Origin: an uncultured Candidatus Saccharibacteria bacterium | Lineage (GTDB): Bacteria > Patescibacteriota > Saccharimonadia > Saccharimonadales > JAUPVS01 | Assembly: GCA_964627095.1 (NCBI GenBank) | Contig: CAZVKH010000001.1 | Span: 8,451 to 72,450 of the forward strand | Reading direction: 5' to 3' | DNA: 64,000 nt | Shown here: piece by piece, positions 1 through 64,000 of the stretch | Layout: every line of letters starts with the position of its first letter | Numbering within the stretch: the first letter of the stretch is position 1 | Translations under genes and position numbers: made by a program | The notes under the pieces: generated by a model | Told to the model about the DNA's origin: nothing | Seen by the model: the letters and a program-made list of their open reading frames with translations, nothing else | Database searches by the model: none

Positions 1-849
1 AGACCTGTCGTACTGTATGAATCAGGCGATACTACTACCGAAAACATCTTAATGGCCGCTGCTTGTACACCTGGTGAAACCGTAATCAAGATGGCCAGCG
101 CCAACTACATGGTGCAAGACTTGTGTTTTTACTTGCAAAAAATGGGCGTCAAAATTAGCGGCATCGGTAGTAGCACCTTGCGCGTTCAAGGCTTGAAAGA
201 AATAAAAAAGAATGTCACTTACGCCCCCAGCGAAGACCCGGTTGAAGCCATGACTTTTGTGGCCGCCGCCATTACAACCGACTCCGAAATCACCATCAAA
301 AGAGTGCCGATAGAATTTATGGAATTAGAGTTATTGAAGCTGGAAAAGATGGGCCTTAACTATGTCATGACCAAGACCTACAAAGCCGAGAACGGCCAGA
401 CCGACCTAGTTGACCTAACCATCAAGAAGCACAATGGCAGCCTGATTGCCCCGCACGACAAGATTCACCCCAACATCTTCCCAGGCCTGAATATTGATCA
501 CCTGCCCTACTTTGTGCCCATCGCCGCCGTAGCCAAAGGTCGCACCCTGATTCACGACTGGGTTTACGAAGACCGCGCCCTGATGTATACCGAAATGAAA
601 AAAATTGGCGTCAGCGTCGAGCTAGCCGATCCGCACCGAGTTTATATAGAAGGTCCGACCCGCTTTAAGGCAGCCGACTTAGTTTGCCCCAGCGGTATTC
701 GCCCGGCCGTTATGATTTTGATTGGCATGTTGGCGGCTCCCGGTAACTCGATGCTACGTAACGTCTACACCATCAACCGTGGTTACGAAGATTTGGCCGA
801 TCGTCTGAATTCTTTAGGCGCCAAAATCACCGTTCTACACGAGCTATAG
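1..849 (+). CDS. murA: UDP-N-acetylglucosamine 1-carboxyvinyltransferase, C-terminal part (5' end outside window)
   Basis: Frame 1 is open from base 1 (RPVVLYESGDTTTENILMAAA...), so the Met at 52 is internal. The tail ...INRGYEDLADRLNSLGAKI resembles the conserved MurA C-terminus. Confidence 0.85.
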   Translation, partial: RPVVLYESGDTTTENILMAAACTPGETVIKMASANYMVQDLCFYLQKMGVKISGIGSSTLRVQGLKEIKKNVTYAPSEDPVEAMTFVAAAITTDSEITIKRVPIEFMELELLKLEKMGLNYVMTKTYKAENGQTDLVDLTIKKHNGSLIAPHDKIHPNIFPGLNIDHLPYFVPIAAVAKGRTLIHDWVYEDRALMYTEMKKIGVSVELADPHRVYIEGPTRFKAADLVCPSGIRPAVMILIGMLAAPGNSMLRNVYTINRGYEDLADRLNSLGAKITVLHEL

Positions 850-852
850 AAA

Positions 853-874
853 AAGACACCTTTGAAGGTGTCTT
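853..874 (+). terminator. stem-loop after murA (AAGACACCTT/AAGGTGTCTT), weak T tract
   Basis: 10-nt inverted repeat read directly 4 nt after the murA stop. The downstream T-run is poor. Confidence 0.4.
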
Positions 875-883
875 GATAATTCT

Positions 884-961
884 TGGGGCGAATGATGGGG
901 ATCGAACCCACTACCTCCGGAACCACAACCCGGCGCTCTAACCAGATGAGCTACATTCGCC
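884..961 (-). tRNA. tRNA-His (GTG)
   Basis: The reverse complement folds as a cloverleaf with anticodon loop TTGTGGT. An extra 5' G(-1) opposes C73, the tRNA-His hallmark. CCA is encoded. Confidence 0.85.
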
Positions 962-1011
962 TTAAACAGGGGTGATTATAGCGCATTAGCGGCATAACAA
1001 CAAGCTGTACA

Positions 1012-1088
1012 TGGTGCCCCGGGTAGGACTCGAACCTACGGCCTTGAGCTTAGAAGTCTCCTGCTCTATCCAACTGAGCTACCAGGGC
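1012..1088 (-). tRNA. tRNA-Arg (TCT)
   Basis: Acceptor GCCCTGG/CCGGGGC, T arm GTAGG-TTCGAGT-CCTAC, anticodon loop CTTCTAA. Very similar to E. coli argU outside the anticodon stem, which here has G27.A43 and A31.G39 mismatches. Confidence 0.75.
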
Positions 1089-1096
1089 ACATATGA

Positions 1097-1171
1097 TGGT
1101 GCGGGATACCGGAGTCGAACCGGTGTCCAAAGTTTGGAAAACTTTTATATTAACCGCTATACGAATCCCGC
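1097..1171 (-). tRNA. tRNA-Gly (TCC)
   Basis: Acceptor GCGGGAT/ATCCCGC, anticodon arm AAAGT-TTTCCAA-ACTTT, T arm ACCGG-TTCGACT-CCGGT, CCA encoded. Confidence 0.85.
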
Positions 1172-1200
1172 CTAATCAGGGCTATTATACCAGAGATGAA

Positions 1201-3627
1201 CTAACCTCGCTCGTCGAGCGTAGCTAACAATTCGGGGGCATCCAGCAACAGTACCTGCCCTGGGCTGGCCGTACCGGCTAGCAGCCGTTGCGCCACGACG
1301 TTTTCTACCGACCGCTGCACAACTCGGCGCAAGGGTCGGGCACCCAAACGGGGGTCATAACCTTTGTCTACAAGTAGCGCCTTGGCGGCATCGGTCAGGC
1401 TAACCGAAATTTTACGGCTTGCCAGAGTCTTATTAATACTGCCCATTAACAGGTCGACCACTTGCATCAGTTCTGGCTTAGTAAGTGGACGGAATAATAT
1501 AATCTCATCAAAACGGTTAATGAACTCAGGACGGAAGACGTTAGCATTGATAAGCTCGTTGACCAGCTCGTCTTCGAACTGCTCGAGCTGCTGGCCCTGG
1601 TCTATGCGCGCCCGAATATTCTCGGCGCCGGCGTTACTGGTGGCAATAATAATTGAGTCTCTAAAACTGATCGGTTTATTCTGTGAATCACGCAACATAC
1701 CTTCGTCGAGTAATTGCAGAAGCAGGTTCAGTACGTTGGGGTGGGCCTTTTCAATTTCATCAAATAAGACCACACTAAAGGGTTGTTTGGCAATTTGGGC
1801 ACATAGACTATAGGGGTCGGTGGCGCCGGTCGCCAGCAATCGGTTGGTGTCGTCGGGGTGCGAAAACTCATTAAGGTCAATTCGCACAATGCGGTCTTGA
1901 CCACCAAAATAGACATCGGCTAACGCCTTAGAAAGCTCGGTTTTTCCAACCCCGGTTGGGCCCAAGAACAAGAAAGTACCAATCGGCTTCTTTTCGTTAC
2001 CAACGCCAGTGCGGGCGCGTCTTAAAGCATCGCTCACCAGCTTAACGGCGCGCGTTTGGTTGATCATTCGTTGGTGAATCTTGGCCTCTAAGTTCAAAAG
2101 GGTATCTTTTTCTTCAAAGGTATCGGCTGTCTGGACCTTAATATCGAAGGATTTTTCGACACCCTGCTGAACTGAGCGGGCCGTAACAAAATGCTGCTGC
2201 TCCGGAAAGCCACAGGCTACATCAAGCAGCTTGAGTGCCTTACCAGGGAAGGCCTGCTCATGGATGTAGCGTTCGGCTAACTTGTAGGCCTCTTTAATGG
2301 CTTGATTCATTAGCACGACGCCATGTTTACCTTCGATAATTAATGTTTGATCTTCGATTACCTGAATAGTCTCTTCTTCGTTCAGCGGATTGACCACCAC
2401 TCGGTTTAGCGACTGGGTAAAGCCTGGGCTGGTTTGGGCAATCCTTAGCCATTCCTGATTGTCTAATGCCAATATAATCTTAAGGGCACCGCCTTCTAGA
2501 ACTGGCATCAGTACGCTGGACAAGTCCACAGAACCAGTACCTTCCCTTAGGAATAGCTGGGCTTCATCCAAGAACAAGACAACGTTCTTGGCGTGAATCG
2601 CTTCGTTAAAAATATGGATTAATAGTTCTTCAAGCTCACCCTTACCCTTGGCATTAGCGATCAGGTGTGATGCATTCAGCTCAATTACCTGCTGGTAACG
2701 CAAGTTCTGGGGAACATTTTTGGAATCTTGCAGAAGCCGCTGGGCCATGGTGTAGACCAGGGTTGTTTTTCCAACCCCAACATCACCCACCAAGACAGCG
2801 TTACGGCGACCAGGTTGAGCTAGTAAATGGATAATCTGATCAATTGTTTGGGCACGGCTATCGACTGGACGACGCAAGATGCCACCAGATTGCAAACCGT
2901 TGGTTATATTAAAGCCAACGTGGTTCAAAACTGGTGCCCAACCAAAACTAAGATCGCGGCCGACACCCCCGTAATGCCGCTTTTCGCGTTGGCGGTCGCG
3001 CATCATCCGCATATGATGACGCCAACTTACACCTCCCAGCACATCGTCACTATCAAGCTGTAGCTGAGCCAGGTGATGCTCATAGTGCGGTATCGACATT
3101 ACCAACCCAGCCACCAGAACAGCCGAATCGATCCGATCACTCGAAGTTGCCCGCGCAACATTAAGAGCAGTCTGCCAAACAACCGATTCTTGGGAACTCT
3201 CGGTCGATGACAGATTCTGCAAAAACTCCGGACCAATCGCAAAACGGGACCCGTAGAAATAGGCGCCCTGTTCATTGGCGACAAGTTTAGCCAGTGCCTG
3301 CGGTGACATATTGGGCTGCATCTTGGCCAATAGGCGCCGGCTAAGGACATCACTGACATCGCTGACAGTTTCGATTGACGATATCGGCGGCAAGTCCTTA
3401 AGCTCGCCGTAGTACCAAAAAAGCGGCATGGCTAGAGTGCCACTTAGGGCAAATAGTATATGGGCAATCATCTGCTGCTCAAAAAACACCCCCCAGAACC
3501 AAAAGAATAATGACAATACCACCGCCAACCAAGTGATTAGCCGCACAGATTGGTTATCTAAAATCTTTCCAAAGCGGGCTTTGGTGGCACGTGGACTTTG
3601 CAAATTGCAGTGAATCGGTGGGTTCAT
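1201..3627 (-). CDS. Clp/Hsp100-family double-AAA+ ATPase with N-terminal membrane anchor
   Basis: Two Walker A sites (GDVGVGKTT, GPTGVGKTE) and two Walker B sites (VVLFLDEA, VVLFDEIEKAH). Clp-type C-terminus GARPLRRVVQ. Two hydrophobic helices near residues 30-75. Confidence 0.8.
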   Translation of the reverse strand: MNPPIHCNLQSPRATKARFGKILDNQSVRLITWLAVVLSLFFWFWGVFFEQQMIAHILFALSGTLAMPLFWYYGELKDLPPISSIETVSDVSDVLSRRLLAKMQPNMSPQALAKLVANEQGAYFYGSRFAIGPEFLQNLSSTESSQESVVWQTALNVARATSSDRIDSAVLVAGLVMSIPHYEHHLAQLQLDSDDVLGGVSWRHHMRMMRDRQREKRHYGGVGRDLSFGWAPVLNHVGFNITNGLQSGGILRRPVDSRAQTIDQIIHLLAQPGRRNAVLVGDVGVGKTTLVYTMAQRLLQDSKNVPQNLRYQQVIELNASHLIANAKGKGELEELLIHIFNEAIHAKNVVLFLDEAQLFLREGTGSVDLSSVLMPVLEGGALKIILALDNQEWLRIAQTSPGFTQSLNRVVVNPLNEEETIQVIEDQTLIIEGKHGVVLMNQAIKEAYKLAERYIHEQAFPGKALKLLDVACGFPEQQHFVTARSVQQGVEKSFDIKVQTADTFEEKDTLLNLEAKIHQRMINQTRAVKLVSDALRRARTGVGNEKKPIGTFLFLGPTGVGKTELSKALADVYFGGQDRIVRIDLNEFSHPDDTNRLLATGATDPYSLCAQIAKQPFSVVLFDEIEKAHPNVLNLLLQLLDEGMLRDSQNKPISFRDSIIIATSNAGAENIRARIDQGQQLEQFEDELVNELINANVFRPEFINRFDEIILFRPLTKPELMQVVDLLMGSINKTLASRKISVSLTDAAKALLVDKGYDPRLGARPLRRVVQRSVENVVAQRLLAGTASPGQVLLLDAPELLATLDERG

Positions 3628-4094
3628 TTACCTACCCCTACTACCATCATTACCAAGCTAATCGGGAAGGCGAATGGTGCCAACGGCCACAAAGCAATAA
3701 AGATAACCCCGCTCAAAAATGCCAATAAGGCTACAAATAAACCTGTGAAGATGATGAAGCTGCGCGCAAAAAACCCGACAAAGCGTGAGATAACGTTATC
3801 CAAAAGAGCGTGCATCTGTACATCAATCGACCCACCGGCTTGGCTATAAGTTTGCTTAAAGGGCGAGAACCAAGTTTGTGCCAACGCTAAAATCGAAAAG
3901 GTTTCGTTGCACCACTTGAGCCTATCAACAATCGCTTTTTGCATCGCCCATTGCCAACCAGCACCGTACCACCAGCGGAGTCCAAGAAGAATGACCATAA
4001 CCAGTATTGTATCAGATAGCGCCAGAGAGCACACTTCTTGATATACTATAGGAACATGAAAAAACTTATCCACTATTTCAAGACTTACAAACAC
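3624..4094 (-). CDS. small polytopic membrane protein, co-translated with the Clp-like ATPase
   Basis: Hydrophobic ORF whose stop overlaps the Clp ATG (ATGA at 3624-3627). The start is uncertain; the Met at 3998 would avoid overlap with the divergent ATPase gene. Confidence 0.5.
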   Translation of the reverse strand: MFVSLEIVDKFFHVPIVYQEVCSLALSDTILVMVILLGLRWWYGAGWQWAMQKAIVDRLKWCNETFSILALAQTWFSPFKQTYSQAGGSIDVQMHALLDNVISRFVGFFARSFIIFTGLFVALLAFLSGVIFIALWPLAPFAFPISLVMMVVGVGK

Positions 4095-5894
4095 TTGGGC
4101 ATCGTCATCCTAGCCATAATTATGGCCGGAGCACTCGACCTAGGTGGCTACGAACGCTATGCCAACATTGTTTTAGGCGTAACCGCTTCGTTATCGGTTA
4201 TTCCATTACTCCTAGGCATGGTTCAAGACTTACGGGACGGCCAGTACGGTGTTGATATCCTTGCCGCCACCGCCATCATTTCTTCGGTGGCTCTGGGTGA
4301 ATACTGGGCCGGTATTGTTGTCGTATTAATGTTAACTGGTGGTGAATCGCTCGAAGATTACGCCGAACACCGGGCTAAGACCGAACTCGATGCCTTGCTC
4401 AGCCGAGCACCAAAGAAAGCTCACATTCTAAAAGGCAATAAGGTTACTGATGTGCTGGCCAGCAAGGTTCAGACCAACGACAAGCTTATTATTAAGCCCG
4501 GTGAGTTGGTGCCAGTCGATGCCGTTGTCATCGAAGGTCATGCCAGTCTTGACGAATCTAGCCTAACCGGTGAAAGCTTGCCGGTCGAAAAACACGCTGG
4601 CGATGAGCTACTCAGTGGTTCGGTTAACCTGGATGGCGTTCTGACCGTTAAAGCACTGCGACCGGCCGCCGACAGTCAGTACGAACAAATCATTAAGCTG
4701 GTGCGCGGTGCAGCCAGTAACCAATCACCATTTGTACGCCTGGCCGATAAATATAGTATTCCCTTCACGATTGTTGCCTACACCATCGCTATTAGCGTCT
4801 GGGTGGCTTCAGGTGACCCAATTAGATTTTTGCAAGTAATTATTGTCGCCACCCCTTGCCCACTATTACTAGCGGCGCCAATCGCATTAATATCCGGAAT
4901 GAGCCGAGCAGCGCGTCACGGTATTATAATTAAAACTGGCTCGGCCTTAGAAAAACTGGCTCAAGTAAAAACTATTGCCCTCGACAAAACCGGTACGTTA
5001 ACGGTAGGTAAGCCAGTTGTTGGTTCGATCAAGACTTTCAATAAACATAGTCAAAATAGTGTCCTGTCAGCAGCGGCCAGCCTTGAACAGGATTCAAACC
5101 ACATTTTAGCCAAGGCCGTTGTTGCCAAAGCCAACCAGGCAAACATTAAGACCTCTAAGGTAAAGAGCCTGCGTGAAGAAGCTGGTTACGGGTTAAGCGG
5201 CCTGGTTAACCGACAGCCTGTTTTAGTTGGCAATGCCTCACTCTTGCTTAAGCACGACGTTGACCTACCCAAGAAACTCCAAGACATGGCGGCCACAACC
5301 GCCTTTGTCGCCATAGACGGCGTCCTGGCTGGTACAATTGAATTTACCGATGAAGTCCGCCCGGAGTCTAAGTCAACGCTTCAGAGGCTCCGTGATGCCG
5401 GTGTACAGCACATTCTTATGATCACCGGCGATAACGTTGCAAGCGCCAAAGCAATTGCCAAAAAAGTTGGCATAAAAGATGTTCGAGCCAACTGCTTACC
5501 AGCCGACAAATTAACTGCTGTCGAAAATATTACCAACCGACCAGTTGCTTTTGTGGGTGATGGCGTTAACGACGCACCAGTTCTGACAGCCTCGGATGTT
5601 GGCATTGCTCTGGGTGCACGTGGCTCAGCGGCGGCCAGTGAATCAGCTGATGTAGTAATTATGCTCGACGACTTTGGTCGAGTCGCCACATCTGTAGAAA
5701 TCGCCAAGCGCACCTTCTTTATTGCTAAGCAAAGTATCCTGATTGGCATTTTTATTAGCGTCGGCTTAATGTTAATTTTTGCCACCGGTAAATTTAAGCC
5801 TATTTATGGTGCTGCTCTGCAAGAAGTCGTTGACGTGGCGGTTATCTTTAATGCCTTACGTGCCCACGGTTCTTGGCGCAAAAAAACTAGCTAG
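4056..5894 (+). CDS. P1B-type heavy-metal P-type ATPase (TPCP transmembrane motif, no N-terminal metal-binding domain)
   Basis: Motifs TGES, DKTGTLT, GDGVNDAP and VATPCPLLLAAP. I take the ATG at 4056 rather than the TTG at 4038. Confidence 0.85.
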   Translation: MKKLIHYFKTYKHLGIVILAIIMAGALDLGGYERYANIVLGVTASLSVIPLLLGMVQDLRDGQYGVDILAATAIISSVALGEYWAGIVVVLMLTGGESLEDYAEHRAKTELDALLSRAPKKAHILKGNKVTDVLASKVQTNDKLIIKPGELVPVDAVVIEGHASLDESSLTGESLPVEKHAGDELLSGSVNLDGVLTVKALRPAADSQYEQIIKLVRGAASNQSPFVRLADKYSIPFTIVAYTIAISVWVASGDPIRFLQVIIVATPCPLLLAAPIALISGMSRAARHGIIIKTGSALEKLAQVKTIALDKTGTLTVGKPVVGSIKTFNKHSQNSVLSAAASLEQDSNHILAKAVVAKANQANIKTSKVKSLREEAGYGLSGLVNRQPVLVGNASLLLKHDVDLPKKLQDMAATTAFVAIDGVLAGTIEFTDEVRPESKSTLQRLRDAGVQHILMITGDNVASAKAIAKKVGIKDVRANCLPADKLTAVENITNRPVAFVGDGVNDAPVLTASDVGIALGARGSAAASESADVVIMLDDFGRVATSVEIAKRTFFIAKQSILIGIFISVGLMLIFATGKFKPIYGAALQEVVDVAVIFNALRAHGSWRKKTS

Positions 5895-6541
5895 AATAAG
5901 GCTGTCTGTAAAACTACAGTAATAAGCAGGGGTACAAACAAGTTGTCGGTTCCAGCTACGGCTAGATTCTCTATAGCGGTGGCGGCCAAGGGTAGCCAGA
6001 TAAGTAAAGGCACAAGTGGCCAGGTCAAAACAGTCCCGCTAAGTATCACTGTGCCGGTTACTATAGTTAACGATAACGTAAAGAACATCAAGGTCCCGAC
6101 CAATGTCTTGGTGTAGTTACGAATACTGTATTTATGGATAATCCCGTACTTGGTGCCTACTATCGCTGCCAGACCATCAGCCAGAGACAGATGTAAAATG
6201 GCGGCTGTAAAGACTATTGGTTCTGGTGTTAACAGAGCCGTGACGCCTATTCCAATTGGAAAAAACAACTCTCCCCAGGTGCGACGATTAACGCTGTGAA
6301 CAGCATGAAAAATATGCTGTTGCATCGATATTATAATGACAGCCAAAAAGGCCAGGCTCATAAACTCTATTTCGCGCCAGGTTAAAAAATATGGCCAAAA
6401 GGCCACAAAGGTACCAACACCAATATGCACAAACTTGCGCGCCGACTCACCGCGCATAACTTTTAGGCGCCACAGTAGCTCAGAAACTGCCAGTATCGTA
6501 AACACCCCAGTTAAAGCTAACAGGAGTGGCACGTACTGCAT
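5891..6541 (-). CDS. CTP-dependent polyprenol/dolichol/phytol-kinase-like membrane protein (CdsA superfamily)
   Basis: Polytopic protein with motifs RKFVHIGVG, ADGLAAIVGTKYG and ENLAVAGTDNLFVP, typical of the phytol/dolichol kinase family. Confidence 0.6.
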   Translation of the reverse strand: MQYVPLLLALTGVFTILAVSELLWRLKVMRGESARKFVHIGVGTFVAFWPYFLTWREIEFMSLAFLAVIIISMQQHIFHAVHSVNRRTWGELFFPIGIGVTALLTPEPIVFTAAILHLSLADGLAAIVGTKYGIIHKYSIRNYTKTLVGTLMFFTLSLTIVTGTVILSGTVLTWPLVPLLIWLPLAATAIENLAVAGTDNLFVPLLITVVLQTALF

Positions 6542-7516
6542 CTACTTATTGGGCCTAAGATCTAGGAAGTTAGCGCTTTGTAAGTTCTGTAACTGGCGTG
6601 GTGCAATGTCGAAGGTTGGTCGCTTAACATGAGTTGCAACCGAACGTCTCTGCAAGACTGGCTCAATAAAGGCCGGGCGGGGTGCTGGCTGCGGTGACAC
6701 CTTGGGGGCCGGTGGCAACTGTGATGGGTGTTTTCGGCGCTGTTCTTTGGCAGCAGCCTGTGCAGCGGCATACTTTTTGGCCGCCTTGGCCCGGCGATTT
6801 GCTTTTCGGTTAGCTAGATACACAAAGAATACCGACAAGTTATACAGCAGTATTATCGGTAGAGCGATTAGGAATTGCGTTAGTGGGTCGTAGGTAAATG
6901 GCAAAACCAGGGCCAGGGCCAAACTGCCGACAATAACGTGGCGCTCGTACTTAAGCAGCTTGCGCGGTGACATCGGCTTGATGTGGTTGATGAACAAAAT
7001 AAGCAAAGGCAACTGGAACAGTAATATAAACGTCAGTATGCAAGCCAGTGCGAAGTTAAGGTAGTCGTCGGCTGATATAAGCGGATTAACACCTGTGATT
7101 TCGACACCCTGAAAGAAATGCAAGGACATTGGTAAGGCGCCAAAATATGCAAAGGCGGCGCCGGCTACTCCTAGGGTCAAGGAAAGAAGCGTCACCATGG
7201 TAATAAGGCGGCGGGTGATTTTTTTACCAACAGCTGGTTCAATAAACGATATTATATTGTAGATTAGAGCCGGTATAGCCAGGGTTATGCCCAGGATAAA
7301 GCAGATCTTCATAATAAAGTTGAACCCACCAGCCGGCGTGGTGTAGTAAAGCTGCTGGTTGAGCGGGGCCGTCATAAAGACGATTAGCTGATCATGAAAC
7401 ATATAGGCCACACCGGCACCCACTAGCAATAGCAATGCTGGCCAGGTCAGCCGGCGACGCAGTTCCTGGACATGTCCAGAAAAAGTTAGCTTTGGTTCCA
7501 TGATCTGCCCATCCAT
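6542..7516 (-). CDS. tatC: Sec-independent translocase TatC with a ~90-aa basic Ala/Lys/Pro-rich C-terminal tail
   Basis: N-terminus ...HVQELRRRL plus a six-helix TatC-like core. The tail is KANRRAKAAKKYAAAQAAAKEQRRKHPSQLPPAPKVSPQPAPRP... Confidence 0.85.
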   Translation of the reverse strand: MDGQIMEPKLTFSGHVQELRRRLTWPALLLLVGAGVAYMFHDQLIVFMTAPLNQQLYYTTPAGGFNFIMKICFILGITLAIPALIYNIISFIEPAVGKKITRRLITMVTLLSLTLGVAGAAFAYFGALPMSLHFFQGVEITGVNPLISADDYLNFALACILTFILLFQLPLLILFINHIKPMSPRKLLKYERHVIVGSLALALVLPFTYDPLTQFLIALPIILLYNLSVFFVYLANRKANRRAKAAKKYAAAQAAAKEQRRKHPSQLPPAPKVSPQPAPRPAFIEPVLQRRSVATHVKRPTFDIAPRQLQNLQSANFLDLRPNK

Positions 7517-7543
7517 CTCGAAGACCTCTCGTTTAGTTATGGA

Positions 7544-7726
7544 CTAGGCTTTTTTGGTGGCTTTTGACTTAGTAGCAGGCTCTGGTTCGTCGGCATCTGC
7601 AAAACCTTTGCGGATTTCTTTAGCCGACTGACCGACACTGCGTGCTAGTTCTGGTAGCTTTTTAGCACCAAACAGCAACAAAACAATCAATAAAACGATA
7701 ATTAATTCGTCTGTTTTTCCAAACAT
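7544..7726 (-). CDS. tatA: Sec-independent translocase TatA/E
   Basis: 60 aa: a transmembrane helix, then FGAKKLPELARSVGQSAKEIRKGF. GGAGG lies 10 nt upstream of the ATG. Confidence 0.85.
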   Translation of the reverse strand: MFGKTDELIIVLLIVLLLFGAKKLPELARSVGQSAKEIRKGFADADEPEPATKSKATKKA

Positions 7727-7799
7727 TCTTGTTGACCCTCCAAGAGTTATTATTTACAAGCATAATCATAGCAGGATTATGCTACTAAATAAAGCGTGA

Positions 7800-8027
7800 C
7801 TAAGAGCCTAAGATACTGCTTTTGACAGGGTTGCCGCCATAAGCCGACGAACCATAACCACTGGCCGCGCCCCGGCTCTGTTGACTGCTAGAGGTTGCGC
7901 CATGGTGCAATAAAGCCTTGATCATACCACTCACCCCGATTGCTGCTAAAAAGCCAGCACCAATATAACCAAGGAACTCTTTGCGGTCCATTTCCTTTTC
8001 AAAAATTGCTTGTATGTGTTTATGCAT
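7800..8027 (-). CDS. mini-protein with a Tat-signal-like N-terminus and a Gly/Ser-rich tail
   Basis: MDRKEFLGYIGAGFLAAIGVSG resembles the S/T-R-R-x-F-L-K motif plus an h-region (RK instead of RR). First gene of the tatA-tatC transcription unit. An alternative start lies at 7991. Confidence 0.5.
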   Translation of the reverse strand: MHKHIQAIFEKEMDRKEFLGYIGAGFLAAIGVSGMIKALLHHGATSSSQQSRGAASGYGSSAYGGNPVKSSILGS

Positions 8028-8234
8028 ATTTATTGTTTATTTAGTATTACTTAGGTTCATATTAGTGGTAATGGTTAGCCGATGTCAAGTAGTTTATGGT
8101 TATTTTGACAACTTCTTGCGGCGACGGTTTTTGAGCCATATATATAGAACTGTTAGGTTGTACAAAACTAAGGCGACAATTATTACTGTAAGCATGGTTC
8201 TATCATGATATAATTCCCCTTAAGTATACAGCTT

Positions 8235-8723
8235 ATGATTTATATACAACACACATTCAAGATGTTTATGGGCAAAGTTTCGGCCTCTATTGTGGTGTTT
8301 TTGTTTGTTGCTGGGATGGTTCTTACGCCGGCTTCTGCTTTGGCAGCCACTCCCGACTATAGTTGCGGGGCTTACGGTGGCAACGACTATAACAGTAACT
8401 GTCCAACCGACCCTAGTACCCCTAGCTCAAGTAGCAGTTCCTCTAGCAGCTCGACTGGCAGTAGTTCTAGCGACGGAGCGGCGGCCGACACGCCGACAAC
8501 TTCGGATACTACAACTACAACCGACGACAGCACCGCTATCGATACAAACGACAAAAGTTCTTCTACCACCAAGACAGCTGCCGAAGAAGAAGCTGGTACG
8601 TCTAATAGCAGCCGCTGGCTTTTGTTCGGCTTCTCGCTCTTTCTGCTCCTGCTAGCTCTATGGCTGATCTTCTTCTTGCTCAAGCGCCGCAAGCGCCAGC
8701 AAGAAGACAAACCAATGTTCTAG
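8235..8723 (+). CDS. secreted Ser/Thr-rich protein with C-terminal membrane anchor
   Basis: Signal-peptide-like N-terminus (...TPASALAA), a run of nine Ser, a Thr/Asp-rich middle, and a C-terminal helix followed by KRRKRQ. Confidence 0.6.
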   Translation: MIYIQHTFKMFMGKVSASIVVFLFVAGMVLTPASALAATPDYSCGAYGGNDYNSNCPTDPSTPSSSSSSSSSSTGSSSSDGAAADTPTTSDTTTTTDDSTAIDTNDKSSSTTKTAAEEEAGTSNSSRWLLFGFSLFLLLLALWLIFFLLKRRKRQQEDKPMF

Positions 8724-8992
8724 ACGGTCGGCTGGCCGGACGTGAGCTGAGGCTGTTCAACGATTCTATCTATGCCTAGGTCCGGCATCATGTACGATAG
8801 TTCGTCTCGTGCAGTCGGTGGTAGATCTGGGCTAACTTGGGCCACAACCGCTAGGCCATCGTCGCTACGGTCGACGACAACTCTTACAGCACTAGATATA
8901 GCAGGCATTAGATCCCAAAGATCACACTCAGCTGTAACACGGGCTTGCTGGAAGGCCTCATACTCTTGATTAGTGATTCTTCGTTTTGACAT
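8720..8992 (-). CDS. hypothetical protein (90 aa)
   Basis: The ORF has its own promoter with leaderless geometry. No recognisable motif. Confidence 0.5.
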   Translation of the reverse strand: MSKRRITNQEYEAFQQARVTAECDLWDLMPAISSAVRVVVDRSDDGLAVVAQVSPDLPPTARDELSYMMPDLGIDRIVEQPQLTSGQPTV

Positions 8993-8999
8993 ACCAAAA

Positions 9000-9035
9000 A
9001 TCTTACAGCTACTCTGTTAGATATGCAAGCATGAG
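9000..9035 (-). promoter_or_regulatory. promoter: CTCATGCTTGCAT (-35 TTGCAT) N17 TAAGAT, then 7 nt to the ATG at 8992
   Basis: Hexamers and spacing read directly on the minus strand. Shares the 12-mer CTCATGCTTGCA with sites at 9541 and 51888. Confidence 0.45.
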
Positions 9036-9061
9036 CGAAATATGTTTTAAGATGTCTGGGC

Positions 9062-9508
9062 TTAGTCGAGTGCTCGGGCTTGCTGGATCTGTTGCATGAG
9101 GTGACATTTGTCGCCTCCCTCCTCAAAAATTTCACACGCCACCGGGCGCTCTTCGTAAATTCCGCAGTGCTCCCAGCCGTCTTGATCGGTTTCAAGATAC
9201 TTGCAGTCATTCAGCAATACGTACCGACCAAGATTTGCCGCCAATGGTTCGGTTGGTCGCTCAGGGTCAACATAGTAAGTTTTCATACCTGTTTCGGGGT
9301 CCCATTCAAGACCACGCGGATAGGGTGCATCCGGGCGAGCCTTTGGCGATGGCAAGGGAACCGTCAGAAACTTGTTACCCGGTCGAGTCATAAGGGCGAC
9401 TTCTTGAAATGTCAGATCGAATATTTCGTTAGCCCGGCAGCAAGCCGCTTGACACTCATTGCAGTCGTCAACTGGTTCAGATGAAATTTGGATTGGAATT
9501 CTGGACAT
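9062..9508 (-). CDS. YkgJ-family (UPF0153) cysteine-cluster protein
   Basis: N-terminal CNECQAACC (CxxCxxxCC) plus a C-terminal C...C..Y..RP..C cluster typical of the family. Confidence 0.7.
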   Translation of the reverse strand: MSRIPIQISSEPVDDCNECQAACCRANEIFDLTFQEVALMTRPGNKFLTVPLPSPKARPDAPYPRGLEWDPETGMKTYYVDPERPTEPLAANLGRYVLLNDCKYLETDQDGWEHCGIYEERPVACEIFEEGGDKCHLMQQIQQARALD

Positions 9509-9516
9509 ATTCTACG

Positions 9517-9552
9517 ATTATTGAGCCATCTACGGTCGTTTGCAAGCATGAG
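9517..9552 (-). promoter_or_regulatory. promoter: CTCATGCTTGCAA (-35 TTGCAA) N17 AATAAT, then 8 nt to the ATG at 9508
   Basis: Read directly. Contains the same 12-mer as 9024..9035 and 51888..51899. Confidence 0.5.
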
Positions 9553-9576
9553 AGAATTGGAAGCGACTGCCTGGCG

Positions 9577-9667
9577 GCACATTTCGTCGCGGGCTCGGTG
9601 CCAGCACCTGCGCGCGCTCCTCATGAGCGCACCTTCGACTACTGTCTGCTGCGCAGCCAAGTCGAAG
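9577..9667. repeat. diverged copy C of the tRNA-adjacent structured intergenic element
   Basis: Shares the blocks GCACAT, GCTCGG-hairpin-CCTGCGC and T.ATGA.CG.ACC with copies A and B. Hairpins are GGTGC/GCACC (9597..9608) and CTTCGACT/AGTCGAAG (9633..9667). Confidence 0.4.
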
Positions 9668-9690
9668 AACCGGCGTCTTGCTCACTGGCA

Positions 9691-9720
9691 AAGAAAAAGA
9701 GCCATCCTTATGGATGACTC
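9691..9720 (-). terminator. rho-independent terminator of tRNA-Pro
   Basis: On the minus strand, GAGTCATCC-ATAA-GGATGGCTC followed by TTTTTCTTT. The single imperfect pair is G.U on minus but C-A on plus. Confidence 0.6.
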
Positions 9721-9728
9721 ATTTTCTT

Positions 9729-9805
9729 TGGTCGGGGTGAAAGGACTCGAACCTTCGACCTCACGGTCCCAAACCGCGCGCGCTAGCCAACTGCGCCACA
9801 CCCCG
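9729..9805 (-). tRNA. tRNA-Pro (TGG)
   Basis: Acceptor CGGGGTG/CACCCCG, anticodon arm CGCGG-TTTGGGA-CCGTG, T arm GAAGG-TTCGAGT-CCTTT, CCA encoded. Confidence 0.85.
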
Positions 9806-9900
9806 AGGTGTTTAACGGAGAAGATTATAACTGACTCCAGAGGAAATTGCTAGGGTTACTATAGCCTGGGACGAATAAATATGGCATAATTAACGGTAGT

Positions 9901-10059
9901 ATGAAGTATGTGTCGATTTTCTTTACAATCCTGTTGATCTGGGTGGCGGTCATCTTAATGGCAATTACCCGTAACAACTCCACGGAAATCTTCCAGCTTT
10001 TCTTGGCCGCCATTGGCTCAACGGTGGTGTTGTTCTTGATCGGTTTCTCCAGAAAGTAG
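9901..10059 (+). CDS. 52-aa two-helix membrane mini-protein (below the ORF-track cutoff)
   Basis: Hand translation gives MKYVSIFFTILLIWVAVILMAITRNNSTEIFQLFLAAIGSTVVLFLIGFSRK. The stop at 10057-10059 lies 4 nt before the ubiB-like ATG. Confidence 0.45.
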   Translation: MKYVSIFFTILLIWVAVILMAITRNNSTEIFQLFLAAIGSTVVLFLIGFSRK

Positions 10060-10063
10060 TTCA

Positions 10064-11614
10064 ATGAAGCAACAATCAATTGCAGCCATTAAACGGTATC
10101 GCACCAGACGACTGGCTAGCCTGGCAACCCGCTGTTACTATCTGCATAAACGTGGTAAAGACGAACAAATGGCCACCCTGCTCTGCGACGAACTGGTTGA
10201 TTTGGGCGGTGTTTATATTAAGTTCCTTCAGGGTGTATTGTTGCGTAGTAAGTTTTTACGCAAGTGGCAGAACCCGGACCGCTTAAAAATCTTCGAAAAT
10301 CTAGAAAGTGAGCCACTCGACATCGTCGCAGTACTGCGCCACGAGCTAAAGCCGGCTCAGTTAGAACAAATAACCATGGTTCAGCCGCAACCATTTGCGG
10401 CCGGTAGTTTTGGCCAGGTCTACTATGCCCAACTACACAATGGGCAACCGGTCATTATTAAGGTGTTACGCCCAATGGTCCGTGAACTCTTACGCTATGA
10501 CCTACGCCTACTATCGACCTTTAGCAAAAGCTTCTTTACCAAACTGTACAAGAACATGAATCTACAGGTTGATGAGGCTCTGAAAGAATTCCGTGAAGCC
10601 ACCCTGCGTGAAACCGACTACAAACACGAGGCCGGTTTTGCCGATGAGATGTACCGGGCCTACAAAGACAACCCCAAGATGGTGATTCCGCAAACCTATC
10701 TTGATCTGTGTACCGACAATATCATCGTCCAAGATTTTGTACCCGGGATATCGGTTGCTCAAGTCATTAAGCTCAAGGAACAGGGAGTGGACCCAGTCGA
10801 TTACGTTAAAGAGACGCTTGGCTCTGACTTAGACCTGCAATTGAGTACCTTGGGCTACGAATCAATTATGGGCATTTTCCACTTAGAACGCATCCAAGGA
10901 GACCCCCACCCTGGCAATATCCGTTTAATGGATGATGACCGTGTTGGCTTAATTGACTTCGGCATTAGTGCCAAGGCACCACCCGAAAAGGCCGCCTTCT
11001 TTGGTATGCTGCAGGCTTATGACCGCCTATTCAAAGGCTCACAGACGGCTGTTAATTTATTCGAGCAAGGTTTGCGCTTTTTTGTTAGTGACCTATACCG
11101 GGCCCTAAAGAAACTGGCTTCTATCTACGGCAAGGGTGATGACAAAGACTACTTAAGTGAAGTCAGCGGTATTGCCGCAAAGGCCTTTGCCGAGGTTACC
11201 GGGTCGGACATTATCGAGGCTAACTTTACCCAAGACAACTCGGCAATGGCAGTAATTAACCGGCTGGTAAATAAGGGAAATCGCTTTGGGCTGGTGATGC
11301 GCTTAGATGCCAGCGATATCTTACGGGCCGTTCAGACCTATACATCATTAGTTGGTAGCTTGGGACGCTATCAGCAAGTTGTGCCGCCCATTATGGACCG
11401 CGTGGTAACTGATGTACAAAAGCTCTACCCAGAAACAATTTCTGACAGCGATGACCAAATTTCGGTTGATGACGCGATTGATATAATTATGAAGTGGCTA
11501 GAGCGCGTCGCCGAACGCGACCCAGCCCTATTCCGTCAGTTAATGAGCAAAATTAAGACGGGCGGCCAAAAGGTTGTGCCCAAAGTAAAGAAAGAAGGAC
11601 CAGCCCATGCTTAA
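10064..11614 (+). CDS. ABC1/UbiB-family atypical protein kinase
   Basis: Motifs YIKFLQ, AAGSFGQVY, VIIKVLRP, GDPHPGNI and IDFGI follow the ABC1/ADCK pattern. Confidence 0.8.
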   Translation: MKQQSIAAIKRYRTRRLASLATRCYYLHKRGKDEQMATLLCDELVDLGGVYIKFLQGVLLRSKFLRKWQNPDRLKIFENLESEPLDIVAVLRHELKPAQLEQITMVQPQPFAAGSFGQVYYAQLHNGQPVIIKVLRPMVRELLRYDLRLLSTFSKSFFTKLYKNMNLQVDEALKEFREATLRETDYKHEAGFADEMYRAYKDNPKMVIPQTYLDLCTDNIIVQDFVPGISVAQVIKLKEQGVDPVDYVKETLGSDLDLQLSTLGYESIMGIFHLERIQGDPHPGNIRLMDDDRVGLIDFGISAKAPPEKAAFFGMLQAYDRLFKGSQTAVNLFEQGLRFFVSDLYRALKKLASIYGKGDDKDYLSEVSGIAAKAFAEVTGSDIIEANFTQDNSAMAVINRLVNKGNRFGLVMRLDASDILRAVQTYTSLVGSLGRYQQVVPPIMDRVVTDVQKLYPETISDSDDQISVDDAIDIIMKWLERVAERDPALFRQLMSKIKTGGQKVVPKVKKEGPAHA

Positions 11615-11795
11615 GGAATTCATCCTATTCATCAAATATCCCTACACAGCCGGCGTTATTGCCACCGTCTGGCTTGGTAGCGCCGTTTTAATGGCAATTA
11701 ACCATGACTTGCCAATTGTAGCCATGGTTATCATTAATATGGCTGTCAGCGTCGTTATCGCAGCCGTTGGCTTTACCGGCAGTAAAGAAGTTTAG
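11607..11795 (+). CDS. 62-aa two-helix membrane protein
   Basis: Hydrophobic ORF overlapping the ubiB-like stop by 8 nt. Confidence 0.5.
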   Translation: MLKEFILFIKYPYTAGVIATVWLGSAVLMAINHDLPIVAMVIINMAVSVVIAAVGFTGSKEV

Positions 11796-12595
11796 TCCTC
11801 TATAATCTTTTGAACCGGTGCAACGCTCAATGCTAAGCCGGTACTGGCATCAACCTCGACCACTAAGCCGTTCAACTGGAACGGCCCTTTGGTTTCGAGC
11901 TCATTGCGAGTCCGCAAACCATCACGCCAGCGCGGTATGACTGATTCTAGTGCTATGCCCAGGCTGCCGTGTAAAACTCCACACATACCAACATCACTCT
12001 GGTGGGCCGTTCCCTTGGGCAGAATCATGGCATCGGCCGTTGGAACATGCCAGTGGTCACCAACTACCAAGCTGACTCGGCCGTCTAAGTAATAGCCAAT
12101 TATGACTTTTTCACTACTAAAGTCACCGTGAAAATTAATAATCGTGGCTACTTTTTTATGGTCGGCTGTTTCTTCTAATATTTGGTCGATAACTTTTAAT
12201 GGGTTGTCGCTGGGCTTGTCGGCATCTTTGCCAACAATTGTACCCAGCAAACTAACCAGTAATATGTCACCGTGAGCTGTTTTTAAAAACTTGTAGCGTT
12301 GCCCCGGTGTGCCTTCGGGGTAGTTGGCCGGACGCACGACTGGTTGCTGTGGATCACTAAGATGATCAAATATGTCGTCGTTGTATAGCGTCCAGTTGCC
12401 CCCGGTAAAGCCATCGACACCAGCATGGCGCAAGCGCTCGTAATCGGTTTTATTCAAGCCCTTACCTTCAGTAACATTTTCGGCCTGCGCTATAACTACA
12501 TCAATTGAGTGTTCATGTTTAAGGTCGGTTAGTAGTTTTTCAACGGTCTTTATACCTGGCTCACCCATAATATCGCCGAGATAGAGTATCTTCAT
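11792..12595 (-). CDS. ymdB: YmdB-family metallophosphoesterase (2',3'-cyclic-nucleotide phosphodiesterase-like)
   Basis: MKILYLGDIMGEPG..., GNW and NFHG motifs. Located downstream of rny, as in Firmicutes. Confidence 0.8.
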   Translation of the reverse strand: MKILYLGDIMGEPGIKTVEKLLTDLKHEHSIDVVIAQAENVTEGKGLNKTDYERLRHAGVDGFTGGNWTLYNDDIFDHLSDPQQPVVRPANYPEGTPGQRYKFLKTAHGDILLVSLLGTIVGKDADKPSDNPLKVIDQILEETADHKKVATIINFHGDFSSEKVIIGYYLDGRVSLVVGDHWHVPTADAMILPKGTAHQSDVGMCGVLHGSLGIALESVIPRWRDGLRTRNELETKGPFQLNGLVVEVDASTGLALSVAPVQKIIED

Positions 12596-12603
12596 AACTT
12601 GTA

Positions 12604-13203
12604 TTATAGCTCTAAGCCGTTTTGCTGCTTAAGAATTTTCTTAACGTCAGAAATAACTTGCTCGGGCGAAACCGCCTGAATAACATGAATTCCCCTACGG
12701 CGGGCGGGCTTAAGAAAGCGTTCTTGGTCGTCGATAAACACCACTTCGTCGGCCTGGCAGCCAAGCCGTTTTAAAGCTAGTTCGTAGATAGCGTCATCGG
12801 GCTTGGATAGGCCTTCTTCAAAAGAAAGTATTACCGGGTCAAAGTTATCATAGTGACCACCCGCCCGTAATAAGTCGGCACTGGTTTTGTACATATTAGA
12901 CAGGATGGCAGTTTTAAGTCCGGCTTTACGGATTTTGTCGGCCAAGCTATAGACCTCGGGGTGAGCTTCTAAGATACCGGAAGCTTTTAAAAAGTCAGTC
13001 GACAATATTGTGCGGCCCTGGCGGCGACTCAACTCAGCAAAGAATTCGTCGGTACTTAATTCGCCACTCCACAAGCCTTCGCGTAAATCTTCGATACCCA
13101 AGTTATCAGGGCTAACACCCAGCATTCGGGCTAGGCTCCCCTTAAAGTTTTTACCACCCGGCGAAAGGACGCCCCCGTAGTCAAACAATACCGCCTTTAT
13201 CAT
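12604..13203 (-). CDS. HAD-superfamily hydrolase
   Basis: Motif I (LFDYGGVL), motif II (ILSN) and motif IV (FIDD). Confidence 0.7.
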   Translation of the reverse strand: MIKAVLFDYGGVLSPGGKNFKGSLARMLGVSPDNLGIEDLREGLWSGELSTDEFFAELSRRQGRTILSTDFLKASGILEAHPEVYSLADKIRKAGLKTAILSNMYKTSADLLRAGGHYDNFDPVILSFEEGLSKPDDAIYELALKRLGCQADEVVFIDDQERFLKPARRRGIHVIQAVSPEQVISDVKKILKQQNGLEL

Positions 13204-13205
13204 GG

Positions 13206-14720
13206 CTACTTAGCGAACTCGACGGCGCGGGTCTCGCGGATTACGTTAACTTTAATGGTACCAGGGTACTGCATACTAGCTTCGATCTTGGTTGCAATGT
13301 CACGGGCTAACTTAATGGCGCTTAGGTCATCGATGTCTTTAGGTCGCACAAACACACGGACTTCACGGCCGGCGCTAATGGCGTAAGATTTCTCGATACC
13401 CTTAAAGCTGTTGGCAACATTCTCGAGATCTTTCATGCGCTCCACAAAGTTCTCGGCGCTAATATTGCGGGCACCGGGTCGTGAGGCGCTGACAGCGTCA
13501 ACCACGCGCACAATCAAAGCTTCGGTAGTGGTGGCTTCAACGTCATCGTGATGCTGTTCGGCAGCCAAGGCGACTGCTTCGGGCGCACCATATTTGCGTA
13601 GCATCTCACCGCTAATGTGATGGTGCTTGCCTTCCATCTTGTGCGTCATGGCCTTGCCTAGGTCATGCACCAATGCAGCGTACTTAGTGGTCTTAACGTC
13701 AGCGTTAAGTTCTTCGGCAATAATACCGGCCATATGCGCCATCTCGGTGCTGTGCTTAAGAACATTCTGGCCGTAACTGGTACGGAATTTAAGTTCACCA
13801 AGGAGCTCCAGAATCTCGCGCGGGATACCTATTACACCAACTTCGCGAGCGGCATCTTCGCCAGCGCGCACCACGTCTTTATGAACATTCTTCTGAGCCT
13901 TCTCGACAACTTCTTCGATACGGCCAGGGTGCACCCGACCATCTTTTAGGAGCATTTCTAAGGCTTGGCGGGCAACTTCGCGACGAACCGGGTCAAAGCT
14001 ACTAAGCACAACGTAACCAGGTGTATCATCAACCATAATGTCGACGCCAGTGGCGCGCTGCAAGGCTTGGATGTTGCGACCTTCCTTACCTATAATGCGG
14101 CCTTTCATTTCTTCATCTTCTAGTTTTAAGCTAGTAATGGTTCGCTCGGCAGTTACTTCGCTGGCCATGCGTTCCATGGCTTGAGCGATAATGCTACCGG
14201 CCTGCTCTTCGGCATCAACCTGGGCTTCCTTCTGCATTTTAGAAATCAAACCGATCAGGTCACCCTTAATATCACGCTCGGTCATTTGCATCAGCTTCTC
14301 GGCCGCTTCGGTCTTGGTCAGCTTGGCAATCTTTTCGAGTTTTTCTTGTTGCTTAACGCGCACCGCTCGAATTTCGTTTTTCAGCTCTTCGGCTTCGTCC
14401 TCGGCCTTACGCAAGTTTTCGTTGCGCTTGTCGAGGGCGTCGAGTTTTTTGTCTAAGGCTTCTTCGCGGTCGAGTAGGCGTTGTTCAATTTGCTTGATTT
14501 CGCGACGGCGTGTCTGTTCATCTTTGCGCGCCTCTTCGGCCACAGCGGCAGCTTCTTCGCGTGCCTTAGCCAGTTCTTTGTTGGCCTCTTTTTTAGCTTG
14601 CGCCAGCTCTTTAGAAGCGGCTTCTTTACTTGCACCAACTCTTTTTTGCGTCACAGCAGTGCTGGCACCAAAGCCTGCGGCTAATCCAGCCACAGCCAAT
14701 ACGATGGTAATTGGATCCAT
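13206..14720 (-). CDS. rny: ribonuclease Y
   Basis: N-terminal anchor, a Lys/Glu-rich coiled coil, a KH region (GRIIGKEGRNI) and an HD domain (HDLGK). Confidence 0.9.
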   Translation of the reverse strand: MDPITIVLAVAGLAAGFGASTAVTQKRVGASKEAASKELAQAKKEANKELAKAREEAAAVAEEARKDEQTRRREIKQIEQRLLDREEALDKKLDALDKRNENLRKAEDEAEELKNEIRAVRVKQQEKLEKIAKLTKTEAAEKLMQMTERDIKGDLIGLISKMQKEAQVDAEEQAGSIIAQAMERMASEVTAERTITSLKLEDEEMKGRIIGKEGRNIQALQRATGVDIMVDDTPGYVVLSSFDPVRREVARQALEMLLKDGRVHPGRIEEVVEKAQKNVHKDVVRAGEDAAREVGVIGIPREILELLGELKFRTSYGQNVLKHSTEMAHMAGIIAEELNADVKTTKYAALVHDLGKAMTHKMEGKHHHISGEMLRKYGAPEAVALAAEQHHDDVEATTTEALIVRVVDAVSASRPGARNISAENFVERMKDLENVANSFKGIEKSYAISAGREVRVFVRPKDIDDLSAIKLARDIATKIEASMQYPGTIKVNVIRETRAVEFAK

Positions 14721-14912
14721 GGTTATTCCTTTCTGATATGTGTTTGCAGATCAACGCTGATAATCGTTGGCCGGCAATCACTATCACTTCTTTAGCACGG
14801 CTTCTCGAACGCGGAAATCTGAAAATTCAATTAAAAATTACTTGAGGTGCGGATTTTGTTCCCAAAACTCTTAAAATCCTAAGCCTACTATACCCCCCAG
14901 TGACGGCTTTGT

Positions 14913-15305
14913 CTATTTGCGCGGCTTGGTTATATGGATTTCGCCACCATACTCTGGTAGCGCACTTTTTTCATTCTCACCAGCGACGAGTCTAGCGACG
15001 CCGTCTTCTTGCCAGCCAGTACCACCGGCTCCCACTACGGGGATTTCTAAGCCATAGGCCAGGGCATTGCCGACACTCATGCCAATTCGTAAGCCAGTAA
15101 AGCTACCCGGTCCCTTGTAGCAAACAATGCCACCGAGGTCTTTTTGGCTCTTATTATTGGACTTAAGCAGTTCGTCGATTTTACTATGCAGCGTCTCGGC
15201 TAGTTGACGATGAGCTTCCCAGGTCAGTTCGACTTTTGTCTCACCCTCAATTAGCAGAGCAACTTCGGCCTTAGGCTGGTCGGTCTTAATGGCTAGAACA
15301 ATCAT
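14913..15305 (-). CDS. tsaB: tRNA t6A37 protein TsaB, short form (130 aa, N-terminal domain only)
   Basis: GPGSFTGLRIGMSVGNALAY motif. About 100 aa shorter than typical TsaB. Confidence 0.7.
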   Translation of the reverse strand: MIVLAIKTDQPKAEVALLIEGETKVELTWEAHRQLAETLHSKIDELLKSNNKSQKDLGGIVCYKGPGSFTGLRIGMSVGNALAYGLEIPVVGAGGTGWQEDGVARLVAGENEKSALPEYGGEIHITKPRK

Positions 15306-15307
15306 AG

Positions 15308-15766
15308 CTAGCTTAACCCTTCTGTCAAATAAGATAATTCATCAGCACATTTAATCTTTAGCTCACGACCATCGTCGTCGGTTTGGGTAATAGCAACTGT
15401 CAGACGTTTTTCTGGCAGTACATGCTGAACAACATCACCCCATTCAATCACAACTACACAATTCTTGTCAGTCAACACATCGGCTAGCTCATGCTCGATC
15501 AGGCCGGCTTGGGGCAGGCGGTAAAAGTCAAAGTGGTGCATCTCCTTGGAACCACTCTTGTAAACCTTGCTAATCGTAAAGGTTGGACTAGCCACCCGGT
15601 CGGGACTACCAAATCCTCTTGCTAAACCGCGCGTAAAGGTTGTCTTGCCTCCACCCAAGTCGCTAACTAGCTCAATTACCTCACCACCACGTAGATTGCC
15701 GCCGATTATCTCGGCAATATTTTCGGTTTGGTTAGCGTCAGCCGTCTTAATAACTTTCATGCTCAT
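15308..15766 (-). CDS. tsaE: tRNA t6A37 ATPase TsaE
   Basis: P-loop GDLGGGKTTFTRG-like sequence (SDLGGGKTTFTRGLARG), SPTF and HFDFYRL motifs. Confidence 0.8.
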   Translation of the reverse strand: MSMKVIKTADANQTENIAEIIGGNLRGGEVIELVSDLGGGKTTFTRGLARGFGSPDRVASPTFTISKVYKSGSKEMHHFDFYRLPQAGLIEHELADVLTDKNCVVVIEWGDVVQHVLPEKRLTVAITQTDDDGRELKIKCADELSYLTEGLS

Positions 15767-15823
15767 TCATGGTAGCGTGATTTACCAACCGTCGGCAAGC
15801 TTATGCGCTATAATAGGGTAACT

Positions 15824-16348
15824 ATGTTGCAGTTGAGTAAAACATTGATGGATCGTCCTGTTATGAGTCTTCGTACCGGCGGCAGGGTAGCAACGGCAAC
15901 GGCGCCTATTATTAACCCTAATAACTTGAAAATAGAAGGTTGGTACTGCCAGGATCACTTTAGCAAGAATACCCTGGTGCTTTTAAGCCAGGATGTCCGT
16001 GACATAATTGGCCAAGGTTTGGTCATTAATGACCACGAAAACTTAAGCGAAGTAGAGGATTTGGTCAGGCTAAAAGACGTGCTGGACCTAAACTTTGAAC
16101 TCCTAGGCAAGCCAGTAGTAACTGTTAATAAGAAGCGCTACGGTAAGGTCAGTGACTTTGCGGTTGAAACAGAAACCTTTTACATCCAAAAAATTTACGT
16201 TAGCCAGTCGATTATGCGTAGCCTTAACGGCGGCAACTTAGGTGTAGATAGAAGTCAGATCGTTGAAATAACGCACCACAAAATTGTTATTCAAGATCCT
16301 CTTAAGCCCGTCAAAGCTTCGACTTCAACTGCTCCGGCCGTTGGCTAA
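15824..16348 (+). CDS. PRC-barrel-like domain protein
   Basis: MLQLSKTLMDRPVMSLRTGGRVA... and a second similar half. Start taken at the Met at 15824. Confidence 0.45.
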   Translation: MLQLSKTLMDRPVMSLRTGGRVATATAPIINPNNLKIEGWYCQDHFSKNTLVLLSQDVRDIIGQGLVINDHENLSEVEDLVRLKDVLDLNFELLGKPVVTVNKKRYGKVSDFAVETETFYIQKIYVSQSIMRSLNGGNLGVDRSQIVEITHHKIVIQDPLKPVKASTSTAPAVG

Positions 16349-16953
16349 TCTTCTACCGAATCATGTAGAGCGACTTTGATATCACCATAGTTGTAGCCCT
16401 GCCTTAATAGATAAGCGATAAGTTTTTGCGGATCTTGATAACGGCTCTGACTGCGTTTCTTTTCTATTACCTCTTTTAGAGCCGATGTTTCATCTCCCTC
16501 GTCTTCGGCCAAAGCGGCTTCGATGACCTCCTTATTAACATGCTTCTGCATAAGTTCCTGGCGTAGTCGACGCAGGGAAGTGGGCTTTAACAAGCGCCGA
16601 TTAGTAATCCAAGACTGGGCAAACTTAGCATCATCAATATAATCATATTCACTTAACTTGTTAAGTATATTATCGACCGTGGGGGAGTCATATTCTTTAC
16701 GCTTTAAATAATCTCTGACCTCCCACTCACTGCGTGGTCGCCTCGCAAGGTAATCCAGCGATCTCATAAATGCCTTGTCGAGCACGGCCGTCTGTTGCAG
16801 CTCTTCTAGCTCTTGCGTGTTGTAGTCTCGCCCAATCCTAATACCGGACTTCATTAACTCGGTTTCACTTAAACTGAATGAGTATTTGTCATCAACATAT
16901 ATTGAGTACCGACTTTTACGCTTTACCTGTTGCTTGATGTCAGTAATACGCAT
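16345..16953 (-). CDS. recX: recombination regulator RecX
   Basis: Three-repeat helical protein (RSEWEVRDYLKRK...) immediately downstream of recA. Confidence 0.8.
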   Translation of the reverse strand: MRITDIKQQVKRKSRYSIYVDDKYSFSLSETELMKSGIRIGRDYNTQELEELQQTAVLDKAFMRSLDYLARRPRSEWEVRDYLKRKEYDSPTVDNILNKLSEYDYIDDAKFAQSWITNRRLLKPTSLRRLRQELMQKHVNKEVIEAALAEDEGDETSALKEVIEKKRSQSRYQDPQKLIAYLLRQGYNYGDIKVALHDSVED

Positions 16954-16971
16954 TACTGCGGGTGCCTTAGT

Positions 16972-18003
16972 CTAGGCAGCCTTCTTGGCAGAGGCTTCAC
17001 GAACCTGGGCAGCTATCTTGTCTAATACTTTAGGGTTGGCTTCTAGATACTTCTTAGCAGCTTCGCGGCCTTGAGCTATTTTCTCGCCGTTATAGGCAAA
17101 CCACGCACCACTCTTTTCGACTATATTGTCTTCGACAGCCAGGTCAAGAGTATCGCCACTCACGCTGATACCTTGGTTGTACATAATGTCGAACTCAGCT
17201 TGACGGAAAGGTGGGGCAATTTTGTTTTTAACAACCTTGACGCGCACGCGCCCACCAACAATCTCTTCGCCCTGCTTAATCTGGCTGATGCGACGAATAT
17301 CCATACGAACGCTGGCGTAAAACTTGAGAGCGTTACCGCCCGTTGTTGTCTCTGGGTTGCCAAACATCACACCGATCTTCATGCGGATCTGGTTAATAAA
17401 TATGACCGTTACATTCGACTTGTTGATAACACTGGTTAGCTTACGCAGGGCCTGGCTCATTAATCGAGCCTGCAAGCCCATGTGTGAGTCACCCATGTCG
17501 CCCTCAATTTCAGCACGCGGCACAAGTGCGGCCACTGAGTCGATTACAATTAGGTCAACGGCATTACTACGCACGAGGGTTTCAACAATTTCGAGGGCTT
17601 GTTCACCACTATCTGGCTGTGAAAGCAAAAGATTAGCTGTATCGACACCGATGCGCTTGGCGTAGGCCGGATCAAGGGCATGCTCGGCATCGATGAATGC
17701 AGCCGTGCCACCAAGTTTTTGGACTTCGGCGATGGCATGCAAGGTCATGGTTGTCTTACCGCTTGACTCTGGACCATAAATTTCGACAACACGGCCTTTG
17801 GGAATACCACCACCAAGTGCTAAGTCTAACGACAGGCTACCAGAAGGGGTGCACTCCACGTGAGTAGCGTGGGCTTCACCCAACTTCATGATTGCACCTT
17901 TACCAAATTGTTTTTCGATTGTTTCGACAGCGAGGCCTAAGGCTTTGGATTTGCCTTGACTGGCTGTATTGTCGGGTTTTTCTGAATTAGCTTTAACGGC
18001 CAT
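16972..18003 (-). CDS. recA: recombinase RecA
   Basis: GPESSGKTT, the IDSVAAL loop region and FINQIR. I take the ATG at 18003, preceded by GGAGG, rather than the GTG at 18015. Confidence 0.95.
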
Positions 18004-18181
18004 GACTACCTCCACTTATGTTAGTGGGTAGTATTATAGCTTCCGCCCATGTTACTGACAATGAGTCGTATTTGCCACCTCTGTTATAAATACTAACTTT
18101 TAATTAAGAGTTAATATTACTCGTCATGCCCAACAAGCATAACGAATATGCTACAATAACGCCTAGGAATACATGTGTTGA

Positions 18182-18685
18182 ATGACTAAGAAGAATCTTC
18201 GTACCGTTAGCAGCAATCAGGATGGGTTCACCGTCCCTGAACTGCTTTTGATGGTTCTTATAATTATAATCCTGTCTGGACTTGTTCTGACCAACTATCA
18301 GGCCCAACGCGCCAAGCAAAGAGACAGCCAGCGGGTTCAAGACATTAACTTGATCGACAACAAGCTCGAAACCTACTACAACGACAAAAACGCCTACCCA
18401 GCCACCTTTTCTGCCCAAGACTTGTTTAATGTTGATGAAGCGGTCTTAAAAGATCCCGATGGCAAGATGATCGTTTTTCACCCAGCGGTGGGTGACTCGG
18501 TGGCGGCTCAGGCTGTTACCAACCCGAACGAAAAAAGTGCTTCGAGCTACCTCTACATACCTTATCCAACTGGCTGTACCAATGCTGCCAATAATTGCAC
18601 CGGTTTTGTACTTAAAACTTTCGTTGAAAAGCCCACCAGCACAACTCCCAACCCATACACCAAGGTTGGCATTAATAACAACTAA
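18182..18685 (+). CDS. type IV pilin / pseudopilin
   Basis: Prepilin leader ...NQDG|FTVPE with Glu5, a hydrophobic N-terminal helix and a C-terminal Cys pair (CTNAANNC). Confidence 0.75.
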   Translation: MTKKNLRTVSSNQDGFTVPELLLMVLIIIILSGLVLTNYQAQRAKQRDSQRVQDINLIDNKLETYYNDKNAYPATFSAQDLFNVDEAVLKDPDGKMIVFHPAVGDSVAAQAVTNPNEKSASSYLYIPYPTGCTNAANNCTGFVLKTFVEKPTSTTPNPYTKVGINNN

Positions 18686-19266
18686 CGGCGACGGTTTCTA
18701 GAAGGATCGCTGTCTAGATATTTTTGACGGGCGTCTAATACTACTTTGCCGTAAAAGTTTGGTCGCGGGCAGTACTTAAAGTTAAAGTTTGCCTGCTCAC
18801 CGGCGGTTTCTACAATCAGATTGCCAAAACCAAAAATAGAGGCAAATATGCCCCGCTGCTTGGCGGTCACATCTTCTACGTTTGCTAGTGATAGTTCCGA
18901 GACTTTGCGATTAAATAGACCGTGCTGTAATACCTGGGTCAGATTCTTATTGCTTATGATAAGTTTGCTCTGCCTATAAATGTATGTGTAAAGCATTAGT
19001 ACCATCCAAACAGCGATTGCAATCAAGCCAATCACCACCGACAAAAATAGACGTAATTGTGAAAGCTGTTCGTTAGGGAACATAATCGGCGCCAGGAGCA
19101 TTAGCATAAATGAGCCCGCCACAAAACCAACTCCAACTTGGCAGTAAACTACAATAAGCCCGAATGAATGACGCTTAACTTCATAAAGTAAGGTTTCGCC
19201 TTCACTAATACCTTCTATAGTATTTTCGACGGTGTCTGGTGGCAGTGGGGTATCTGGATTCATCAC
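18682..19266 (-). CDS. membrane-flanked bacterial PH-domain (DUF304/YdbS-like) protein
   Basis: Two transmembrane helices followed by ...VEDVTAKQRGIFASIFGFGNLIVETAG. Confidence 0.55.
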   Translation of the reverse strand: MMNPDTPLPPDTVENTIEGISEGETLLYEVKRHSFGLIVVYCQVGVGFVAGSFMLMLLAPIMFPNEQLSQLRLFLSVVIGLIAIAVWMVLMLYTYIYRQSKLIISNKNLTQVLQHGLFNRKVSELSLANVEDVTAKQRGIFASIFGFGNLIVETAGEQANFNFKYCPRPNFYGKVVLDARQKYLDSDPSRNRRR

Positions 19267-19271
19267 TGCTA

Positions 19272-20303
19272 TTATAGCAAGATTTCTTGTTCTTCAGGAG
19301 TGTCCGGAGTTTTACCTAGGTGCTTATAGGCCTTGCGTGTAACCTTGCGGCCGCGCGGAGTACGCTCCAGTAGCCCAATCTGCATAAGATAAGGTTCGTA
19401 AAAGTCTTCGATAGTAGAACGCTCCTCGGCTGTAAGGGCAGCTAATGTTTCGACACCAACTGGGCCACCTTGATAGTTGTCGATTATCGCCATTAAAAGC
19501 ATGCGGTCGGCTGGGTCAAGCCCCAGATCATCAACTTCTAACAGCCCCAGAGCTTGGGTACTAATTTCGGCGTCGATGATGCCGTCGCCATTAATGTCGG
19601 CGTAGTCACGTACTCGCTTTAGTAAACGATTGGCGATGCGCGGCGTAAGCCGAGCGCGTTTGGCTAGATCTTGGGCGGCGGCCTTATCAATCTTTATGCC
19701 AATGATCTTGGCGGCCCGTTCAATAATCTGCTGGACTTCGTCTGGAGTGTAGAACTCTAAGCGGTGTATCATGCCAAAACGATCACGTAGGGGAGCGGCC
19801 AAGGCACCAGTTCGGGTGGTGGCGCCAATAATTGTAAACTTGGGCAAATCTAAGCGCAGGCTGCGGGCGGTTGGGCCCTTACCAAGCATGATGTCGAGTT
19901 TGAAGTCTTCCATGGCACTGTAAAGAACCTCTTCGACCGAACGGTTCAAGCGGTGGATTTCGTCGATGAACAGAATATCGCCGTCCTGCAGGTTGGTTAG
20001 TAGGCTAGCCAAATCACCGGCCCGCTCCACAGCCGGGCCACTGGTGACGCGAATGTTGGCTCCCATTTCGTTGGCAATAACAGTTGCCATGGTCGTTTTG
20101 CCCAGGCCTGGTGGACCGTACAACAGAATATGGTCGAGCGGCTCTCCACGTTTGGTGGCGGCCGCAATCGCCAATTGCAAATTCTGTTTTAAACGCTTCT
20201 GCCCAATATAGTTGGTGAAGTCATGGGGGCGGAGTGTAATCTCTAACTCGGCCTCAATTGGGTCTTCTTCATCCTTGGTACTTACAATTCGTTCAATCGC
20301 CAT
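19272..20303 (-). CDS. ruvB: Holliday junction helicase RuvB
   Basis: [17 protein letters not shown] and a typical RuvB C-terminal winged helix. Confidence 0.95.
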
Positions 20304-20304
20304 A

Positions 20305-20886
20305 TTATTTTCCGGTTAAGGCTCGTTTAATGCGATCCTCAGTTGGGATGTCTTGCGGGATGCCAGCTAGGGCAGTGGCAGCATCGGGAGCAGTGTAACC
20401 CAAGGCCATCAAAGCCTCGACAGCTTCGTCCTGCACCAAACTTGCATCCGACTGTAATATACCCAAACTATCTAAATCAACGCCAGCCAAACCAACTTTA
20501 TCTTTTAGCTCAACGACAACTCGTTCGGCGACACGTTTTCCAACACCGTTAGCTTGCTGAATGAACTTGGTATCGCCACTTGCTAGTGCTCGCCTCACCT
20601 CACCCACTGTGCCAATACTTAACATGTTAAGTGCCATTCGTGGACCAATGCCATTGACTGAAAGGAGTAGTTCAAACAAATTTTTAGTTTCTAGGCTGCA
20701 GAAACCGTACAGGTCGTAACTGCTCTCTCTTATGTGTTCGTAGATGTAGAGCTTGGTCACCTGCTCTGGCGTCAGCTTTCCAAAGTCTTCAGCCGTTACT
20801 AGCAGCCCATAGCCAACCCCGGCGACGTTTAGAACAACGACGTCTTTCAGTTTTTCGGATACAGTCCCCTCTAACGTTGCAATCAT
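20305..20886 (-). CDS. ruvA: Holliday junction DNA-binding protein RuvA
   Basis: MIATLEGTV..., GVGY and HhH motifs ([19 protein letters not shown]). The start at 20886 avoids overlap with ruvC. Confidence 0.9.
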
Positions 20887-20908
20887 ATGATACTTATTAT
20901 CGCATATA

Positions 20909-21382
20909 TTACCGTAAAGCGGTGCTACAACAGATGGCCGCTGCCAATGCATCGGCAGCATCGTCCGGTTTTGGTATTTCTTTTAGATTGAGTAGCATAC
21001 GCACCATCTCTTGAACCTGCTTTTTGTCGGCTTTGCCATAGCCAGTCAACGACTGTTTTATTTGCTGAGGCGTGAACTCGTGCAGTTCCAGGCTATGCTG
21101 CTTACCGCAGAGCAGAACTACGCCACGGGCCTGTGAAACACTCATTGCCGTTGTAACATTCTGGGCGAAGAAGAGCTTTTCTACCGACATAACTGTTGGT
21201 TGGGTGCTTTTGATGATCTCGTGCAGCTCGTCATAAATTGTACTTAGACGCTCGCTATCGGCCTGCTTAACTGGCGTTCGGATGACACCGGCGTCAACCA
21301 GCGAAAGCTTCCCTTGCTTACTGACTTCAACGACGCCGAAACCAAGAATACCGGTACCTGGGTCAATCCCTAAAATTCTCAT
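20909..21382 (-). CDS. ruvC: crossover junction endodeoxyribonuclease RuvC
   Basis: MRILGIDPG..., EKLFF and a C-terminal DAADALA. Confidence 0.9.
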   Translation of the reverse strand: MRILGIDPGTGILGFGVVEVSKQGKLSLVDAGVIRTPVKQADSERLSTIYDELHEIIKSTQPTVMSVEKLFFAQNVTTAMSVSQARGVVLLCGKQHSLELHEFTPQQIKQSLTGYGKADKKQVQEMVRMLLNLKEIPKPDDAADALAAAICCSTALR

Positions 21383-21401
21383 AGTAGTAGCATAGCAGAG
21401 G

Positions 21402-22928
21402 CTAGTTGGTTATTAGGCTTTTAATACGTTGCACCAGTCGGCTTATTTCTTGGCGGTATTCATACGCGCCGTAGCTAACGATGATTATCATGACAGCCCC
21501 GATGATTACTATGTGACCCTTGCGTGGAGCAACAGTTTTATCGCCCAGAACCTTACCTGTTGTCTTGGCCACAATTTTGCGGCAGCGGCCAGTAGTGGGG
21601 TTGCGCTCTTGGCCGGCCTCGCAGGCTTTTTGAGTGCTGGCAGTTTCGATTTTGCGACAACGATTGGTCGCTGGATTCTTTTCTTGCCCAACCGGGCAGG
21701 TAATGGCTGCTAAGACTGCTAGCTTGCGGCAACGGCCAGTTTCGGGATTACGTTCTTGATCAGCATTGCAAGCCACCAAAACAGCAGATTCTTCGTTAGA
21801 CTTGCAGCGTCCGGTGGCAGGGTTGCGGAACTTACCAGCTGGGCATGGTTCTGCCTCGCCTTGCTCGGTTTGCTGTGCTGATTCACTTACGAGTAAGTTT
21901 TCCAAAGCTGGCGTTGGCTGTTTGGTTAGCGCCCAGAATCCGTTTACCAAAGCCCAGGCTTCGTCATCGGATAGGGCTGGGTAATTAACTGATGTTGTTT
22001 CAGTTATAGTCTCGAGGGTTACCACACCGCCACTGTTACCCAACTGAAGAGCCGAGACTGAGTAGTAGACAGCCTTGTATTCGTGGGCCTGTATTGTGGT
22101 TTGTTCAGGAAAAATATACTCCTTGGTGGCCGTGCGAAGCTTGCAGCCATGTAGTGATTGAGTTTGGTCGGTTGGATTATATATTTCTATAAATTCGCCA
22201 AGTGTATCGTCGCCGGCTGGGTTGGGCAAAATTTCGTTAATCTGAATGCCCTGGCAAGTTGGCTGTGAACTCGTGGGTGGCGGCACCGAAGGTGGCAGAC
22301 TTGGTGGGGTTACGCTAACGCTATATATATTGCCACCTTGCGGTGTGGCCGGCTTATAATTGGCAACACCATCTGACTTGTTGTACAGACCATTGGTTGT
22401 TGGTCTTTGTAGCGTATAGCTAGGTCCCGCTACGGCCGACACCTTATCGCAGCCAGTAATAGTAGTCGCCGAGCCCCAAGCCACGCAGTCGACCATGGTC
22501 GTGCCGTTCATCAACCTAACATGTCCGCCAGACTTAGCTAGAAATCCAGAAGTTGATACATCACCAGCACCAAAGATACTATCTGGTGCAACCGGGTAAT
22601 ACCCGTCGTGCTCCCAGATTCCATGGCCATTACCGCTTATTTGTCCGGAAATTGTGTCGATAATTTGGGTGGCGGCAGCTGTGCCATTATGCGAAGCTGA
22701 CAGATATTCTAGTCGCCAACCGGTCATATTAACCGCTGCGCCCGTAGTATTTGTTAGCTCAACGAATTCCTGTCGTGGGTATTCTACCCCAGCGCTGTCG
22801 ATAAAGCCGGTCTGAACTTCGGTAATAAGAACTGATGGCTGGACGGCGCCAACTGGCGAAGCCATACACAGCTGTAAGACAACTAATGTAGTGGCGCCAA
22901 GGCTTAGTGCGGTTAGATATTTCTTCAT
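21402..22928 (-). CDS. secreted, membrane-anchored protein with two lamin-tail-like domains and four Cys-bracketed repeats
   Basis: Signal peptide MKKYLTALSLG... LTD-like segments (VLITEV...VELTN and IQINEILPNP...EFIEIYNP). Four repeats of C-x3-Q-E-[RK]-N-P-x-T-[GN]-R-C-[RK]-K, then a C-terminal transmembrane helix. Confidence 0.65.
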   Translation of the reverse strand: MKKYLTALSLGATTLVVLQLCMASPVGAVQPSVLITEVQTGFIDSAGVEYPRQEFVELTNTTGAAVNMTGWRLEYLSASHNGTAAATQIIDTISGQISGNGHGIWEHDGYYPVAPDSIFGAGDVSTSGFLAKSGGHVRLMNGTTMVDCVAWGSATTITGCDKVSAVAGPSYTLQRPTTNGLYNKSDGVANYKPATPQGGNIYSVSVTPPSLPPSVPPPTSSQPTCQGIQINEILPNPAGDDTLGEFIEIYNPTDQTQSLHGCKLRTATKEYIFPEQTTIQAHEYKAVYYSVSALQLGNSGGVVTLETITETTSVNYPALSDDEAWALVNGFWALTKQPTPALENLLVSESAQQTEQGEAEPCPAGKFRNPATGRCKSNEESAVLVACNADQERNPETGRCRKLAVLAAITCPVGQEKNPATNRCRKIETASTQKACEAGQERNPTTGRCRKIVAKTTGKVLGDKTVAPRKGHIVIIGAVMIIIVSYGAYEYRQEISRLVQRIKSLITN

Positions 22929-23045
22929 AGTGCAGCCATAGTAAAACGACCACAACAACAGCGTCAAAACTATCCAATTAACAGTTAATTAATAGTTAAT
23001 ATTACCCTATTGGACCTTAATTAAATCTAGGCGAATTATTAACTT

Positions 23046-23777
23046 TTAATTAGCTAGAAATTCTTCTGGAATATCAAAATTGACGTGCGTATTGCTAACG
23101 TCATCAATGCTATCAATGGCATCCATCAGTCGTAAAATTTTACCGGCGGTGGCTTCGTCTTCCACGGTAACGGTATTATTGGGAACATAGGTTAGTTCAG
23201 CTTCAGTAATTTCTAGGTCAGCCGCCTTAAGGGCATCACGAACCTTACCCAGTTCTTTGGCATCGGTGTAGATGACTGACTCGTTTTCTTCTTCCTGGAC
23301 ATCCTCAGCGCCAGCGTCGAGCGCAGTTAGCATTAACTCGTCTCCAACGCCATTAACCCGAATCATGCCTTTGTGATCAAACTGGAAGGCGACAGCGCCC
23401 TTTTCGGCAATACTGCCACCATGTTTACTAAAAGCCAGTTTTACTTCTGGATAAGTGCGGTTGATGTTATCGGTAGCAACCTCAACTAAAATGGCGACGC
23501 CACCTGGCCCGTAACCTTCGTAAAGTAATTCCTGAATCTGTTCGCCACCTAGTTTGCCGGAACCACGGTCAATCGAACGCTGAATATTGGCCACCGGCAT
23601 GTTTGATGCTTTGGCACGGTCAATTGCCAAGCGTAAGCTGAAGTTCATATCGGGGTCGGCACCAGCGCGGGCGGCCACTGCAATGGCATTACCAAGTTTA
23701 GTAAACAAAGCACCACGAGCGGTATCTTTGGCGCCCTTTTGACGTTTGATTGTTGACCACTTAGAATGACCTGACAT
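23046..23777 (-). CDS. yebC: YebC/PmpR-family DNA-binding regulator
   Basis: MSGHSKWSTIKRQKGAKD... is the canonical YebC N-terminus. Confidence 0.9.
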   Translation of the reverse strand: MSGHSKWSTIKRQKGAKDTARGALFTKLGNAIAVAARAGADPDMNFSLRLAIDRAKASNMPVANIQRSIDRGSGKLGGEQIQELLYEGYGPGGVAILVEVATDNINRTYPEVKLAFSKHGGSIAEKGAVAFQFDHKGMIRVNGVGDELMLTALDAGAEDVQEEENESVIYTDAKELGKVRDALKAADLEITEAELTYVPNNTVTVEDEATAGKILRLMDAIDSIDDVSNTHVNFDIPEEFLAN

Positions 23778-23782
23778 ATCTG

Positions 23783-25207
23783 TTATTCTAGCACATTTTG
23801 GACGTTTCGGCGAACGGCAATTCGTTTGAGCAACATTACCACAATAACAATCGCACCATAAGCTATGGTCATACTATAGACATCTATGGAAAGTTCAGCG
23901 GCGGCATGCGGGAGCCGGCTAAATTGGGCCGAGATGTCGATCATGTAGGTGAGCAGGGTCTTGGCGGGCCAGGCCAAAAGCCCAGAAACCGGCAGCCACG
24001 ACAGAGGACCTAAACCGGCGATCAAGGTTAACAACATGGCTAGCGGCACCAATGGAACAACCAAGACGTTGGCAACAAGACCGATAATCGATACCCGGCC
24101 AAATATATACATGATTATAGGCACGGTCATAACTTGAGCTGACACGGTTTCGGTAACTAGGCTACCAAGCAGCTTGGGTGACTTACGCCGCAGCCCACTT
24201 ATAGCCGGGGCAATTACCAACACTCCAAAGAATGCCAGGAATGACAAGTACCAGCCAATGTCCGACCAAATATAGTATGGGTTCCAAGCAGCTGTAATGG
24301 CGGCAGCCAGAGCCAGTAGTAACACCGGCTTAAACTGACGACCATAATACCAAGCTAACAAACTTAGGCTGCTAACTAGTGCGGCTCGTATTATTGAAGC
24401 ACTTAGGCCAGTGAGCATTACAAACACCAGCATTAATGCGCTGGCTGCTACCACAATCTGAAACTTTGAGCCCTTCTGCAAAAGCTTGCGGACGGCCATG
24501 ATAATGATCGTTAGGTTATAGCCCGAAACAGCCACCAGGTGCGTTAAGCCGGTGACCGAAAGCTGGTCATTGACTTCTTTTGGGATGGTACTTCTCTGAC
24601 CCAATAATAAACCGGCTCCAAAAGATGCTTCGGGTTCGGGTATTGAAGACTGCAGGCCGGCAATAAACCGCCGCCGCACCACATCGAGCCGTGACTGATG
24701 GCGCTGCGTAACTTTAATGTTGGCAAAACTCATTCGAGCCTGGGCAGCACCGCGCGTGGGGCTGAGCTTACCAGAGACTTGTAGTTGATCACCGCGGTAG
24801 ACCATTGATTCACCGCGGCCCTCGACCTTGATCTTTCCAAGCAAAGCAACAGTTTCAGGCTGCCTAACAACAAGCTGGTTGGCATCAAAACTTAACATAC
24901 CTTTGTCGCTATATACGGCATCGGTTTCGGCCTGTGCCGTAACTACGACTGGCCTAGCAAACAATGACTTATAACGAGACAGCTGGTACATATAGGCAGT
25001 ACCCCTAAATAGCCCTAACTGGAATCCACAACACAATAGCAGCAAACAACTAAGCACATTCTGCCAACGATAAACTGCCGCCATGAAAACAAAACTTGCA
25101 GCCAGCAGCAAAGTTTGCCGATATTCAATTCGGCGGGCCGCCACCAAGCCAAGTAAGACAGCCAAGAAAAAGCCCACCAGTTGGGTGTTTTGTTTAAAGT
25201 AGTTCAC
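23783..25207 (-). CDS. comEC: ComEC/Rec2 competence channel (membrane domain only)
   Basis: OB-like N-terminal part plus a polytopic core with TGLTHLVAVSGYNL and LTGLSASIIRAA. No metallo-beta-lactamase domain. Confidence 0.75.
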   Translation of the reverse strand: MNYFKQNTQLVGFFLAVLLGLVAARRIEYRQTLLLAASFVFMAAVYRWQNVLSCLLLLCCGFQLGLFRGTAYMYQLSRYKSLFARPVVVTAQAETDAVYSDKGMLSFDANQLVVRQPETVALLGKIKVEGRGESMVYRGDQLQVSGKLSPTRGAAQARMSFANIKVTQRHQSRLDVVRRRFIAGLQSSIPEPEASFGAGLLLGQRSTIPKEVNDQLSVTGLTHLVAVSGYNLTIIIMAVRKLLQKGSKFQIVVAASALMLVFVMLTGLSASIIRAALVSSLSLLAWYYGRQFKPVLLLALAAAITAAWNPYYIWSDIGWYLSFLAFFGVLVIAPAISGLRRKSPKLLGSLVTETVSAQVMTVPIIMYIFGRVSIIGLVANVLVVPLVPLAMLLTLIAGLGPLSWLPVSGLLAWPAKTLLTYMIDISAQFSRLPHAAAELSIDVYSMTIAYGAIVIVVMLLKRIAVRRNVQNVLE

Positions 25208-25241
25208 CTAGCCACATTACATGGCCAGTATTAAGAAGTTC

Positions 25242-26750
25242 TTAACTTTCGCTGAAGACTTTTTGGACTAATTCAAGTTGCCTTTGGTTAGTCGGATCAA
25301 ACTTAGCCTTAAATACTAGGTCAAGCATCGCCGGGTCGTTTTTATACTTTTCCCAAAATGTGACAACTCGCTGCTTACCCTCTAAGTATGCCAAGTCTTT
25401 GTTAAATGTAAGTAGGTGATGCTCCCCGTCAGAAAGTCTATCATCAACGCTGGTTGGCGTGCCTCTAAATATTCGAACGCAGCCCGCGTAAGTGTTGTTT
25501 TGAGCGGTAGAAATTTGTTTTTCAGTTGGCTCTTCGCCGCTTTGAGCTTTTATCAACACTCGTGCCCGCCAAAGTGTTTCGAATACCTTGCGAAAGTCAT
25601 TTCCTTCGTAAGCTAAACCGTAGGCTGCATATCGCTCCAGATTCGGTGCATCCCAACTCGTATCCTCACCTGTTGTTGCTTTCTCGCAAGTCGAAGCAAA
25701 ACCTTCTTCGAAAGTCAGGTAGTCACTTACTTCGCCAGGTTCGGCAGCCGTGTATAGCCCCGTCCCAACCACCGGAATATCTGTCTCGATGCCACTCATG
25801 GCCCGGCCAGCATGAACTATGTATTCGTGCACTACTTTACTTAACATCTCTTTTGCAGAAGAAATAGGACCACGCTTGCCACCAATTACTACAGCCATCT
25901 GTTCTGTTTCCCAAGAAAGTGCAGTCGCCGATGGGTCGATAAGCACTTGGATTCCAGAACTATTATCAGGGTCACGCTGTTGATGAATAAGACTAAAGAT
26001 AGCGTACATATCATCGACGGTAAAATGCTGTTCTTCCGTCGGTCTTGGCTTAACATTTTCGTCCCAATACCGTAATATAGTCGGCTCAAGATCTGGGTTA
26101 TCGCTCAAGACTTTCTCATCCAGATAATCGAGTAGTTCTTGAGGTAGTGGCTTAAGTGGCTCGGCATCATTACGCTTAAGTGGAGATACGACGATAGATT
26201 TGCCTGCAACTTCTACCACAAAGCCATGTTCTAGCTCTTGCTTGAGTTGTTGCCCAACTCCAACCAACTCCTTGCCATCAATCTGACGCCAAATTTCACT
26301 TACTACGCCAGCGTACAAGTCTTGATCGGGTTTGCCGTACAGCTGTTCGTTCAGGTTTTGAACATAGCTAGCCCGGCGATCAAGTTCGTCTTCTGACATC
26401 GTAAAGTGGCCATCAATAAGTTCTTTGGCGCTTAGCAACCAATACATCTCGGCCATTCGATAAGCTGCGCTGTCCCAAATTGCCTCTTTGGCAGTCTGGT
26501 CGGGCTGCGCCTCGGCTAGTTTTAGAACCTCACCCAGAACAGATATGCCATTTCTTAGTTCGTTTTCATCTAAAACTGGGTAATCAAGGGTGGGGTTAAC
26601 AACATCGCCTGCGAGAAAATCATCTCTTTGTTGAGCCCGCTCATCTTTGTCGCCCGCCAAACGTTTATACGACTGAAATGCGATTTCAGGAGTATTGAGA
26701 GGATGGAGTTGTTCGCGTAGCGAGACTCCTTCAAGAAGTATCTCTGACAT
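25242..26750 (-). CDS. DUF1704 / MATCAP-like putative metallo-carboxypeptidase
   Basis: HEYIVH (HExxxH) and a downstream FEEGFA (QEGLA-like) motif. I take the ATG at 26750, 6 nt after a TATAAT. The longer track ORF would run through a repeat and a tRNA terminator. Confidence 0.55.
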   Translation of the reverse strand: MSEILLEGVSLREQLHPLNTPEIAFQSYKRLAGDKDERAQQRDDFLAGDVVNPTLDYPVLDENELRNGISVLGEVLKLAEAQPDQTAKEAIWDSAAYRMAEMYWLLSAKELIDGHFTMSEDELDRRASYVQNLNEQLYGKPDQDLYAGVVSEIWRQIDGKELVGVGQQLKQELEHGFVVEVAGKSIVVSPLKRNDAEPLKPLPQELLDYLDEKVLSDNPDLEPTILRYWDENVKPRPTEEQHFTVDDMYAIFSLIHQQRDPDNSSGIQVLIDPSATALSWETEQMAVVIGGKRGPISSAKEMLSKVVHEYIVHAGRAMSGIETDIPVVGTGLYTAAEPGEVSDYLTFEEGFASTCEKATTGEDTSWDAPNLERYAAYGLAYEGNDFRKVFETLWRARVLIKAQSGEEPTEKQISTAQNNTYAGCVRIFRGTPTSVDDRLSDGEHHLLTFNKDLAYLEGKQRVVTFWEKYKNDPAMLDLVFKAKFDPTNQRQLELVQKVFSES

Positions 26751-26792
26751 ATACATATTATAACATAATAGAATGAGTTTTACGATGCCACT

Positions 26793-26868
26793 GGGGCAAC
26801 GCACATCTACGGCCTTGCTCGGAATGCATTCCTGCGCATGGCCTTGATGACCGAACCCCGGCTGCGCC
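26793..26868. repeat. copy A of the tRNA-adjacent structured intergenic element
   Basis: 65/76 ungapped identity (hand count) to 53731..53806. Internal palindrome GGAATGCATTCC (26821..26832) and hairpin GAACCC/GGGTTC (26853..26878). Confidence 0.55.
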
Positions 26869-26895
26869 GTTTGGGTTCTCGGCGCGTGCTCCATG

Positions 26896-26920
26896 AAAAA
26901 AGCCGAACACAAGGTTCGAC
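26896..26920 (-). terminator. rho-independent terminator of tRNA-Lys
   Basis: On the minus strand, GTCGAAC-CTTGT-GTTCGGC followed by TTTTTT. The imperfect pair is G.U on minus only. Confidence 0.6.
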
Positions 26921-26928
26921 TGTTTTCA

Positions 26929-27005
26929 TGGAGGGCCCACTGGGACTCGAACCCAGGACACCCTGCTTAAAAGGCAGGTGCTCTAACCGGCTGAGCTATG
27001 GGCCC
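26929..27005 (-). tRNA. tRNA-Lys (TTT)
   Basis: Acceptor GGGCCCA/TGGGCCC, anticodon arm CCTGC-CTTTTAA-GCAGG, T arm CTGGG-TTCGAGT-CCCAG, CCA encoded. Confidence 0.9.
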
Positions 27006-27078
27006 ACATAGATCAAGAATTGCCGAATTAACTTCTTACATTATCCGTATTTTTGCCAAAAAGTCAATGTTCGGCGCT

Positions 27079-27573
27079 TTAGCGACGGCGGCGTTGACGG
27101 CGTCGGTGATGCCGTGGGTGAGCCATCCAAAAGCTGGCTAAGCTAACAAACACGCCGACTACCACCACAAATTCTTTGCTATTCATTAGCAGTGTCCAAC
27201 CACTTAGGCTGGTAATGGTGTCTTGTGGGCCGCTAGGCAGCAGCGGTACGGCTAAGATCACGCCAACAATACCCAGGGCAATGGCTGGCAGAACATTAAC
27301 GAAAGTTTTAGGACCAGACATCGACTTGGTGGTAAAAATAGTGCTCAGGACGGCTGGTAAGACCAGTAGAGCAAACTGAAAGTACTGATTAACAACGTCG
27401 GAGTTATTGCCAATTGCTGAGCCAACTAAGCCGGCTTCGTTACCAGCAAACTGCACTAATACAGCGCCGGCGCAAAGGCTTAAAAAGACCACGGCGGCGT
27501 TTGCTCGAAGCAATAAAACCACCAAGACTGGGGCAGCAATCGCTACCAACAGAGCAATATTTTGCATTATCAT
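27079..27573 (-). CDS. four-helix membrane protein ending in a poly-Arg tail
   Basis: Hydrophobic ORF 33 nt downstream of rimK on the same strand. The C-terminus is HPRHHRRRQRRRR. Confidence 0.55.
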   Translation of the reverse strand: MIMQNIALLVAIAAPVLVVLLLRANAAVVFLSLCAGAVLVQFAGNEAGLVGSAIGNNSDVVNQYFQFALLVLPAVLSTIFTTKSMSGPKTFVNVLPAIALGIVGVILAVPLLPSGPQDTITSLSGWTLLMNSKEFVVVVGVFVSLASFWMAHPRHHRRRQRRRR

Positions 27574-27606
27574 GCGCCCATCATAGCATGAGCGGGTTGG
27601 TTTTGC

Positions 27607-28512
27607 TTAGGCGCCGACGCGGTCGCGCTTGCCGCGCTTGCTCTTGGCATTTTGTTCGACGTAGTCGATAATCTTGCCGGCAATATTGCGGCCGGTCACT
27701 TTTTCAATAGCAAAGCCAGGGCTGGCGTTAACTTCTAGTACTAATGGCCCGCGCTCGGAACGCATCAAGTCGACACCAGATATTGGCAGACCCATGGCCT
27801 TGGCGGCCCGTACGGCTGTCTTCTTTTCTTCGTCGGTCAGCTTAACCACCGTACCTTCACCGCCCTGGTGTAGGTTTGAACGGAAGTCATCATCTAGGCT
27901 TTGGCGCTGCATACTAGCTACAACCTTGCCATTAACTACAAAGGCCCGGATGTCGGTACCGGCCGATTCGGCCACAAATTCCTGCACCAAAAAGTTCACG
28001 CCTTCTACATAGAAAGCTTGCATTACCGCCTCGGCAGCTTTGCGAGTTTCGGCTAGTACGACGCCCTTACCGTGAGTACCGCGGGCCACCTTAATAATTA
28101 GTGGTGCACCGCCGGCTTGTTCAATTAAGTCCTCTACCTGGGCAGTTTCGCGGGCAAATACAGTTTTAGGGATACCAACGCCAGAACGAGCTAGAATCTG
28201 AGCGGCGCGCAGTTTGTCGCGCGTGCGGTTGATCGCTAGCGAACTAGCGGTACTAAAAACGCCCTGCATCTCGAATTGGCGCACAATTGAAGTACCGTAC
28301 TTGGTTAAGTTAGAGGCAATGCGCGGGATAATAACGTCGATGTCGTTTATTTCTTCACCTTCGTAACGCACGACTGGGTTGCCTTGTTCTAGAGTTACAT
28401 AGCACTTGGCATAGTTAATAACGCGGACGTTGTGGCCACGTTCTTCGGCTTCGGCCTTGATTCGCTTGGTTGAAACGTTATCAGGGCCCTTCGACAAAAT
28501 AGCTATGTTCAT
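27607..28512 (-). CDS. rimK: RimK-type ATP-grasp alpha-L-glutamate ligase
   Basis: Collinear by eye with E. coli RimK along the whole length (IPRI, RQFE, RDKLR, GAPLIIK, GVVLAETR, DIR..VV, DFRSNLH.GG, GVDL, GPLVLEVNASPG). Confidence 0.9.
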   Translation of the reverse strand: MNIAILSKGPDNVSTKRIKAEAEERGHNVRVINYAKCYVTLEQGNPVVRYEGEEINDIDVIIPRIASNLTKYGTSIVRQFEMQGVFSTASSLAINRTRDKLRAAQILARSGVGIPKTVFARETAQVEDLIEQAGGAPLIIKVARGTHGKGVVLAETRKAAEAVMQAFYVEGVNFLVQEFVAESAGTDIRAFVVNGKVVASMQRQSLDDDFRSNLHQGGEGTVVKLTDEEKKTAVRAAKAMGLPISGVDLMRSERGPLVLEVNASPGFAIEKVTGRNIAGKIIDYVEQNAKSKRGKRDRVGA

Positions 28513-28521
28513 ATTCCGACC

Positions 28522-28935
28522 TTACTTATTTATTCTGTTTACGTCAACTAGCAAGTTATTCTTGCGGATAAAACGACGACCAATTAACACCGGCCACTTC
28601 ATCTCGCTGCGATCGGCCAAGGTTAATAGGATGTCGTATTCATTACCATCAAGAATGATTTTAGTATCTATGGCGTAACGACGCTCTTCGTGACCATTCG
28701 AGCTAGTGACGCGTTTTATGCGATATTCGTTTACGGCAATAACCTTTTCGGGATGGTCAAAGGGCGAAAAGTAGAGCGTTTTGACACCGTCCACCACTTC
28801 TTTACGAATGTTGGTAGCATGAAGCGCACCGGTGTAGGCACCGGTATCAATTTTGGCGACAACCTTAGTAATACCAAACTCTGGGAAGCTGGCTTTTTCG
28901 AAGGCACCAATAACTTTTTGCGGTTCTTTAGTCAT
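28522..28935 (-). CDS. DUF785 retropepsin-like protease ('ATP-dependent zinc protease' family, RimB-like)
   Basis: KIDTGA (D-T-G-A aspartic signature) and a LIGRRFI tail. Directly upstream of rimK. Confidence 0.75.
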   Translation of the reverse strand: MTKEPQKVIGAFEKASFPEFGITKVVAKIDTGAYTGALHATNIRKEVVDGVKTLYFSPFDHPEKVIAVNEYRIKRVTSSNGHEERRYAIDTKIILDGNEYDILLTLADRSEMKWPVLIGRRFIRKNNLLVDVNRINK

Positions 28936-29004
28936 AGTTATCCCACTTACGCTTAAACTATCTAAATTATAGCATATTTCTTTATATTTTTCAATACTTT
29001 GCGC

Positions 29005-29121
29005 CTATTTTGGGGCGCTGGCAACCCTGGCGTAAACCAAGACGATCGCTACAACCAGTATAACAAGCAGGAATATCATAAGTGGGATAAAGCCATCTTG
29101 ATTAAGCTTGAGCCGTTTCAT
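29005..29121 (-). CDS. 38-aa prepilin-leader-like micro-protein
   Basis: MKRLKLNQDGFIPLMIFLLVILVVAIVLVYARVASAPK shares NQDGF plus a hydrophobic helix with the pilin at 18182, but has no Glu5 and no globular domain. TATGAT lies 6 nt upstream of the ATG. Confidence 0.35.
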   Translation of the reverse strand: MKRLKLNQDGFIPLMIFLLVILVVAIVLVYARVASAPK

Positions 29122-29136
29122 GGTATAATCATACCA
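29121..29136. promoter_or_regulatory. near-palindromic bidirectional -10 region TGGTATAATCATACCA
   Basis: TATAAT (+, 29124..29129) faces the GGDEF gene. TATGAT (-, 29128..29133) faces the 38-aa ORF. Confidence 0.4.
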
Positions 29137-29166
29137 GAATCGACCAAATAAAAACGACAACAAACT

Positions 29167-30039
29167 ATGAGCCAAGATCAACCTCAACAACCTCAGGAAG
29201 CTCCAGCTGAGTATGCCGACGTCTGGCACCAGCTCGACCCAGGCACGAAACTGCTTTTGTCGGACCCCGAAGGCTTAATACCAGCCGAGCAGCCACCTTA
29301 TAATCCCGATCCACCAGAAAGTCTCGGTTTAATCGGCAGCGTTGAAAAAGATGCTTATAAATATGCCTATACAGCAGCTCGCGGACTAGTTGAAAAGGAT
29401 GTCTTGAAAAAAGAAAACCTAATAACCACCCAAGAAAGAGACCAAGCCCAACTGGCCGCCAAAGAGGCTCGTTACGAAGCCACACATGACAAGATGACTG
29501 GGTTTTATAATAGAGCTGGTTTTGATATAGCCTTACAGCGCATGATAGACACCAACCCTGATGCCGATATTGGCATACTATATATTGATATTGATAACTT
29601 CAAATCTATAAATGATTCCGAAGGGCATGATGGAGGTGACGCCTTCCTTAAGGAGACCGTTGCTTGGTTGCGAGAAGTCAATGATCACCCCGAGCAAACC
29701 ATGGACAGCCAAATCGATCCGGCCGAACAAGATATGATCATGGCTAGAGTCGGTGGCGATGAGTTAGTCATAGCTATAAACTACAGCCGGGTCAACCGGC
29801 CCATAGACGAAAGCGTCGAAAAACAACTGCTAACTGATCGCGACCGCTTATACAAAGGTTTTAACCAGTTCATGGAAAAACAACATTACTACCTACTTAC
29901 CGAATTCAATGTTGGTGTCTCAATTGGCGTAGCCCACTGGCGCCTGGGCATTGACCCAGATAAACTTGTTATTCGTGGGGATAAAGACATGTACCGTCAA
30001 AAGGCTATTAATAGACGTGGCGGTGATCGGCGTCGTTAG
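29167..30039 (+). CDS. GGDEF-domain protein (motif GGDEL)
   Basis: DKMTGFYNR, DIDNFKSINDSEGHDGGD and RVGGDELVIA. The N-terminal ~100 aa is unstructured and coiled. Confidence 0.75.
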   Translation: MSQDQPQQPQEAPAEYADVWHQLDPGTKLLLSDPEGLIPAEQPPYNPDPPESLGLIGSVEKDAYKYAYTAARGLVEKDVLKKENLITTQERDQAQLAAKEARYEATHDKMTGFYNRAGFDIALQRMIDTNPDADIGILYIDIDNFKSINDSEGHDGGDAFLKETVAWLREVNDHPEQTMDSQIDPAEQDMIMARVGGDELVIAINYSRVNRPIDESVEKQLLTDRDRLYKGFNQFMEKQHYYLLTEFNVGVSIGVAHWRLGIDPDKLVIRGDKDMYRQKAINRRGGDRRR

Positions 30040-31139
30040 CGCCAAAAACCTTTTTTGTGGCCCTGACTTTTACCAAACTGTTCGAGTAAGTCCTTCTGTT
30101 CTTTAGAAAGTTTGTGTGGTGTTTCGACCACCAAAGTAACAATATGAGCGCCGCGGCCACCACCACGCATGTGCGTGACACCGTGACCAGATAGTTTAAA
30201 GTCGGTGCCACTCTGCGTACCAGCCGGCACTTTCATGCGGACTGGTCCATCGACAGTTTCTACTTCTATTTCGGTACCGAGGGCGGCCGCTACCATGCCG
30301 ACGGTTTCTTGGCTCAAAATTAGATCGCCTTCGCGCGTGAACTTTTTGTGGGGTTTAACTCGTACATCAACGTACAAGTCACCGGTTTCACCACGCCCCA
30401 TGGCGTTGCCTTGTTCGCGTAAACGGATGGTTGTACCATCGTCAATGCCGGCCGGAACTTTAATTTGCAGCTCGCGTTGTTTGTGCTGAGTGCCCTTACC
30501 GTGACAAACACTACAAACCTTTTCTGGAACCTTACCGGCACCATGGCAGGTTGGGCAAACGGCGGCTTGCTCGATATTACCAAAGATCGTTCGGACGGCC
30601 TGGCGAACCTGTCCGTGCCCGTTACAGGTTTGGCAAGTCTTTAGTTCGTGACCAGGTTCAACAGTTGTACCCTTACAGTGTTCGCATTTAACCTGGCTGC
30701 TATAACGAACGGTCACCTCAGTGCCAAAGACAGCTTCTTCAAAACTAATTGTCGTGGCGACACTAACGTCTTCGCCGCGACGACGCTGCCGGCCACCTTG
30801 CTGGCCACCACCAAAGAAACTACTAAAGATGTCGCCCAGGCCAAGATCGCCAAAATCAAAGTTCACATTTTGGCCTTGGCCACCAAAACCAGCAAACGGA
30901 TCACCGCCGCCACTCGCACCACCGACGCCAGCATGGCCAAACTGATCATAGCGCTGGCGCTTACCACCATCTTTTAGAACCTCATAGGCTTCGTTGACTT
31001 CCTTGAACTTGGCCTCGTCGCCACCACGATCGGGATGAAACTCAATCGCCTTCTTGCGAAAGGCTTTCTTGATTTCGTCATCGCTGGCCGATTTACCAAT
31101 GCCCAGGACTTCGTAGTAATCACGCTTGCTCATTATCAC
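30036..31139 (-). CDS. dnaJ: chaperone DnaJ
   Basis: J domain (DYYEVLG, HPD), a G/F region and four CxxCxGxG zinc motifs. The start may be at 31133. Confidence 0.95.
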   Translation of the reverse strand: MIMSKRDYYEVLGIGKSASDDEIKKAFRKKAIEFHPDRGGDEAKFKEVNEAYEVLKDGGKRQRYDQFGHAGVGGASGGGDPFAGFGGQGQNVNFDFGDLGLGDIFSSFFGGGQQGGRQRRRGEDVSVATTISFEEAVFGTEVTVRYSSQVKCEHCKGTTVEPGHELKTCQTCNGHGQVRQAVRTIFGNIEQAAVCPTCHGAGKVPEKVCSVCHGKGTQHKQRELQIKVPAGIDDGTTIRLREQGNAMGRGETGDLYVDVRVKPHKKFTREGDLILSQETVGMVAAALGTEIEVETVDGPVRMKVPAGTQSGTDFKLSGHGVTHMRGGGRGAHIVTLVVETPHKLSKEQKDLLEQFGKSQGHKKGFWR

Positions 31140-31290
31140 CTCGTCTTAGTTGGGTAGCTTCTATTATATTCCGAAAATTCAATTCTGGGTCGGCTGTTTC
31201 ATCCGGCGGTATTGTCGTATCTTGTAGATCCTGGTAATACTGAGTTACTCGCCGACCCTTTTCTTGTAGAGCATCATCGAATTCACTCAT
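31120..31290 (-). CDS. 56-aa acidic hypothetical protein inside the dnaK operon
   Basis: Its ATG overlaps the cutA-like stop (ATGA) and its end overlaps the dnaJ start. No motif recognised. Confidence 0.4.
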   Translation of the reverse strand: MSEFDDALQEKGRRVTQYYQDLQDTTIPPDETADPELNFRNIIEATQLRRGDNEQA

Positions 31291-31601
31291 GCCAACTCCT
31301 GTTCTAGCCAAGTCTGAGCATCTTTTGATAACTTAGTGACAGGAATCGATTGAAGGACAAACGTGTCATAACTATGCAACTTGGCAACTTCTCTTTCGAC
31401 CTTTTCAAACAGATCCTCGCGCGAGTCCATCACCAATAGAGTTTCGTGGTTATTGGCTTTTTCGCCCTTCCAAAGAAAGTGAGAATCTACCGAAACCTGC
31501 TTGGCGCAAGCTACCAACTTTAGGTCAAGTAAGGATTGAGATATCAAGTCAGCCTCAGCTCGATCTTTACAGGTTAACCAAAGTTGGCAAAAGCCTGGCA
31601 T
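31287..31601 (-). CDS. cutA: CutA1-like divalent-cation tolerance protein
   Basis: ~104 aa with the ...LVACAK....S.F.WKGE......E..L..K pattern of CutA. Confidence 0.7.
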   Translation of the reverse strand: MPGFCQLWLTCKDRAEADLISQSLLDLKLVACAKQVSVDSHFLWKGEKANNHETLLVMDSREDLFEKVEREVAKLHSYDTFVLQSIPVTKLSKDAQTWLEQELA

Positions 31602-33520
31602 TATTTTTTCTTCTTGTCTTCTTTTTCGTCGTCGACGACTTCGCCTTCGACTGGTTCGTCTTTGTCGGACTTCTTGTCACCGTCTTCGGCTGGGGCTTCT
31701 TCTTTGGCAGCTTCTTCATAAAGCTTGGCGCCAATTGGCATAGTCTTGTCGGTTAGCTCCTTGGCAGCGGCTTCTAGGGCATCTTTGTCGGCCTTGTCGT
31801 CAGCTACAACTTTTTTAGCATCTTCAACGGCTTCTTCGATTACCTTCTTGTCGTCATCGCTAATCTTGTCTTTATTGTCGGCAATCATCTTCTCGGCCTG
31901 ATAGACAGAACTGTCTAGGGTATTGCGGGCATCAATTGCTTCGCGCTTTTTCTTGTCCTCTTCGGCATGAGCTTCGGCTTCTTTAGCCATTTTTTCGACT
32001 TCTTCTTTAGAAAGGCCCGAGCTGTTTTGGATAGTAATACTCTGTTCCTTACCCGAACCCTTGTCCTTGGCCGAGACATTCAAGATACCGTTGGCATCCA
32101 AGTTAAAAGTAACTTCAATCTGGGGAACACCGCGGGGGGCCGATGGAATACCATCGAGCACAAAACGTCCGAGTGACTTGTTGTCGGCGACCATTTCACG
32201 CTCACCTTGGACAACGTGGATTTCTACTTGTGGTTGGTTGTCGGCAGCAGTACTAAAGGTTTCGGACTTGCTGGTTGGAATTGTCGTGTTACGTTCAATC
32301 AGTTTAGTCGCGACGCCACCAAGCGTTTCGATACCAAGACTAAGTGGTGTTACGTCTAGCAAAAGCACGTCTTTAACGTCACCCTGCAAGACACCACCTT
32401 GAATGGCGGCACCAATGGCCACAACTTCGTCGGGGTTAACACCCTTCATTGGTTCTTTGCCAAAGATGTTCTTAACCTTTTCTTGAACGGCCGGCATACG
32501 GGTCATACCACCAACCAGAACAATGGCATCGATGTCACTGGCTTTTAGGCCAGCGTCTTTAAGGGCCTTTTCGCAAGGAATAGCTGTTTTGTCGATTAGC
32601 TCGCCAACCAAGCTTTCCAACTTAGAGCGAGTCAGCTTGTGCTCAAAGTGCTTAGGACCATCGGCGTCGGCTGTTAAGAATGGCAGGTTAATGTTGATTT
32701 CGTTAGTGGTACTAAGCTCGATCTTGGCCTTTTCGGCTTCGTCACGCAGACGCTGCATAGCAGCTTTGTCGTCGGTAATGTCTAGGCCGTGTTCTTTTTT
32801 GAACTCGTCGGCAAAGTAGTTTACTAAAACGCGGTCGAAGTCGGCACCACCTAGGTGAGTGTCACCATTGGTGGACTTAACTTCAAAGACACCGTCACCC
32901 AGTTCCAAAATGGAAACATCGAAGGTACCACCACCAAGGTCGTAAACGGCAATTTTTTCGTCTTTCTTACTGCCCTTGTCCAAACCGTAGGCTAAAGCCG
33001 CGGCAGTTGGTTCGTTGATAATACGCTTGACTTCTAAGCCGGCAATTTTACCAGCATCTTTAGTAGCTTGGCGCTGTGAGTCATCAAAGTAAGCCGGTAC
33101 GGTAATAACAGCCTCGGTAACGCTGTCGCCCAAAAAGCTTTCGGCGTCAGTTTTAAGCTTGCCCAAGATCATGGCACTAACTTCTTCGGGGCTGTATTCT
33201 TTGTCGCCCATCTTTACCTTAACGCCGTTACCAGACTTAACCATCTCGTAACCCATTAGCTTGATGTCGCGCTGAACTTCTTTGTCGTTCCAGTTGCGAC
33301 CAATTAGGCGCTTTACTTCGTAAATTGTATTGCCGGGGTTAGTAACTTGCTGGCGGCGAGCTACCTGGCCGACTAATCTTTCGCCATTTTTATTGACGGC
33401 GACGACTGACGGCGTGGTGCGCGCACCTTCTGAGTTAGCAATAATTTCTGGCTTACCAGCCTGCATAACAGCCATGGCTGAGTTAGTTGTTCCTAGGTCG
33501 ATTCCGATGATTTTTCCCAT
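31601..33520 (-). CDS. dnaK: chaperone DnaK (Hsp70)
   Basis: [17 protein letters not shown] and other canonical Hsp70 blocks. Lys/Glu/Asp-rich tail. Confidence 0.97.
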
Positions 33521-33536
33521 AATTGTGGTTCCTTTC

Positions 33537-33725
33537 TTAATCTGAGTACACTTGTTCGTTTAATTCTGCTGGCGTTGCTTCTGGCGGCTTTTGGGGGTGG
33601 GGTGGCCGGTGAGCATTTTTGTGTGCCTCCTGGGCGGCTGCGACATCTGGTCTTACGGGAGGACCGTCACCACCAAGCGCTTCGGCTTTAGCAATAAAGT
33701 CGGCCTGGCTTGCTATTTCGCTCAT
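33537..33725 (-). CDS. 62-aa Pro-rich hypothetical protein between grpE and dnaK
   Basis: 4-nt overlap with the grpE stop. No motif recognised. Confidence 0.4.
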
Positions 33726-34207
33726 GTCTGACTCCCCTTTTGCATTGTTACCTTTACCATGGCATGGCGAATAACCGAGTCATTCAAGCAATAACCCGAC
33801 TGTAGCTCTTCGCTAACCACCTCTACCGCACCCTCGCCCAAACCATCGCCTTCGTCCATACTGACGGCTTCGTGAACGGTTGGGTCAAAGACTTCACCAA
33901 CCGTTTTAATGCGCTGTACACCCATTTGCTGTAAGGTGGACTCGAACTGCTTAACAACACCTTGGACGCCTTGTACGTAGCTGTTGTCGGCCAATTCAGC
34001 GGGCACATGCTTAAGGGCTCGTTCAAAGTTATCAATTACCGGCAATAAATCTTCGATGACCTGCACCTTAATATGGTTTTGCAAGTTAGCGACTTGGTCA
34101 CCATGCTGGCGGCGAACATTAATTACGTCGGCGCGTTCGCGCTGCAGGGCTTCGGTTAGTTCGGCAATCTGCTGTTGTAACTCAGCAACGGTTGGTTTTT
34201 TAGGCAT
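33722..34207 (-). CDS. grpE: nucleotide exchange factor GrpE
   Basis: Coiled N-terminus, DNFERA and the GrpE-type C-terminus ...RHAMVKV. Confidence 0.9.
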   Translation of the reverse strand: MPKKPTVAELQQQIAELTEALQRERADVINVRRQHGDQVANLQNHIKVQVIEDLLPVIDNFERALKHVPAELADNSYVQGVQGVVKQFESTLQQMGVQRIKTVGEVFDPTVHEAVSMDEGDGLGEGAVEVVSEELQSGYCLNDSVIRHAMVKVTMQKGSQT

Positions 34208-34904
34208 ACAGCATCTCCTCTAAGGTGTTACCAGCGTGTTCCACCAAGCGCATAACGTCACGATATTGCTGGCGGGTAGGTCCCAGTACGCCAATATAGC
34301 TATGGTCGCTATACGGACTCCGGAACTTACTAATGATCAACGAGCAACGCGCACTGCGTCCAATTGGGTTTTCGCTACCAATATAGACGTTAAGCGGCTG
34401 GTTGGGGGCGGCTTCTTTCAGCCACGGCTCCAGGTTGTCCAGCAGCCTCGCAACTTGCTGGACCTGTTGACCATTAATAAACTCCGGCTGACCAAATAAG
34501 TTCGACAAACCACTCATGTATAACTGATCACCAATCGTGGCTATCCCCAAGTTATGAGTTAGCTCAACTAGGGTGTCAACAGTGTTACGAATCGCTCGTT
34601 CCGGTAGGCCGCTGCTAGTAGCTCGGGTTTCCAGGGCTTTAGAGGCTCGTTCGGGTGTTTTGTCGGGGTTGTCGTTGGCCAGAGCGTTTACGTAAACGCG
34701 GTAACCTTTGTCGGTCGGTACACGGCCGGCACTGGTGTGGGGCTGTGAAATGTAGCCCATGCGCTCTAGTTCGGCCATTTCGGCGCGGATAGTGGCCGAA
34801 GAAACACCAAAAACTTTGGCCATTAAACTAGAACCTACCGGACTGGCAACCTCGGCATACTGTTCCACAATAGCGGCTAGTATTTTCTGCTGTCGTTCTG
34901 TCAT
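34200..34904 (-). CDS. hrcA: heat-inducible repressor HrcA (short, 234 aa)
   Basis: N-terminal wHTH (RQQKILAAIVEQY...PVGS...SSATIR.EMAELE..GY). A CIRCE operator lies just upstream. Confidence 0.85.
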   Translation of the reverse strand: MTERQQKILAAIVEQYAEVASPVGSSLMAKVFGVSSATIRAEMAELERMGYISQPHTSAGRVPTDKGYRVYVNALANDNPDKTPERASKALETRATSSGLPERAIRNTVDTLVELTHNLGIATIGDQLYMSGLSNLFGQPEFINGQQVQQVARLLDNLEPWLKEAAPNQPLNVYIGSENPIGRSARCSLIISKFRSPYSDHSYIGVLGPTRQQYRDVMRLVEHAGNTLEEMLYA

Positions 34905-34925
34905 ACCTACAGATATGATAGAAAA

Positions 34926-34952
34926 TTAGCACTCACAAGTCAAGAGTGCTAA
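34926..34952. promoter_or_regulatory. CIRCE operator TTAGCACTC-N9-GAGTGCTAA (perfect)
   Basis: Exact consensus inverted repeat. On the minus strand the N9 spacer carries TTGACT (-35, 34938..34943), then 17 nt to TATCAT (-10, 34915..34920). Confidence 0.9.
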
Positions 34953-35524
34953 TTAGCTTTTTTAAGCCAGTCTTGGTAACCCTTTAAAACAAGCTCTCGG
35001 ACTTGTTCTAGACTGTTAACTGCCGTATCAATAACCAGATCATAGTTACTCATGACATATGGATCAATGCCATAAAGTGCTTTATAACGGCGTGATTCGC
35101 TATCCAGTCGTTTTTGCAATAATTTAGCGTATTCACTAGGGTCGCGCTCAATATTCTCGCTAGCCAAACGAGCATCATCCATACCTTTAAGAATACGCTC
35201 GGCGGCAGTTTTTAAGTCTAGGTCTAGAAAAACCTTAAATGAATCTGGCATCCAGTGCCAAGCGGTGCGCGAATCTAGCACCAACTTATCGCCAGTATTG
35301 TTAAGTTCCTGTAAACGACCGTCGACTTTCCTATCGATATCGGCGTTGTCTTCGGCTGACAGGTTGGCTTGCAACACATCAACCCCATTCTCGCGGGCAA
35401 TTGCCCGAAATAAATCACCAGAAGAGAAATGATCATAACCAAGTGCGGTCGCAACTGCTTTGGCAGTACTCGATTTACCGCTGCCCGGTCGACCGGCAAT
35501 AGTTATAATCATCTTCTTTGTCAT
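34949..35524 (-). CDS. cytidylate-kinase-like NMP kinase
   Basis: P-loop GRPGSGKSS near an MTKKMIITIAG start (35524). The stop codon lies inside the CIRCE repeat. Confidence 0.6.
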   Translation of the reverse strand: MTKKMIITIAGRPGSGKSSTAKAVATALGYDHFSSGDLFRAIARENGVDVLQANLSAEDNADIDRKVDGRLQELNNTGDKLVLDSRTAWHWMPDSFKVFLDLDLKTAAERILKGMDDARLASENIERDPSEYAKLLQKRLDSESRRYKALYGIDPYVMSNYDLVIDTAVNSLEQVRELVLKGYQDWLKKAN

Positions 35525-35570
35525 TGACCAAGTATATAATAGAGATGGAGAGCAAACAAAAGGGGAATAC

Positions 35571-36020
35571 ATGAAAGCACTGAACTTCAGTTTACAAGAT
35601 CAAGACGACCAGACACATTCTTTACAAGATTACCGCGGCCAGTGGGTGGTGATTTATTTCTACCCCAAGGATGACACGCCGGGTTGCACCACCGAAGCTT
35701 GCAGTTTTCGGGATGAATACGATTACATCAAAGAGCATGGCGCCGTGGTATTCGGCATCAGCAAAGACAGCGTCGCCAGCCACAAAAAGTTTGCCACAAA
35801 ATACAACCTACATTTTCCGCTACTTAGCGACGAGTCACTAGATACCATCAAGGCCTACGGTGCTTATGGCGAGCGGAGCATGTACGGCAAAAAGTACATG
35901 GGCATTATCCGCTCCACCTTCTTGATTAACCCAGATGGCGAGATCGTTAAAGAGTACCCTAAGGTAACTCCCAAGGATCATGCTGTTCAGATCGTAAAAG
36001 ACTTAGTCGCGCTTCAGTAA
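35571..36020 (+). CDS. bcp: peroxiredoxin Bcp
   Basis: FYPKDDTPGCTTEAC active site. ATG at 35571 preceded by AGGGGA. TATAAT at 35535..35540. Confidence 0.9.
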   Translation: MKALNFSLQDQDDQTHSLQDYRGQWVVIYFYPKDDTPGCTTEACSFRDEYDYIKEHGAVVFGISKDSVASHKKFATKYNLHFPLLSDESLDTIKAYGAYGERSMYGKKYMGIIRSTFLINPDGEIVKEYPKVTPKDHAVQIVKDLVALQ

Positions 36021-37784
36021 AACAGTGAAGGCTTCGGCCGGGATATCAACTTTACCAAAGCGTTTCATGCGCTTCTTTCCCTTAGCCTGTTTGGCCAGCA
36101 CCTTCTTTTTGCGCGATACGTCACCGCCATACAAACCAGTCGTGACGTCTTTACGGAAGGCGCTGATGTCTTCGCGGGCGATAAACTTACCGCCAATAGC
36201 AGCCTGCAAGGCCACCTGAAAGTTCTGGCGCGGGATAACTTCTTTAAGCTTTTCAACAACTTCCCGACCCAGTCGCTGGGCTTCGCTGCGGTGCACCATA
36301 ATACTTAGGGCGCTGACAATTTCGTTGGCAACATAAAAGTCCAGTCGTACCAGATCTTCGGCCCGGTAGTTGTCTAGCTCGTAGCTAAACGAACCGTAGC
36401 CACTGGTAACGCTCTTGAGCTGATCATAAAAGTCGGTTAGTAGGTTCGCCAAAGGTGCCTCGAATGACACCAATGCCAACTGGGCATCAACGAATGACAG
36501 ATTCTTTTGCTGACCGCGCTTACTAACAATCAGCTGGATAACGGCACCGACATAGTCTTTAGGCACGACAATCTCACCCTTAATCCAAGGTTCGCGAATT
36601 TCGGCTATCTTGGCGGGATCTGGTAAGTCGGCGGCGCTTTTTATACTTAATTCTTCGTCATTTAACAGGGTTATCTGGTAGTCGGTCGAGGGATTGGTTA
36701 CTACCAAGTCAAGATTGTACTCACGCTCCAGGCGTTCGCGCACAATATCCATGTGTAGCAGGCCCAAAAAGCCAACGCGCACGCCAAAACCCAACACCGG
36801 TGAGTTTTCGAGCTCGAACTGCAAGGCCGAGTCACTTAAACTTAGCTTTTCAATGGCATCTTTGAGCTCTTGGTAGTATTCGTTCGACTCGGGAAAGAAA
36901 CCAGCATACACAAACGGCTTAACGTCTTTATAGCCAGGCAACGATTGTTCGGCCGGACGTTTAGTTAGCGTAACGGTATCACCAACGCGGGCTTCACGCG
37001 TGCTCTTGAGGTTGGTAACGATGTAGCCAATCTCGCCGACTTCGAGCTGCTTATTGGGAGTCATCCCTGGAGTTAGAGCGCCGACTTCGAGGGCAATGCC
37101 TTCAGCGCCGGTGGCCATCATGGTAATTGGGGCGTTCTTAGCAACGTCGCCGTCGACTAGACGAACATACAAGATGACACCGCGGTAGTCATCGTAGTAG
37201 CTATCAAAAATTAAGGCCCGGGTGGAGTCGGTCATGCCGCCGACGGGTGCCGGTACTTCTTCGATAACCTTTTGTAAAACGGCTTCGACACCTTGGCCGG
37301 TTTTGGCCGAAATATGCAAAATCTCTTCGGCTGTGCAGCCCAATAGCGCAATAACTTCGGCGCTCACCCGATCCACGTCAGCCGCTGGTAGATCAATTTT
37401 GTTAAGTACCGGGATAATCTTGAGGTCGGCCGCCATAGCCAAATAGACGTTGGCCAGTGTTTGCGCCTGGATACCCTGGCTAGCATCAACCACCAGAATC
37501 GCCCCTTCGCAGGCTTCGAGGCTGCGCGAAACTTCGTAACTAAAGTCAACGTGCCCAGGAGTGTCGATGAGGTTAAGCTGGTAGCCCTGATAGTTCATCC
37601 GCACTGGGGCCAGCTTAATGGTAATACCCTTTTCTCTTTCTAGGTCCATCTTATCGAGTAACTGGGCTTTCATAGCCCGCTTCTCGACCGTTCCGGTCAA
37701 TTCCAATAGACGATCGGCCAAGGTCGATTTACCGTGGTCAATATGGGCAATTATGCAAAAGTTTCTAATCTGTTCTTGATCCAT
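36003..37784 (-). CDS. lepA: elongation factor 4 (LepA)
   Basis: IAHIDHGKST, DTPGH, NKID and the LepA-specific C-terminal domain. Confidence 0.95.
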   Translation of the reverse strand: MDQEQIRNFCIIAHIDHGKSTLADRLLELTGTVEKRAMKAQLLDKMDLEREKGITIKLAPVRMNYQGYQLNLIDTPGHVDFSYEVSRSLEACEGAILVVDASQGIQAQTLANVYLAMAADLKIIPVLNKIDLPAADVDRVSAEVIALLGCTAEEILHISAKTGQGVEAVLQKVIEEVPAPVGGMTDSTRALIFDSYYDDYRGVILYVRLVDGDVAKNAPITMMATGAEGIALEVGALTPGMTPNKQLEVGEIGYIVTNLKSTREARVGDTVTLTKRPAEQSLPGYKDVKPFVYAGFFPESNEYYQELKDAIEKLSLSDSALQFELENSPVLGFGVRVGFLGLLHMDIVRERLEREYNLDLVVTNPSTDYQITLLNDEELSIKSAADLPDPAKIAEIREPWIKGEIVVPKDYVGAVIQLIVSKRGQQKNLSFVDAQLALVSFEAPLANLLTDFYDQLKSVTSGYGSFSYELDNYRAEDLVRLDFYVANEIVSALSIMVHRSEAQRLGREVVEKLKEVIPRQNFQVALQAAIGGKFIAREDISAFRKDVTTGLYGGDVSRKKKVLAKQAKGKKRMKRFGKVDIPAEAFTVLLKRD

Positions 37785-37826
37785 TTGTCTTGCAGTATAA
37801 CAGAGGTCAACAGATATGGGTACTGT

Positions 37827-39416
37827 CTACTGGATTTTGACCGTACCTAGAACTATCTTTTTGGCCTTATCAACAATTGGCCGAACTTCTTCCAATCCGA
37901 ATATCCAAGAAACCGTGATGTGAACCATTAATGTAACTAATGAAATTGTTCCAAGCTTAACACCAAGCGTCACAAAACCTCGGTCTACTGTGGTTAACGG
38001 CAGTAGCGATATCATCATAAAGGCGGCTACCAGCGAGAATCCAGTGACGGCAATGATTTTGAAAATACCACCCCAGAAGTATTTATCAATAAGTTTTGGA
38101 TCACGCACCACCATCACCACAAATAGCAGCGCTACCTCGGCAGTTGCCACAATCGACTGAGCCAGAGCCAGGCCGGAAACCCCGTAAGAATCGTTGCGAG
38201 CCAGCGTAAAGGCTAGATATATGTTAAGTGCGATGGCGGCAATCGAACCAAGCAGCGGCGTTACCGTGTCCTTCTGAGCATAGAAGTATCGCGATACCAT
38301 GGCATAGATTGATCTAAAGAAGATGGCAACAACCAAGAAGCCAAAAATCAGGGCCACTTGTGGTGCCAGATTACCAAATATCAGACGCGCCAAGTAACCA
38401 CGCGCAAAGTAAGCTACAACGCAGACCGGCATCAGCAGCCAAATCATGGTACGCAAAATGCTGAGGAAGTCTTTACGGAATAGGTCAGGGCGGCCTTGAG
38501 CCAGGCGTTCGTTTAAACGCGGAAAGGCAGCGGTGGCGATTGAACTACCCAGCAGCATGATTGGCACGTTCATAAGGGTAACAGCATAGCTATAGTTACT
38601 AATTGAACCAATCCCTAGGTTATTGGCGCGGTTCAGCTCAACAACAGTATTAACCTGGTCGATACCTTGGTCCAGAGATCTGGGTGGCAGCTGCCGTAAA
38701 ACATGCCGAAAATCATTGTTCTTAAAGAATATTTTGGGAGTGTACTTAAATTTAAGTCCCGCCATACCCATCCAAGAAACGATCAGTTGTAATATACCAC
38801 CAATTACAGCGCCGACGGCCAGGCCAACGATACCCATACTATCTTTAAATATGTAGATACTCGCAATCACCGAAGCGTTATAGATAAGTGGGCCTATTGC
38901 GTAGAAGAAGAAACGACCAAAGGTCTGCTGCACGCTAGTGACGATTCCAGCCAGAGTAAAGAATAATGGGTTCAACGAAATTAGCCGCAGCATTAGTACG
39001 GCTTCGTTCAAGTTTTGCTCAGGTAATTTTGGATAGAGCGCGCTGATGAGTGGCTGGGCAAACACGAACAGAATCACCGCCACGATTACCATGGCGATGG
39101 TTAGTAAGTTTATGATGCTGCTTGTTATTGCCCACAAGTGCTTCTTGTCGCCAGCCTCGAGCCGTTCGGCCAAAACCGGCATAAAGGCCACACCCAAAGC
39201 ACCTGCGGCAATAGTGTAAAAGAAGAAATCTGGAATCTGGAAGGCCGCAAAGAAAGCATCGGTTGAGCCAATTTGTGACGGTGCATTCCAGTTGGCGCTA
39301 ACTAACCGGTTGCGCAAGAAACCAAGTAATTGACCAGCCAGAGTAACCACGAATAGCAATGTGGCGGCACTGCCAAAGCTAACGCGCGAGTTGGCACGGT
39401 TCTTGAGTTTATTCAT
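37827..39416 (-). CDS. murJ: lipid II flippase MurJ (MviN)
   Basis: 14-helix MOP-family protein with MurJ-like N-terminal motifs. TATAAT lies 8 nt upstream of the ATG. Confidence 0.85.
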   Translation of the reverse strand: MNKLKNRANSRVSFGSAATLLFVVTLAGQLLGFLRNRLVSANWNAPSQIGSTDAFFAAFQIPDFFFYTIAAGALGVAFMPVLAERLEAGDKKHLWAITSSIINLLTIAMVIVAVILFVFAQPLISALYPKLPEQNLNEAVLMLRLISLNPLFFTLAGIVTSVQQTFGRFFFYAIGPLIYNASVIASIYIFKDSMGIVGLAVGAVIGGILQLIVSWMGMAGLKFKYTPKIFFKNNDFRHVLRQLPPRSLDQGIDQVNTVVELNRANNLGIGSISNYSYAVTLMNVPIMLLGSSIATAAFPRLNERLAQGRPDLFRKDFLSILRTMIWLLMPVCVVAYFARGYLARLIFGNLAPQVALIFGFLVVAIFFRSIYAMVSRYFYAQKDTVTPLLGSIAAIALNIYLAFTLARNDSYGVSGLALAQSIVATAEVALLFVVMVVRDPKLIDKYFWGGIFKIIAVTGFSLVAAFMMISLLPLTTVDRGFVTLGVKLGTISLVTLMVHITVSWIFGLEEVRPIVDKAKKIVLGTVKIQ

Positions 39417-39472
39417 CGTTTCTAATTATAGGTACAAGCGCCCTAATTAGAAACCTTGTTTTTTAGTTGCGG

Positions 39473-41356
39473 CTAGTAAAGAGCGGCTTCGGTAGGCATC
39501 TTAGCGCCTTTTAAGATTTCGATGACTTCGGGGGCATCAACCGTCTCTTTTTCGAGCAAGGCTTTCTTGAGTGCTTCTAGCTTGTCTTTATTTGACTTAA
39601 TGACTAGCTTGGCGCGACGGGCGGCTTCGGATATCAATGACTCAATTTCATCGTCAATAATCTTGGCGGTGTCTTCGGAGTACTGACGTTCGTGCATTAG
39701 TTTGTCCATCATAATACCTTCATCGGTGTGGAAGACTTGGTTGCGCAGCTTACCGCTACCCATACCTTGGTTAACAATCATGTCGCGCGCTAGGTCGGCG
39801 GCGGCTGGGAGGTCTGAACCAGCTCCAGTGGTAACGTGATCAGGCCCGTACATAATTTCTTCGGCAATGCGGCCACCCAACATACGTGCCAGGACGTCTT
39901 TAAATTCAACAATGCTGTGATAACTTTTATCTTCGGGTGGGATAGACCAGGTGACACCGCCGGTACCGCCTCGGGGGATAATCGTGACCTTGTGAATAGG
40001 ATCGCTGTCCGGCAAGATGTGACCGACAATGGCGTGGCCGGCTTCGTGGTAGGCCGTCATTTCTTTTTCTTTTTCGCTCATAATCTTGCTCTTGCGCTCG
40101 GGGCCGATGGCAATCTTTTCAAAGGCACCAGTTACATCGGATTGAGTGATTTCTTTTTTGTTATGGCGGGCAGCCAAAATGGCGGCTTCGTTAGCAATAT
40201 TAGCCAAGTCAGCACCAGACGAACCGGCTGATTTTGCGGCTAGGGCATCGAGGTCAACCGACTTAGACAGTGGTTTCTTTTGGAAATGAACTTTTAGGAT
40301 AGCTTCACGGTCTTTGCGATCGGGCAAACCAATATTAACGCGCCGGTCAAACCGACCAGGTCGTAGAAGAGCTGGGTCAAGTACATCGGCGCGGTTGGTA
40401 GCGGCTAAGACAATGACGTTCTGGCCTTGTTCAAAGCCGTCCATTTCTACCAAGATCTGGTTAAGGGTTTGTTCACGTTCGTCGTGTCCACCACCCATAC
40501 CAGAACCACGCTTACGCCCCACGGCATCAATTTCATCAACAAAGATAATACATGGTGAGTTCTTTTTGGCTTTAGCAAATAAGTCACGGACGCGGCTGGC
40601 ACCGACACCAACAAACATTTCAACAAACTCAGAACCAGAAATACTAAAGAAGGGCACGTTGGCTTCGCCGGCGACAGCTCGGGCCAACATCGTCTTACCG
40701 GTACCAGGAGGCCCCACTAGTAATACGCCCTTAGGAATCTTGGCACCAACGCCTTCGAACTTTTTGGGGAACTTTAGGAATTCGACGACTTCTTCGAGGT
40801 CTTGTTTGGCTTCGTCGCTACCGGCAACTTTTTTAAAAGTTACCTTATCTTTTTCGTTGCCATACAAACGAGCCTTGCTCTTACCAAAGCTCATTGCTTG
40901 GTTACCCTGGCCTTGGGCGCTACGCAACATAAAGAACAGTACACCGCTAATTAATATGACTGGCAATATACCGCTTAATAGTGATACCCACAGGCTACCA
41001 GTATTAGGATCGGGTTGCGGGTTAACGGTTAGGCCTTCGACGTCCTTATTCAGCCCCTGGTCGTAAATGCTTGAGCCGGCTTCTTTATAGGACTGTTCGG
41101 TAGGCTTATCTTGATCTTTCTTAGTGACAAGCACTTCGTTGCCCTTGATAGTTAGCTCTTTAGTTTGGCCGGCATTGGCTTCTTCGACCACCTTAGACAA
41201 GGGAACTTTGGTGAGTTTGCTCGGTTGATTGTAGGCAGCAAAAACTACCATACCAAACAAAATAATTATGGCCACTAAAGCTAGGTTTTTGAGGCCACGC
41301 TTACCGGCGCTCGGCTTTTGGGGGCTACGAGAATTTCGAAAAGGTTTTTTATCCAT
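39473..41356 (-). CDS. ftsH: ATP-dependent zinc metalloprotease FtsH
   Basis: GPPGTGKT, the SRH region and the HEAGHA zinc site. Confidence 0.95.
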
Positions 41357-41393
41357 GTACGTATTCTAGTATATCTTCTTGAAAGGCAGAAAT

Positions 41394-42278
41394 CTAGCGG
41401 TCTGGTCGACCGAGTGCTAAGTGCTTAGCTTGAACGTCCAAGTAGTAGCCAGCACTGATATCGGCCCGCTTGTGGGACTGGTAGGTCTTAGCTGCCACCA
41501 CCAAGCGCTCCAGTGTTTTTTTATCAAATTCGACTTGATGTGAGCGCAACCAACTTGCCAAAACCTCTTTGGCAACATTGTGCGGTAAATGCACAAACCA
41601 TGCTCGGTCAATCTTGTCGGTGGCTGGCTGAATATGAAGTTGTACCGCCAGAAGTTGTTCCAACTCTTGGTTGGTGCGATGGGCCGACTGGATGTGGTCT
41701 AAAAGTTGCTGCCGCTGCGCCGCCGTAAACTTGTTGGTAATGTTTTGGCGAACATAGTTACGCAAGTAGGTATCATCCGAATTGGTACTATCTTCGCGCC
41801 ATCTGATATTGTGCGCCTGGGCGTAGTCTTTAATCTGTTGTTTATCGTAACTAAGTAAAGGGCGGACTACAACATCGGTGCTTTTGAGCGAACTTAAACC
41901 CCTGCGGCCAGTTCCGCGCAGCAAGTTAATAATGGCTGTTTCGAGCATATCGTCTTGATGATGAGCGGTAATAATTGACTGAGCGCCAGACGCTTGCCGC
42001 ACCTTATGCAAGAATTCATAACGCGCCCGTCGTGCCAATGCTTCGCTGGCGCCAGCGCCAAGTTCACCCTTGTGGTAGGCAAATGGTATCTGGTGAGAAC
42101 GTGTTACATCCTGGATTAGCAGACGATCCTGATGGGAATCATCACGAATGCCATGGTCAAAATGCGCCACTGTAATGCGTACATCCGGCTGCTGGCGCAG
42201 AATATCAAGTAGTACCATTGAGTCGACACCACCCGAAACAGCTAGCACGTAGTGGCCGCTAGGGACATGAATATTCAT
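41394..42278 (-). CDS. tilS: tRNA(Ile)-lysidine synthase TilS
   Basis: PP-loop SGGVDS near the N-terminus, AHH.DD and TilS-type architecture. Confidence 0.85.
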   Translation of the reverse strand: MNIHVPSGHYVLAVSGGVDSMVLLDILRQQPDVRITVAHFDHGIRDDSHQDRLLIQDVTRSHQIPFAYHKGELGAGASEALARRARYEFLHKVRQASGAQSIITAHHQDDMLETAIINLLRGTGRRGLSSLKSTDVVVRPLLSYDKQQIKDYAQAHNIRWREDSTNSDDTYLRNYVRQNITNKFTAAQRQQLLDHIQSAHRTNQELEQLLAVQLHIQPATDKIDRAWFVHLPHNVAKEVLASWLRSHQVEFDKKTLERLVVAAKTYQSHKRADISAGYYLDVQAKHLALGRPDR

Positions 42279-42313
42279 ACTCCTATCTTATCAGGTGTGC
42301 TATAATTTGCATT

Positions 42314-42874
42314 ATGTCAGAAATATTGGCTGGATTCGTTGGCAACCCCAGTTCGGGCAAGTCTCGCTTAACCTCGCATTTGTCTACCACACTGGAGATT
42401 CCTCGAGTTACCGGGTCGGACATTATCAAAGGCTGGGCCTTAGAACGTGGCGTGTCTTTAAACAAACGCCCCGACTTTACAGCTTTTCAGCTTAGAATGC
42501 GCCAGGAACTTGGGCCGAATTGTCTAATGCAAGCGATGCTTACTCATCGCAACGAGGCCGGCCTGATTATCGATGGTCTTAGAAACATACAGGACTACAA
42601 TATGTTTAAAGAAGAGGGCGGACTAACTATCGCCACCTGGTGTCCACTAACCGAAAGGTTTAGACGCGCCCAAGAGGATGGCGATCAAAAAAATGCTATT
42701 TGCTCAATCGAACAATTCCAGCAGGCCGAGGCAGTCGAATATGCCGACGCTAGCCTCGTCGGACAGCACACCGTAACAATAATGCAGATGGCCGATGTCT
42801 CAGTTGACGCCTCCAGCCCCCTTGACAGGGTTCGGGCTGAAGTTGAAGCACTCTTGCTAGCATCTGCCAGCTAG
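42314..42874 (+). CDS. P-loop kinase-like protein (unassigned)
   Basis: GNPSSGKS P-loop. TGcTATAAT (42298..42306) lies 7 nt upstream of the ATG. Confidence 0.45.
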   Translation: MSEILAGFVGNPSSGKSRLTSHLSTTLEIPRVTGSDIIKGWALERGVSLNKRPDFTAFQLRMRQELGPNCLMQAMLTHRNEAGLIIDGLRNIQDYNMFKEEGGLTIATWCPLTERFRRAQEDGDQKNAICSIEQFQQAEAVEYADASLVGQHTVTIMQMADVSVDASSPLDRVRAEVEALLLASAS

Positions 42875-44172
42875 TTACTTACTTGGCTGGGCGAACTGCC
42901 CCTTGGGTAGACAACCAGATCCTGGCTCGATTTTTCCCAAGCTGCTTGGATCGGCGCCAGTACGCGCCAGCTTTCTAGCACCTCATCACTAGTAGCAAAC
43001 AGGGTGTGGTCGGACTTCATGGCGTCAACAAAGACGCGTTCGTAGGCATCGGCCAGACGGTCTTCAAAATGATGCTTGTAGTGGAAAGATAGCGGGTGCT
43101 GTTCAATTTGCCAGGCATAGCCCGGTTTCTTAACCCACAACCCTACACAAACCGCTTCGTCGGGCTGAATTCGTAGGGTTAGTAAGTTGGCTTCGGTATT
43201 GCCTTCGCCTTTGTAGGCGACACGGATTTCGGTGTAGTCGTCATCCATCGACTTGCCGGTGGTAAGCTTGATTGGCATTCCCTCCCAACGAGGATCTTTG
43301 GACTCCAACTGAACCGAAACAAAAGTTTCGACATTGCTGTCAGGGTTTTTTACTTCATCTTTATAGCCATCGTACTGGGCGCGCACGGCTTTAGTAGCTG
43401 GCACCAATTTTTTAAGTGCCTCGCGGCGTAAGCGCGGAATGCTTTTCCAGTCATCAAGCTTTGGTAGCTCCATAAGAGTTAAGGCAAGGAGTTGCAAAAG
43501 ATGGCTTTGCACCAAGTCACGCAAAGCACCGGTTTGTTCATAAAAGTGAGCCCGGCCTTCTATACCAATCTTTTGGCAGGCCACTACCTCTATATTGGCA
43601 ATGAATTCACTGCTCCAGGTTTGGGCAAAGACCGGATTAGCCGACCGGAAAACTACCAAGTTTTGGGCCATTTCTTTGGCCAGATAATGATCGATTCTAT
43701 AGACCTGGTCTTCTTTAAAATGCTTGTCGAGATCTTTAACCAGCTTTTCTGCCGAAGCCAGGTCGGTTCCAAATGGTTTTTCTAATAACAGCTTGGTGTC
43801 GGTCTTTTCGGCTAGTCCGGTTTGGCCAAGATGCTCAATCACACCCAAGGCGGCACTGGGCGGTACCGACAAATAGAACAGTCGCTGAGCCGAACCACCT
43901 AATGATCGTTCGATACCTTCTAGCTGTGTGGCTAGATTGTGATAATCTTGCTTGCTATCTAGGTCCATCTGACGCAGTTCAAGGTGGTGCTCCCAAAATT
44001 CGTCGGCGTCTGGAGCGACATCAGCTAACTTAAGATGGCGCCGTGATATACCAATGATGCGAAAAGCCTCGGGCAGAGCCTTGGCCTGAGCAATCTCGCG
44101 AATCGCTGGCAGTAACTTGCGCTGAGCCAGATCGCCGCTAATACCAACAATAACTAAAATGGTTGGTTTCAT
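42871..44172 (-). CDS. zwf: glucose-6-phosphate dehydrogenase
   Basis: GISGDLA..KL.PA, RIDHYLAKE and the EKP motif. Confidence 0.9.
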   Translation of the reverse strand: MKPTILVIVGISGDLAQRKLLPAIREIAQAKALPEAFRIIGISRRHLKLADVAPDADEFWEHHLELRQMDLDSKQDYHNLATQLEGIERSLGGSAQRLFYLSVPPSAALGVIEHLGQTGLAEKTDTKLLLEKPFGTDLASAEKLVKDLDKHFKEDQVYRIDHYLAKEMAQNLVVFRSANPVFAQTWSSEFIANIEVVACQKIGIEGRAHFYEQTGALRDLVQSHLLQLLALTLMELPKLDDWKSIPRLRREALKKLVPATKAVRAQYDGYKDEVKNPDSNVETFVSVQLESKDPRWEGMPIKLTTGKSMDDDYTEIRVAYKGEGNTEANLLTLRIQPDEAVCVGLWVKKPGYAWQIEQHPLSFHYKHHFEDRLADAYERVFVDAMKSDHTLFATSDEVLESWRVLAPIQAAWEKSSQDLVVYPRGSSPSQVSN

Positions 44173-45071
44173 TTATTTAACTCGTGTCCGCCAAATTTAT
44201 TACGCATCGCCGCGAGTAATTTAGTAGCAAAGTTAGTTTCGCCTTTTTGCGAGGCTAGTCGCACATCAAACGAGGTCTGAATCGCTGGCAGTGGAATACC
44301 CAAATCTTTAGCCGTTTCGAGTGTCCAACGGGCTTCGCCCGACTCGGCCACAAAGCCGTCGATGCCGTCTAGGTTGGGGTTTTCGGCCAAGGCTGCCTGC
44401 GAAAGTTCATTAAGCCAAGACGTTACCACGCTATGGTGCTGCCAAACGTTGCCGGCTGCTGCCAGGTCAAGATCTTTGTAGGCACCTTCTTTAAGCATCC
44501 GGTAGCCTTCGGCCAAACTTTCCATCATGCCGTATTCAACGGCGTTATGGACCATCTTAACGTAGTGACCAGAGCCACTCGGACCAAAATGGAAGTAAGC
44601 GCCTTCTGGTTGCGCTAGGGTTTTAAGGACTGGTTCAATTACAGCCACGCCGGCTTTGTCACCACCGACCATCATCGAAAAGCCGTTTTGGTAACCCCAA
44701 ACGCCACCACTAGTACCAACATCAAGCAATAACGAACCTTGGCTAGCTACTAACTCGGCCCGTTTTTGCGTTAAGCGGAAGTCGGAATTACCACCGTCTA
44801 CCAAGACACTTCCCTTAGGTACCAACTTAAGCCAATCATTAATTGTTTCGTCCATAATCTCGGCCGGTAGCATAATCCACAGCACCACCGGCTCATCACC
44901 AAAGGCAGCCACCACATCTTGTGGGCTCGGGGCAGTAGTTGCACCGTAGCCAACGGCTTCATCAATTGGCCCTTGACTACGATTATGAGCAATTACCTCG
45001 TGACCATTTTCACTTAGCTTGCGAGAAATTTGCATACCCATGCGGCCTAGGCCAGCGATTGCGATTTTCAT
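44169..45071 (-). CDS. gnd: 6-phosphogluconate dehydrogenase, short (decarboxylating, GndA-like) form
   Basis: GLGRMG Rossmann N-terminus, VDGGNS and GSGHYVKMVHN. Confidence 0.85.
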   Translation of the reverse strand: MKIAIAGLGRMGMQISRKLSENGHEVIAHNRSQGPIDEAVGYGATTAPSPQDVVAAFGDEPVVLWIMLPAEIMDETINDWLKLVPKGSVLVDGGNSDFRLTQKRAELVASQGSLLLDVGTSGGVWGYQNGFSMMVGGDKAGVAVIEPVLKTLAQPEGAYFHFGPSGSGHYVKMVHNAVEYGMMESLAEGYRMLKEGAYKDLDLAAAGNVWQHHSVVTSWLNELSQAALAENPNLDGIDGFVAESGEARWTLETAKDLGIPLPAIQTSFDVRLASQKGETNFATKLLAAMRNKFGGHELNK

Positions 45072-45730
45072 ACGGTGTCTCCTGTTTGGTCATTAAAAAT
45101 TGTGAGCTTGGGAACTTGTTTAAGGGCTTGGGCCGGCTGGTCGGTAATTGGTAAATCTTGCTGAAGTCGCTCTAGTTGAGGAAGCTTGGCCTCGCCCATG
45201 GCATAGACTACGGCCTCACTAAGTGCCGCTATGGCCGGTGCCGTCATGGTAATTCTTTGGTAATCGCCGTTATCAAATGAAGCCGCCCATTCGGTGGCAG
45301 TAACGGCTGGGCTACCCGGAATAATACCGGCGGTGTGGCCATCCGGACCAATCCCAAATAGACCAACACAGTAAGCCGCACCTTGGCAGAATTCTTGAAG
45401 GTGCTGAGCATATTCAGTGGTTGTTTGGCTACGATCATGGCCGTGTAAAACTGGTACGGCGGTGGCGCCTGGCAAGTTAAAGCCAGCGTCTTTGAGCTGC
45501 TGCCAATTAGAATCACTATGCCCCACCGGGCCAAAACGTTCGTCAGTTAAGGTGACGGTAAGATTTTCTAGGTTGGCGTCTTGGAGTCTTTGAGATACCG
45601 CTACGGCTACGGCAATGGCTGATCCACCCGGAACCAACCAAAGCACCTTACCCTCGCCCAGCTTTTGACGAAACACCCCCGCCAGGTAAGTGACAACCGA
45701 TTCATCATTGGTGACTTTGTACAGCTGCAT
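45068..45730 (-). CDS. pgl: 6-phosphogluconolactonase
   Basis: VPGGS, DERF and GIGPDGHTA motifs of the Pgl/NagB family. Confidence 0.75.
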   Translation of the reverse strand: MQLYKVTNDESVVTYLAGVFRQKLGEGKVLWLVPGGSAIAVAVAVSQRLQDANLENLTVTLTDERFGPVGHSDSNWQQLKDAGFNLPGATAVPVLHGHDRSQTTTEYAQHLQEFCQGAAYCVGLFGIGPDGHTAGIIPGSPAVTATEWAASFDNGDYQRITMTAPAIAALSEAVVYAMGEAKLPQLERLQQDLPITDQPAQALKQVPKLTIFNDQTGDTV

Positions 45731-45758
45731 TGTGTACTCAGTATATTACAATGAGGCT

Positions 45759-46373
45759 ATGAAACTAGCGGTTATTGGGGCAAACGGTAAAACCGGTCGC
45801 GTGTTTGTACGGACCGCCCTAGAATCCGGCCATACTGTTACGGCCGCCGTCCACCGTCACAATTCCCTACCCAGCCATCCAAATCTTGTCATTAGGCAGG
45901 TTGACGCCACCAAGCCGGACGATATGAACGACCTGGTAAACGGTCAAGATGCCGTGATTAGCCTAATCGGTCACGGCTTAAAAACTCCACCCAATGTTCA
46001 GACTGACGCTATCAAGGCGATCGCCAAGGCCATGACTAAAAACCAAAAGCTAATCAGCCTCACCGGCACTGGTGTGCGCCAACCAGGTGACCACATTGCA
46101 ATCTTTGACCGTCTACTAAACGAACCCCTGGCATTAGTTATGAAAACTATGGTTCAGGACGGGCGTAATCACCTGGCCGCCCTGGAACAAAGCCAAGTAG
46201 ATTGGACAGTGCTGCGTGCTCTAAAACTAACCAACCGGCGCAAACATAGCTTTCAGCTGCTAGTAAACGGCCCGGCAAGATTATTTGTGTCACGAGCCAC
46301 CGTGGCTCAGGCCATTCTTGATGTTCTAAAACAAAAAAGTTTCTCGCGCCAAGCACCAATTATTGGCAAATAA
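45759..46373 (+). CDS. NAD(P)H-binding NmrA/BVR-B-like protein
   Basis: MKLAVIGANGKTG Rossmann start preceded by GAGG. Confidence 0.65.
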   Translation: MKLAVIGANGKTGRVFVRTALESGHTVTAAVHRHNSLPSHPNLVIRQVDATKPDDMNDLVNGQDAVISLIGHGLKTPPNVQTDAIKAIAKAMTKNQKLISLTGTGVRQPGDHIAIFDRLLNEPLALVMKTMVQDGRNHLAALEQSQVDWTVLRALKLTNRRKHSFQLLVNGPARLFVSRATVAQAILDVLKQKSFSRQAPIIGK

Positions 46374-46390
46374 TCAGGTACACTAAAGCC

Positions 46391-46834
46391 ATGAAAACAA
46401 TCACTATTTGTTCCAGCGCTGCTTTCTACCGTGACGTCATTAAGATTAAAGAAGAGCTGGAAAAGCTTGGTGTACACGTAATAGTGCCCAAGACTGCCCT
46501 GCGCATGCAAAAGAATAATGACTACGAAGTCAGCCACTACAAAACCTGGATGGCCGATGCCAACGACTACCACAAAAAAGCCGAACTAATGATGAGCCAC
46601 TTCGAGGAAATCGATAAAGGTGGTGCTATCTTGGTAGTTAACAACACTAAGCACGGAGTAGAAAACTACATTGGCGGCAACGTTCTAATGGAAATGGCCT
46701 TGGCCTTCTTTCAGAAAAAACCAATCTTTATTCTTCATGACATACCCCATGAATCACCTCTTATCGAAGAAGTCTTGGGGGTTTTACCAATCACACTAAA
46801 GGGCGATATCAAAAGCCTCGTTAAGCAGCTTTAA
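46391..46834 (+). CDS. hypothetical Rossmann-like protein (possibly nucleoside 2-deoxyribosyltransferase-like)
   Basis: MKTITICSSAAF... then GG.ILVVN pattern. Weak assignment. Confidence 0.35.
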   Translation: MKTITICSSAAFYRDVIKIKEELEKLGVHVIVPKTALRMQKNNDYEVSHYKTWMADANDYHKKAELMMSHFEEIDKGGAILVVNNTKHGVENYIGGNVLMEMALAFFQKKPIFILHDIPHESPLIEEVLGVLPITLKGDIKSLVKQL

Positions 46835-46896
46835 CTAAGACCACTGCCAGATTTCCGTCATGCCATCACTATAGCAAATAGGCTATACTGTTAGGA

Positions 46897-48018
46897 GTGA
46901 CTAAGAAACCGCGACCAAGTAAAAAACAAGGATTTGCCAGCCTCGGGCTGGTGGTTTTACTTTTGGTAGCCGGTGCAATTTTTTATCAGTTAGCCGTATC
47001 AGCTCCACGCACCCCTAAACTTCCCGAACCATCATTAAAGGCTTTGGCCAAGGAAAAGAACATTGAGCTTGGTAACTTTGCGATCGCCAACCATCTTGAT
47101 GTTAAGCCCTACACCGACATCCTAACGTCGCAGTTCGACTTTGCATTGGCCGATAACACCCCCAACTGGTACTTCACCGATGGCGGGTTACGACCAACCG
47201 AAAGTACCTATAACTTCGTCCAGATGGATCAAGTAGTTAACTTTGCGAAAAGCAATAACATGCCGGTTCAAGCCCACCACTACGTTTGGGGTGAAGAAAA
47301 GTGGCTGCCAGCTTGGCTAAAAGACGGTAACTACACTAAAGAGCAGCTGATGAAGCTCTTGCAGGATCACATTACAACTGTTGGTCAGCGTTACAGTGGT
47401 CAGGTTCGCGAATGGACGGTGGTCAACGAACCTTTCACCCGGCAACAACACCTGTTTGACCTTAACGACTGGTGGGCCGATAACATCGGTGATCAAAGCT
47501 ACATTGATCAATCGTTCATTTGGGCTCGCCAAGCTGACCCCAAATCTAAACTAATCATTAACGACTTCAATAACGAAAGCATTAACGATACTTCTAACTT
47601 GATGTACGACTACGTTAAAGGGGCGTTAGCCCGCGGCGTCCCAATTGATGGCGTTGGCATGCAGATGCACATTGATGGTGGCCATCCACCAACCAAGGAT
47701 GAGGTTATTTCCAATATGAAGCGTTTCGGTGCCCTTGGTGTGCGCGTCTATGTTACCGAATTCGACGTCAATATGAATGATGTCAAAACCAATGCCGCCG
47801 GCAAAGATGAAATTCAGGGCAATATTTATTACGAAATGATGCGGGCTTGTATTGAATCAAAAGTTTGCGACAGCTTTGCCTACTTAGGAATTACCGATAG
47901 CGAAACTTGGTACAACTACATCGGACTAGCCGACCCCCGACCACTGATGTTCGACAAGAATTACCGACCAAAACCAGCCTTTTGGAGCACACGAGTCGCT
48001 TTAGAACAGCAAGACTAG
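46897..48018 (+). CDS. GH10 endo-1,4-beta-xylanase with N-terminal membrane anchor
   Basis: WTVVNEP (acid/base Glu) and YVTEFDV (nucleophile Glu). The only in-frame start is the GTG at 46897. Confidence 0.85.
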   Translation: MTKKPRPSKKQGFASLGLVVLLLVAGAIFYQLAVSAPRTPKLPEPSLKALAKEKNIELGNFAIANHLDVKPYTDILTSQFDFALADNTPNWYFTDGGLRPTESTYNFVQMDQVVNFAKSNNMPVQAHHYVWGEEKWLPAWLKDGNYTKEQLMKLLQDHITTVGQRYSGQVREWTVVNEPFTRQQHLFDLNDWWADNIGDQSYIDQSFIWARQADPKSKLIINDFNNESINDTSNLMYDYVKGALARGVPIDGVGMQMHIDGGHPPTKDEVISNMKRFGALGVRVYVTEFDVNMNDVKTNAAGKDEIQGNIYYEMMRACIESKVCDSFAYLGITDSETWYNYIGLADPRPLMFDKNYRPKPAFWSTRVALEQQD

Positions 48019-48551
48019 AATAGCTCAGTGTTCTTGGTGCTATAACGTGACTCTAAAGTATAGGTGCCGTCTTCTTCTAAGTTTGTCTGTAGAGTGTATT
48101 CGTCACACTCGATACAGCCTTCCGGTCCAACTGTGTATTCGTAGGCAGCCCCTTTGGGATCGGTCTTAGGATAAACACCGCGCAGCTCACTCAGTTCATT
48201 TGGATAAAAGCCGTACTGGCGGTGGTAATTTTCTAGGCGAACTTGCAGGGTCTGCACATCGCGGCGACGCTCGTCGTTACGGGCCTCACGCATTAAGTAA
48301 GGCCAGAAAGCTATGATCATACCAACAATGACAATTACGATGATGCAAATAACTAGGTTCATTATCCAGCCAATCCTAGAGATTACTGGTGAATTACCAG
48401 CTTTTTTGGCCTGGCTAGCACCAACTAATCCGACAATAAAACCGGGCAAAGACAACCCAAATAATGCTAAACCAAGACTAACTAAACCAAGTACATCAAC
48501 CGGTTCATTTTTGGGTGCATGGGCAACTGGAGTGGTACTGTCTTTTGTCAT
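48015..48551 (-). CDS. membrane protein with DUF4190-like N-terminus and pilin-like C-terminal domain
   Basis: Two or three transmembrane helices, then RDVQTLQVRLENYHRQYGFYP, reminiscent of pilin/pseudopilin globular domains. Confidence 0.5.
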   Translation of the reverse strand: MTKDSTTPVAHAPKNEPVDVLGLVSLGLALFGLSLPGFIVGLVGASQAKKAGNSPVISRIGWIMNLVICIIVIVIVGMIIAFWPYLMREARNDERRRDVQTLQVRLENYHRQYGFYPNELSELRGVYPKTDPKGAAYEYTVGPEGCIECDEYTLQTNLEEDGTYTLESRYSTKNTELF

Positions 48552-48585
48552 AGTAGTTTCCTTATTTATGACAACAGTATATCAG

Positions 48586-49128
48586 CTACTTAAGCTTATT
48601 AAGATGGCGCAAGCCTAATAGCACCAACAGCCCCATAACACCGGCTCCAATAAAGGCGGCCACAGCGGCGTAGTAGGCGATCATACCAAAGGTCCAGTAA
48701 GCGTAGCCGTCACCCAACAAAATTCCACGCAGGGTTTCACCTTGGAACAAGCTCTGCTTTTGAGCTTGCAACTTAGCGTTAGTAGGGTCCTTCATAGCTT
48801 CGGCACTAACTTCGGCGTAGGTTTTACCACCAGCAATATCATCAAGATGCTTACCAATGTAGTCATTGGCGTATGCCTTAGCCTTAGGTCCGTCATCCAC
48901 CTGTTGTCCAGCGTACTTTTGCAAAGTTGGGTACTTGGCCGGATCCAGTGCTGGGCTACCCTTGGCCGGGAAGTAAATTTTTTGAGCCGAAAGTTCGTTG
49001 CGCACGTTGGTAGTAGCGAAGTTGTAGGCGTAGAAAGATAGACTACCGACGGCCAGTAGTACGGCTGTCATAGCAGCGCCCAGTAGTATAAATACTTTAT
49101 CAATTGTTTTACGATCTGATTTTGCCAT
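48586..49128 (-). CDS. hypothetical bitopic membrane protein
   Basis: N- and C-terminal transmembrane helices flank a soluble domain. Confidence 0.5.
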   Translation of the reverse strand: MAKSDRKTIDKVFILLGAAMTAVLLAVGSLSFYAYNFATTNVRNELSAQKIYFPAKGSPALDPAKYPTLQKYAGQQVDDGPKAKAYANDYIGKHLDDIAGGKTYAEVSAEAMKDPTNAKLQAQKQSLFQGETLRGILLGDGYAYWTFGMIAYYAAVAAFIGAGVMGLLVLLGLRHLNKLK

Positions 49129-49188
49129 GTTTATTCCTTTTTACTGCCCTACCTTAGCATTCTTAGCGCTTACGTTTTGTGATTTGAA

Positions 49189-49398
49189 TCACAGTTCGGG
49201 CTCGGGCGTATCCTTCCTATGCAGTATCAAGTAGAGTATTGGCAATAAGCCGGCGGTATTTAGAACTAGCATACACATGAACCAGCCAGTTTGATAACGC
49301 CGGGCTGACCGCCACAGACCGATTCCTTTCCATACGACATCCCAAAGTGCCACTGCAACTATTACCATTGCCCAGCCTAGCGATAATGAATTGTCCAT
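49189..49398 (-). CDS. small two-helix membrane protein (DUF5652-like)
   Basis: WDVVWKGIGLWRSAR...WF pattern. Confidence 0.5.
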   Translation of the reverse strand: MDNSLSLGWAMVIVAVALWDVVWKGIGLWRSARRYQTGWFMCMLVLNTAGLLPILYLILHRKDTPEPEL

Positions 49399-49422
49399 TT
49401 TTACCTCCTTGTTGGTAGTTTT

Positions 49423-49815
49423 TTATACAATCCGGGCTAACTTGCGCAGCTCTTTGCGGTGTGAAAAACGAGGATTGTCGGTAATAACTTCGCGGGTCGG
49501 GATTATCCGCCCGCGCAACTTGTGGTCGTTCGGCAAACCACTCAGTAACAAATAGCCCTGCCAGTAACGGCCGCCAACTTCTAGTTCCAGGTGGGTCAAA
49601 TCAGAGGCATAGGCTTCATCTTCGACTTCGTACAATCGATAGCGCCCCAAGCCAAGCACACAGTCTGACTTATGAGCGTTATGTGAAGTTACTAAAATTT
49701 CACCGATTCCCTTAGCGTCAACCCAGGCAAATACCTTTTTGTCTAAATATAAAACTTTGGTGTGATGCTGGGTTTCGATAAGCTTATAGATGCCGTTAGC
49801 GCGTAACCGTATCAT
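49423..49815 (-). CDS. hypothetical protein (130 aa)
   Basis: ORF overlapping the upstream gene by 20 nt. No motif recognised. Confidence 0.45.
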   Translation of the reverse strand: MIRLRANGIYKLIETQHHTKVLYLDKKVFAWVDAKGIGEILVTSHNAHKSDCVLGLGRYRLYEVEDEAYASDLTHLELEVGGRYWQGYLLLSGLPNDHKLRGRIIPTREVITDNPRFSHRKELRKLARIV

Positions 49816-50320
49816 GATGTCCCTCGTGGTTTAACTGCTCGAGGCAACGTAGTTCGATGTATTCCGAGAAGTTGTTGGCACAACGCTCATTAAAAGTTCG
49901 GATCTTAAAGTCTTTAACACGGGTATGTAAGACAACCGTACTACCCCAACCAGCATGCGAGTAATTAATACCGCTCACAACGTCATAGGTAACCTCATCT
50001 TCGTTGACGAACAGTGGTTTTTTATCAAGGTAGATGATTCGCCTATCGGTCGCTACCAGGATCACAAAACCATCTAAGTTCTGGCCATAAACAAGGCCGC
50101 CAATATGCTCGTCGGCATGAACAATACTGGGCAAGTAACGGCTGGCGCCGTGTAGCAAACCAACCCGCGTCATACCTAGATCTTTAAGCTCTTGTATAAT
50201 CCGCCGACGGTGGTTCGGCATTTCTTTATTGCTGACATGTAGGTTGCGGTTATCCTTGGTGGCTAAAGCTGTGTACATAATGGCCGTCCTCCTGCTTACA
50301 GTAAAGCAGTTGCCAAGCAC
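49796..50320 (-). CDS. YokE-like bacterial PH-domain protein
   Basis: ...LPSIVHADEHIGGLVYG....LVATDRRIIYLD... pattern. Start uncertain. Confidence 0.45.
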   Translation of the reverse strand: MLGNCFTVSRRTAIMYTALATKDNRNLHVSNKEMPNHRRRIIQELKDLGMTRVGLLHGASRYLPSIVHADEHIGGLVYGQNLDGFVILVATDRRIIYLDKKPLFVNEDEVTYDVVSGINYSHAGWGSTVVLHTRVKDFKIRTFNERCANNFSEYIELRCLEQLNHEGHHDTVTR

Positions 50321-50360
50321 CGTTACAGTGACACTAGTCAGTTGTTGCGTGTGATACCAA

Positions 50361-51005
50361 TCACAGCTTGAGTTTTTGCTCGATGGCCGGCAAATCTGTC
50401 ACGATAATTGCCTGGCTATTCACCTCTACCAAGTTAAGGTCTTTGGCTTTGTGCAATTCTCGGCTGACGGTTTCGCGTGATAAACCAGTGCGCGCCGCCA
50501 GGTCACCTTCTTTAAGTGGTAATTGGTAGGTGCTAGTTTTGACTTTTAGGCCAAGCCGATGGCACTCAATAACCAGCTCGTACAGCAAGCGCGTTTGGGC
50601 GCTGCCCGACATCAACTGAACTAGACGCCCCAGTAGACCATCGGTGCCTTGATATAAACGCGCCAGTAGGTCGTACATAACATCCGGGTTGTCCTTTACA
50701 AACTTAACTGCAGCCGTGGCCGGGACAATATGTAGTTCGGTGTCTATTTCGGTTTTAAAGAAATACTTGTTGGGTGTTTTGTTTATAGCCCAAGACATTG
50801 GGAAAAAAGCTGGAGGTTTAAAAACATTAACAATTACTTCTTCGCCGCGGTAAGAAACATCGTACTGGCGAACCCGGCCTTTGGTGACATAAAAAATATG
50901 CTCCGGCTCTTCACCGGCAAACACCAAAATCTGGCCTTTTGGGTAGGTGCGTTGCGGGTAGGTTCTAAAAAACTGGTCAATTTTACTGGAAACTGCGGAA
51001 GTCAT
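50361..51005 (-). CDS. Crp/Fnr-family transcription regulator
   Basis: cNMP-binding beta-roll followed by an HTH (LAARTGLSRETVSRELHK). Confidence 0.8.
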   Translation of the reverse strand: MTSAVSSKIDQFFRTYPQRTYPKGQILVFAGEEPEHIFYVTKGRVRQYDVSYRGEEVIVNVFKPPAFFPMSWAINKTPNKYFFKTEIDTELHIVPATAAVKFVKDNPDVMYDLLARLYQGTDGLLGRLVQLMSGSAQTRLLYELVIECHRLGLKVKTSTYQLPLKEGDLAARTGLSRETVSRELHKAKDLNLVEVNSQAIIVTDLPAIEQKLKL

Positions 51006-51038
51006 ACTGTCTTCCTCCTACTCTGACTATAGAACTGT

Positions 51039-51854
51039 TTAGGCTGTCTGGCAATCAGGAGTGGCTGTTGCCAACCAGGCAGCTAATGACGTATTAAACG
51101 CTTCTTGCTTGATAGCCTTAGTATCTTCGCTGTAATTATCGAAGTCTGTTGGCTGTACTATGGCAAAAGCACGATTAATATACGCCGACCGGTCTGCAAG
51201 ATAACGCTTAACCGGAACATACTCGTCAGACCTCTCCATGAGAGCCACCACGTGGCCGCCGACTACGTCAGCAACAAGCCAGCGAAGCCCCAGCTCACAG
51301 TCGGTTGCCGTGTCGTTAACAACATGCTCGGAAGCCCGTATCGCTGTTCTTAGGTAGCCGACCCGCTCAACTGTGTTGAAGATTCTCCCCAATTTAGTGT
51401 GGTCATCAAAGACCACTTCTTCGGCGGCCTCAAAGATTAAGTCGGCCAAATGAGGCTGTTGTTGGGCGACATCTTCTATAATCTTGCGCAAATGGCCACG
51501 CTCTTGCGCCTCGTCTTGGATTGTTTTGTTGCTGTAAGTAATATCCCCAACAATCACTTCGGCCCAGTCATGGATAATGGCAGCAGCTTCTAGTACCTGC
51601 TCTTCGTGTGGCGTCATTAGCCCAGGCTGATCGCGACGCAAATTACGGTTCATAGCCCGGGCAATTCCTCGCGTCAGCGGCATGTGCAAAAGGTTGTTAA
51701 CGTCTGCGCCAAGTAGCTCTTGCCAACGTTCGTTAGTTACCCCTTCGGGCATGTAACGTTCGTAACGAACACGGGTCGCCAGCTCCTGTCCAAGATCAGT
51801 GGCGGCAAAGGCGTTGTGGATGTCCATGATGTTGGGTTGAATTTCGGTGCTCAT
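51039..51854 (-). CDS. HD-superfamily phosphohydrolase
   Basis: H...HD...D pattern (PHEE, IIHDWAE, VGDI). Start taken at MSTEIQ (51854). Confidence 0.6.
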   Translation of the reverse strand: MSTEIQPNIMDIHNAFAATDLGQELATRVRYERYMPEGVTNERWQELLGADVNNLLHMPLTRGIARAMNRNLRRDQPGLMTPHEEQVLEAAAIIHDWAEVIVGDITYSNKTIQDEAQERGHLRKIIEDVAQQQPHLADLIFEAAEEVVFDDHTKLGRIFNTVERVGYLRTAIRASEHVVNDTATDCELGLRWLVADVVGGHVVALMERSDEYVPVKRYLADRSAYINRAFAIVQPTDFDNYSEDTKAIKQEAFNTSLAAWLATATPDCQTA

Positions 51855-51863
51855 ACTACTTTC

Positions 51864-51899
51864 ATAGTCCTGCTTGGCTATTAATATTGCAAGCATGAG
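51864..51899 (-). promoter_or_regulatory. promoter: CTCATGCTTGCAA (-35 TTGCAA) N17 GACTAT, then 9 nt to the ATG at 51854
   Basis: Read directly. Third copy of the 12-mer. Confidence 0.4.
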
Positions 51900-52407
51900 C
51901 ATAATAGTTTTAGGCTATACTTATAGGGTGAATAAAAAACTTTTGTTGGCCATTGCCGTAATAATCGTCGTCATAGGTGCTGGTGTTATTTACTTGCTAA
52001 CCAGTAGTGAGCCAGAAAAAGCCATGGAAACAGTTACTGATCAGTCGACAACCACGTCTACTAGCCCGACCACGCCCCCTCCAGTTACTGACAATTCAAA
52101 ACCCGGCGCCTACATTGACTACACCAGCTCGGCAATTTCTCAGACTTCGGGCACAAAACTACTGTTCTTTCATGCGCCGTGGTGCCCCCAATGTCGCGAT
52201 CTCGAAGACAGCATTAAGCAGGATGGCGTGCCAGACAGTGTGACAATTATTAAGGTCGACTACGACAGCAACCAGGCCCTCCGCCAAAAGTATGGCGTAA
52301 CCCTACAGACGACCGTGGTTAAAATTGATGATAACGGTAACTTGATAGATAAGTTTGTCGCCTATCAAGAGCCTAGCCTGGCGGCTGTAAAGCAACGACT
52401 GTTGTAA
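51895..52407 (+). CDS. membrane-anchored thioredoxin-fold protein
   Basis: WCPQC active site after a transmembrane helix and a Thr/Pro linker. Start uncertain (ATG 51895 or GTG 51928). Confidence 0.7.
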   Translation: MSIIVLGYTYRVNKKLLLAIAVIIVVIGAGVIYLLTSSEPEKAMETVTDQSTTTSTSPTTPPPVTDNSKPGAYIDYTSSAISQTSGTKLLFFHAPWCPQCRDLEDSIKQDGVPDSVTIIKVDYDSNQALRQKYGVTLQTTVVKIDDNGNLIDKFVAYQEPSLAAVKQRLL

Positions 52408-53147
52408 TGGCGCTATTGATTCTTTCATTTATCGCCGGTGTACTCACCATTGCGGCACCCTGCGTACTACCGTTGTTGCCGGTTATTGTCGGCGGTTCAT
52501 TGGTAGAGAATGACGAAGAAAAATCTACCCGTCAATGGTTGCGACCGTTAGTTATCGCTCTAAGTTTAGCCCTGTCGGTGGTTAGCTTTACGCTGCTTAT
52601 TAAAGCCACGACCGTTTTACTGGGAGTGCCACAAATTGTCTGGCAAGTTGTTTCGGGACTGATTGTGATTGCCCTAGGTATTAATTACGTCTGGCCTAAA
52701 GCTTGGGAAGTTCTGTCGGCCCGGTCTGGGTTATTTACCACTTCTAACGCCGCTTTGGGTAAGGCCTATAAACACAAAGGCCTGTGGGGAACCGTCTTAA
52801 TTGGCGTGGCGCTGGGTCCAGTCTTTAGTAGTTGTAGCCCAACTTACGCTCTGATTGTGGCGACGATTCTACCGGTTTCATTTGCGCAGGGTCTGATTTA
52901 CCTAATTGCTTATGCCTTGGGTATGAGCATCACCCTTTTACTAATTGCCTACCTGGGTCAGGTTTTCTTGAGCAAATTGCGTTGGTTGAGCAACCCCAAC
53001 GGCTGGTTTAAGAAATTTATTGGGATTCTTTTTATTACAGTTGGCATCTGTGTACTGTTTGGCGTCGACAAAAAAATCCAGGCCTACGTGCTTGAAAAAG
53101 GCTGGTACGACCCAATTAGCAATATCGAGAGGCGCCTCAGTAACTAG
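52407..53147 (+). CDS. ccdA: CcdA/DsbD-family thiol-disulfide electron transporter
   Basis: Polytopic protein with APCVLPLLP and ...SSCSPTY half-sites. Its start abuts the thioredoxin stop. Confidence 0.8.
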   Translation: MALLILSFIAGVLTIAAPCVLPLLPVIVGGSLVENDEEKSTRQWLRPLVIALSLALSVVSFTLLIKATTVLLGVPQIVWQVVSGLIVIALGINYVWPKAWEVLSARSGLFTTSNAALGKAYKHKGLWGTVLIGVALGPVFSSCSPTYALIVATILPVSFAQGLIYLIAYALGMSITLLLIAYLGQVFLSKLRWLSNPNGWFKKFIGILFITVGICVLFGVDKKIQAYVLEKGWYDPISNIERRLSN

Positions 53148-53181
53148 ACGCTCTAAATTATAAGTATATAATAGGCTTATT

Positions 53182-53715
53182 ATGTCAACTTTTGAACAAG
53201 AACGTCGTTCCCAGATGATCGATATTGCTACCTACCGGCAGATTAAGGAAATCGGCAAAGGCTTGGTGACTTTGTCGGGCGTGGCGTTTTCGGAAAAGCC
53301 CGACTATGACCTTGACCTTACTATAAGCCGCATCACCGACGAAACTTTTGGCGTATTCCCACAAATGGGTTACAAAGTTCGCGTGGCAAGCAAACAAACA
53401 CCGGAGGCAAACCACGAAAACCTATTAATTACCGTCAAAGGTTTTGGAGTAGTCGATAGCGAAGGTGAGCTACTCTACAGACGCAAAGTCGGGATAACAG
53501 TTATCGACCAAGAAGTTAAATATTCGTGGGTAGACCTTTTACTACCGCGTGATGGCAAAACACCAGAGAGAGCTCAGCCACAGAGTCAACTAGAGGCTGG
53601 CATCCGCGAACACTTTGAAGCATGGGAGCATGAAATCAGTGGACGACAATTTTACCTCGACCCGGAAAGCGCCCAAATGCTGATGGCCGAAATTCAGGAA
53701 ATCGCCGAGCTCTAA
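53182..53715 (+). CDS. hypothetical protein (177 aa)
   Basis: ORF with TATAAT 9 nt upstream of the ATG. No motif recognised. Confidence 0.5.
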   Translation: MSTFEQERRSQMIDIATYRQIKEIGKGLVTLSGVAFSEKPDYDLDLTISRITDETFGVFPQMGYKVRVASKQTPEANHENLLITVKGFGVVDSEGELLYRRKVGITVIDQEVKYSWVDLLLPRDGKTPERAQPQSQLEAGIREHFEAWEHEISGRQFYLDPESAQMLMAEIQEIAEL

Positions 53716-53730
53716 GGCTTTTGGCGGGGC

Positions 53731-53806
53731 AGGGCAACGCACATCTGCAGCCATGCTCGGAATATATTCCTGCGCGTGGCTTTGATGACCGAACCTGGGC
53801 TACGCC
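53731..53806. repeat. copy B of the tRNA-adjacent structured intergenic element
   Basis: 65/76 identical to 26793..26868. Palindrome GGAATATATTCC (53759..53770) and hairpin GAACC/GGTTC (53791..53815). Confidence 0.55.
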
Positions 53807-53835
53807 CGACGGTTCAAGTCTTCTCTGTGACCAAG

Positions 53836-53862
53836 AAAAAAGACCCTTCTTGTGAAGAGTCT
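53836..53862 (-). terminator. rho-independent terminator of initiator tRNA
   Basis: On the minus strand, AGACTCTTC-ACAA-GAAGGGTCT followed by TTTTTT. The imperfect pair is G.U on minus only. Confidence 0.6.
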
Positions 53863-53869
53863 CTTTTCT

Positions 53870-53944
53870 TGGTAGCGGGGGCAGGACTCGAACCTGCGAC
53901 CTCGTGGTTATGAGCCACGCGAGCTGCCACTGCTCCACCCCGCG
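53870..53944 (-). tRNA. initiator tRNA-fMet (CAT)
   Basis: Very close to E. coli tRNA-fMet (CGCGGGGTGGAGCAG...GGCTCATAACC...AGGTCG.AGGTTC). The 1:72 position is an unpaired C.U. The anticodon stem ends in GG/CC. Confidence 0.8.
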
Positions 53945-54024
53945 TCGAGTTGAGCAAGCTATAGCATACCAGATGAAAGCTACTTATACAACATCGGTGG
54001 GAAATGTGGTAGAGTATCTTCACT

Positions 54025-54726
54025 ATGACCGATATGCTCGCTCCTTCAGCCGAAGCCGAAAAATTGCCAACAGATGACCCGACAACCATACTAGCACTTG
54101 AAGCACGCGACTTATTACTCGCCGCCAGCCAAGCCGAACCGGGCAGCCCGGATGAGGTAGCCGCCCTAGAGGAAGCCAATAGTCGCTTTAGCGAGCTGGT
54201 TAGCGAAACCCAGGAATTCCTTACCAAATTTGCTCTGAGCCGCCCCCACCCCAGGCATTTTGATGTGCAAGAAGTAGTCCAGGAAACCTACGCCCGAGCC
54301 TATAAGGGTTTACATAATTTTAGGGGTGACGCCAAGTTTTCTACGTGGCTATTTTACGTTTTGCGCAGCTGTACTGATAACTACTGGAGACGCGAGGCAC
54401 GTCACAACAATCAGCCCCTACCCGAAGAAGACGGTTCAGATCCATCCTTGGTTGGTAGTATTGCCGTGGTGTCATCATTAGATACTGGCGAGGTCGACAG
54501 CTTTTTGGACTACAGTAGCCTTTCGCCGGAACTAGAAGCAATGCTGGCCACTTTAAGTCCCAAGCAACAACAAGCTATTCGTATGCATGACGTAATGGGA
54601 CAAACCACTAAAGAATGTGCCGCGCAACTAGGTGTTAGTGAAATTAGTTTTAAGATGAACGTACACCGGGCTCGCCATAACCTACGCCGCGAATTCCCCG
54701 ATGCCAGAAACTGGTTAGAAGAATAA
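54025..54726 (+). CDS. sigma-70-family (group 4/ECF-like) sigma factor with an acidic ~70-aa N-terminal extension
   Basis: Region 2 (ETYARAYKGLHNFRGDAKFSTWLFYV) and region 4 (QQQAIRMHDVMGQTTKECAAQLGVSEISFKMNVHRARHNLR). Confidence 0.8.
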   Translation: MTDMLAPSAEAEKLPTDDPTTILALEARDLLLAASQAEPGSPDEVAALEEANSRFSELVSETQEFLTKFALSRPHPRHFDVQEVVQETYARAYKGLHNFRGDAKFSTWLFYVLRSCTDNYWRREARHNNQPLPEEDGSDPSLVGSIAVVSSLDTGEVDSFLDYSSLSPELEAMLATLSPKQQQAIRMHDVMGQTTKECAAQLGVSEISFKMNVHRARHNLRREFPDARNWLEE

Positions 54727-54728
54727 TC

Positions 54729-54756
54729 TTGACAAATTAGCAACTTCATGTATAAT
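54729..54756 (+). promoter_or_regulatory. consensus sigma-70 promoter TTGACA-N16-TATAAT
   Basis: Exact hexamers read 3 nt after the sigma-factor stop codon. Confidence 0.6.
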
Positions 54757-54764
54757 ACTTAGTG

Positions 54765-54776
54765 TTGTCATGACAA
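54765..54776. promoter_or_regulatory. perfect 12-bp palindrome TTGTCATGACAA at the predicted transcription start
   Basis: Self-complementary 12-mer 9 nt downstream of the TATAAT. Candidate operator. Confidence 0.35.
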
Positions 54777-54814
54777 AACAAACAACAAAATAAAACAACA
54801 GGAAACTACACACA

Positions 54815-54898
54815 ATGAAATCACAACTCGCCTACGAGTTCGCCCAAACCCAAGATCAGGCAGTTTCACAATTTGACGATCTAATCTCATCTTTGTAA
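54815..54898 (+). CDS. 27-codon acidic ORF (MKSQLAYEFAQTQDQAVSQFDDLISSL)
   Basis: Hand-translated. AGGAA lies ~10 nt upstream in a CA-rich leader. Bracketed by the consensus promoter and a terminator. Confidence 0.35.
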   Translation: MKSQLAYEFAQTQDQAVSQFDDLISSL

Positions 54899-54923
54899 AC
54901 CTACTCGATCAAACTCCCATAAA

Positions 54924-54956
54924 AGAGCCCTTTAAGCGCAAAGGGTTCTTTTTATT
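54924..54956 (+). terminator. rho-independent terminator
   Basis: AGAGCCCTTT-AAGCGC-AAAGGGTTCT followed by TTTTATT. The one imperfect pair is G.U on the plus strand. Confidence 0.6.
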
Positions 54957-55034
54957 GCCGTTCGCCTTTCAGCTAGCTGGTCAACAGAGGCAAAACATGG
55001 TATATTCACTGCTGTCCATGTAACAAGTTTATAG

Positions 55035-55111
55035 GGCGGCGTAGCTCAGTTGGTTAGAGCACAGGACTCATAAGCCTGGGGTCACAAGTTCAAATCTTGT
55101 CGCCGCTACCA
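55035..55111 (+). tRNA. elongator tRNA-Met (CAT)
   Basis: Closely resembles E. coli metT (GTAGCTCAGTTGGTTAGAGCACA..ACTCATAA....GGGGTCACA.GTTC.AATC). Acceptor GGCGGCG/CGCCGCT. A31.G39 mismatch. Confidence 0.8.
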
Positions 55112-55167
55112 AACTTATTTGATATCGCTTGTGTTTAACCCCGTTTGGGGTAATAATAAACGGTATT

Positions 55168-55842
55168 ATGGATATGGATCTTAAACCCCCGACGCAGCCC
55201 AAATATCAGCTTAAGGAAACTCCGCCACCCGGCGCAACGCCACCTGAACCGCAGATGGACGACCCCTTTAAAGTTGATCCGCCACCACCCGAACTAACCG
55301 TACCTAAACCAAAGAAAAAACGCAGCGGCAAAGCTAAAAAGGCTTTGCTGGTTATTTTAGTATTGGCTCTGCTTGGTGCGGCCGGCTATGGTATTTACTA
55401 CTGGCAACACCAGCAAGTCGACAAACTAGCTAAAGAAAACCAGGCTCTAACCGCCCAACTAGCTGCCGCCAATAAAAAAGCTAGTGATGCCGAAGCCGAG
55501 AACGCCAAGCTTAGCGAAGCAGCCACCCCGCCAACGGCCGATACTTTGGTAATTACGGCTGCTACCGCCGATTGCCAGGCCGAGGTTGACCCAGCCACTA
55601 AGAAGGCTTTGGTATACACCCAAGGCACGCAAGGCACTGACAAAAAGAAAGTGCTGTATTCGACTGATAAGACCTTTGCCAAGGTTAGCGCTACCTGTGC
55701 TGCCACCGCTAACGCCACCGAGCCAGCCACGCTGTACTATGCTAAATTAGCCGGTACTACCTGGACGGTCATCTATGCTGACACCGCCGAGCCCGACGCC
55801 GACGTAACTGCTTTGTACGCCATCCCAACTGAATTCAAATAA
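55168..55842 (+). CDS. hypothetical bitopic protein (Pro-rich N-terminus, transmembrane helix, coiled coil, C-terminal domain)
   Basis: ORF from the ATG at 55168. KKKRSGKAKK then a transmembrane helix. No motif recognised. Confidence 0.5.
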   Translation: MDMDLKPPTQPKYQLKETPPPGATPPEPQMDDPFKVDPPPPELTVPKPKKKRSGKAKKALLVILVLALLGAAGYGIYYWQHQQVDKLAKENQALTAQLAAANKKASDAEAENAKLSEAATPPTADTLVITAATADCQAEVDPATKKALVYTQGTQGTDKKKVLYSTDKTFAKVSATCAATANATEPATLYYAKLAGTTWTVIYADTAEPDADVTALYAIPTEFK

Positions 55843-55843
55843 A

Positions 55844-55869
55844 AGAACCGGCCTCTGGAAGCCGGTTCT
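55844..55869. terminator. bidirectional terminator hairpin AGAACCGGC/GCCGGTTCT
   Basis: Perfect 9-bp stem between convergent genes, flanked by A-rich and T-rich runs. Confidence 0.5.
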
Positions 55870-55891
55870 TAATTTTACGTTAACTCTTTAA

Positions 55892-56296
55892 TTAAGAGTC
55901 TTCGCGTAGCTCGCCACCATGAACGATCAATGCGTAAAGCACCAATACGTCGATCAGGATGGCAGCGAGTGACCAGACTGGGTAGGCTGGAATAAACGCC
56001 ATGCTAGTCAGCAATGATACAGTTGTCACGATAACGGCAACGATGCGACCAAACAAGTGGCCCGAAAGTACCGAGAAACCAGCGAACAATAGAATCATCG
56101 CCAAAACTAGTTGACCCCAGCCCCAAGCTGTAAAGTTAAAGACTGCTAGGTGCTGTTCGGTAACAACGTAGAATGAACTACGAGTTAATGAAACGATGCC
56201 CAGGAATGCCTCGAAAAAGGCGCGCACGATCAGAAGTATACCGGCAAAGTATACCCAGCCGACCCATCCAGATGGTTGTGTTGTTGGTTTAGCCAT
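55892..56296 (-). CDS. four-helix membrane protein (DUF7144-like)
   Basis: GWVGWVYFAGILLI... plus three further helices. Confidence 0.5.
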   Translation of the reverse strand: MAKPTTQPSGWVGWVYFAGILLIVRAFFEAFLGIVSLTRSSFYVVTEQHLAVFNFTAWGWGQLVLAMILLFAGFSVLSGHLFGRIVAVIVTTVSLLTSMAFIPAYPVWSLAAILIDVLVLYALIVHGGELREDS

Positions 56297-56361
56297 AAAA
56301 GCCCTCCTTAGTTGATGATTAAATCATCTCGCTTACTGGAATTTTTGTCAAGGAAGTTGCC

Positions 56362-56676
56362 TTAACGCTTATGCTTTTCAGTATGAGATTCGGCACGGGC
56401 TTGCATTTTTTGACCACGCTTCTTTACAAAGGCGTTTATAAAGGCACCAAAAATAGCAATTCCTAGCAGAATGTAGATGGTCGTAAATAACTTACCGGCA
56501 TCGGTTTTGGGCGTAATGTCGCCATACCCAACAGTGGTTAGGGTGACGATGCAAAAATAGTAGGCATCGACCCAGCCCCACTTTTCGACAAAGTGATAGA
56601 AAGCCATGCCAACCCCCAACACTGCGAAAGTAATGGTTAGTAGTAGCCTGTACATATAGCGGTCAAGTGGGTTCAT
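56362..56676 (-). CDS. minimal two-TM potassium channel (104 aa)
   Basis: TM1, pore helix, selectivity filter TTVGYGD, then TM2. No cytoplasmic regulatory domain. Confidence 0.8.
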   Translation of the reverse strand: MNPLDRYMYRLLLTITFAVLGVGMAFYHFVEKWGWVDAYYFCIVTLTTVGYGDITPKTDAGKLFTTIYILLGIAIFGAFINAFVKKRGQKMQARAESHTEKHKR

Positions 56677-56691
56677 TGGTTTCTCCTGTAA

Positions 56692-57150
56692 TTATTTATC
56701 TGTCTGGCGATGTTGGAAAAAGTCCATCCAGGCTTGAAAGTTGCGCTGGAAAGTCGATACTACCACAGCTGGCTGAGCGGCCTTATTTTGCTCTTTGGAC
56801 ATATCAACAGTGTTGGCCAGCGCCACCCGCTTGGGCACCAAAACCAGTTTTTCATTAGGGGCGGCCTTGCCGAACTGGCGCCGGGCGGCTAGTTCCAGGA
56901 ATTGGTTGGTATTGTAGTACTGATTGGCTAGCTTTTGGTTATTATTCTGGAGATCCAGCACCTGGTTTTCTTGCTGTATAGCCGAGATTTGCTTTTGCAG
57001 GCCGTAGTTAGTCTGAATAGCCGAGATTGTACTCCAGCTTACTAACAGGGCAATGCCGGCAAAGATTAAAAGCCCCACCACGCGCACGTCTTGGAGTTGC
57101 TTAAAATAGGGATGGTTTTGGATATTTTTGATTTTACTGTTCATGAACAT
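56692..57150 (-). CDS. FtsB/DivIC-type septum formation initiator
   Basis: Single transmembrane helix, a coiled coil and the ...ELAARRQFG......E tail typical of the family. Confidence 0.65.
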   Translation of the reverse strand: MFMNSKIKNIQNHPYFKQLQDVRVVGLLIFAGIALLVSWSTISAIQTNYGLQKQISAIQQENQVLDLQNNNQKLANQYYNTNQFLELAARRQFGKAAPNEKLVLVPKRVALANTVDMSKEQNKAAQPAVVVSTFQRNFQAWMDFFQHRQTDK

Positions 57151-57211
57151 TTTTATTATACAATCCTTTGCCCAAAATCTGCTATACTCACTCTGTTAAT
57201 ACCACGACCAC

Positions 57212-57287
57212 GGGGGTGTAGCTCATCGGTCAGAGCAGGCGGCTCATAACCGCTTGGTAGATGGTTCAACTCCATCCACCCCCACCA
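57212..57287 (+). tRNA. tRNA with CAT anticodon, probably tRNA-Ile2 (lysidine substrate)
   Basis: Anticodon arm and variable region (GAGCAGGCGGCTCATAACCGCTTGGT) nearly match E. coli ileX (GAGCAGGCGACTCATAATCGCTTGGT). The cloverleaf is sound; the identity is inferred. Confidence 0.75.
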
Positions 57288-57291
57288 AATA

Positions 57292-57326
57292 TCATGCTTG
57301 AGCTTACACCGTTTAACCTCTATACT
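57292..57326 (+). promoter_or_regulatory. promoter TCATGCTTGAGC (-35 TTGAGC) N17 TATACT
   Basis: Read directly. Shares TCATGCTTG with the 12-mer promoters. Followed by a ~30-nt leader with GAGAGGG before the ATG at 57359. Confidence 0.5.
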
Positions 57327-57358
57327 AACTAGCAATAGGTAAAAGAGAGGGTTAACGC

Positions 57359-58408
57359 ATGGCTAGACTACCAGTTCCGGGCGGCGATACGGGTACATGG
57401 GGCACTGTACTCAATGACTTCTTAGGGGTAGCACATAATAGCGACGGCACGCTGAAGTCAATCACTTCGGCTACCGTGTCAGATTTTTCCGAAGCAGCCA
57501 TCGACGCTGCCGGTAGCGCCATGACAGCAGGTCCGGGCGTTTCTGTAACTGTCGACGATAACGCCAACACCATCACTGTTGGTAACGTCCGAACTACTAA
57601 TGTGCAAACTGCCAGCTACACACTGGCCTTAACCGATGCATTTAAGACCGTCCAGTTTGATGCTGCCGGTAATGTTTTCCCTACTCTTACCATCCCGACC
57701 AACGACGTTATACCATTTGCAATTGGAACGGTAGTTTATGTCACTCACTTAGCTACCGCCCGCTATACCACTGTAGCCGCTTCTGGAGGTGTTACACTGC
57801 AAGCTCCTAGCGGTCTTTCGGTTGGGCCAAAGCAAACCCTAACTCTGCAAAAAACCGCCAGCGATACCTGGATTGTTACCAGCGCCATCAGTGCCAGTGA
57901 CCCAGGCGTACTTCACGAAGTTGGCGCCTTGCCACCGGGTTACTCGCATCTTGGTACAGTTTCAACACTTAGCCTAAATGGTCAGATTTGGGTTCCTTTC
58001 GAAATCCAGTCGCCAATGGCGATGCCGGCAATAGTCATAAGGGTCACCACTGCCGTACCCGGATCACAGTTTAACCTGAGTATCTATCAGTGTGATACTT
58101 CTTGGACGGCTGCCTCATTTATTGGCACCATAATCAACCAGACGGCTGTTACCGGACTAAATACTATTACCCCACCGGCCACTACACTGCCACCAGGGCG
58201 TTATAGTATAAAGCTACGTTATTCTGACCTTTCGGCTATCGATATCCGAGCCATTAACTGTGCTCCGCCTTTCGTGGATCCCAGCATTGGTGCCACCGCT
58301 GGTGTCCAAAAACTAACCGGCTCATCTGGTAGTAACGACTGGACCGCTGCCACCTTAGCGACCGGAGGCTTTCAGCTCCCTTTCTTCTTCAGCCAACGGG
58401 CTCTGTAG
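57359..58408 (+). CDS. hypothetical protein with phage tail-fibre-like N-terminus
   Basis: MARLPVPGGDTGTWGTVLNDFLGVAHNSDGTLK resembles the N-terminal motif I recall from actinophage minor-tail/fibre proteins. The rest is beta-rich and Thr/Ala/Gly-rich. Confidence 0.45.
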   Translation: MARLPVPGGDTGTWGTVLNDFLGVAHNSDGTLKSITSATVSDFSEAAIDAAGSAMTAGPGVSVTVDDNANTITVGNVRTTNVQTASYTLALTDAFKTVQFDAAGNVFPTLTIPTNDVIPFAIGTVVYVTHLATARYTTVAASGGVTLQAPSGLSVGPKQTLTLQKTASDTWIVTSAISASDPGVLHEVGALPPGYSHLGTVSTLSLNGQIWVPFEIQSPMAMPAIVIRVTTAVPGSQFNLSIYQCDTSWTAASFIGTIINQTAVTGLNTITPPATTLPPGRYSIKLRYSDLSAIDIRAINCAPPFVDPSIGATAGVQKLTGSSGSNDWTAATLATGGFQLPFFFSQRAL

Positions 58409-58443
58409 CACCTCCGGCGGACACACCGCCAGATGTTCCATCA

Positions 58444-59388
58444 ATGCAGCTCGTTGGCTCGAATCCATTCGCGCTTACGCAACCTTCGGGTGCGCGTGGT
58501 CTTCATACGCTTATGCCGTTTGGCAGTAAGCTTTACGCCGGTTTTGGTGACTGGATTTCGAATACCGGTCCGGTTGAAATCACTTCTTGGAATGGCTCAT
58601 CTTGGACTAGCGAATTTACTGCCAAAACGGAAAGTATAGTTCGCTACCGAGTTTTGAACGGTAAGCTGTTTGTACCTTATATCGACCCACGCACCAGTTA
58701 TCACAACGACTTTGCCGTTCTGGAATCTGGTGGCTGGACCGAATATCGAACTGGATCAGGGCCAAACGAAGCCACCTTACACACCTTTGATATGACATAC
58801 TTTGGCGGTCAATACTGGGGGGCCGGTGCCGCCACCGATGACAATAAGGCGTCGGTTTACCGCAGCGCCGACTATACATCCGGTGGATCCTGGACTCGTT
58901 CCAACTTTGGCACACCGAACGGCGAAGATCGTATCTATACTATCTGGCAAGCCGATGGCAATTTGTACTGCCGCTTCTCGACCGGGCCTGGTGTCGTTTT
59001 CTTATGGAATGGCTCGGCGTGGGTAGACTCCGGCCTATCCAACACCAACGCACCCGGCTGGAACACCGAAACTTTTGGTACCAAAACTGCCTACACCAAT
59101 GCCTTTAACGGCGGTAGTGCCGACAAAGTCCGCACCTTCGACAGCACTAATGGCGTCCAAACCTGGGATAACGCCGGCAACACCTATGCGCTGTGTGTCA
59201 GTGGTAGTTACGTATACGCCCTGGCCGACGCCGGTACGGCCTTTAAGCAAGTTCTCCGCTCCACCGACCTCGTAACTTGGACACCAATCGCCCTGCCACC
59301 GTCTGACTGCGAAAGCATAGCTATTTGGAATAATACCGTCTACGTTGGTACCACTAGCGGCGCGCTATACAACTATGCGCTTAGTTAG
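58444..59388 (+). CDS. beta-propeller-like protein with degenerate Asp-box (BNR) repeats
   Basis: Recurrent Trp-containing blades: STDLVTW, STNGVQTW, SGGSWTRS, NGSAWVDSG. Confidence 0.45.
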   Translation: MQLVGSNPFALTQPSGARGLHTLMPFGSKLYAGFGDWISNTGPVEITSWNGSSWTSEFTAKTESIVRYRVLNGKLFVPYIDPRTSYHNDFAVLESGGWTEYRTGSGPNEATLHTFDMTYFGGQYWGAGAATDDNKASVYRSADYTSGGSWTRSNFGTPNGEDRIYTIWQADGNLYCRFSTGPGVVFLWNGSAWVDSGLSNTNAPGWNTETFGTKTAYTNAFNGGSADKVRTFDSTNGVQTWDNAGNTYALCVSGSYVYALADAGTAFKQVLRSTDLVTWTPIALPPSDCESIAIWNNTVYVGTTSGALYNYALS

Positions 59389-59950
59389 CTCGGGCTTTTT
59401 GCAAGACCTTGGCCCACCACACCAAGTTGTCCATCAGCTTCTCAGGGCTAGAGCCTCGCAAATTTCCTTCGCTAAAGTTGCCTTCTTCGTCAAAAGCACC
59501 CCAAACGTCAATCACCTTGACTGAAGTACCTAGTAGCGGCACCATCCCAATTTGGGCAACCACCGGCACAAGATGCTCTAGTGTAGCCGAGCCACCTAGG
59601 GCACCGTAGCCAACAAAGGCCACCGGCTTACGGGCCCACTCGTTATACAAGTAATCTATAGCGTTCTTTAGGCTGGCTGGATAGCCATGGTTATACTCGG
59701 GTGTAACAAAAACATAGCCATCGAATGAATCAATAAGTTTTGACCACTTCTTGGTATGCTCTCTTTGATATTGTTGCATCGAAGCCAAATTTGATTCATC
59801 TAGAAATGGCAGATTAACATCAGCCAGGTCGATTAGCGTAAACTTAACATCCGGCGTGTCAGAAACTTGATCAACAAACCAGTCGGCAATTTTACGACCG
59901 ACACGGGAAGGGCGGGTAGAGCCAACGATAACGGCAATTTTTAAAGTCAT
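59381..59950 (-). CDS. NADPH-dependent FMN reductase family protein
   Basis: IAVIVGSTRPSRVGRKIADW and TPEYNHGYP motifs. Confidence 0.8.
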   Translation of the reverse strand: MTLKIAVIVGSTRPSRVGRKIADWFVDQVSDTPDVKFTLIDLADVNLPFLDESNLASMQQYQREHTKKWSKLIDSFDGYVFVTPEYNHGYPASLKNAIDYLYNEWARKPVAFVGYGALGGSATLEHLVPVVAQIGMVPLLGTSVKVIDVWGAFDEEGNFSEGNLRGSSPEKLMDNLVWWAKVLQKARAN

Positions 59951-60046
59951 GGGTGTGTAACCTTTCGTTAATTTTCTATATCGCTATAAATTGTATAGTA
60001 ACTTACTATACTTTGTAAAGCCTGAAGTGTGCGTTATACTGCTAGC

Positions 60047-60379
60047 ATGAATCCTGCCATCGAAAAACATCCTGGCTGTATCGAAAATACTTTAACCATC
60101 CTCGGCGACAAATGGACTGCCTTAATTGTGCGTGACCTCTCTTCTGCCAAAGCCCGCTTTGGTGACCTCGAGACCTCTTTGGCTGGTATCAGCCCGCGTA
60201 CCCTGAGCCAACGCCTCGACAAACTAGAAAAAGAAGGCATTGTAATTAGACGCCTCTACTGCGAGCGACCACCACGTTACACCTACGAACTAACTAGTAA
60301 GGGGCTGGAACTTCAAGAAATTCTAGTCAAGATGTCCGAGTGGGGTGACCGCCATAACTGCCAAAAGGGTATCGCGTAG
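60047..60379 (+). CDS. HxlR-family transcription regulator
   Basis: C.IE..L.ILGDKWT.LI.RDL and RF.DL......IS.R.LSQRL..LE..G.V.R. TATACT lies 6 nt upstream of the ATG at 60047. Confidence 0.8.
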   Translation: MNPAIEKHPGCIENTLTILGDKWTALIVRDLSSAKARFGDLETSLAGISPRTLSQRLDKLEKEGIVIRRLYCERPPRYTYELTSKGLELQEILVKMSEWGDRHNCQKGIA

Positions 60380-61291
60380 CTCGTCAACATTGTTAGCGGC
60401 CATAAAACGCTCGCGGAGTTCTTTGGCGCCATCAAAGCCGTTAATATAAACCTTACAGAATTTGTTAAGGGTATGAACTTTTCTTTCATTATTTTGCCAG
60501 GTTTGGGCGAACAGCTCGATATGGCGCTGGAACAACTCCATCTTTTGCTGCTTGGTCATGTCTACCCACGGACTTTGCTGAGCAAACACATAGGGGTCTT
60601 CAAAAATACCACGGCCGATCATAATTCCATCCAGCTTATACTCCTCTGCCTTTGCCAAGGCCTCTTGGCGCGTTAGCACATCGCCATTACCAACTAGTAA
60701 GGTGGCGGGGGAGAGCTGGTCACGCAACTCGCGGATCTGGTTGATAACATCCCAGTGAACCGGCACCTTAGACATTTCTTTAGTGGTCCGACCATGTATA
60801 GTTAACATGTTAAGTTTTAAGCTTAGCAGAAATTCTGGCCAGGTAATGTCGACTTCATTAAAGCCAATCCGGGTTTTTACCGAAACGGGGAAGTCTTCCC
60901 CGGCGGCTTTTTGGACAGCCCGGATGATCTCCCCTGCCGCTTCCCTGTTATTAATTAAGGCGCTGCAGCAGCCATTCTTAACGACAGTCTTGTCGGGACA
61001 CCCCATATTTATGTCCACCCCAGCAAAGCCCATTTCTTTAAGTTCCAGAGTAGTTTTGTAATAATTATCGGGGTTTTTACCCCATAACTGGGCAATAATT
61101 GGCGTTTCTTGGGCAGTAAACTGCAACTTGGGGAGTAGCTTTTCCCGACCCGGACTTTGCAAGCCATCGACGTTAACAAACTCGGTAAAATAGAGGTCGG
61201 GTGGAGCGGTACTAGCCACTACCTGACGGAACACGCTGTCGGTGACATCGTCCATGGGGGCTAAAACTAGGAAGGGCTGCGGTAACTGCAT
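60323..61291 (-). CDS. dus: tRNA-dihydrouridine synthase
   Basis: LAPMDDVTD, DINMGCP and HGRT motifs. Confidence 0.85.
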   Translation of the reverse strand: MQLPQPFLVLAPMDDVTDSVFRQVVASTAPPDLYFTEFVNVDGLQSPGREKLLPKLQFTAQETPIIAQLWGKNPDNYYKTTLELKEMGFAGVDINMGCPDKTVVKNGCCSALINNREAAGEIIRAVQKAAGEDFPVSVKTRIGFNEVDITWPEFLLSLKLNMLTIHGRTTKEMSKVPVHWDVINQIRELRDQLSPATLLVGNGDVLTRQEALAKAEEYKLDGIMIGRGIFEDPYVFAQQSPWVDMTKQQKMELFQRHIELFAQTWQNNERKVHTLNKFCKVYINGFDGAKELRERFMAANNVDELRDTLLAVMAVTPLGHLD

Positions 61292-61300
61292 CGCTCTAGT

Positions 61301-62098
61301 TTATTGGTACTTACGTAGTTCTTGCAACACATTACTTTGCGATGTCCGCAACAGACTGTCGCGGCGCTGGGCATACTCTAAGGTATGCTCAGTGTATCTC
61401 AACCAGTGTCGTGTTCGCTGATTGCCGTCACCATGCAAACCAAATAAAACGACCGTTAAGGCTCTTTTGGCCATAACGTGTTCATCAACCGACCAGCCCA
61501 GCCGTTTACCAGCTACTCCAATCATATTGCCAATAGTGTCTTTGGTTTGCACTACTTTAGGGTATAGTTTATCGGCGCGATAATGGGCCCGACCGCCACT
61601 TCTAGCCTCTTTGGCGACAACTCGAACACAATCGACTTCGGCCTGTATGGCCGCTCGGCGATCTTCTAGTTTAACGACACGACCTTCAAGCCCTTCCCTA
61701 GCCTTACGCTTCTTAACGGCTTCAACAAGATGTGGGCGATTCTGATACTCACTTTCGGCGCGAGCCCTAATTCGCTTGGCCAGCATGACTGGACTACTAA
61801 CAATCGCCTTGTAGTCATCGGCCGGGAAAACCAATCCGCGCCAAGCGTTATCGACATCATCATCATGGGCATTGCCGGTATACAAAGCTAAGCGAATGTC
61901 TACCGGATCAATTATTGCCAAGTCCTCGACAGCCGTTGCCCCCATGGCTTGGCGACTAGTTTCGGTATCGCTTAAAACATTCAACAGATGACTGAACGTA
62001 ACTGGCTGTTCCCAGTCAATTCCTAACTCATGCCTTGGCTGGGTGCCTTCGAATGGAAGTGGTCCCTGCCCCACCCCGGGATGTGTTGCTTGTGCCAT
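61301..62098 (-). CDS. hypothetical protein (265 aa)
   Basis: ORF in an operon-like array. No motif recognised. Confidence 0.5.
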   Translation of the reverse strand: MAQATHPGVGQGPLPFEGTQPRHELGIDWEQPVTFSHLLNVLSDTETSRQAMGATAVEDLAIIDPVDIRLALYTGNAHDDDVDNAWRGLVFPADDYKAIVSSPVMLAKRIRARAESEYQNRPHLVEAVKKRKAREGLEGRVVKLEDRRAAIQAEVDCVRVVAKEARSGGRAHYRADKLYPKVVQTKDTIGNMIGVAGKRLGWSVDEHVMAKRALTVVLFGLHGDGNQRTRHWLRYTEHTLEYAQRRDSLLRTSQSNVLQELRKYQ

Positions 62099-62103
62099 CG
62101 CTA

Positions 62104-62472
62104 TTAACCAAGCAGCCTTCGGGCGGCTGCTACACCAGCTCTGCCAATATCAATTTCGTCTTTACCGGGACGCATATAAGCATCATGCCCGATTGGTTTA
62201 GGTGGTCCTTTTACCATGTCTTCAGGTCCAAGTTGATCGGATGTTTTTGCAGGTTTGGGTTCTGCCGTATCAACACGAGCAACTGGAGCCTGCTCAGCAG
62301 CCAAATCTTCGTCACGACTAGCGACTATACCAGCCGCTCGGGCAGCTTGTTCGCGATATGGGTCTTTAAACTCTGGCTGTTCGGTAGGTGGCGTTGTATC
62401 TGCAGACATTCCAGAGGGCGCTTCGGACGGAGCTTGAGGAGTGGGATCAAACAATGACGGCTGATCGTTCAT
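62104..62472 (-). CDS. hypothetical acidic, Pro-rich protein (122 aa)
   Basis: ORF 5 nt upstream of the 265-aa gene. Low complexity except for the C-terminal ...GKDEIDIGRAGVAAARRLLG. Confidence 0.45.
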   Translation of the reverse strand: MNDQPSLFDPTPQAPSEAPSGMSADTTPPTEQPEFKDPYREQAARAAGIVASRDEDLAAEQAPVARVDTAEPKPAKTSDQLGPEDMVKGPPKPIGHDAYMRPGKDEIDIGRAGVAAARRLLG

Positions 62473-62520
62473 ACGCCAAATATACCATGTGTGTGTAATT
62501 TTTACAATTATGCGGTGGGG

Positions 62521-63633
62521 TTATTCCCAGCGGAAAATGCGGAAGGCAATGAAGTATATAATTACCGTCCAAGCTGCCATCAAGCCAAGTTGTGGTCCTA
62601 GCTCTAACAAAGTCTTGCCTTCGGTGGCGATTAAACGAATGCCCTCGATAACCGGTGTTAGCGGCAAGAATGACGACACCGTTTGCAGCCACTCGGGCAT
62701 TAAGAAGCGCGGGAAAAACGTGCCCGACAAAAATAACATCGGAAACACCACAATGTTAGACAGTGGTGCGGCCTGCTGCTCGTTCTTGGCCCAACCACCC
62801 AGCGCCAGGCCAATGCCTAAAATCATGGCAATACTAAATACTAAAAACAGGGCCAAAGCCAAGTAGTTGCCAACCACATTAAGATCAAATACGACTATGG
62901 CGACAATAAACATCAGCGCCATGGTCATCATGCCAACCACGCTTTGCGAAACAACGTTAGCTAAAAAGTACTGCCAAACCCGTAGCGGCGTGGTGTGCAA
63001 GCGGCGCAGTACGCCCTGCTTTTTAAGCTCCGGAAAAACGTTAACTGGGCCAAATATGCCAATACCGATAATCGAAAAGCCTAGTAAGCCAGCAAAAGTG
63101 TAATCGAATTGGCTGAGCGCTTGTTCATTAATCTGCTCGGCCTTAACTGTGAAAGGTGTTGGGGCTTTGACAAACTGGCTATTCAAGCCCTGGAATTGGG
63201 ATTGCAGAATAGACGTTAGGGCTTGGCTGGCTTGTAGGTTGTTTTGGGTATAGTAGACCACGGCCTGGCCGCTTGGTAGCTCACCACTTTGCTGCCCAAA
63301 ACTAGAAGGCAAAATTATGGTGGCGTCTAACTGGCCGCGTGTCATCTTTTCTTTGGCGCCGTCCAGCGAAGTTACATCAGTGCTGACTTTGTAAATCTGG
63401 GCCTTGCCAATCTGTTCGGTGAGCTGCTTAGCGTAGGGCGAGTCGGACTGATTTATAACCGCCACTTTAAACGAAGTGTCGTTGTTTTTGCCAAAGATTC
63501 CGCCAAAAACAAACAAGAATATCAACGGGAATGCAAAGATGAAAAACAGCGAGGTTTTATCACGAAAAGCCCGCCGAATCGCCACCTTAGCAAAGACTTT
63601 AACAGGCAGCAACGACTGTTTCAGGTTGCTCAT
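62521..63633 (-). CDS. ABC-2-type transporter permease
   Basis: One N-terminal transmembrane helix, a large loop, then five C-terminal helices. Adjacent to the ABC ATPase. Confidence 0.8.
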   Translation of the reverse strand: MSNLKQSLLPVKVFAKVAIRRAFRDKTSLFFIFAFPLIFLFVFGGIFGKNNDTSFKVAVINQSDSPYAKQLTEQIGKAQIYKVSTDVTSLDGAKEKMTRGQLDATIILPSSFGQQSGELPSGQAVVYYTQNNLQASQALTSILQSQFQGLNSQFVKAPTPFTVKAEQINEQALSQFDYTFAGLLGFSIIGIGIFGPVNVFPELKKQGVLRRLHTTPLRVWQYFLANVVSQSVVGMMTMALMFIVAIVVFDLNVVGNYLALALFLVFSIAMILGIGLALGGWAKNEQQAAPLSNIVVFPMLFLSGTFFPRFLMPEWLQTVSSFLPLTPVIEGIRLIATEGKTLLELGPQLGLMAAWTVIIYFIAFRIFRWE

Positions 63634-63635
63634 GG

Positions 63636-64000
63636 CTAGTCCTTCAGGTCCTTGCCGGTAAGATCAATAAATACGTCCTCGAGGTCGGCTTGCTCAACAT
63701 GCTTTGCCTTTTTAAAGCCACGTTTTAGAAGTTGCTGGACAAGGTTTTTGGGCGTGTCTAAGGCGATGATTTTGCCATTATCCATAATGGCAACGCGATC
63801 ACACAATATCTCGGCCTCTTCCATATAGTGCGTAGTTAAAATGACTGTGACGCCACTATCACGAGTCTTTTTGACCAAGTCCCACAAATGACGGCGAGCT
63901 TGGGGGTCCAACCCAGTGGTGGGTTCGTCCATAAAAAAGACTTTAGGCTTATGTACCAATGAGGCCACAATGCTAAAGCGTTGGCGCTGGCCCCCCGACA
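63636..64000 (-). CDS. ABC transporter ATP-binding protein, C-terminal part (5' end outside window)
   Basis: The frame stays open to the window edge and encodes SGGQRQR (signature) then FMDEPTTGLD (Walker B). Confidence 0.85.
   Translation of the reverse strand, partial: SGGQRQRFSIVASLVHKPKVFFMDEPTTGLDPQARRHLWDLVKKTRDSGVTVILTTHYMEEAEILCDRVAIMDNGKIIALDTPKNLVQQLLKRGFKKAKHVEQADLEDVFIDLTGKDLKD

What the first reader, a model, noticed from the sequence alone, without database searches (positions are those of the whole stretch)
54729..54956. Self-contained mini-gene after the sigma factor: consensus promoter, perfect palindrome at +1, CA-rich leader, 27-codon ORF, terminator
Seen in sequence: exact TTGACA-N16-TATAAT (54729..54756) starts 3 nt after the sigma-factor stop. 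A perfect 12-bp palindrome, TTGTCATGACAA (54765..54776), covers the predicted start site. A CA-rich leader with AGGAA precedes an ORF (54815..54898) encoding MKSQLAYEFAQTQDQAVSQFDDLISSL. A strong plus-strand terminator follows at 54924..54956. This is the best match to the sigma-70 consensus in the window, yet it drives only ~190 nt and is missing from the ORF track because it is under 60 aa. Inference: it is a highly expressed, operator-controlled small protein or small RNA. Its position next to an ECF-like sigma factor that has no visible anti-sigma gene makes a sigma-modulating peptide one possibility.
Basis: seen in the sequence. Interest (0 to 1): 0.6.

Follow-up and report, generated by a model that had tools for sequence, protein, structure and literature searches.

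The report
Conserved 27-codon small-protein gene in Saccharibacteria
The flagged "mini-gene" is a real, self-contained gene for a 27-amino-acid protein that belongs to a large, unannotated family found across Saccharibacteria. It always carries a near-perfect promoter and a symmetric control site, but it has no real tie to the neighbouring sigma factor, and its function is still unknown.

Summary
The window is from a Saccharibacteria (TM7) genome.

**What holds up**
- The 27-codon ORF is a real protein-coding gene. 28 distinct homologous sequences keep the frame open, and variability by codon position is 3 > 1 > 2. Close pairs give dN/dS of 0.07-0.19, and the other two frames are blocked by stops.
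- The family has about 190 representative clusters. Nearly all are stand-alone proteins of 29-33 aa, labelled "hypothetical" or left unnamed, with no Pfam, NCBIfam, PHROG, PADLOC or PDB match.
- The whole cassette is conserved: an exact or near-exact TTGACA-N16/17-TATAAT promoter, a dyad centred 14-16 bp after the -10, an A/C-rich leader with a Shine-Dalgarno site, the ORF, and usually a terminator.
- The dyad sequence differs between lineages but stays palindromic through its very centre. Predicted RNA hairpins are weak. This favours a double-stranded DNA operator over a 5' RNA stem-loop.

**What does not hold up**
- The sigma-factor link is not supported. In relatives the slot upstream of the mini-gene is empty or holds an unrelated gene. 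The more persistent neighbours are tRNA-fMet and tRNA-Met.
- No conserved RNA structure was found apart from the terminator.

The peptide's function and the protein that binds the dyad remain unknown.

The parts
54729..54756 (+). Sigma-70-type promoter: TTGACA (54729-54734), a 16-nt spacer containing a conserved GCAA (54740-54743), and TATAAT (54751-54756)
   Evidence: It is the only 12/12 match in the window. Fifteen of the 28 unique family sequences score 12/12 and five more score 10-11; the remaining eight score lower or lack upstream sequence. The pattern TTGACNNNNNNGCAANNNNRTGTATAAT hit only this gene in the loci held at that point.
54765..54776 (.). Perfect 12-bp dyad TTGTCATGACAA, centred 14 bp after the -10 hexamer (about +2 to +13 of the predicted transcript). 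It is a candidate operator.
   Evidence: The position is conserved, with the centre 14-16 bp after the -10. The sequence varies but stays palindromic: 99/108 Watson-Crick across the six innermost pairs, against 17-30% when the centre is shifted. Best arm length exceeded all 2000 shuffles. Predicted RNA hairpins are weak.
54763..54814 (+). Predicted 5' leader: A/C-rich, G-poor and unstructured, with the motif CAAAACAAAC just after the dyad and a Shine-Dalgarno-like AGGAA at 54800-54804. The transcription start is inferred, not measured.
   Evidence: Sequence. The same leader composition and a Shine-Dalgarno site occur in all homologues. RNAalifold predicts no conserved structure in the leader.
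54815..54898 (+). Small-protein gene of 27 codons plus stop: MKSQLAYEFAQTQDQAVSQFDDLISSL
   Evidence: The ORF is intact in 28 unique homologous sequences. Codon-position entropy is 27.3/18.4/38.1. dN/dS is 0.07-0.19 in close pairs. Stops occur in the other frames in 25-26 of 28 sequences.
54923..54958 (+). Intrinsic terminator (11-bp stem, 6-nt loop, T-run). It ends the mini-gene transcript and any read-through from the sigma gene.
   Evidence: Thirteen of 26 homologues pass a strict hairpin-plus-T-run scan with different stem sequences. Several others have imperfect stems by eye. About six have a second small ORF in this position instead.
54978..55111 (+). Downstream neighbour: a conserved promoter with TG-extended -10 (54978-55006) and tRNA-Met(CAT) (55035-55111). 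This is context, not part of the mini-gene.
   Evidence: A tRNA of this type lies within 65-802 nt of the ORF's 3' end in about 16 of 24 loci that have enough downstream sequence.
54025..54726 (+). Upstream neighbour: an ECF-type sigma factor gene. It appears to be a lineage-specific insertion between tRNA-fMet (53870-53944, minus strand) and the mini-gene promoter.
   Evidence: Pfam Sigma70_r2 and r4_2. Only one close homologue exists. It is absent from this slot in L010, L013, L027 and L156, and replaced by another gene in L153.

Best explanation
This is an autonomous, conserved gene for a 27-aa cytosolic protein. It belongs to a large, uncharacterised family of small proteins found so far only in Saccharibacteria.

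**Shown**
- The ORF evolves under purifying selection at the amino-acid level.
- Across the family it comes as one cassette: consensus promoter, dyad at about +2 to +14, A/C-rich leader with a Shine-Dalgarno site, ORF, and usually an intrinsic terminator.

**Inferred mechanism**
1. The housekeeping sigma factor drives very strong transcription from the consensus promoter.
2. A dimeric DNA-binding protein probably recognises the dyad over the start site and represses initiation or promoter escape. The gene would then be "maximal when on, but gated".
3. The unstructured leader gives efficient translation.
4. The terminator insulates the tRNA-Met gene downstream.

**The peptide**
The AlphaFold2 model of a 30-aa family member gives an extended N-terminal segment (L-A-[YF]-E-[FL]-x-P-T) followed by a C-terminal amphipathic helix. 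My best guess is that it docks onto a conserved intracellular partner.

**The sigma factor**
The sigma gene next door is an incidental insertion, not a partner.

**My step-wise confidence**

| Step | Confidence |
|---|---|
| Real coding gene | about 0.95 |
| Strong promoter | about 0.8 |
| Dyad is a protein operator on DNA | about 0.5 |
| Peptide binds an intracellular partner | about 0.4 |
For: **Coding**
- DNA-level searches, which do not depend on ORF integrity, found homologues in L010, L013, L014, L024, L027, L028, L030, L034 and L059. All have an intact ORF with the same C-terminal length.
- Over 28 unique sequences, codon-position entropy is 27.3/18.4/38.1. Window vs L153 gives pS 0.28 and pN 0.065. 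L153 vs L156 gives omega 0.07. Frames +1 and +2 carry stops in 26 and 25 of 28.
- The QLAYEF codons differ by synonymous changes only between the window and L010.

**Family size**
- 73 proteins in the 5.8-billion-protein database and 191 representative clusters at E <= 0.001. Nearly all are 29-33 aa and stand-alone.

**Cassette**
- Promoter table. Distant members L167 and L169 keep the promoter, a GTGATCAC dyad and the CAAACAAAAAC leader.

**Dyad acts on DNA**
- The six innermost pairs are 92% Watson-Crick, with 2-4 pair types at each of the five innermost positions.
- The two central pairs are complementary in 36/36 cases, with centres CATG, CGCG, TATA, TGCA and GATC. A minimum hairpin loop is 3 nt, so these cannot pair within one RNA strand.
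- Predicted 5' RNA structures range from 0 to -5.9 kcal/mol, 11 of the 15 are -2.1 or weaker, and they often do not use the palindrome.

**No RNA family or structure**
-.

**Peptide shape**
- AlphaFold2 mean pLDDT 82.6, helix at residues 18-29, N-terminus extended.

**Sigma independence**
-.
Against: - There are no expression data, so promoter strength, transcription start and peptide abundance are all inferred.
- No regulator has been identified. No transcription-factor gene is consistently nearby, and the dyad core occurs nowhere else in the window or in about 1.5 Mb of related loci apart from one intragenic chance hit.
- Half-site sequence and arm length vary between lineages. That is unusual for the operator of one conserved repressor.
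- Three single-step variants create G.T pairs, which would be tolerated in RNA, against two A.C cases. This tally is too small to decide.
- Metagenome members were retrieved with a peptide-plus-stop pattern, so their ORF integrity is not independent evidence.
- Peptide net charge flips between subfamilies, about -3 in the window's and about +3 in the largest (my own count from the sequences). This weakens the idea of a single conserved electrostatic interface.
Confidence: 0.7

Rival explanations
1. The dyad acts in the RNA. It would form a stem-loop at the extreme 5' end of the mRNA that protects it from 5'-end-dependent decay (RNase J or RppH type) and raises the peptide yield.
For: - The palindrome would sit within a few nucleotides of the predicted 5' end.
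- Its sequence varies with compensatory changes, and arm length varies, as expected for a stem.
- Three single-step variants (L059, L157, and L016/L159) give G.U rather than A.C pairs.
Against: - The two central pairs are complementary in 36/36 sequences with five different centre types. A hairpin needs a loop of at least 3 nt, so nothing at the RNA level would select for this.
- Predicted free energies range from 0 to -5.9 kcal/mol, and 11 of the 15 are -2.1 or weaker. The minimum-energy fold often ignores the palindrome.
- RNAalifold finds no supported 5' structure.
- Two lineages carry A.C mismatches: the L148/L151 type and L162.
Confidence: 0.15
2. The product is an exported peptide: a pheromone, a leaderless bacteriocin or PSM-like amphipathic peptide acting on the host cell, or a RiPP precursor.
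For: - It is very small, has no signal peptide, has a very strong promoter and has a predicted C-terminal amphipathic helix.
- The largest subfamily is cationic and contains Trp (..LLRIDRWLKKL).
- The N-terminal [YF]-E-[FL] motif loosely recalls leader-peptide recognition boxes. This is recalled from memory and was not tested.
Against: - No maturase, transporter or receptor gene is consistently adjacent in any of the loci examined.
- There are no Cys residues, no separate variable core and no double-glycine or signal motif. The whole peptide is conserved, with an invariant Glu and Asp.
- Net charge is not conserved.
- The family spans deep Saccharibacteria lineages, unlike typical bacteriocins and pheromones.
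Confidence: 0.12
3. The transcript works mainly as a small regulatory RNA, or as a dual-function RNA, and the ORF is incidental.
For: - The transcript is short (about 190 nt) with a strong promoter and terminator.
- Between the window and L001/L004 the region is about 98% identical in nucleotides, while the sigma gene has diverged (92% amino-acid identity; visibly more substitutions in its last ~80 nt).
Against: - There is a clear coding signature at larger distances.
- No Rfam match is found even at E <= 10.
- No conserved structure exists beyond the terminator, and the covariation term is unfavourable.
- The leader and 3' UTR diverge freely while the amino-acid sequence is kept.
Confidence: 0.05
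4. The peptide modulates the adjacent ECF-type sigma factor, acting as a minimal anti-sigma or co-factor.
For: - In the window, L001 and L004 it lies immediately downstream of the sigma gene.
- There is no terminator between the two, so sigma transcripts read into the ORF.
- No anti-sigma gene is visible nearby.
Against: - The adjacency is confined to one shallow lineage. The same slot is empty in L010, L013, L027 and L156, and holds an unrelated 480-aa ORF in L153.
- The sigma factor has one close homologue, against about 190 clusters for the peptide.
- The peptide has its own, much older promoter.
Confidence: 0.04
5. The ORF is a leader peptide of an attenuator that controls read-through into the downstream tRNA-Met gene.
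For: tRNA-Met lies 65-802 nt from the ORF's 3' end in about 16 of 24 loci, with a terminator in between.
Against: - The tRNA has its own conserved promoter.
- In several loci the tRNA is on the opposite strand (L014, L152, L161, L148), and in others it is absent (L167-L170).
- Selection acts on the whole amino-acid sequence, not on particular regulatory codons.
- No conserved alternative antiterminator pairing is found.
- The stop codon lies about 25 nt before the terminator stem.
Confidence: 0.03

Closest known systems
Classical start-site operators of strong promoters, for example lacO1 centred at +11 or LexA and TetR boxes overlapping the promoter (from established knowledge)
   Same: A dyad-symmetric site overlaps the transcription start of a strong sigma-70 promoter. 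From there a bound dimer would block initiation or promoter escape.
   Different: - No regulator is known.
- The half-site sequence differs between lineages (TTGTCA, TTGATA, TTGATG, TTAATCG, GTGA).
- Arm length varies from 4 to 7 bp.
- Symmetry runs through the very centre of the site.
Bacterial small proteins encoded by stand-alone short ORFs of 50 aa or fewer, missed by gene callers
   Same: - It is a stand-alone ORF of fewer than 30 codons with its own promoter, Shine-Dalgarno site and terminator.
- It falls below the length limit of common gene finders (from established knowledge).
- It is conserved at the amino-acid level.
   Different: - Many characterised examples are hydrophobic membrane peptides. 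This one is soluble, with an extended strand plus an amphipathic helix.
- It matches no described family in Pfam, NCBIfam, PHROGs, PADLOC or the PDB.
Phenol-soluble modulins and delta-toxin, and leaderless bacteriocins
   Same: Peptides of 20-45 aa made without a signal peptide, strongly expressed, and containing an amphipathic helix.
   Different: - No transporter or regulator is linked.
- The N-terminal half is non-helical and is the most conserved part.
- The window's subfamily is acidic.
- The family is conserved across deep lineages.
ECF sigma / anti-sigma gene pairs
   Same: A small gene lies directly downstream of an ECF-type sigma gene and can be co-transcribed with it.
   Different: - There is no anti-sigma domain, and 27 aa is too short for one.
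- The peptide has its own promoter.
- The adjacency is not conserved, and the peptide family is far more widespread than the sigma factor.

Membership tests
Protein-coding small ORF (real gene) | The reading frame is kept open in homologues that were found without reference to the ORF | tested here: met
   nhmmer and blastn DNA hits in L010, L013, L014, L024, L027, L028, L030, L034 and L059 all carry an intact ORF with Asp + 6 codons + stop.
Protein-coding small ORF (real gene) | The substitution pattern is typical of coding sequence: third position most variable, dN/dS well below 1, other frames closed | tested here: met
   Entropy is 27.3/18.4/38.1. Omega is 0.07-0.19 in close pairs. Frames +1 and +2 have stops in 26 and 25 of 28 sequences.
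Protein-coding small ORF (real gene) | The peptide is detected, or ribosomes occupy the ORF | not testable with these tools
   No proteomic or ribosome-profiling data are available.
Sigma-70-type promoter | -35 and -10 hexamers with a 16-18 nt spacer, conserved in orthologues | tested here: met
   12/12 in the window, the only such site. Fifteen of the 28 unique family sequences score 12/12 and five more score 10-11. Activity and the transcription start site were not measured.
Repressor operator (dyad bound by a dimeric DNA-binding protein) | Two-fold symmetric DNA site at a fixed position relative to the promoter, conserved in orthologues | tested here: met
   The centre lies 14-16 bp after the -10. 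Inner pairs are 99/108 Watson-Crick. The central pairs are 36/36 complementary with five centre types.
Repressor operator (dyad bound by a dimeric DNA-binding protein) | An identified cognate regulator, or further sites of the same motif forming a regulon | tested here: not met
   No second site occurs in the window or the fetched loci apart from one intragenic chance hit. No regulator gene is consistently nearby.
5'-terminal stabilising RNA stem-loop | A thermodynamically stable hairpin at the 5' end, with covariation confined to the stem | tested here: not met
   Predicted energies are 0 to -5.9 kcal/mol, with 11 of 15 at -2.1 or weaker, and the fold often does not use the palindrome. Complementarity extends into positions that would have to form the loop.
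Known RNA families (Rfam 15) | A covariance-model match at or near the gathering score | tested here: not met
   Only the flanking tRNAs score. Nothing overlaps 54729-54916 at E <= 10. The one weak hit nearby (ncr1015, minus strand, 54917-55026, 25.8 bits against a gathering score of 60) overlaps only the terminator. The expanded leaders of relatives also give no match.
Intrinsic (Rho-independent) terminator | A GC-rich hairpin followed by a U-run, conserved in function with a variable stem sequence | tested here: met
   The window has an 11-bp stem plus TTTATT. Thirteen of 26 homologues pass a strict scan with different stems, and others are imperfect by eye.
ECF anti-sigma factor / sigma-modulating peptide | Conserved adjacency or co-occurrence with the cognate sigma gene | tested here: not met
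   The sigma gene is absent from the slot in L010, L013, L027 and L156, and another gene is present in L153. The sigma factor has one close homologue.
ECF anti-sigma factor / sigma-modulating peptide | A recognisable anti-sigma domain | tested here: not met
   No Pfam or NCBIfam hit for 10 family members at E <= 10. At 27 aa the peptide is shorter than any anti-sigma domain (from established knowledge).
RiPP precursor / secreted pheromone | A conserved neighbouring maturase, transporter or receptor gene, and a leader-plus-variable-core layout | tested here: not met
   The neighbourhoods differ between loci and include tRNAs, DUF7144, Peptidase_S51, a Cho-like nuclease and tilS. The whole peptide is conserved, it has no Cys and it has no cleavage motif.
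Curated protein families (Pfam-A, NCBIfam, PHROGs, PADLOC, PDB sequences) | A significant profile match | tested here: not met
   No hit in Pfam, NCBIfam, PADLOC or the PDB. PHROGs gives only E >= 0.16.

The most novel reading that the evidence does not exclude
The cassette is a repressor-gated "burst" gene. When the dyad-binding protein lets go, the cell floods with a 27-32-aa peptide that docks by strand addition plus a helix onto a core machine and switches the physiology of the episymbiont. Candidate targets are a replication, translation or division hub; the window subfamily's QLAYEF loosely recalls clamp-binding QLxLx[LF] motifs, which is a resemblance recalled from memory and untested. 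Alternatively the peptide is released to act on the host cell. Either way it would be a Saccharibacteria-specific small-protein regulator or effector that annotation has missed.
Probability: 0.12. Interest if true: 0.8.

Novelty: new member of a known kind. Interest (0 to 1): 0.5.

Why it matters
**Why the gene deserves attention**
- Saccharibacteria have very small genomes and an obligate epibiotic lifestyle.
- A gene kept across deep lineages, with a perfectly conserved consensus promoter and a conserved control site, is likely to matter for their biology.
- The gene is invisible to annotation. The window's 27-aa subfamily is shorter than any family member held in the protein databases searched (28 aa or more). 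Longer members are labelled "hypothetical" or unnamed, with no domain.

**What it offers experimentally**
- A defined target: one peptide, one promoter and one 12-bp dyad.
- A natural strong, possibly switchable, expression cassette for the emerging genetic systems of Patescibacteria.

**A caution on method**
- Adjacency in a single genome, here to the sigma factor, can mislead about function.

Tried and rejected
1. **Sigma factor as an anchor for orthologous loci.** It has only one close homologue, so I switched to the DUF7144 neighbour.
2. **Promoter-only pattern in viral contigs.** It gave 53 hits, none with the peptide, so they are chance or unrelated promoters. The pattern is too unspecific for large collections.
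3. **Word-index protein search with the 27-aa peptide.** I repeated it with an alignment headed by a 62-aa stop-to-stop ORF. The exact look-up of the downstream 237-aa ORF found nothing, probably because the start codon was wrong. One contig (P0024) had no DNA available.
4. **First metagenome pattern.** The revised pattern gave 21 loci, of which 3 were chance hits (L163, L164, L166).
5. **Curated libraries.** Pfam, NCBIfam, PHROGs, PADLOC, PDB sequences and Rfam gave no match.
6. **Literature searches** on Saccharibacteria small proteins, promoters and the motif strings found nothing relevant.
7. **Longer proteins containing the motif** (P0223, P0313, P0281) are repeat or low-complexity proteins, not informative fusions.
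8. **CIRCE (HrcA) site in the TTAGCA spacer, or a second promoter formed by the dyad halves.** I considered both by eye and rejected them, because the arms and spacings do not fit.
9. **Regulon search for the dyad.** It found only the mini-gene itself and one intragenic chance hit in L066.
Full report
**1. The observation**

Reading 53800-55600 confirms each element.
- The sigma-factor ORF (54025-54726) carries Pfam Sigma70_r2, r4_2 and ECF domains and stops at 54724-54726.
- TTGACA (54729-54734), a 16-nt spacer and TATAAT (54751-54756) follow. This is the only 12/12 consensus promoter on either strand of the 64-kb window; the next best sites score 11/12.
- TTGTCATGACAA (54765-54776) is a perfect 12-bp palindrome. 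It is unique in the window even with one mismatch allowed.
- An A/C-rich leader with AGGAA (54800-54804) precedes ATG 54815.
- The ORF 54815-54898 encodes MKSQLAYEFAQTQDQAVSQFDDLISSL.
- A hairpin with an 11-bp stem and a T-run lies at about 54923-54958.

One caveat applies. Perfect 12-bp palindromes are common here: the window has 30, against about 16 in shuffles. The palindrome is therefore not significant on its own.

**2. Organism and relatives**

- The sigma factor has a single close homologue in 5.8 billion proteins: P0001, 92% identical, on a 1.4-kb contig.
- The DUF7144 membrane-protein gene 1 kb downstream has many relatives, named Candidatus Saccharibacteria, Saccharimonadales or Patescibacteria. 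The window is therefore from a Saccharibacteria (TM7) genome.
- Contigs of those relatives and 80 loci from species-representative genomes were searched with the mini-gene DNA.
- L001 and L004 (GCA_030916945.1) carry the mini-gene at about 98% nucleotide identity, while the sigma gene has diverged more.
- L010 is a more distant relative (DUF7144 76% identical). There the cassette sits between tRNA-fMet and tRNA-Met with no sigma gene. It has exact TTGACA-N16-TATAAT, N9, cTGTCATGACAa, an A-rich leader, a 27-codon ORF (MTRQLAYEFIPTNDQSITEVDEYLKSL) and a terminator.
- Further DNA-level hits are L013, L027, L030, L028, L059, L034, L014 and L024. L016 retains only the promoter, at a contig end.

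**3. Is it coding?**

- A peptide profile built from ten sequences matched only these loci. It matched none of the Actinomycetota DUF7144 loci.
- A degenerate peptide-plus-stop pattern retrieved 18 more true members from metagenomes, together with 3 chance hits.
- Across 28 unique core sequences, summed column entropy by codon position is 27.3, 18.4 and 38.1.
- Close pairs give pS well above pN. Window vs L153 is 0.28 against 0.065, omega 0.19. Window vs L013 gives 0.17. L153 vs L156 gives 0.07.
- The other two frames contain stops in 26 and 25 of 28 sequences.
- QLAYEF is encoded with four synonymous and no non-synonymous differences between the window and L010.
- The metagenome members were selected for an open frame, so they are not independent on that point. 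The DNA-retrieved members are independent.
- Invariant residues are one Leu, one Glu and one Asp. The consensus is x-L-A-[YF]-E-[FL]-x-P-T-x-[DN]-Q-x-I-L-x-[IV]-D-x-x-L-x-x-L, always with six codons between the Asp and the stop.
- RNAalifold on six transcripts finds only the terminator, with an unfavourable covariation term. Rfam finds nothing in the mini-gene.

The ORF is a real gene and the transcript is an mRNA.

**4. The family**

- The word-index search gave 73 proteins, all "hypothetical" or unnamed and none with a Pfam domain.
- The exhaustive profile search gave 191 representative clusters at E <= 0.001. Nearly all are 29-33 aa and stand-alone. Longer ones carry the motif at the C-terminus, which is consistent with over-extended gene calls.
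- Three long multi-hit proteins are repeat or low-complexity sequences.
- There is no match in Pfam, NCBIfam, PHROGs, PADLOC or PDB sequences.
- The ORF is not called in the closest public MAG. The database holds almost no member shorter than 29 aa, consistent with gene-caller length limits (the limit itself is from established knowledge).
- AlphaFold2 on a 30-aa member with a 42-sequence alignment gives mean pLDDT 82.6. The N-terminal segment is extended and residues 18-29 form a helix.
- Net charge is about -3 in the window's subfamily and about +3 in the largest subfamily (MKTSNGLAFEL..LLRIDRWLKKL). This is my own count from the sequences.

**5. The cassette is conserved as a unit**

- Fifteen of the 28 unique family sequences score 12/12 for the promoter and five more score 10-11. 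The remaining eight score lower or lack upstream sequence.
- Even the spacer is conserved: TTGACAAAaTAGCAAnnTnaTGTATAAT. That pattern hit only this gene in all loci held at the time.
- Distant members that are not next to tRNAs (L167, L169) keep the promoter, a GTGATCAC dyad, the CAAACAAAAAC leader, a Shine-Dalgarno site and a terminator.
- Terminators are present in most members, with unrelated stem sequences.
- In about six lineages a second small basic ORF (M[LI]IQDI[RV]P...) follows instead.

**6. The dyad**

- In 18 unique promoter-proximal regions the best dyad centre lies 14-16 bp after the -10 hexamer.
- The half-sites differ: TTGTCA|TGACAA, TTGATA|TATCAA, TTGATG|CATCAA, TTAATCG|CGATTAA, TGTTGA|TCAACA and GTGA|TCAC. 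There are also gapped forms, TTGAaTCAA and TTGAgaTCAA.
- The six innermost pairs are Watson-Crick in 99/108 cells, against 17-30% when the centre is shifted by 1-3 nt. The five innermost positions each show 2-4 pair types.
- Mean best arm length is 4.8, against 3.4 in shuffles, and none of 2000 shuffles reached the observed value.
- The two central pairs are complementary in 36/36 cases, with five centre types (CATG, CGCG, TATA, TGCA, GATC). These positions cannot pair within a single RNA hairpin.
- Predicted 5' RNA structures range from 0 to -5.9 kcal/mol. Eleven of the 15 are -2.1 or weaker, and they often do not use the palindrome.

I therefore favour a double-stranded DNA site bound by a symmetric dimer, placed where a repressor would block initiation or promoter escape.

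Several points count against this.
- The half-sites and arm lengths drift between lineages.
- No regulator candidate is linked to the cassette.
- The motif has no other copy in the window or in about 1.5 Mb of related loci, apart from one intragenic chance hit.
- Three single-step variants give G.T pairs against two A.C cases, which decides nothing.

**7. Context and the sigma factor**

- The commonest arrangement is tRNA-fMet (divergent), then the cassette, then a conserved extended -10 promoter, then tRNA-Met. A tRNA of this type lies within 65-802 nt of the ORF's 3' end in about 16 of 24 loci with room. It is sometimes on the opposite strand, and it is absent in L167-L170.
- The slot between tRNA-fMet and the cassette promoter holds different things in different lineages:
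  - the sigma gene in the window and L004;
  - an unrelated 480-aa ORF in L153;
  - nothing in L156, L013, L010 and L027.
- The sigma gene therefore looks like a recent insertion. It now reads into the mini-gene and uses its terminator. The sigma-modulator idea is not supported.
- The linkage to tRNA-Met is frequent but not universal. I treat it as retained synteny rather than functional coupling. An attenuator role is unlikely because the tRNA has its own promoter, its orientation varies, and selection acts on the whole peptide.

**8. Conclusion**

*Shown:*
- A real gene for a small protein, conserved across Saccharibacteria.
- A conserved promoter-dyad-leader-ORF cassette, usually ending in an intrinsic terminator.
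- No dependence on the sigma factor.

*Inferred:*
- Very high expression that is gated by a repressor.
- A peptide that docks onto an intracellular partner.

*Unknown:*
- The partner, the regulator and the physiological role.

It is a new, uncharacterised family of a known kind of feature, a small protein gene. Interest is moderate (0.5), for three reasons: strong conservation in a minimal genome, a clear experimental handle, and invisibility to annotation.

Noticed in passing
window 53870-53944 (-), 55035-55111 (+), 57212-57287 (+): Three tRNA(CAT) genes lie within 3.5 kb. The first has a C1.A72 mismatch, which marks it as initiator type. The second resembles elongator tRNA-Met. The third resembles the lysidine-modified tRNA-Ile2 type. 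The identities were judged by eye from the sequences, not tested. The trio is syntenic in L004, L010 and L013.
   Followed up: partly
L030 about 12192-12094 (-); L149 1494-1589 (-); L152 1867-1968 (+); L159 about 891-1025 (+); also L014 and L015: In about six lineages the peptide ORF is followed, about 25-40 nt later, by a Shine-Dalgarno site and a second conserved small basic ORF of 26-32 aa: M[LI]IQDI[RV]P..K...[RK].ILI. This makes a two-small-ORF operon. It is absent from the window.
   Followed up: partly
L014 about 5900-5800 (-), L152 about 1670-1750 (+), L159 about 712-840 (+), L016 1-114 (-), L034 about 5900-6025 (+): Some family members have a 40-90 nt insertion in the 5' leader. It contains a hairpin whose stem sequence differs between loci but stays complementary (TAGCGC..GTTGCT, ACAATG..CATTGT, GCGATG..CATTGC). 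It could be a regulatory RNA element. Rfam gives no match in the loci scanned: L016, L034, L152 and L159.
   Followed up: partly
L023 8351-8072 (-): The slot upstream of tRNA-Met carries a similar promoter, dyad (TTGTtACAA) and A-rich leader, but a different 41-aa ORF (MTKPKKINVRYIDSKV...CAFC). That ORF has no detectable similarity to the family and no homologue in the other loci. The ORF in the cassette may have been replaced.
   Followed up: partly
window 53945-54728, compared with L153 674-2116 and the same slot in L156, L013, L010 and L027: The short interval between tRNA-fMet and the mini-gene promoter is a variable insertion slot. It holds an ECF sigma gene in the window, a 480-aa ORF in L153, and nothing in four other relatives.
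   Followed up: yes
window, whole 64 kb: There are 30 perfect 12-bp palindromes, against 16 +/- 4 in mononucleotide shuffles. This is roughly a two-fold excess. I did not examine where they lie or why.
   Followed up: no
window 54978-55006, and the equivalent sites in L013, L010, L027, L028, L034, L153 and L156: The promoter ahead of tRNA-Met is itself conserved: TGGTCA/TAGCCA-N17-TATATT with a TG-extended -10, within GGCAAAACaTGnTATAtTcAC.
   Followed up: partly
window 54025-54195 (N-terminal ~57 aa of the sigma factor): The ECF-type sigma factor has an acidic N-terminal extension of about 57 aa before region 2. Its nearest relatives other than P0001 are at most about 33% identical over most of their length. 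It is an orphan sigma with no visible anti-sigma gene.
   Followed up: no
L024 (DATNAB010000095.1, labelled Verrucomicrobiia) 7541-7675: A contig binned as Verrucomicrobiia carries both the DUF7144 gene (51% identical) and a family peptide. The contig is probably Saccharibacteria DNA that was mis-binned.
   Followed up: no
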